Origin: Escherichia coli
Lineage (GTDB): Bacteria; Pseudomonadota; Gammaproteobacteria; Enterobacterales; Enterobacteriaceae
Direction: 5' to 3' (one strand)
DNA length: 1,241 bases
Assembly (NCBI RefSeq): GCF_003334765.1
Contig: NZ_QOWT01000080.1
Part shown: piece by piece, positions 1 to 1,241 of the stretch
How positions within the stretch are numbered: position 1 is the stretch's first letter
Layout of the letters: each line of letters starts with the position of its first letter
Position numbers and translations under genes: made by a program
Notes under the pieces: generated by a model
What the model was told of the DNA's origin: nothing
The model's input: the letters and a program-made list of their open reading frames with translations, nothing else
The model's database searches: none

Positions 1-15
1 AAATGTTCGTCTCAT
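1..15 (-). CDS. insI: IS30 transposase, first 5 codons only (MRRTF); the CDS continues off the left edge of the window
   Basis: ATG at 13-15 on the minus strand followed by AGA CGA ACA TTT; matches the remembered IS30 transposase start MRRTFTAEEKA. The symbol insI is the E. coli K-12 name for the IS30 transposase. Confidence 0.6.
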
Positions 16-51
16 TCAAAAAACCTCCGCAACCCCATGTTTTCACATAAC

Positions 52-77
52 TGTTGCGTTGACCAATTGAATCTACA
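52..77 (-). repeat. IS30 left terminal inverted repeat (about 26 bp), outer end at position 77
   Basis: Terminal TGTAGATTCAATTGGTCAACGCAACAG on the minus strand; the sequence changes abruptly at 77/78 into IS3-family orfA coding sequence. Exact IR length is recalled, not measured. Confidence 0.6.
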
Positions 78-340
78 GTTGCTTTTTTTAATATATCTCG
101 CTCAAGGCGAGCTTCATTTAACGCCTTACGCAGTTGCAGAATTTCAGATTCCAGTTCAGCCACCGTGCGGGAACCAGGAGTACCGAGCCCTTTTCTGGCG
201 GCGGTAACCCATTGTCCTAAAGTGCCTTCAGGAAGAGATAATCGGGAAGCGCCTTCACTGATCGAAAGTTGATTTTCAAGAACCGTTCTGACAGCTTCGG
301 CTTTGAACTCTTTAGAGTAACGTTGGGTTTTTCTGCTCAT
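78..340 (-). CDS. IS3-family (IS600-like) OrfA, N-terminal 88 codons, truncated by IS30. The reading frame stays open through the IS30 inverted repeat to the window start, giving a chimeric tail VDSIGQRNSYVKTWGCGGFLNETNI...
   Basis: ATG at 338-340 (minus strand); translation MSRKTQRYSKEFKAEAVRTVLENQLSISEGASRLSLPEGTLGQWVTAARKGLGTPGSRTVAELESEILQLRKALNEARLERDILKKAT, with a helix-turn-helix-like N-terminus and a heptad-Leu coiled coil typical of IS3-family OrfA. Strong AAGGAG Shine-Dalgarno 6 nt upstream of the ATG. Confidence 0.8.
83..89 (-). other. A7 slippery run (TTA AAA AAA GCA), the likely programmed -1 frameshift site that would join orfA to orfB
   Basis: Seven consecutive A on the minus strand, in the ILKKA segment at the orfA C-terminus. 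IS3-family elements use A6G/A7 slippery heptamers here to make the OrfAB transposase. The IS30 junction is only 6 bp downstream. Confidence 0.5.
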
Positions 341-346
341 TATTAG

Positions 347-352
347 CTCCTT
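347..352 (-). promoter_or_regulatory. Ribosome-binding site (AAGGAG) of the IS3-family orfA
   Basis: Minus strand reads AAGGAG-CTAATA-ATG, i.e. a consensus Shine-Dalgarno with 6-nt spacing to the orfA start codon. Confidence 0.7.
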
Positions 353-360
353 CTGATGCC

Positions 361-389
361 ATTCTATTTCAGGAAGGAGTGTCCGTTAA
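361..389 (-). promoter_or_regulatory. Candidate sigma70 promoter for orfA inside the IS left end: -35 TTAACG (384-389), 17-bp spacer, -10 TAGAAT (361-366)
   Basis: Hexamers read on the minus strand. The -10 matches TATAAT at 5 of 6 and the -35 matches TTGACA at 4 of 6. The position between the IS terminus and the orfA RBS fits the known location of IS3-family orfA promoters. Found by eye only. Confidence 0.35.
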
Positions 390-404
390 ACTCAGGCTAC
401 CTCA
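380..404 (-). repeat. Left terminal inverted repeat of the IS3-family element (approximate extent), outer end at 404
   Basis: Minus-strand terminal sequence TGAGGTAGCCTGAGTTTAACGGACA. The inner boundary cannot be fixed without the other end of the element. Confidence 0.5.
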
Positions 405-420
405 GCGTATCTCGGCATCA

Positions 421-1241
421 ATGCGCAAACAGCCTGATGCCCTTCGCTACGACCGCCAAACTATTTTTGGCCTTGTCCGTGAGCGTCCGATCGACATTCA
501 CAAAGATCCCGTAGCACTGAACAAATATATCTGCGAATACCTGACGACAAAGGGCGTGTTTGAGAATGAAGAAACAGACCTGGGCACTGTTGATGTTCTC
601 CAGTCATCAGAAACACAAACTGATGCAGTGGAAACTGAGGTATCTGATATCCCAAAAAATGAAACCGCGCCGGAAGCTGAACCATCTGTAGAGCGTGAGG
701 GGCCGTTCTATTTCCTCTTCGCAGATAAGGACGGAGAAAAATACGGTCGCGCAAACAAACTCTCTGGTCTGGATAAGGCACTGGCTGCTGGCGCCACTGA
801 AATCACAAAAGAAGAATATTTTGCCCGAAAAAATGGCACATACACGGGCTTACCGCAAAATGTAGATACCGCTGAAGATTCAGAACAACCAGAGCCGATA
901 AAAGTTACCGCTGACGAAGTAAACAAAATTATGCAGGCAGCCAATATCAGCCAGCCTGACGCCGATAAGTTGCTTGCTGCATCACGTGGTGAATTTGTTG
1001 AAGGGATTAGTGACCCGAATGATCCGAAATGGGTTAAGGGGCTCCAGACCCGCGATTCTGTGAACCAGAACCAGCATGAATCGGAACGGAACTACCAAAA
1101 AGCGGAACAAAACAGTCCAAATGCGTTACAAAACGAGCCAGAAACGAAACAGCCTGAACCAGTAGCGCAACAGGAAGTGGAAAAAGTCTGCACCGCCTGC
1201 GGTCAGACCGGCGGCGGCAACTGCCCTGATTGTGGCGCGGT
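421..1241 (+). CDS. recE: Partial CDS with no stop in the window: acidic protein with a CxxC-x7-CxxC zinc ribbon, probably the central region of a prophage RecE-like (exonuclease VIII) protein. Likely 5'-truncated by the IS insertion, so possibly a pseudogene or gene remnant.
   Basis: Frame 1 is open from 316 to 1241; the first in-frame ATG is at 421. Translation MRKQPDALRYDRQTIFGLVRERPIDIHKDPVALNKYICEYLTTKGVFENEE...EVEKVCTACGQTGGGNCPDCGA. The frame checks out at every 60-bp line start and the composition is coding-like. There is no Shine-Dalgarno upstream of ATG 421, which sits 17 bp from the IS terminus. The recE assignment rests on remembered similarity to the region upstream of the RecE nuclease domain and is not verified. 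Confidence 0.55.
   Translation, partial: MRKQPDALRYDRQTIFGLVRERPIDIHKDPVALNKYICEYLTTKGVFENEETDLGTVDVLQSSETQTDAVETEVSDIPKNETAPEAEPSVEREGPFYFLFADKDGEKYGRANKLSGLDKALAAGATEITKEEYFARKNGTYTGLPQNVDTAEDSEQPEPIKVTADEVNKIMQAANISQPDADKLLAASRGEFVEGISDPNDPKWVKGLQTRDSVNQNQHESERNYQKAEQNSPNALQNEPETKQPEPVAQQEVEKVCTACGQTGGGNCPDCGA
1189..1233 (+). other. CxxC-x7-CxxC zinc-ribbon-like motif (C-TA-C-GQTGGGN-C-PD-C) within the plus-strand CDS
   Basis: Four Cys codons at 1189-1191, 1198-1200, 1222-1224 and 1231-1233 in the CDS frame, separated by a Gly-rich loop. Confidence 0.6.

Follow-up and report, generated by a model that had tools for sequence, protein, structure and literature searches.

Nested IS600 and IS30 insertions in a prophage exonuclease gene of Escherichia coli and the chimeric OrfA frame at their junction

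Nested insertions in a prophage exonuclease gene

The window (the whole 1,241-nt stretch of Escherichia coli DNA analysed here) is made up of the left end of an IS30 element (positions 1-77, minus strand), the first 327 bp of the IS3-family element IS600 (78-404, minus strand) and, split by IS600, the C-terminal part of an exonuclease gene of prophage origin (405-1241, plus strand). The element ends were located by script, using the corresponding locus of E. coli ML35 (L001), in which the window spans 8001-9241. The sequence switches from IS600 to IS30 at window positions 78/77, where the 26-bp left inverted repeat (IRL) of IS30 (77-52, minus strand) begins, followed by the IS30 leader. The IS30 transposase ATG (15-13) and its GGAGG ribosome-binding site lie further along the same strand, inside the chimeric open reading frame (ORF) described below but in a different frame. 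In keeping with IS30, the element is 1221 bp long, its inverted repeats match at 23 of 26 positions, and a 2-bp AC duplication borders it on both sides; its transposase gene, annotated IS30, encodes a 383-aa protein in which HTH_38 and rve domains were identified. The AC copy on the left occupies positions 78-79 (minus strand), in the arrangement ...GCAAC-IS30-ACAGCG....

IS600 begins with the tip of its own left inverted repeat (TGAGG...) at position 404, and its orfA-derived codons occupy 340-78 on the minus strand. Computational removal of IS30 and one AC restored a 1264-bp IS600 with ends TGAGG...CCTCA, a length and terminal repeats expected of the IS3 family, together with an OrfA of 100 aa ending ...KKATAYFAQESLKNTR at its stop codon and an orfB that continues in the -1 frame. 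The helix-turn-helix (HTH)-encoding orfA, the -1 orfB and the slippery heptamer typical of the family are thus all present, with the two halves here separated by IS30. The -1 frameshift heptamer A AAA AAA, plus the following G, is retained at 82-89 (minus strand), 4 nt upstream of the junction. IS30 sits within this orfA/orfB frameshift region in the same orientation as IS600, and orfB has been pushed 1.2 kb away from orfA, so that this IS600 copy cannot make the OrfAB transposase. The target duplication of IS600 itself is 3 bp, again as in the IS3 family: CGC on both sides in ML35 (405-407; GCG on the plus strand) and AAC in strain Nissle 1917.

The interrupted gene encodes a RecE/exonuclease VIII-like protein that matched the PHROG 2082 'exonuclease' profile at positions 290-567 of 823 (E = 1.2e-171), and PGAP labels this part a pseudogene with a missing N-terminus. 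The pieces of the gene lie at 5529-5917 and 8403-10010 in L001, with the IS600 break near profile position 290 of 823, and the protein carries a Cys-rich stretch, CTACGQTGGGNCPDCG, near the end of the window. The surrounding locus is a Qin-like prophage remnant adjoining xis, int, rspAB and ynfA. An Rfam scan of the window matched no family.

The chimeric reading frame and its predicted product

Read on the minus strand from position 340 to position 1, the window holds 113 codons plus 1 nt without a single stop; the translation begins MSRKTQRYSK, runs to ...ILKKAT at the end of the IS600 part, continues with VDSIGQRNSYVKTWGCGGFLNETNI and ends in the window with ...ILKKATVDSIGQRNSYVKTWGCGGFLNETNI. 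The original prediction that the orfA frame stays open through the IS30 end and off the window was thereby confirmed, its tail matching letter for letter. Leftward extension, which it had called for, was carried out in ML35: the frame carries on for nine codons beyond the window (YSRGKSLCF) and then meets a TGA, which ends 29 nt left of window position 1. The complete ORF therefore encodes 122 aa, of which 88 derive from IS600 OrfA and 34 form a tail from the left end of IS30. It had also been argued that a stop immediately beyond the window, combined with a lack of detectable expression, would make the fusion biologically irrelevant; the first half of this pairing was found, the stop lying nine codons out, and a literature search returned no paper on the expression of IS600 OrfA or of insM, the K-12 counterpart discussed below. 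Short plus-strand ORFs within 1-340 were dismissed as antisense noise within orfA.

The tail had been ascribed to the IS30 inverted repeat as a whole, which is correct for approximately its first nine codons, encoded by the 26-bp repeat, and not for the remainder, which derives from the IS30 leader and the start of the transposase gene. The far end of the tail corresponds to the first 41 nt of that gene read in another frame, and the chimeric stop accordingly falls 41 nt after the transposase ATG. Predicted junction peptides include ATVDSIGQR and TWGCGGFLNETNIYSR. The IS30 terminus reads TG TAG, which shuts one of the three entry frames at once, while the two remaining left-end frames stay open for 21 and 34 codons; entry from the right end gives open frames of 18 and 28 codons. 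Since two of the three entry frames are open, any ORF that runs into IS30 has a roughly two-in-three chance of acquiring such a tail, whose sequence is fixed by IS30 and is identical whichever insertion sequence is struck. Judged from these frames, the 34-aa tail is an accident and no designed feature, its openness being no greater than chance would give.

The chimera retains residues 1-88 of the 100 residues of OrfA. A Pfam HTH_Tnp_1 domain was matched at residues 3-75 (E = 3.6e-20), and the zipper heptads L63, L70, A77 and L84 are present, with only F91 lost. The claim that the HTH and most of the coiled coil survive thus stands, with four of five heptad positions in place. The zipper is nonetheless incomplete, because F91, in the OrfA-specific last heptad, and the whole native C-terminus have been replaced. 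Single-sequence AlphaFold modeling was weak overall (mean pLDDT of 63.5), confident only for a helix at residues 61-90, and dropped to a pLDDT of about 40 past residue 100.

Upstream of the ORF, a Shine-Dalgarno sequence, AAGGAG (347-352, minus strand), was read directly 6 nt 5' of the orfA ATG (340-338). A consensus scan placed a promoter-like TTAACG-17 nt-TAGAAT (361-389, minus strand; 9 of 12 matches) inside the IS600 left end; one such site was found against 0.8 expected in shuffled sequences, so that its support is positional and not statistical. The 64-bp IS600 leader matches that of uninterrupted IS600 copies at 100% identity (rows H51 and H52), and the predicted intact promoter and ribosome-binding site are borne out to that extent. 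Since the leader is unaltered, transcription and translation of the ORF are probable, and its expression level would probably be low, as is usual for the left-end promoters of the IS3 family. A terminator-like hairpin, CTCGCTCAAGGCGAG then CTTCATTTAA, occurs at window positions 97-111 on the plus strand, opposite orfA; chance alone predicts a single site of this kind in the region.

Counterparts in other genomes and the IS30 landing site

The chimera is an ordinary nested insertion sequence scar that is already known and annotated. The 122-aa sequence is listed in public databases as 'transposase' and occurs on at least 1000 contigs. PGAP/RefSeq describes the chimeric ORF as a pseudogene ('transposase, incomplete, missing C-terminus'), and the K-12 curators likewise call the junction ORF a pseudogene, insM. 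In K-12 MG1655, insM (b4561) lies in KpLE2, and the feature annotated 'insertion sequence:IS600' / insM adjoins the left end of IS30D. As in the window, a 327-bp left part of IS600 meets the IS30 IRL, and the joint falls on the identical base; the K-12 sequence differs by a single nt from window positions 1-404, and its 122-aa ORF is the same except for E11K. The two differ in that the K-12 copy has lost the IS600 3' half and lies at a different chromosomal locus. IS30D itself (L009 2126-4802, equal to MG1655 4507125-4509801) has an IS600 half-site on its left flank and an inverted IS911 half-site on its right flank. It has no 2-bp duplication, which points to a later rearrangement, and the configuration looks like recombination or inversion between two IS30 copies, each inside an IS3-family element.

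A second K-12 counterpart is insN (b4587) in the CP4-6 prophage, an IS911A orfA 'regulator fragment' broken by IS30A after ...ILKKAT; the interruption of IS911 by IS30A in K-12 has been described (PMC9333248). Here too there is an AC duplication, the orientation is the same, the junction lies a few nt past the slippery run, and the ORF totals 122 aa with a 34-aa tail that is identical. The host element is IS911, unlike in the window, so that the N-terminal 88 aa are different though related. A comparable 122-aa 'IS911' ORF overlapping the start of an IS30 ORF was listed as early as 1998 in Table 1 of a paper on pColV-K30 (PMC2212542), where it adjoins hbp.

Entry through the other end of IS30 generates related products. 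Protein P0022 and its enterohemorrhagic E. coli (EHEC) variant P0018 combine IS600 OrfA, kept from residue 1 to between 86 and 88, with a tail encoded by the IS30 right inverted repeat (IRR). The IS600 site is the same, but IS30 is in the opposite orientation and the tail reads VDSICQCNTPFNYLF... instead. P0018, a 113-aa OrfA chimera found in 9487 collection blocks of the contig index, keeps only a 48-bp IS30 stub and shows an A-to-G change at the junction (GCAGC instead of GCAAC). The EHEC locus (L003 3937-4342), beside ureG/ureF, is composed of the IS600 5' part, the 48-bp IS30 right-end stub and unrelated DNA. Beyond these chimeras, the closest functional relatives are the IS3-family OrfA regulators, such as IS911 OrfA and IS2 InsA/OrfA, which share with the chimera an HTH_Tnp_1 domain followed by a leucine zipper and a left-end promoter (PMC2909936, PMC3299598). 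The chimera differs from them in that its last 12 native residues, the final heptad included, have been swapped for 34 unrelated ones.

The whole window was matched at 100% identity by ML35 and by no fewer than 27 further complete genomes, and the full arrangement is present in approximately 40 genomes. Searches of complete E. coli genomes with 505-nt junction queries, counted at a coverage of at least 80%, identified the same-orientation junction (IS600 left part plus IS30 left end) in 1268 of 5426 genomes, among them Nissle 1917 and strains derived from K-12, and the opposite-orientation junction (IS600 left part plus IS30 right end) in 351 of 5426; these genome counts do not represent independent events. 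About one in four E. coli genomes encodes OrfA'-tail proteins.

To compare the sites directly, the transposase protein was used to sample ten IS30 contexts. Of these, five were at the IS600 site, three at the IS911 site and two elsewhere, the three IS911-site contexts having the orientation opposite to that of K-12 IS30A. In IS600, IS30 occupied the same dinucleotide just past the -1 heptamer, and in IS911 the homologous one, with both orientations occurring in both elements (window 78-91; L008 2530-2545; L005/L006 4245-4265; L014, L015 and L019). The three remaining sites, namely the two sampled elsewhere and that of K-12 IS30C in ydbA, which was fetched separately, share, in this order, an A-rich run, G(C/T)N and the duplicated dinucleotide. 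A scan of species-representative genomes for the IS30 left end gave one match (Pantoea), too few for a target consensus. A preference of IS30 for its own ends or for hot spots that are nearly palindromic has been described (PMC9333248). These observations indicate that the chimera owes its frequency to a preference of IS30 for this sequence and not to selection, making it a predictable by-product of IS30 target preference. By landing regularly at one dinucleotide past the heptamer in IS600 and IS911, IS30 has placed the same odd tail on two proteins, and this regularity within the frameshift region is the point of wider interest. The importance of the chimera for biology is otherwise little, and its annotation value lies in showing that the 122-aa "transposase" database entries are products of a broken IS600.

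The 2487-bp IS600::IS30 composite was also observed at further loci (L012 3501-7240, in Nissle 1917, and L011 1473-3959). In Nissle 1917 it lies downstream of sat with an AAC duplication of its own, and ISEc52 interrupts the IS30 part in turn. Such copies elsewhere could reflect either repeated IS30 insertions or mobilisation in trans of a dead composite by an IS600 transposase; the IS30 copies differ at only 0-3 bases, so that SNP comparison cannot separate the two.

Origin of the chimera and its possible roles

The locus arose stepwise. IS600 first inserted into the exonuclease gene of the Qin-like prophage next to rspAB, generating the 3-bp duplication, and IS30 then entered IS600 in the same orientation, 4 nt after A AAA AAA G, generating the 2-bp duplication. 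This second event displaced orfB by 1.2 kb and ended OrfAB synthesis from this IS600 copy, and by chance the orfA frame entered an open IS30 frame for 34 codons through the repeat, the leader and the ribosome-binding site. The predicted product would resemble OrfA, keeping the HTH and most of the zipper and ending in a tail that is probably unstructured; it would act at most as a weak OrfA mimic and is most likely neutral. Very probably, then, the chimera is the scar of a nested insertion and no designed gene, common through IS30 preference and most likely neutral. The retention of the IS600 5' half with an intact chimeric ORF in very degraded remnants (K-12 KpLE2 and EHEC P0018) could hint at something more; it is equally well explained by hitch-hiking with IS30 or with the island. 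All copies of the chimera are nearly identical, which makes a test for selection impossible.

An alternative is that the 122-aa protein might function as a truncated OrfA that binds IS600 ends, or pairs with OrfAB through the zipper, and so dampens or redirects transposition in trans. The HTH, four of the five heptad positions, the leader and the ribosome-binding site are all present, and OrfA proteins of the family have regulatory roles: IS2 OrfA acts as a left-end repressor, and IS911 OrfA multimerises with OrfAB (PMC3299598). These precedents are of different kinds, since only IS2 OrfA has been reported to bind near the left-end promoter, whereas IS911 OrfA works by multimerising with OrfAB and not by end repression (PMC3299598). 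Potential targets exist as well, as intact IS600 occurs in 1638 of 5426 genomes and further IS600 3' halves occur in 30 of the 39 chromosomes carrying this locus. The number of 3'-half matches per locus-bearing chromosome ranged from 1 to 7 in these 39, a count that may include non-intact copies; the 30 had 1-6 matches in addition to the split copy, and the other 9 had the split copy only. With 9 of 39 chromosomes having no other IS600 3' half, and with many carriers, K-12 among them, lacking an intact IS600 that could be regulated (PMC3032704), the proposed target is often missing. In K-12 mutation-accumulation lines, neither IS600 nor IS30 transposed (PMC5009759). By analogy, the IS911 data weigh against end binding: specific binding there requires the zipper together with the M domain, a product of the orfB frame that the chimera lacks (PMC2909936). 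Furthermore, the last heptad, which is where OrfA and OrfAB differ, has been swapped for an unrelated sequence of low model confidence, and the accidental tail sequence does not depend on which insertion sequence was hit. The suggestion in the original prediction that the fusion could bind the ends of intact copies in trans is thus weakened and appears doubtful, and a working truncated OrfA is, in our judgment, unlikely.

The scar reading preferred here must also be set against the geometry of the junction itself. Slippage by -1 on the retained A AAA AAA G would yield a product of 109 aa, with a TGA that overlaps the start codon of the IS30 transposase (ATGA; window positions 12-15), an arrangement that, on sequence grounds, might suit translational coupling to the IS30 transposase. 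On a broader view, IS30 landing preferentially in the frameshift region of IS600 and IS911 would have consequences beyond a scar, either because the chimeras act as poison subunits that restrain IS600 and IS911 or because IS30 feeds its own transposase start through the ATGA while using the promoter, ribosome-binding site and frameshift site of its host element. Either outcome, if true, would be a case of one insertion sequence parasitising or policing another; we regard this broader view as very unlikely.

Also very unlikely is that the junction benefits IS30, with transcription and translation started at IS600 orfA raising transposase synthesis by read-through or coupling. The overlapping -1-frame stop, the retained heptamer, the passage of 0-frame ribosomes over the IS30 ribosome-binding site and the greater frequency of the same-orientation junction (1268 versus 351 genomes) are compatible with such a benefit. 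Nevertheless, both orientations exist, and genomes sharing a junction cannot be counted as independent events; the ATGA overlap is built into the IS30 end and would be given by any upstream ORF in that frame; the downstream sequence that naturally stimulates IS600 frameshifting is no longer in place; and no IS30 transposition was seen in the K-12 mutation-accumulation lines despite two such junctions (PMC5009759). Incoming transcripts could in addition be halted by a hairpin and U run just past the IS30 start, for which a simple terminator scan gave no flag. This 8-bp hairpin, CAGCAGAGG...CCUCUGUU followed by U5, lies on the minus strand at L001 7972-8000, immediately left of window position 1 and no more than 50 nt into the IS30 transposase gene, and could limit read-through. 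The 136-nt region folds with a z of -3.1 (RNA fold), and the stop codon of the chimeric ORF falls inside the U run of the hairpin.

Follow-up and report, generated by a model that had tools for sequence, protein, structure and literature searches.

The window analysed here, a 1241-nucleotide stretch of Escherichia coli DNA, is a nested insertion in which a prophage exonuclease gene is interrupted by IS600 and the IS600 in turn by IS30 (exonuclease gene::IS600::IS30). The window is 100% identical to chromosomal DNA in 40 complete E. coli genomes. Its extended context was taken from a contig of E. coli ML35 (locus L001), of which the window is positions 8001–9241. Read along the minus strand, the order is prophage exonuclease gene, CGC, IS600 left end, orfA, a run of seven A residues (A7), GCAAC and IS30. 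An earlier sequence-only reading of the window had proposed an IS30 end nested in an IS3-family element, and this proposal holds: positions 1–77 are the left (IRL) end of a complete 1221 bp IS30 and positions 78–404 belong to IS600.

The left end of IS30 (1–77, minus strand) comprises the IRL, the leader and the first transposase codons, with the ATG at 15–13; the remainder of the element lies past the left edge of the window. The 26 bp IRL, TGTAGATTCAATTGGTCAACGCAACA, occupies positions 52–77 on the minus strand (read 77 to 52). Its outermost base is window position 77, and it pairs with the right end (IRR) at 23 of 26 positions. The sequence-only reading had looked to a leftward extension for the rest of IS30, the displaced orfB and a 2 bp target duplication, and each of these is found in ML35. 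The 1221 bp element there is complete and carries a 383-residue transposase ORF, which scores 277 bits against the NCBIfam IS30 profile NF033563 (cut-off 80) and is labelled by PGAP as an IS30-like element IS30 family transposase. The target duplication is AC. Its left copy lies at 78–79 (minus strand) and the other copy is found past the IS30 right end, beyond the window edge, so that the flanks in ML35 read ...GCAAC/IS30/ACAGCG. In the window itself the minus strand at the junction reads ...GAT ATA TTA AAA AAA GCA AC/T GTA GAT TCA ATT GGT C, where the slash marks the IS30 boundary.

The left 327 bp of IS600 occupy 78–404 on the minus strand, with the terminal repeat beginning TGAGGTAGCC at 404, as judged from the reconstruction and the PGAP name. 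One copy of the 3 bp IS600 target duplication, CGC, is present at 405–407 on the minus strand. In ML35 the IS600 orfB and right end, followed by the second CGC, lie directly beyond IS30, so that CGC is found at both IS600 ends. Removal of IS30 and one AC from the ML35 sequence restores a 1264 bp element, TGAGGTAGCC...GTACACCTCA, with TG...CA ends and the CGC duplication. We identify the host element as IS600 on the strength of its PGAP name (IS3-like element IS600 family transposase) and as a member of the IS3 family by its profile match.

The IS600 orfA in the window (78–340, minus strand; ATG 340–338) consists of codons 1–87 plus two nucleotides and is cut by IS30. Codon 88 is ACA in the native gene and reads ACT here (79–77), the T being where IS30 begins. 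The restored element encodes a 100-residue OrfA and has an orfB that is open in the −1 frame. Against the NCBIfam IS3 profile, OrfA aligns over positions 1–86 and the −1-frame peptide over positions 86–369, the latter with a score of 354.7 bits (cut-off 160). The A7 run (83–89, minus strand; A AAA AAA in the orfA frame) is the sole slippery motif in the orfA/orfB overlap and is the place at which the profile changes frame, and we therefore take it to be the programmed −1 frameshift site of IS600. A predicted hairpin downstream of the slippery run, starting 2 nt past AAAAAAAGC, is weakly supported (−13.1 kcal/mol; z = −1.69; 13 of 200 shuffled sequences fold equally well). The coordinates proposed earlier for the IS30 terminus (77), for codon 88 as ACT and for the A7 run (83–89) are correct. 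The distance of 6 bp given between the run and IS30 is not: it is 5 nt (GCAAC), the duplicated AC being nucleotides 4 and 5 after the run.

The remainder of the window (405–1241, plus strand, continuing past the right edge) is that part of a Qin-like prophage 3′–5′ exonuclease gene which lies downstream of the IS600 insertion, as assigned by PGAP and its open frame. The part upstream of the insertion lies on the far side of IS600::IS30 in ML35, at 5529–5918 of L001. We note that the exonuclease protein encoded at window positions 1190–1241 contains cysteine pairs (C-T-A-C-G-Q-T-G-G-G-N-C-P-D-C-G) with the look of a zinc ribbon.

The IS30 insertion separates orfA from orfB by 1221 bp, in keeping with the earlier proposal that an insertion at the orfA/orfB junction uncouples OrfA from OrfB. 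As a result, this copy of IS600 cannot make OrfAB, the active transposase. The earlier description of the host as a remnant unable to make OrfAB is thus right about OrfAB and wrong about the remnant, since the element is complete and can be restored to a 1264 bp IS600. IS30 sits at the foot of the predicted hairpin and so comes between the slippery run on one side and the hairpin and orfB on the other. Conceptual translation gives an altered product, OrfA′, of 122 residues, the final 34 of which are encoded by IS30. OrfA′ could still be produced and the IS600 ends remain intact; OrfA′ may have some role, and the composite may be open to mobilization in trans. We also observe that the OrfA′ frame crosses the IRL and overlaps the IS30 transposase gene, out of frame with it, for about 40 nt before it terminates (window positions 1–122, minus strand, continuing to the left), and thus transcription and translation of IS600 could in this orientation run over the start of the IS30 transposase.

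The order of the two insertions was addressed with a synthetic empty-site query that joined the exonuclease gene and the left part of IS600 directly to the first part of orfB, omitting IS30. This query matches AST198 over 923 of 923 nt in a single piece and H3 at 99.7%. The presence of the exonuclease gene::IS600 arrangement without IS30 in these two strains indicates that IS600 was resident first and that IS30 arrived later; gene conversion, with another IS600::IS30 as the donor, is a less likely route. In EH031 (NZ_AP027162.1, 2293799–2295324) the same query matches in two pieces across 1526 bp rather than 923 bp, which indicates about 600 bp of other DNA inside the IS600 copy of that strain.

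We surveyed 5426 E. coli genomes, counting a genome where a 100 bp query was covered over at least 80% of its length in a match. The window junction (IS600 plus IS30 IRL) is present in 1284 genomes, the uninterrupted IS600 site in 1602, a synthetic opposite-orientation query (IS600 ...GCAAC plus IS30 IRR) in up to 854, IS911 plus IRL in 1315 and IS911-like plus IRR in 1217, the junction counts being approximate because IRL and IRR have sequence in common. The 100 bp IS600/IS30 junction is found at 100% identity in K-12 KpLE2, in the Qin-like prophage and on plasmids, and the opposite-orientation IS600 junction is also found at 100% identity. In two chromosomal contexts (L005, near hchA, and L006) the opposite orientation is a true insertion of the form orfA...AC/inverted IS30/AC...orfB. 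Recombination between two IS30 copies, with inversion of the segment between them, was considered as the origin of the opposite orientation and was rejected for both of these loci, where the two IS600 halves and the AC duplication flank the inverted IS30.

The sequence-only reading had drawn a parallel with an IS30-in-IS911 arrangement in K-12, and the parallel holds. In the IS911A of the K-12 prophage CP4-6 the junction is ...TTAAAAAAGGCTAC/IS30/ACCGCG (ATA TTA AAA AAG GCT AC/IS30/AC CGC G), which places the insertion at the nucleotide homologous to the IS600 site; the orientation and the AC duplication are also identical. A second K-12 locus, in KpLE2 of MG1655 (near fecE; L002), has the IS600 orfA at the IRL side of IS30 and an inverted IS911-like orfA, ...TTAAAAAGGCTAC/, at the IRR side, so that each IS30 end adjoins the frameshift window of a different IS3-family element. 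The equivalent region of J53 (L003, 2568–5164) contains, in order, an IS911-like orfA (plus strand), an inverted IS30, an IS600 orfA with its left end (minus strand) and an IS911-like orfB (plus strand). The KpLE2 arrangement could have arisen through two frameshift-window insertions followed by IS30-mediated deletion or recombination between two IS30 copies, after IS600 had entered the IS911-like orfB.

To look beyond E. coli, one genome per species and a set of metagenome contigs were scanned with the IS30 terminal repeat TGTAGATTCAATNNGTCAAYGCAACA. The flanks outside each end were sorted using hidden Markov models built from the OrfA and OrfB translations of the flanks themselves, a collinearity test and flank identity. 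An IS3-family frameshift window holds 25 of the 41 IS30 ends that could be assessed in the species-representative genomes (27 when judged by eye) and 115 of the 145 ends in the metagenome contigs; these proportions overstate the number of independent events, since the samples are redundant and include many E. coli-like contigs, and counted per distinct site rather than per end the share is nearer one half. The register at these window ends is constant, with the orfA side ending ...AAR GCN NN/ and the other side starting /N GCN. A single nucleotide position accounts for 140 of the 146 ends located in IS3-family elements, and the other six lie elsewhere in such elements. Both orientations are well represented among the window ends (78 same, 67 opposite). 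The flanks fall into 19 distinct clusters on the orfA side and 15 on the downstream side, with hosts that include Yersinia, Silvania, Erwinia, Kluyvera, Marinomonas, Shewanella, Woeseia, Saccharospirillum and Agaribacterium. The suggestion made from the sequence alone, that IS30 has a recurrent target at this position, is thereby borne out: IS600 has been entered there in both orientations, and the site is also used in IS911 and across about 19 distinct IS3-family flank types.

Several individual loci from the census deserve mention. The six IS3-family ends outside the window are at L022 655, L055 3760, L064 7991, L036 1956, L092 150 and L108 8779. One of these is in an IS600 orfA at ...GAAATTCTGCAACT/, some 18 codons 5′ of the frameshift site, and three are in the orfB catalytic domain; such positions may be secondary hot spots. 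In Marinomonas sp. MED121 (L028, 2556–4423) two IS30-type terminal repeats at a frameshift window are 1868 bp apart, compared with 1221 bp for IS30, which suggests either a longer IS30 relative or an IS30 with extra DNA. At L031 and L042 a flank of about 120 nt beside the IRR is an IS911-like orfA that is shifted towards A/T, reads ...IKIQNKILKKT and contains internal stops. This flank is identical in assemblies labelled Chryseobacterium sp. 18061 and Citrobacter sp. 18056, and it may represent a decayed copy or shared contamination. More generally, L029–L031, L037 and L042 (labelled Chryseobacterium, Collinsella and Citrobacter) carry near-E. coli IS911::IS30 junctions on short contigs. E. 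coli-like junctions in unrelated taxa are likely to reflect contamination or very recent transfer, and the end counts are not counts of independent events.

IS30 is known to favour palindromic hot spots some 24 bp long and to enter them at the central 2 bp (Olasz et al., 1998, in the form in which that work is cited in PMC9333248). Its transposition follows a copy-out-paste-in route, in which a nearly palindromic target is attacked with a 2 bp stagger (PMC9333248). The target in IS600 has this form: it is the near-palindrome TTAAAAAAAGCA-AC-AGCGTATTTT, with IS30 at the central AC and both half-sites fitting AA..A.GC. Across the frameshift-window sites the half-site consensus is TAAAAAArGCnrC/ on the orfA side and AAnwAnGCnGy/ on the downstream side. 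The quasi-palindrome arises from the conserved IS3-family codons L-K-K-A-x-A-x-F (TTA AAA AAR GCN NNN GCN NNN TTY), which centre it on the codon between the two alanines, and this codon is the one split by IS30. IS30 sites outside frameshift windows have AA at −11/−10 and G at −5, and the third K-12 copy of IS30, in ydbA, has the same half-site, TTAATAAAGGTA[CT].

The match was evaluated with a weight matrix trained only on IS30 half-sites outside frameshift windows (initially 12 and later 38), which avoids circularity. The target comparison thus uses our own empirical matrix from a small site set and not the published 24 bp consensus. The 12-site matrix ranks the true IS600 position first of 1234, chooses the correct dinucleotide in IS911 and, in phage lambda, picks the AT at 33290–33291. 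This last choice agrees with the coordinates of the lambda hot spot LHS, which lies within 33244–33498, has a left part ending at 33290 and is entered by IS30 at its central 2 bp (PMC9333248). With the 38-site matrix the true IS600 site is again first of 1234, at 17.5 bits, and the runner-up position scores 7.9 bits; the background, 24 346 E. coli positions, does not rise above 11.3 bits. The true dinucleotide also comes out on top in each of seven distinct IS3-family windows that were reconstructed, with scores of 10.9 to 17.5 bits.

In our view, hot-spot targeting of the IS3-family frameshift window by IS30 is the most consistent explanation of both the nested insertion and its recurrence, and we place its probability at roughly 0.88. 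Under this explanation, IS30 entered an IS600 already in place, at the central AC of a near-palindrome made by the frameshift signal and the surrounding conserved codons, a stretch that fits the known preference of the IS30 transposase almost optimally. Such a match would make the IS3-family frameshift window a natural, multi-copy and mobile hot spot for IS30, and would account for the same spot being struck repeatedly in both orientations. Ordinary IS30 targeting would thus be acting on sequence that IS3-family elements keep for their own frameshifting. The explanation draws directly on the observed anatomy of the locus, the recurrence of the junction and the agreement with a target model from which window sites were excluded. 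We infer from these that recognition by the transposase, and not selection, fixes the position of insertion.

The exact identity of the 100 bp IS600/IS30 junction across KpLE2, the Qin-like prophage and plasmids could be attributed to one ancestral IS30 insertion that spread by descent, horizontal transfer, gene conversion or composite transposition, with no target preference being involved. The composite retains intact IS600 ends, which makes movement in trans possible. However, IS30 also sits at this dinucleotide in the opposite orientation with an IS600 half on either side, IS911 and about 19 flank types of distinct sequence from many taxa carry it at the homologous dinucleotide, and strains with an empty IS600 at the same exonuclease locus exist. 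The use of both orientations and of so many host elements excludes a single ancestral event as a full explanation, and we regard it as extremely improbable. Spread of this kind may nonetheless have contributed on a smaller scale: same-orientation identical junctions at different IS600 loci could reflect gene conversion or composite trans-mobilization and not new insertions. IS30 activity is low, with 0 new insertions recorded in E. coli mutation-accumulation lines (PMC5009759).

The position of the insertions bears on two further explanations. If IS30 inserts nearly anywhere and copies inside other insertion sequences simply persist as harmless, then insertions into such elements should be neutral, and the six IS30 ends found at other positions in IS3-family elements would be expected. 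Yet this neutrality would span the whole IS3-family element of about 1.25 kb, whereas 140 of 146 ends are at one nucleotide. Moreover, non-IS3 sites have the same AA...GC half-site, and the matrix from unrelated sites predicts the position. Survivorship cannot account for a placement that is exact to the nucleotide, and as the sole explanation it is very unlikely; because insertions of one insertion sequence into another are probably neutral, it probably does add to their abundance by inflating their frequency. Alternatively, IS30 might be directed by DNA or RNA structure, or by bound OrfA or OrfAB, at the frameshift region and not by primary sequence, given that the site is at the foot of the predicted hairpin and the region is quasi-palindromic. 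Against this, the downstream sequences vary widely among the targeted IS3-family elements, the hairpin is not significant compared with shuffled sequences (13 of 200 as stable), and sites without any IS3 context (K-12 ydbA, lambda LHS) have the same half-site. Direction by structure or protein is unneeded when unrelated sites have a common half-site, and we consider it highly improbable.

Hot-spot targeting of the frameshift window offers a natural explanation for the unusually long palindromic target preference of IS30. It also accounts for the many enterobacterial copies of IS911, IS600 and related IS3-family elements that are annotated as split pseudogenes beside IS30; such loci would be better described as nested elements than as unrelated transposase fragments. 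The landing position of IS30 in a new genome or plasmid becomes predictable, and pairs of IS30 at frameshift windows can drive deletions and inversions, as the KpLE2 arrangement suggests. The system is a clean natural case in which a functional site of one transposon serves as the target of another. A bolder reading, which we hold only tentatively and consider rather doubtful, is that IS30 is a specialized parasite of IS3-family elements whose target specificity has been tuned to the frameshift window TTA AAA AAR GCN NNN GCN. If so, IS3-family copies would offer IS30 landing pads that do no harm, exist in many copies and move horizontally. The insertion would disable the host OrfAB while sparing the ends and an OrfA-like regulator, and the outcome would be a safe haven combined with competition between transposons, not a chance match.

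Parts of this picture are already known, namely the piecemeal annotation of the nested element in the window, the K-12 parallels and the targeting of hot spots by IS30. What appears to be new, in the literature searched, is that the frameshift window is a general IS30 hot spot across taxa that holds most of the sampled ends. Our search of open-access literature found no statement of the IS3-family frameshift window as an IS30 hot spot; PMC9330008, PMC5009759 and PMC3032704 give insertion-sequence counts and nothing on this site.

Comparison with known systems indicates both common features and differences. The lambda LHS (Olasz et al., 1998, as cited in PMC9333248) resembles the IS3-family window in being a near-palindrome of about 24 bp that is entered at its central 2 bp with a 2 bp duplication, in either orientation and repeatedly at an exact position. 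Its left half, ATAAAAGTGGCGAT, also resembles the IS3-family sequence TTAAAAAAGGCTAC. Unlike LHS, the IS3-family window is part of the conserved recoding signal of another element, and by virtue of belonging to the recoding signal of a mobile element this hot spot is multi-copy, mobile and present in many species. It also differs from LHS in holding most of the ends among the IS30 copies sampled. Closer to the present locus, the K-12 insN-insI-insO arrangement (IS911A::IS30A, CP4-6) matches the window in the homologous nucleotide, the AC duplication and the spacing of 5 nt after the run. The KpLE2 cluster of IS911-like, IS30 and IS600 sequences has the identical IS600/IS30 junction, but its other IS30 end adjoins an inverted IS911-like orfA, whereas at the present locus both IS600 halves surround IS30.

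A parallel from outside the IS30 family is provided by IS4321 and IS5075 (IS1111 family), whose insertion sites are the terminal repeats of Tn21-family transposons. Like IS30 here, they prefer a target sequence that is conserved in another transposable element. They differ from IS30 in transposase family and chemistry, in using a terminal target and not an internal frameshift site, and in being orientation-specific.

Follow-up and report, generated by a model that had tools for sequence, protein, structure and literature searches.

The gene studied here is known from Escherichia coli K-12 as ydfE of the Qin prophage (L005 6079-7549). There it occupies the same place on the chromosome, between ydfD and rspB, and an insertion sequence (IS) has likewise turned it into a pseudogene; its 5′ part is kept to about codon 256, and an IS2 fragment (IS2E) replaces the rest of the gene together with xis and the start of intQ. 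In phages the gene is intact. It encodes 823 aa and carries the name 'exodeoxyribonuclease encoded by CP-933P', and over the 273 residues encoded in our stretch of DNA the amino-acid identity is 99-100% for PhiR42_1 and Tritos and 80% for mEp460; ydfD, xis and int are the neighbours there too. A search of the literature on ydfE, Qin and the exonuclease returned nothing useful.

The nesting of one IS in another has also been described. IS30 is characterized by a 2-bp target duplication and prefers 'nearly palindromic' hot spots, and the nesting of IS911 and IS30A is already known (PMC9333248). In the K-12 prophage CP4-6, IS30A lies in IS911A (insN/insI1), 263 nt into an IS3-family orfA and after an A-run, and the K-12 element KpLE2 has IS30D and a 327-bp IS600 end inside IS911B.

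Here we analyzed a stretch of 1,241 nucleotides of E. coli DNA, called the window, which is almost certainly the junction of an IS-insertion pseudogene in a decayed Qin-type lambdoid prophage beside rspB. The frame found open at 405 is the orphaned 3′ part of the exonuclease gene, and the ATG at 421-423 on the plus strand is its internal Met295 and not a start codon. The window holds residues 289-568 of the protein that is intact in the phages, and the locus is without residues 1-163. Unlike ydfE, this locus retains the 3′ part of the gene, xis and int, and it was interrupted by IS600 with a clean 3-bp duplication; the truncation of K-12 ydfE arose independently.

The window is 100% identical over its whole length to a stretch of E. 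coli ML35 and to about 30 other complete genomes. Its positions 1-77 (minus strand) are the left end of IS30, whose terminal inverted repeat ends at 77 and whose transposase ATG (15-13, minus strand) reads leftward and out of the window; the counterpart of this segment is annotated as IS30 family transposase. The left 327 bp of IS600 occupy 78-404 (minus strand), and the counterpart of this segment is annotated as IS3-like element IS600 family transposase. Its orfA runs from 340 to 78 on the minus strand with the translation MSRKTQRYSKEFKAEAV; IS30 interrupts it after 263 nt, immediately beyond the A-run in the frameshift window. The interior of the exonuclease gene covers 405-1241 on the plus strand, beginning with the third base of codon 289 and reaching codon 568 of 823, and the fragment extends past the window end to its natural stop. 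In the ML35 stretch the NCBI pipeline gives, in this order, an IS30 transposase, a transposase fragment 'missing C-terminus' and a '3'-5' exoribonuclease domain-containing protein, missing N-terminus', which are followed by the excisionase, the integrase and then the chromosomal rspB.

The sequence across the IS end reads CTCAGGCTACCTCA up to 404 and GCGTATCTCGGCATCAATGCGC from 405 onward. An earlier sequence-only reading had placed an IS3-family terminus at 404, and the left end of IS600 does stop there, as given by a complete copy at the same site in strain AST198. The same reading had described a frame already open across the IS end, which agrees with frame 1, whose last stop is at 313-315 and which has no stop in 316-1241. 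It had further described the first in-frame ATG as lying at 421, 17 bases after the IS end and without a Shine-Dalgarno sequence, and this was also borne out. Pairing of the 20 bases before an ATG with the 16S anti-Shine-Dalgarno (anti-SD) sequence was calculated in kcal/mol; the 20 bases before ATG 421 (CTCAGCGTATCTCGGCATCA) gave -1.7 kcal/mol against a window background mean of -2.3, and the native start of the gene in the intact allele gave -6.8 kcal/mol.

The identity of the open frame comes from uninterrupted alleles. In strain ECamp52 the gene is 2472 bp long, encodes 823 aa (WP_000048342.1, 'exonuclease') and is preceded by dicB and ydfD and followed by xis and int, and the match of the window to this allele begins at gene nucleotide 867. 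Window positions 405-1241 are 100% identical to L002 4001-4837 (837 bases), which lie within the 2472-bp annotated exonuclease gene, so the open frame is not a product of chance. The segment MRKQPDALRY, which begins with ATG 421, represents residues 295-304 of the full-length 823-aa protein. In PhiR42_1 and mEp460 the annotated gene is also 2472 bp long in the same neighbourhood, and the match of the window from its ATG begins at codon 295; no gene start at Met 421 was present among the annotations inspected. The expectation that residue 1 of the 421-1241 translation would align to an internal position of full-length homologs was therefore correct, as it falls at Met295 in the E. coli alleles, PhiR42_1 and mEp460. 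Homologs whose N-terminus is MRKQPDALRY were sought as a refutation, and the opposite was found. The sole Pfam domain of the full-length protein is PF16473 (Rv2179c-like 3'-5' exoribonuclease domain) at residues 642-813 (E = 5e-67), which is outside the window yet inside the fragment kept in ML35, where residues 290-823 are stop-free and 100% identical to the intact allele.

A part of the window resembles another kind of exonuclease gene. At about 958-1239 it is similar to the RecE-type 'exodeoxyribonuclease VIII' genes of Rac-like prophages, with 66-87% amino-acid identity and, at the DNA level, 126 bases at about 90% identity. The catalytic domain of RecE is of a different type from that of the PF16473-bearing prophage exonuclease, and the shared stretch would be a mosaic, non-catalytic module common to the two kinds of prophage exonuclease. 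A CxxC-(8 residues)-CxxC motif (CTACGQTGGGNCPDCG) was also noticed at 1186-1233; it is like a small zinc ribbon, lies in an acidic low-complexity part in the middle of the protein, and gave no Pfam match.

The interrupting element was identified from its complete copies. In strains H3 and AST198 this site is occupied by a complete IS600 (1264 bp) that has no IS30 in it. The AST198 copy is annotated as 'IS3-like element IS600 family transposase, programmed frameshift', and its ends are TGAGGT and ACCTCA; the left end, beginning with TGAGGTG, and TGAGGTAG match at 19 of the first 27 positions. The terminal repeat in the window ends with GGCTACCTCA at 404. The element thus has the length of about 1.26 kb, the imperfect inverted repeats of the form 5'-TG...CA-3' and the 3-bp direct target duplication of IS600, and the orfA and the A-run TTAAAAAAAG visible in the window, together with the annotation, agree with a programmed -1 frameshift between two overlapping reading frames.

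The empty site reads GACTGGAAGCGTATCTCGGC (core GGAAGCGTATC; L002) with a single GCG, and a single GCG is present at the empty sites of both ECamp52 and strain 300709. In ML35 (L001) the left junction joins GACTGGAAGCG to TGAGGTGTACTGG, that is GGAAGCG to TGAGGTG, and the right junction joins GGCTACCTCA to GCGTATCTCGGC, that is ACCTCA to GCGTATC, so that the GCG at 405-407 of the window is the right-hand copy of the duplication. GCG on both sides, against a single GCG in the empty site, indicates a simple insertion of IS600 with a 3-bp target duplication. The far flank, beyond IS30 and the remaining part of IS600, consists of exonuclease codons 164-289, is 100% identical to the gene and ends in GCG; homologues without the insertion run through this point unbroken, and here the IS has one part of the gene on each side. 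Among 5,426 complete genomes the left junction of IS600 was found in 43, the right junction in 36 and the whole window in 40, and the mismatch of these counts is probably due to further local rearrangements or to the joining of BLAST pieces.

These junctions bear on the main proposal of the sequence-only reading, namely that the IS had inserted inside a gene and not upstream of an intact one, which is confirmed by the two gene halves around IS600. The flank of the far IS end was predicted to continue the same gene with a 3-bp duplication matching GCG at 405-407, and exactly this was found. An uninterrupted allele lacking sequence upstream of the GCG and a far junction lacking the GCG repeat were both looked for as refutations, and in both cases the opposite was obtained. 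The accompanying statement that the insertion removed the 5′ portion of the gene calls for a correction: IS600 did no more than displace the upstream part by about 2.5 kb. The loss of codons 1-163 is not due to IS600, because the separate deletion that took them is also present in strains whose IS600 site is empty.

This deletion lies to the left of IS600. In ML35 exonuclease codons 164-289 alone remain on that side, followed by a DUF977 gene on the other strand, and the junction which fuses the DUF977 gene to exonuclease codon 164 is at L001 3500-3560, about 2.9 kb left of the window. The genes lost are dicC, dicA, ydfABC, dicB and ydfD, along with exonuclease codons 1-163, and the missing part of the gene ends 382 bp from IS600. 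This junction was found in 90 genomes, of which roughly half lack IS600, and strain 300709 has the deletion with the IS600 site empty. As the deletion occurs in strains with an empty IS600 site, it is older than IS600, and the gene was already dead before IS600 arrived.

The third element, IS30, is 1221 bp long in ML35 (L001 4857-6077), with 3 base differences from IS30A of K-12. Intact IS600 reads CGCTGTTGC at this point, and in ML35 CGCTGT is followed by IS30 and then by GTTGC, which is a 2-bp GT duplication; one copy of it, within IS600, is at 78-79 of the window. The length of 1221 bp, the single transposase gene and the 2-bp target duplication are those of IS30. The window and the CP4-6 case agree in the distance of 263 nt into an IS3-family orfA, in the position after an A-run, in the orientation and in the 2-bp duplication (AC in the orfA sense). 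The window junction is 99.75% identical to that of KpLE2 over 405 bp; KpLE2 keeps the 327-bp IS600 end alone; in our locus IS30 has a part of IS600 on either side. The loci of this nesting comparison are L006 2500-2570 and 3735-3805 and L010 2960-4507, and the nestings of CP4-6 and KpLE2 lie at other host loci than the window. The IS30/IS600 junction (77/78; window 60-100) is 100% identical in 1,284 of the 5,426 genomes, on chromosomes as well as plasmids and including KpLE2 of K-12. This pattern may reflect a hot spot for IS30 within IS3-family elements or else the spread of an IS600::IS30 composite of 2485 bp. IS30 may have entered this IS600 copy in place or have come by recombination with another IS600::IS30 copy.

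Taken as a sequence of events, the history starts from the intact prophage, in which the exonuclease gene of 823 codons is the final large gene of the dicB operon, standing behind ydfD and ahead of xis and int. In the first step a deletion joined the DUF977 gene to exonuclease codon 164 and took away the operon promoter, the immunity region and the start of the gene. IS600 (IS3 family, 1264 bp) then transposed into codon 289/290 with duplication of GCG, and in what is probably the last step IS30 (1221 bp) entered the frameshift window of IS600 with duplication of 2 bp. As the IS30 insertion splits the IS600 transposase gene, the IS600 transposase is disabled. The order of deletion, IS600 and IS30 is likely; for the first two it is shown by intermediate strains, and for IS30 it is deduced. 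Nothing that contradicts this structural account was found.

Three other explanations were weighed against the interrupted prophage gene. That the IS only lies ahead of an intact gene truly starting at ATG 421 is suggested by this ATG being the first after the IS end and by the frame being open to the window end, but most of 405-1241 is contained in 3,602 of 5,426 complete genomes, in which the sequence runs upstream unbroken, and the frame lies inside annotated genes of 823 aa in E. coli and in phages with this Met as residue 295. The lack of a Shine-Dalgarno sequence and the NCBI marking of the gene as missing its N-terminus also stand against it, and the explanation was rejected as having practically no probability. 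It is also extremely unlikely that the IS itself removed the 5′ part through an IS-mediated adjacent deletion. The first 163 codons are indeed absent from the locus; however, such an event predicts no target duplication and an unrelated far flank, and the far flank of IS600 is formed by codons 164-289 of the same gene with the same GCG end. Moreover, 382 bp lie between the IS and the DUF977 junction at which the missing part ends, and this junction is also found in strains without IS600 at this place. This explanation was rejected too, the real deletion being separate and older.

The third explanation accepts the insertion and holds that the fragment is still made, as a truncated exonuclease of about 530 aa with the catalytic domain, started at GTG 379 or ATG 421 from transcription reading out of the IS. 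Up to residue 823 the frame is intact and does not differ from the functional allele, it keeps the catalytic domain (642-813), and an in-frame GTG within the IS600 inverted repeat (379-381, plus strand; a hypothetical start only) follows directly on a purine-rich stretch, AGGAAGGA (window 371-381), with an anti-SD pairing of -6.5 kcal/mol. Against this, the stretch abuts the GTG with essentially no spacer, ATG 421 is without a Shine-Dalgarno sequence, the operon promoter region is deleted, and the perfect identity would equally be expected from a recent event. The IS600 left end has a sigma-70-like promoter (361-389, minus strand; TTAACG-17-TAGAAT, 9/12 matches), but it points to orfA and away from the fragment, and both transposase genes, of IS30 and of IS600, run away from it as well. 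This is the single promoter-like site of the window and of the 3.2 kb of sequence upstream, and no outward promoter toward the fragment was found there. A truncated exonuclease is hence regarded as very unlikely. Judged from the absence of its own start signals, the opposite-facing transposase genes and promoter and the lack of a plus-strand promoter in 3.2 kb, the 3′ fragment of the exonuclease gene is probably not expressed. The perfect identity of residues 290-823 fits a recent event and neither supports nor excludes residual expression.

A start at GTG 379 would give an IS-encoded leader of 14 codons fused to exonuclease residue 290. That such an IS-gene fusion is expressed, with the left inverted repeat of IS600 giving the ribosome-binding stretch AGGAAGGA and GTG 379 in frame with residues 290-823, is predicted from the sequence and is most unlikely. 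If it were true, in-frame IS600 insertions could make proteins that are N-terminally truncated yet active.

The case is an ordinary IS-insertion pseudogene which is already annotated as such in RefSeq, and its importance is small beyond correct annotation, namely that 405-1241 is not to be annotated as a gene with its start at ATG 421. The locus is a worked example of the stepwise decay of a prophage by deletion, IS600 and IS30, and since all the intermediate states are still found in sequenced strains, the junctions could serve as lineage markers.

What the first reader, a model, noticed from the sequence alone, without database searches (positions are those of the whole stretch)
1186..1241. 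Zinc-ribbon motif embedded in a long acidic region
CxxC-x7-CxxC with a Gly-rich loop sits at the end of about 200 residues rich in E, D, Q, N and P that look intrinsically disordered. Such small zinc ribbons in phage recombination or replication proteins often mediate protein-protein or nucleic-acid contacts. I do not recall this motif having a described role in RecE-like proteins.
Basis: partly seen in the sequence, partly recalled or inferred. Interest (0 to 1): 0.3.

Follow-up and report, generated by a model that had tools for sequence, protein, structure and literature searches.

The report
Portable four-cysteine module in phage exonuclease
The four-cysteine motif is real and conserved, and it is half of a roughly 35-residue, probably metal-binding mini-module that temperate phages of enteric bacteria attach to unrelated early proteins (RecE, a 3'-5' exonuclease, Dam methylases, small unknown proteins); its function is undescribed, and the copy in this window lies in an insertion-sequence-truncated pseudogene.

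Summary
**Observation.** Confirmed. CTACGQTGGGNCPDC (CxxC-x7-CxxC) is encoded at window 1189-1233 in frame 1. Shuffling gives a chance expectation of about 1e-4.

**Where it sits.** The window is an E. coli Qin-type prophage remnant. IS30 (1-77) lies inside IS600 (78-403), and IS600 cuts an 823-aa exonuclease gene at codon 290. The intact protein shares its middle with K-12 RecE, which has the same motif at Cys517/520/528/531. Its C-terminal catalytic domain, however, is a DEDD 3'-5' exonuclease (PF16473), not the RecE nuclease.

**What the motif is.** It is the first half of a module whose invariant part, CPDCG-[AP]-VMGDATY-xx-M, runs past the window end. The same module occurs in several settings:
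- as the C-terminal tail of P2-like prophage Dam methylases in eight named genera of Enterobacterales;
- in small proteins of Mu-like and lambdoid early regions;
- in Aeromonas phage proteins.

It is cleanly absent from Gifsy-2 and Klebsiella RecE orthologues.

**Metal binding.** Four ligands are kept even where the second one shifts position (C-x6-C-x2-C-x2-C) or is histidine. This argues for metal binding.

**What is known.** No Pfam, NCBIfam, PDB or literature entry describes it.

**Function.** Inferred only: a metal-stapled portable adaptor.

**Scores.** New variant of a known kind; moderate interest.

The parts
1189..1233 (+). Two Cys knuckles, CTACG and CPDCG, separated by QTGGGN. This is the presumed Cys4 metal site and the N-terminal half of the module (Cys551/554/562/565 of the intact 823-aa protein).
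   Evidence: 81 of 87 E. coli 90%-identity clusters that cover the site keep it. C23, P24, D25 and C26 are invariant across 34 diverse carriers.
1234..1241 (+). Start of the invariant G-[AP]-V-M-G-D-A-T-Y-x-x-M segment. The window ends inside the Val codon, and the rest of the module (about 45 nt) lies beyond the window.
1042..1188 (+). Polar, acidic low-complexity linker (50-65% E/D/Q/N/P) leading into the module.
   Evidence: Its length and sequence vary among homologues.
901..1041 (+). Conserved segment VTADEVNKIMQAANISQPDADKLLAASRGEFVEGISDPNDPKWVKG. Its GE[FY]VEGISDPNDPKW core is shared with all RecE-like proteins examined, including those that lack the Cys module.
404..1241 (+). 5'-truncated exonuclease pseudogene, covering codons 290 to about 568 of an 823-aa gene and continuing past the window into a DEDD 3'-5' exonuclease domain.
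   Evidence: 831/831 nt identical to phage PhiR42_1 over window 411-1241. Pfam PF16473 matches residues 642-813 of the intact protein.
78..403 (-). Fragment of IS600 (IS3 family): its terminal sequence and the first 88 codons of orfA (from window 340 downwards). It is itself interrupted by IS30.
   Evidence: for the annotation, for the junction at 403/404. The orfA reading comes from the sequence. That the OrfA reading frame is broken after residue 88, and that the break marks the IS30 junction, rests on my recollection of the IS600 and IS30 sequences.
1..77 (-). End of IS30: terminal inverted repeat ending at window 77, and the transposase start codon at window 15-13.
   Evidence: IS30 transposase CDS ends at window 15. 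The repeat was read directly; recognising it as the IS30 repeat is from memory.

Best explanation
**What it is.** The motif is the metal-binding half of a small autonomous module of about 30-35 residues. Two cysteine knuckles (CxxCG ... CPDCG) are expected to hold one metal ion, most probably zinc. They are followed at once by an invariant G-[AP]-VMGDATY-xx-M(F) segment, which is predicted to start a short amphipathic helix.

**How it behaves.** The module sits in disordered linkers or at the extreme C-terminus of otherwise unrelated early-region proteins of temperate phages of Enterobacterales and Aeromonas: RecE-type 5'-3' exonucleases, DEDD 3'-5' exonucleases, P2-like Dam methyltransferases, and small Mu-like or lambdoid proteins of unknown function. 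It has been gained, lost and shuffled as a unit.

**Most likely function (inferred, not shown).** It is a portable adaptor. The metal staples a tiny fold that tethers whichever enzyme carries it to one common target. I rate a conserved host protein as somewhat more likely than DNA, because no basic residue is invariant and the flanks are acidic.

**The copy in this window.** It is a relic in a gene decapitated by IS600/IS30.

**My sub-probabilities.**
- Real, selected, portable module: about 0.9.
- Binds a metal through the four ligands: about 0.75.
- Acts as a docking adaptor: about 0.5. Within that, a protein target is about 0.6 and a nucleic-acid target about 0.4.
For: **Shown**
- The motif is present and non-random.
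- The same module is in K-12 RecE, Rac-SA53 RecE and DEDD exonucleases with two different N-termini.
- tblastn with the region finds the module alone in Dam methylases of Enterobacter, Klebsiella and Salmonella P2-like phages and in Aeromonas phage proteins.
- A 39-position profile searched against 1.84 billion representative proteins gives 75 hits. About 45 of them are single-stretch genuine hits in proteins of 39-991 aa. In many of the small proteins and Dam methylases the CPDC knuckle lies only about 20-27 residues from the C-terminus.
- One genome per species: 15 loci. Thirteen are assigned to eight genera of Enterobacterales; two are from metagenome bins labelled Lachnospiraceae and Proteobacteria that carry near-identical E. 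coli-type genes. Ten of the 15 are Dam proteins with the module as a tail.
- The Dam model TIGR00571 ends at residue 280, and the module follows at 284-310.
- The module is a clean insertion/deletion of roughly 45-60 residues between RecE orthologues that are 46-49% identical.
- Each locus examined carries a single copy, always within a phage early or accessory gene block.
- The number of ligands is kept while their arrangement changes. Type A is C-x2-C-x6/7-C-x2-C. Type B is C-x6-C-x2-C-x2-C. Two sequences have His in place of a missing Cys.
- Within close E. coli relatives the module is 95% conserved, against 77-88% for its flanks.
- AlphaFold2 with 34 sequences places beta bridges at the knuckles and a helix starting at DATY.

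**Inferred**
- Metal binding.
- The adaptor role.
- The preference for a protein target. This rests on the conserved V, M, Y, M, F and the absence of any invariant K or R, the acidic flanks, and the fact that no phage gene is visibly shared among the carrier loci.
Against: - No metal, partner or phenotype has been measured.
- The AlphaFold2 models are of low confidence (pLDDT 56 and 60).
- The fold search gave nothing significant (best E 3.3).
- The conserved hydrophobic residues could simply form the core of the mini-fold rather than an interface.
- Three identified carriers act on DNA, and K/R is semi-conserved next to the first Cys and in the loop. Direct DNA binding therefore remains a serious alternative.
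- Gifsy-2 and Klebsiella RecE orthologues lack the module. From my own recollection of the recombineering literature, N-terminally truncated RecE still supports recombineering. The module is therefore dispensable for core catalysis.
Confidence: 0.55

Rival explanations
1. Nucleic-acid-binding knuckle. The module is a small DNA-binding (ssDNA or DNA-end) zinc knuckle that adds substrate affinity or processivity in cis to DNA enzymes such as exonucleases and the Dam methylase.
For: - All identified cargo domains act on DNA: RecE PD-(D/E)xK, DEDD exonuclease, D12 methyltransferase.
- K/R is frequent two residues before the first Cys and in the loop. Type B has CK...CRGC.
- There is one invariant Tyr.
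- The carriers sit among recombination and replication genes.
Against: - No basic residue is invariant or nearly invariant across 34 carriers.
- In the RecE-like and DEDD proteins the module sits in strongly acidic sequence (net -19 over the 200 aa upstream).
- Most carriers are small proteins with no recognisable DNA-enzyme domain.
Confidence: 0.25
2. Self-association or end-tethering element. The module mediates oligomerisation, either by metal bridging between chains as in the Rad50 hook or by helix pairing. It would bring two enzyme molecules, and so two DNA ends, together. This would fit the reported advantage of full-length RecE in linear-plus-linear recombination.
For: - The module lies in the RecE N-terminal part (Cys517-531). 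[quoted passage not shown]
- Low AlphaFold2 confidence for the monomer is compatible with folding only on assembly.
Against: - Four ligands are kept within one chain even when their spacing changes. This points to an intramolecular site.
- A tethering role does not explain the module on monomeric Dam methylases or on 60-90 aa proteins.
- The RecE nuclease domain already tetramerises on its own.
Confidence: 0.1
3. Selfish or neutral passenger. The segment persists because it marks a recombination junction between exchangeable gene halves, or it is a harmless structural staple in a linker with no function of its own.
For: - It sits at the boundary where N-terminal halves and nuclease domains are swapped.
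- A deletion variant joins two GGGN-coding repeats (P0168).
- Orthologues without it exist.
Against: - The protein sequence is kept at about 60-70% identity between E. coli prophages and Aeromonas phages, in entirely different carrier genes.
- Ligand swapping preserves four ligands.
- The module is better conserved than its flanks.
- Together these indicate selection on the peptide, not on the DNA.
Confidence: 0.07
4. Chance cysteine cluster or disulfide pair with no metal.
For: No experimental metal data exist. AlphaFold2 confidence is low.
Against: - Chance expectation is about 1e-4.
- The cysteines are conserved across about 45 clusters at 50% identity.
- These are cytoplasmic phage proteins, where disulfides are not expected (general knowledge).
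- The CxxCG / CPxCG knuckle signatures are those of metal sites.
Confidence: 0.03

Closest known systems
Cys4 knuckle metal sites of rubredoxin and zinc-ribbon type (CxxCG ... CPxCG)
   Same: - Both knuckle signatures are present (CTACG and CPDCG), giving four Cys ligands.
- Weak, non-significant similarity to ribbon proteins: ribosomal L32 and TFIIB at E 0.3-0.8, and Pfam DZR at E 0.025 in 1 of 29 carriers.
- The non-significant fold matches are mostly small zinc domains.
   Different: - The spacer is only 7 residues (2 in type B), against roughly 10-30 in ribbons and rubredoxins.
- There is no three-stranded sheet and no aromatic core.
- An invariant VMGDATY-xx-M helix follows the second knuckle.
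- The second ligand can move.
- No family model reaches significance.
RecE / exonuclease VIII of the Rac prophage (NCBIfam NF007259; Pfam PF06630 and PF12684)
   Same: - The window's protein aligns to ExoVIII profile positions 271-600.
- K-12 RecE carries the same module at Cys517/520/528/531, upstream of the nuclease domain.
   Different: - The catalytic domain here is a DEDD 3'-5' exonuclease (PF16473), not the PD-(D/E)xK 5'-3' nuclease.
- No recT follows the gene; xis and int do.
- The score is far below the family cut-off (282 vs 1269 bits).
- The N-terminus of the intact protein is of a different type from K-12 RecE.
DnaQ-like 3'-5' nucleases of lambdoid recombination modules (Genome Res 2025, PMC12315714)
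   Same: The intact gene encodes such a nuclease in the early-left region next to xis/int.
   Different: That paper does not describe the RecE-like N-terminal two-thirds or the Cys module. In its text 'zinc' occurs only in a cited title about HNH enzymes.
Rad50 zinc hook (functional analogy only)
   Same: A CxxC-based metal site set in a long flexible region of a DNA-end-processing protein.
   Different: The Rad50 hook supplies two Cys per chain and dimerises at the apex of a coiled coil. Here four ligands lie in one chain and there is no coiled coil. I found no sequence relationship.
MtrI of Methanosarcina mazei (PDB 9QTR chain i), the nearest solved sequence
   Same: A small protein with CxxC-x8-CxxCG-x-VM that docks onto a partner complex.
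   Different: The E-value is only 0.018 against the PDB, and the match covers the knuckles alone. It comes from an archaeal membrane-complex context and lacks the GDATY segment. This is most likely convergence.

Membership tests
Classic zinc ribbon | Two CxxC (often CPxCG) knuckles supplying four ligands. | tested here: met
   CTACG and CPDCG at window 1189-1236.
Classic zinc ribbon | Knuckles separated by, and followed by, beta-hairpins that form a three-stranded sheet; significant match to a ribbon family model. | tested here: not met
   - The spacer is 7 residues, or 2 in type B.
- AlphaFold2 shows only isolated beta bridges.
- PDB ribbon proteins score E >= 0.3.
- Pfam DZR scores E 0.025 in 1 of 29 carriers.
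Classic zinc ribbon | Stoichiometric zinc binding. | not testable with these tools
   Needs metal analysis of the purified peptide.
RecE / exonuclease VIII (NF007259) | Whole-protein score above the curated cut-off. | tested here: not met
   281.6 bits against a cut-off of 1269. Only profile positions 271-600 are matched.
RecE / exonuclease VIII (NF007259) | C-terminal PD-(D/E)xK nuclease domain (PF12684). | tested here: not met
   Pfam finds PF16473 (E 5e-67) and weak RNase_T only. PF12684 is found in other module carriers.
RecE / exonuclease VIII (NF007259) | Adjacent recT partner gene. | tested here: not met
   The gene is followed by xis and int in ML35, PhiR42_1 and 689R5. Rac and Gifsy-2 do have recT.
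DEDD (DnaQ-like) 3'-5' exonuclease, Rv2179c-like PF16473 | Full-length match to the domain model. | tested here: met
   Residues 642-813 match model positions 2-177 of 177, E 5.2e-67. This domain lies downstream of the window.
DnaJ-type CxxCxGxG zinc centre | Repeated CxxCxGxG motifs and a match to PF00684. | tested here: not met
   The pattern here is CxxCGxxG / CxxCGxxxG. No carrier hits PF00684.
Beta-clamp-binding peptide (QL[SD]LF type; considered for the YQEMF segment) | Gln at position 1, hydrophobic residues at positions 4-5, in a pentapeptide register. | tested here: not met
   The residue four positions before the F is the invariant Tyr, not Gln. The Q/N/R/A position is variable, and the Dam tails lack the F. 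The consensus itself is from memory.

The most novel reading that the evidence does not exclude
The CxxCG-x6-CPDCG-x-VMGDATY-xx-MF unit is an uncatalogued, horizontally shuffled docking module. Through it, temperate phages of enteric bacteria would plug different early enzymes and small effectors (RecE, a 3'-5' exonuclease, Dam, and Mu-like early-region proteins) into one conserved host hub, such as a replisome, repair or proteolysis component, or a defence component. Under this reading its presence in RecE could underlie the unexplained contribution of the RecE N-terminal region to linear-linear recombination.
Probability: 0.3. Interest if true: 0.65.

Novelty: new variant of a known kind. 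Interest (0 to 1): 0.42.

Why it matters
- **RecE.** RecE is a workhorse of recombineering. Two-thirds of the protein is still labelled 'unknown function', and full-length RecE behaves differently from the nuclease domain alone. This work gives a defined, conserved and mutable element inside that region (K-12 Cys517/520/528/531).
- **A testable handle.** The same element is bolted onto Dam methylases and small early proteins of other phage types. A pull-down with one 35-residue peptide, or a four-residue Cys-to-Ser mutant, could reveal a target shared by several phage families.
- **Annotation.** The module makes unrelated proteins hit 'exodeoxyribonuclease VIII' models. Small proteins and DEDD exonucleases are probably being misnamed as a result.
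- **Limit.** The function is unknown, and the copy in this window is in a dead gene.

Tried and rejected
1. **The search for homologous proteins**, run with the 150-aa region and then with the motif alignment. It returned only proteins shorter than about 1.8 times the query. These were mostly E. coli fragments: useful for counting Cys conservation but not for domain architectures.
2. **One literature search wasted.** It used word-start matching, so 'RecE' matched 'receptor'.
3. **Fu et al. 2012**, the full-length RecE paper, is not held in the library. I could not check whether their truncations bracket the module.
4. **AlphaFold2, run twice** on 39 aa with 11 sequences and on 51 aa with 34 sequences. 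Confidence was low both times.
5. **Foldseek against the PDB** gave nothing below E 3.3.
6. **Profile against PDB sequences.** Only knuckle-level, non-significant matches. The best, MtrI, is an archaeal small protein and I treat it as convergence.
7. **Multi-stretch hits of the big profile search.** These were Bacteroidota VTGDATYKATF repeats and Firmicutes CTEAGHTAGEYCPDCE repeats. I inspected and discarded them as repeat artefacts.
8. **Beta-clamp motif, DnaJ motif and RecT-binding site.** All considered and rejected. See the membership rows for the first two. The RecT idea fails because recT is absent from the DEDD-type loci and the Dam loci.
9. **Viral-contig scan.** It returned at least 536 confirmed stretches, but the 80 loci kept are all near-identical E. 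coli prophage copies. It added counts rather than diversity.
10. **Rfam scan of the window:** nothing.

Full report
**1. What the window is**

The whole window is 100% identical to 40 complete E. coli genomes, for example strain ML35. It lies in a Qin-type prophage remnant between relBE/hokD/ydfV and xis-int-rspB.

- Window 1-77 is the end of an IS30 copy.
- Window 78-403 is a fragment of IS600, with orfA on the minus strand. Recognising the IS30 terminal repeat and the break in OrfA after residue 88 rests on my memory of those sequences.
- From window 404 onwards the sequence matches codon 290 onwards of an 823-aa gene of phage PhiR42_1. It is 831/831 nt identical over window 411-1241.
- NCBI's PGAP annotation pipeline marks the local gene as a pseudogene lacking its N-terminus.

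**2.

Frame 1 encodes ...QQEVEKV-CTAC-GQTGGGN-CPDC-GA, with Cys codons at 1189, 1198, 1222 and 1231. Random placement of the frame's five cysteines produces such a pattern about once in 10,000 trials.

The upstream 200 residues are 41% E/D/Q/N/P with net charge -19. They also contain two conserved islands of ordinary composition, so only the last 60 or so residues look like pure low-complexity linker. The window ends 8 nt after the fourth Cys.

**3. The carrier protein is RecE-like only in the middle**

- The intact protein matches the exonuclease VIII model only over profile positions 271-600. It scores 282 bits against a cut-off of 1269.
- Its C-terminal domain is a DEDD 3'-5' exonuclease, PF16473 at E 5e-67, with a distant solved relative, 8KEL.
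- No recT follows the gene.
- A second phage, 689R5, joins a RecE-type N-terminus to the same middle and the same DEDD domain.
- K-12 RecE and Rac-SA53 RecE join that middle to PD-(D/E)xK nucleases.
- K-12 RecE carries [30 protein letters not shown], with Cys517/520/528/531. [quoted passage not shown]
- A 2025 survey noted DnaQ-like nucleases in lambdoid recombination modules but did not describe this architecture.

**4. The motif is half of a portable module**

- tblastn with the 150-aa middle region found the segment on its own in three settings: the C-terminal tail of Dam methylases of Enterobacter and Klebsiella P2-like elements, Salmonella P2-like Dam methylases, and a hypothetical protein of Aeromonas phages.
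- A 39-position profile searched against 1.84 billion representative proteins gave 75 hits. The multi-stretch ones are repeat artefacts.
- About 45 single-stretch hits are genuine. They are RecE-like proteins, DEDD exonucleases, Dam methylases and many proteins of 60-455 aa with no Pfam domain. In many of the small proteins and Dam methylases the CPDC knuckle is only about 20-27 residues from the C-terminus.
- Pfam recognises only the cargo domains: Exonuc_VIII, MethyltransfD12 and DUF3799.
- PHROGs assigns several cargos to families of unknown function, two of which (phrog_6680 and phrog_10472) have profiles of only about 80 positions.
- The small carriers lie in early or accessory blocks. 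Examples are a Mu-like phage (repressor, MuA, MuB, kil, DUF3164), a lambdoid element with RecT, RdgC and Dam, and a locus where the carrier sits next to an MT-A70 methylase.
- Each locus holds one copy.
- Scanning one genome per species with the strict pattern CPDCG[AP]VM gave 15 loci. Thirteen are assigned to Escherichia, Citrobacter, Yokenella, Enterobacter, Trabulsiella, Hafnia, Kosakonia and Klebsiella. Two are from metagenome bins labelled Lachnospiraceae and Proteobacteria that carry near-identical E. coli-type genes. Ten of the 15 are Dam proteins with the tail.
- IMG/VR holds at least 536 confirmed stretches. Of the 80 best loci kept, 75 encode the DEDD type, as in this window.

**5. 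Conservation pattern**

- Across 34 diverse carriers, C23, P24, D25, C26, G31 and T34 are invariant. The first Cys, three Gly, the Val and the Tyr are at least 90% conserved.
- The second ligand is either three residues after the first (type A) or moved to three residues before CPDC (type B: CKTMGPTCRGCPDC). Two sequences use His. Keeping four ligands while rearranging them is the strongest sequence argument for a metal site.
- In 87 E. coli clusters covering the site, 81 keep CxxC-x7-CxxC. The six exceptions are two frameshifted sequences, three with a single Cys substitution, and one type-B sequence with the alternative ligand spacing.
- Within close relatives the module is 95% conserved, against 77-88% for the flanks.
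- Gifsy-2 and Klebsiella RecE orthologues are 46-49% identical to a module-bearing RecE. They lack the module as a clean insertion/deletion but keep the upstream GE[FY]VEGISDPNDPKW segment.

**6. Structure**

AlphaFold2 on the module gave low confidence (pLDDT 56 with 11 sequences, 60 with 34). Both runs were consistent in showing beta bridges at the knuckles and a helix beginning at DATY. Foldseek found nothing significant, and the weak matches are mostly small zinc domains. A profile search of PDB sequences gave only knuckle-level similarity. The best was MtrI at E 0.018, followed by L32 and TFIIB ribbons at E above 0.3.

**7. Mechanism**

*Shown:* a selected, autonomous, shuffled peptide unit with four conserved metal-type ligands.

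*Inferred:*
- It binds one metal ion, zinc by analogy. The CxxCG/CPxCG signatures also fit iron sites.
- It acts as an adaptor, attaching diverse early proteins to a common target.
- I lean towards a host protein as the target. No basic residue is invariant, the conserved residues are hydrophobic (V, M, Y, M, F), the flanks are acidic, and the carrier phages share no obvious partner gene.

Direct DNA binding is the main rival, because the identified cargos are DNA enzymes and K/R is semi-conserved near the first Cys. Oligomerisation, a neutral passenger and a chance cluster rank lower. RecT binding is unlikely because the DEDD-type and Dam loci have no recT.

**8. Comparison with known families, and novelty**

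The module is of the Cys4 knuckle kind but fails the tests for a classic zinc ribbon (spacer length, sheet, model match). It also fails the DnaJ motif and the clamp-binding peptide (see the membership rows).

No Pfam or NCBIfam model, solved structure or paper in the searchable library describes it. Only whole-protein ExoVIII models and PHROGs exonuclease families cover it. This makes unrelated small proteins hit 'exonuclease' models.

I therefore rate it a new variant of a known kind, with moderate interest. It is a concrete, testable element inside the unexplained part of RecE and a link between lambdoid, P2-like and Mu-like early proteins. Its function is unknown, and the copy in this window sits in a dead gene.

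Noticed in passing
window 1-403: Nested insertion sequences. An IS30 end (1-77, transposase ATG at 15-13 on the minus strand) is inserted into IS600 (78-403, orfA from 340 downwards, broken after 88 codons). IS600 in turn truncates the exonuclease gene at codon 290. Forty complete E. coli genomes share this exact arrangement.
   Followed up: partly
window 988-1032 (within 901-1041): The peptide GEFVEGISDPNDPKW is the most widely conserved piece of the RecE-family middle region. Gifsy-2 and Klebsiella RecE keep it although they lack the Cys module. On its own it matched Salmonella and Klebsiella phages in tblastn. Its function is unknown.
   Followed up: partly
window ~691-850: A second conserved island of ordinary composition (EREGPFYFLFADKDGEKYGRANKLSGLDKALAAGATEITKEEYFARKNGTY) lies inside the supposedly disordered stretch. 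It is specific to proteins that share the PhiR42_1-type N-terminal part.
   Followed up: no
P0168 (756-aa RecE-like protein): A deletion variant in which ...ASGANAGGGN is joined directly to [13 protein letters not shown]. This looks like recombination between two GGGN-coding repeats about 270 codons apart. It leaves only the second knuckle.
   Followed up: no
L009 (Klebsiella phage ST846-OXA48phi9.2 RecE), protein residues ~565-580: At the position where the module would align, this module-less RecE reads ...AERCPDLTAEVL. It may be a decayed remnant of CPDC, or a coincidence.
   Followed up: no
L013:8537-9541: The gene immediately downstream of a module-bearing small protein (P0154) has a weak DnaJ_CXXCXGXG Pfam hit. 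A regex scan of the locus found no second copy of the module.
   Followed up: partly
P0139, P0140, P0180: The profile also hit large repeat proteins. One is a Bacteroidota-like protein with many VTGDATYKATF repeats. Others are Firmicutes-like surface proteins with repeated CTEAGHTAGEYCPDCE or ATCTxxGxTxGxxCxxCG units. The latter resemble a Cys3-His mini-repeat and look superficially like the knuckle region here. I treated them as unrelated.
   Followed up: partly
L010:6839-7001 (K-12 Rac prophage): ydaE, two genes upstream of recE, is annotated as 'zinc-binding protein'. No relationship to the module was seen, and I did not compare them.
   Followed up: no
L002 and L003 (phages PhiR42_1 and 689R5): The 3'-5' exonuclease genes are annotated 'exodeoxyribonuclease VIII' in GenBank phage records. 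PGAP calls the same protein '3'-5' exoribonuclease domain-containing protein'. The shared middle region, including the module, appears to drive the ExoVIII naming.
   Followed up: partly
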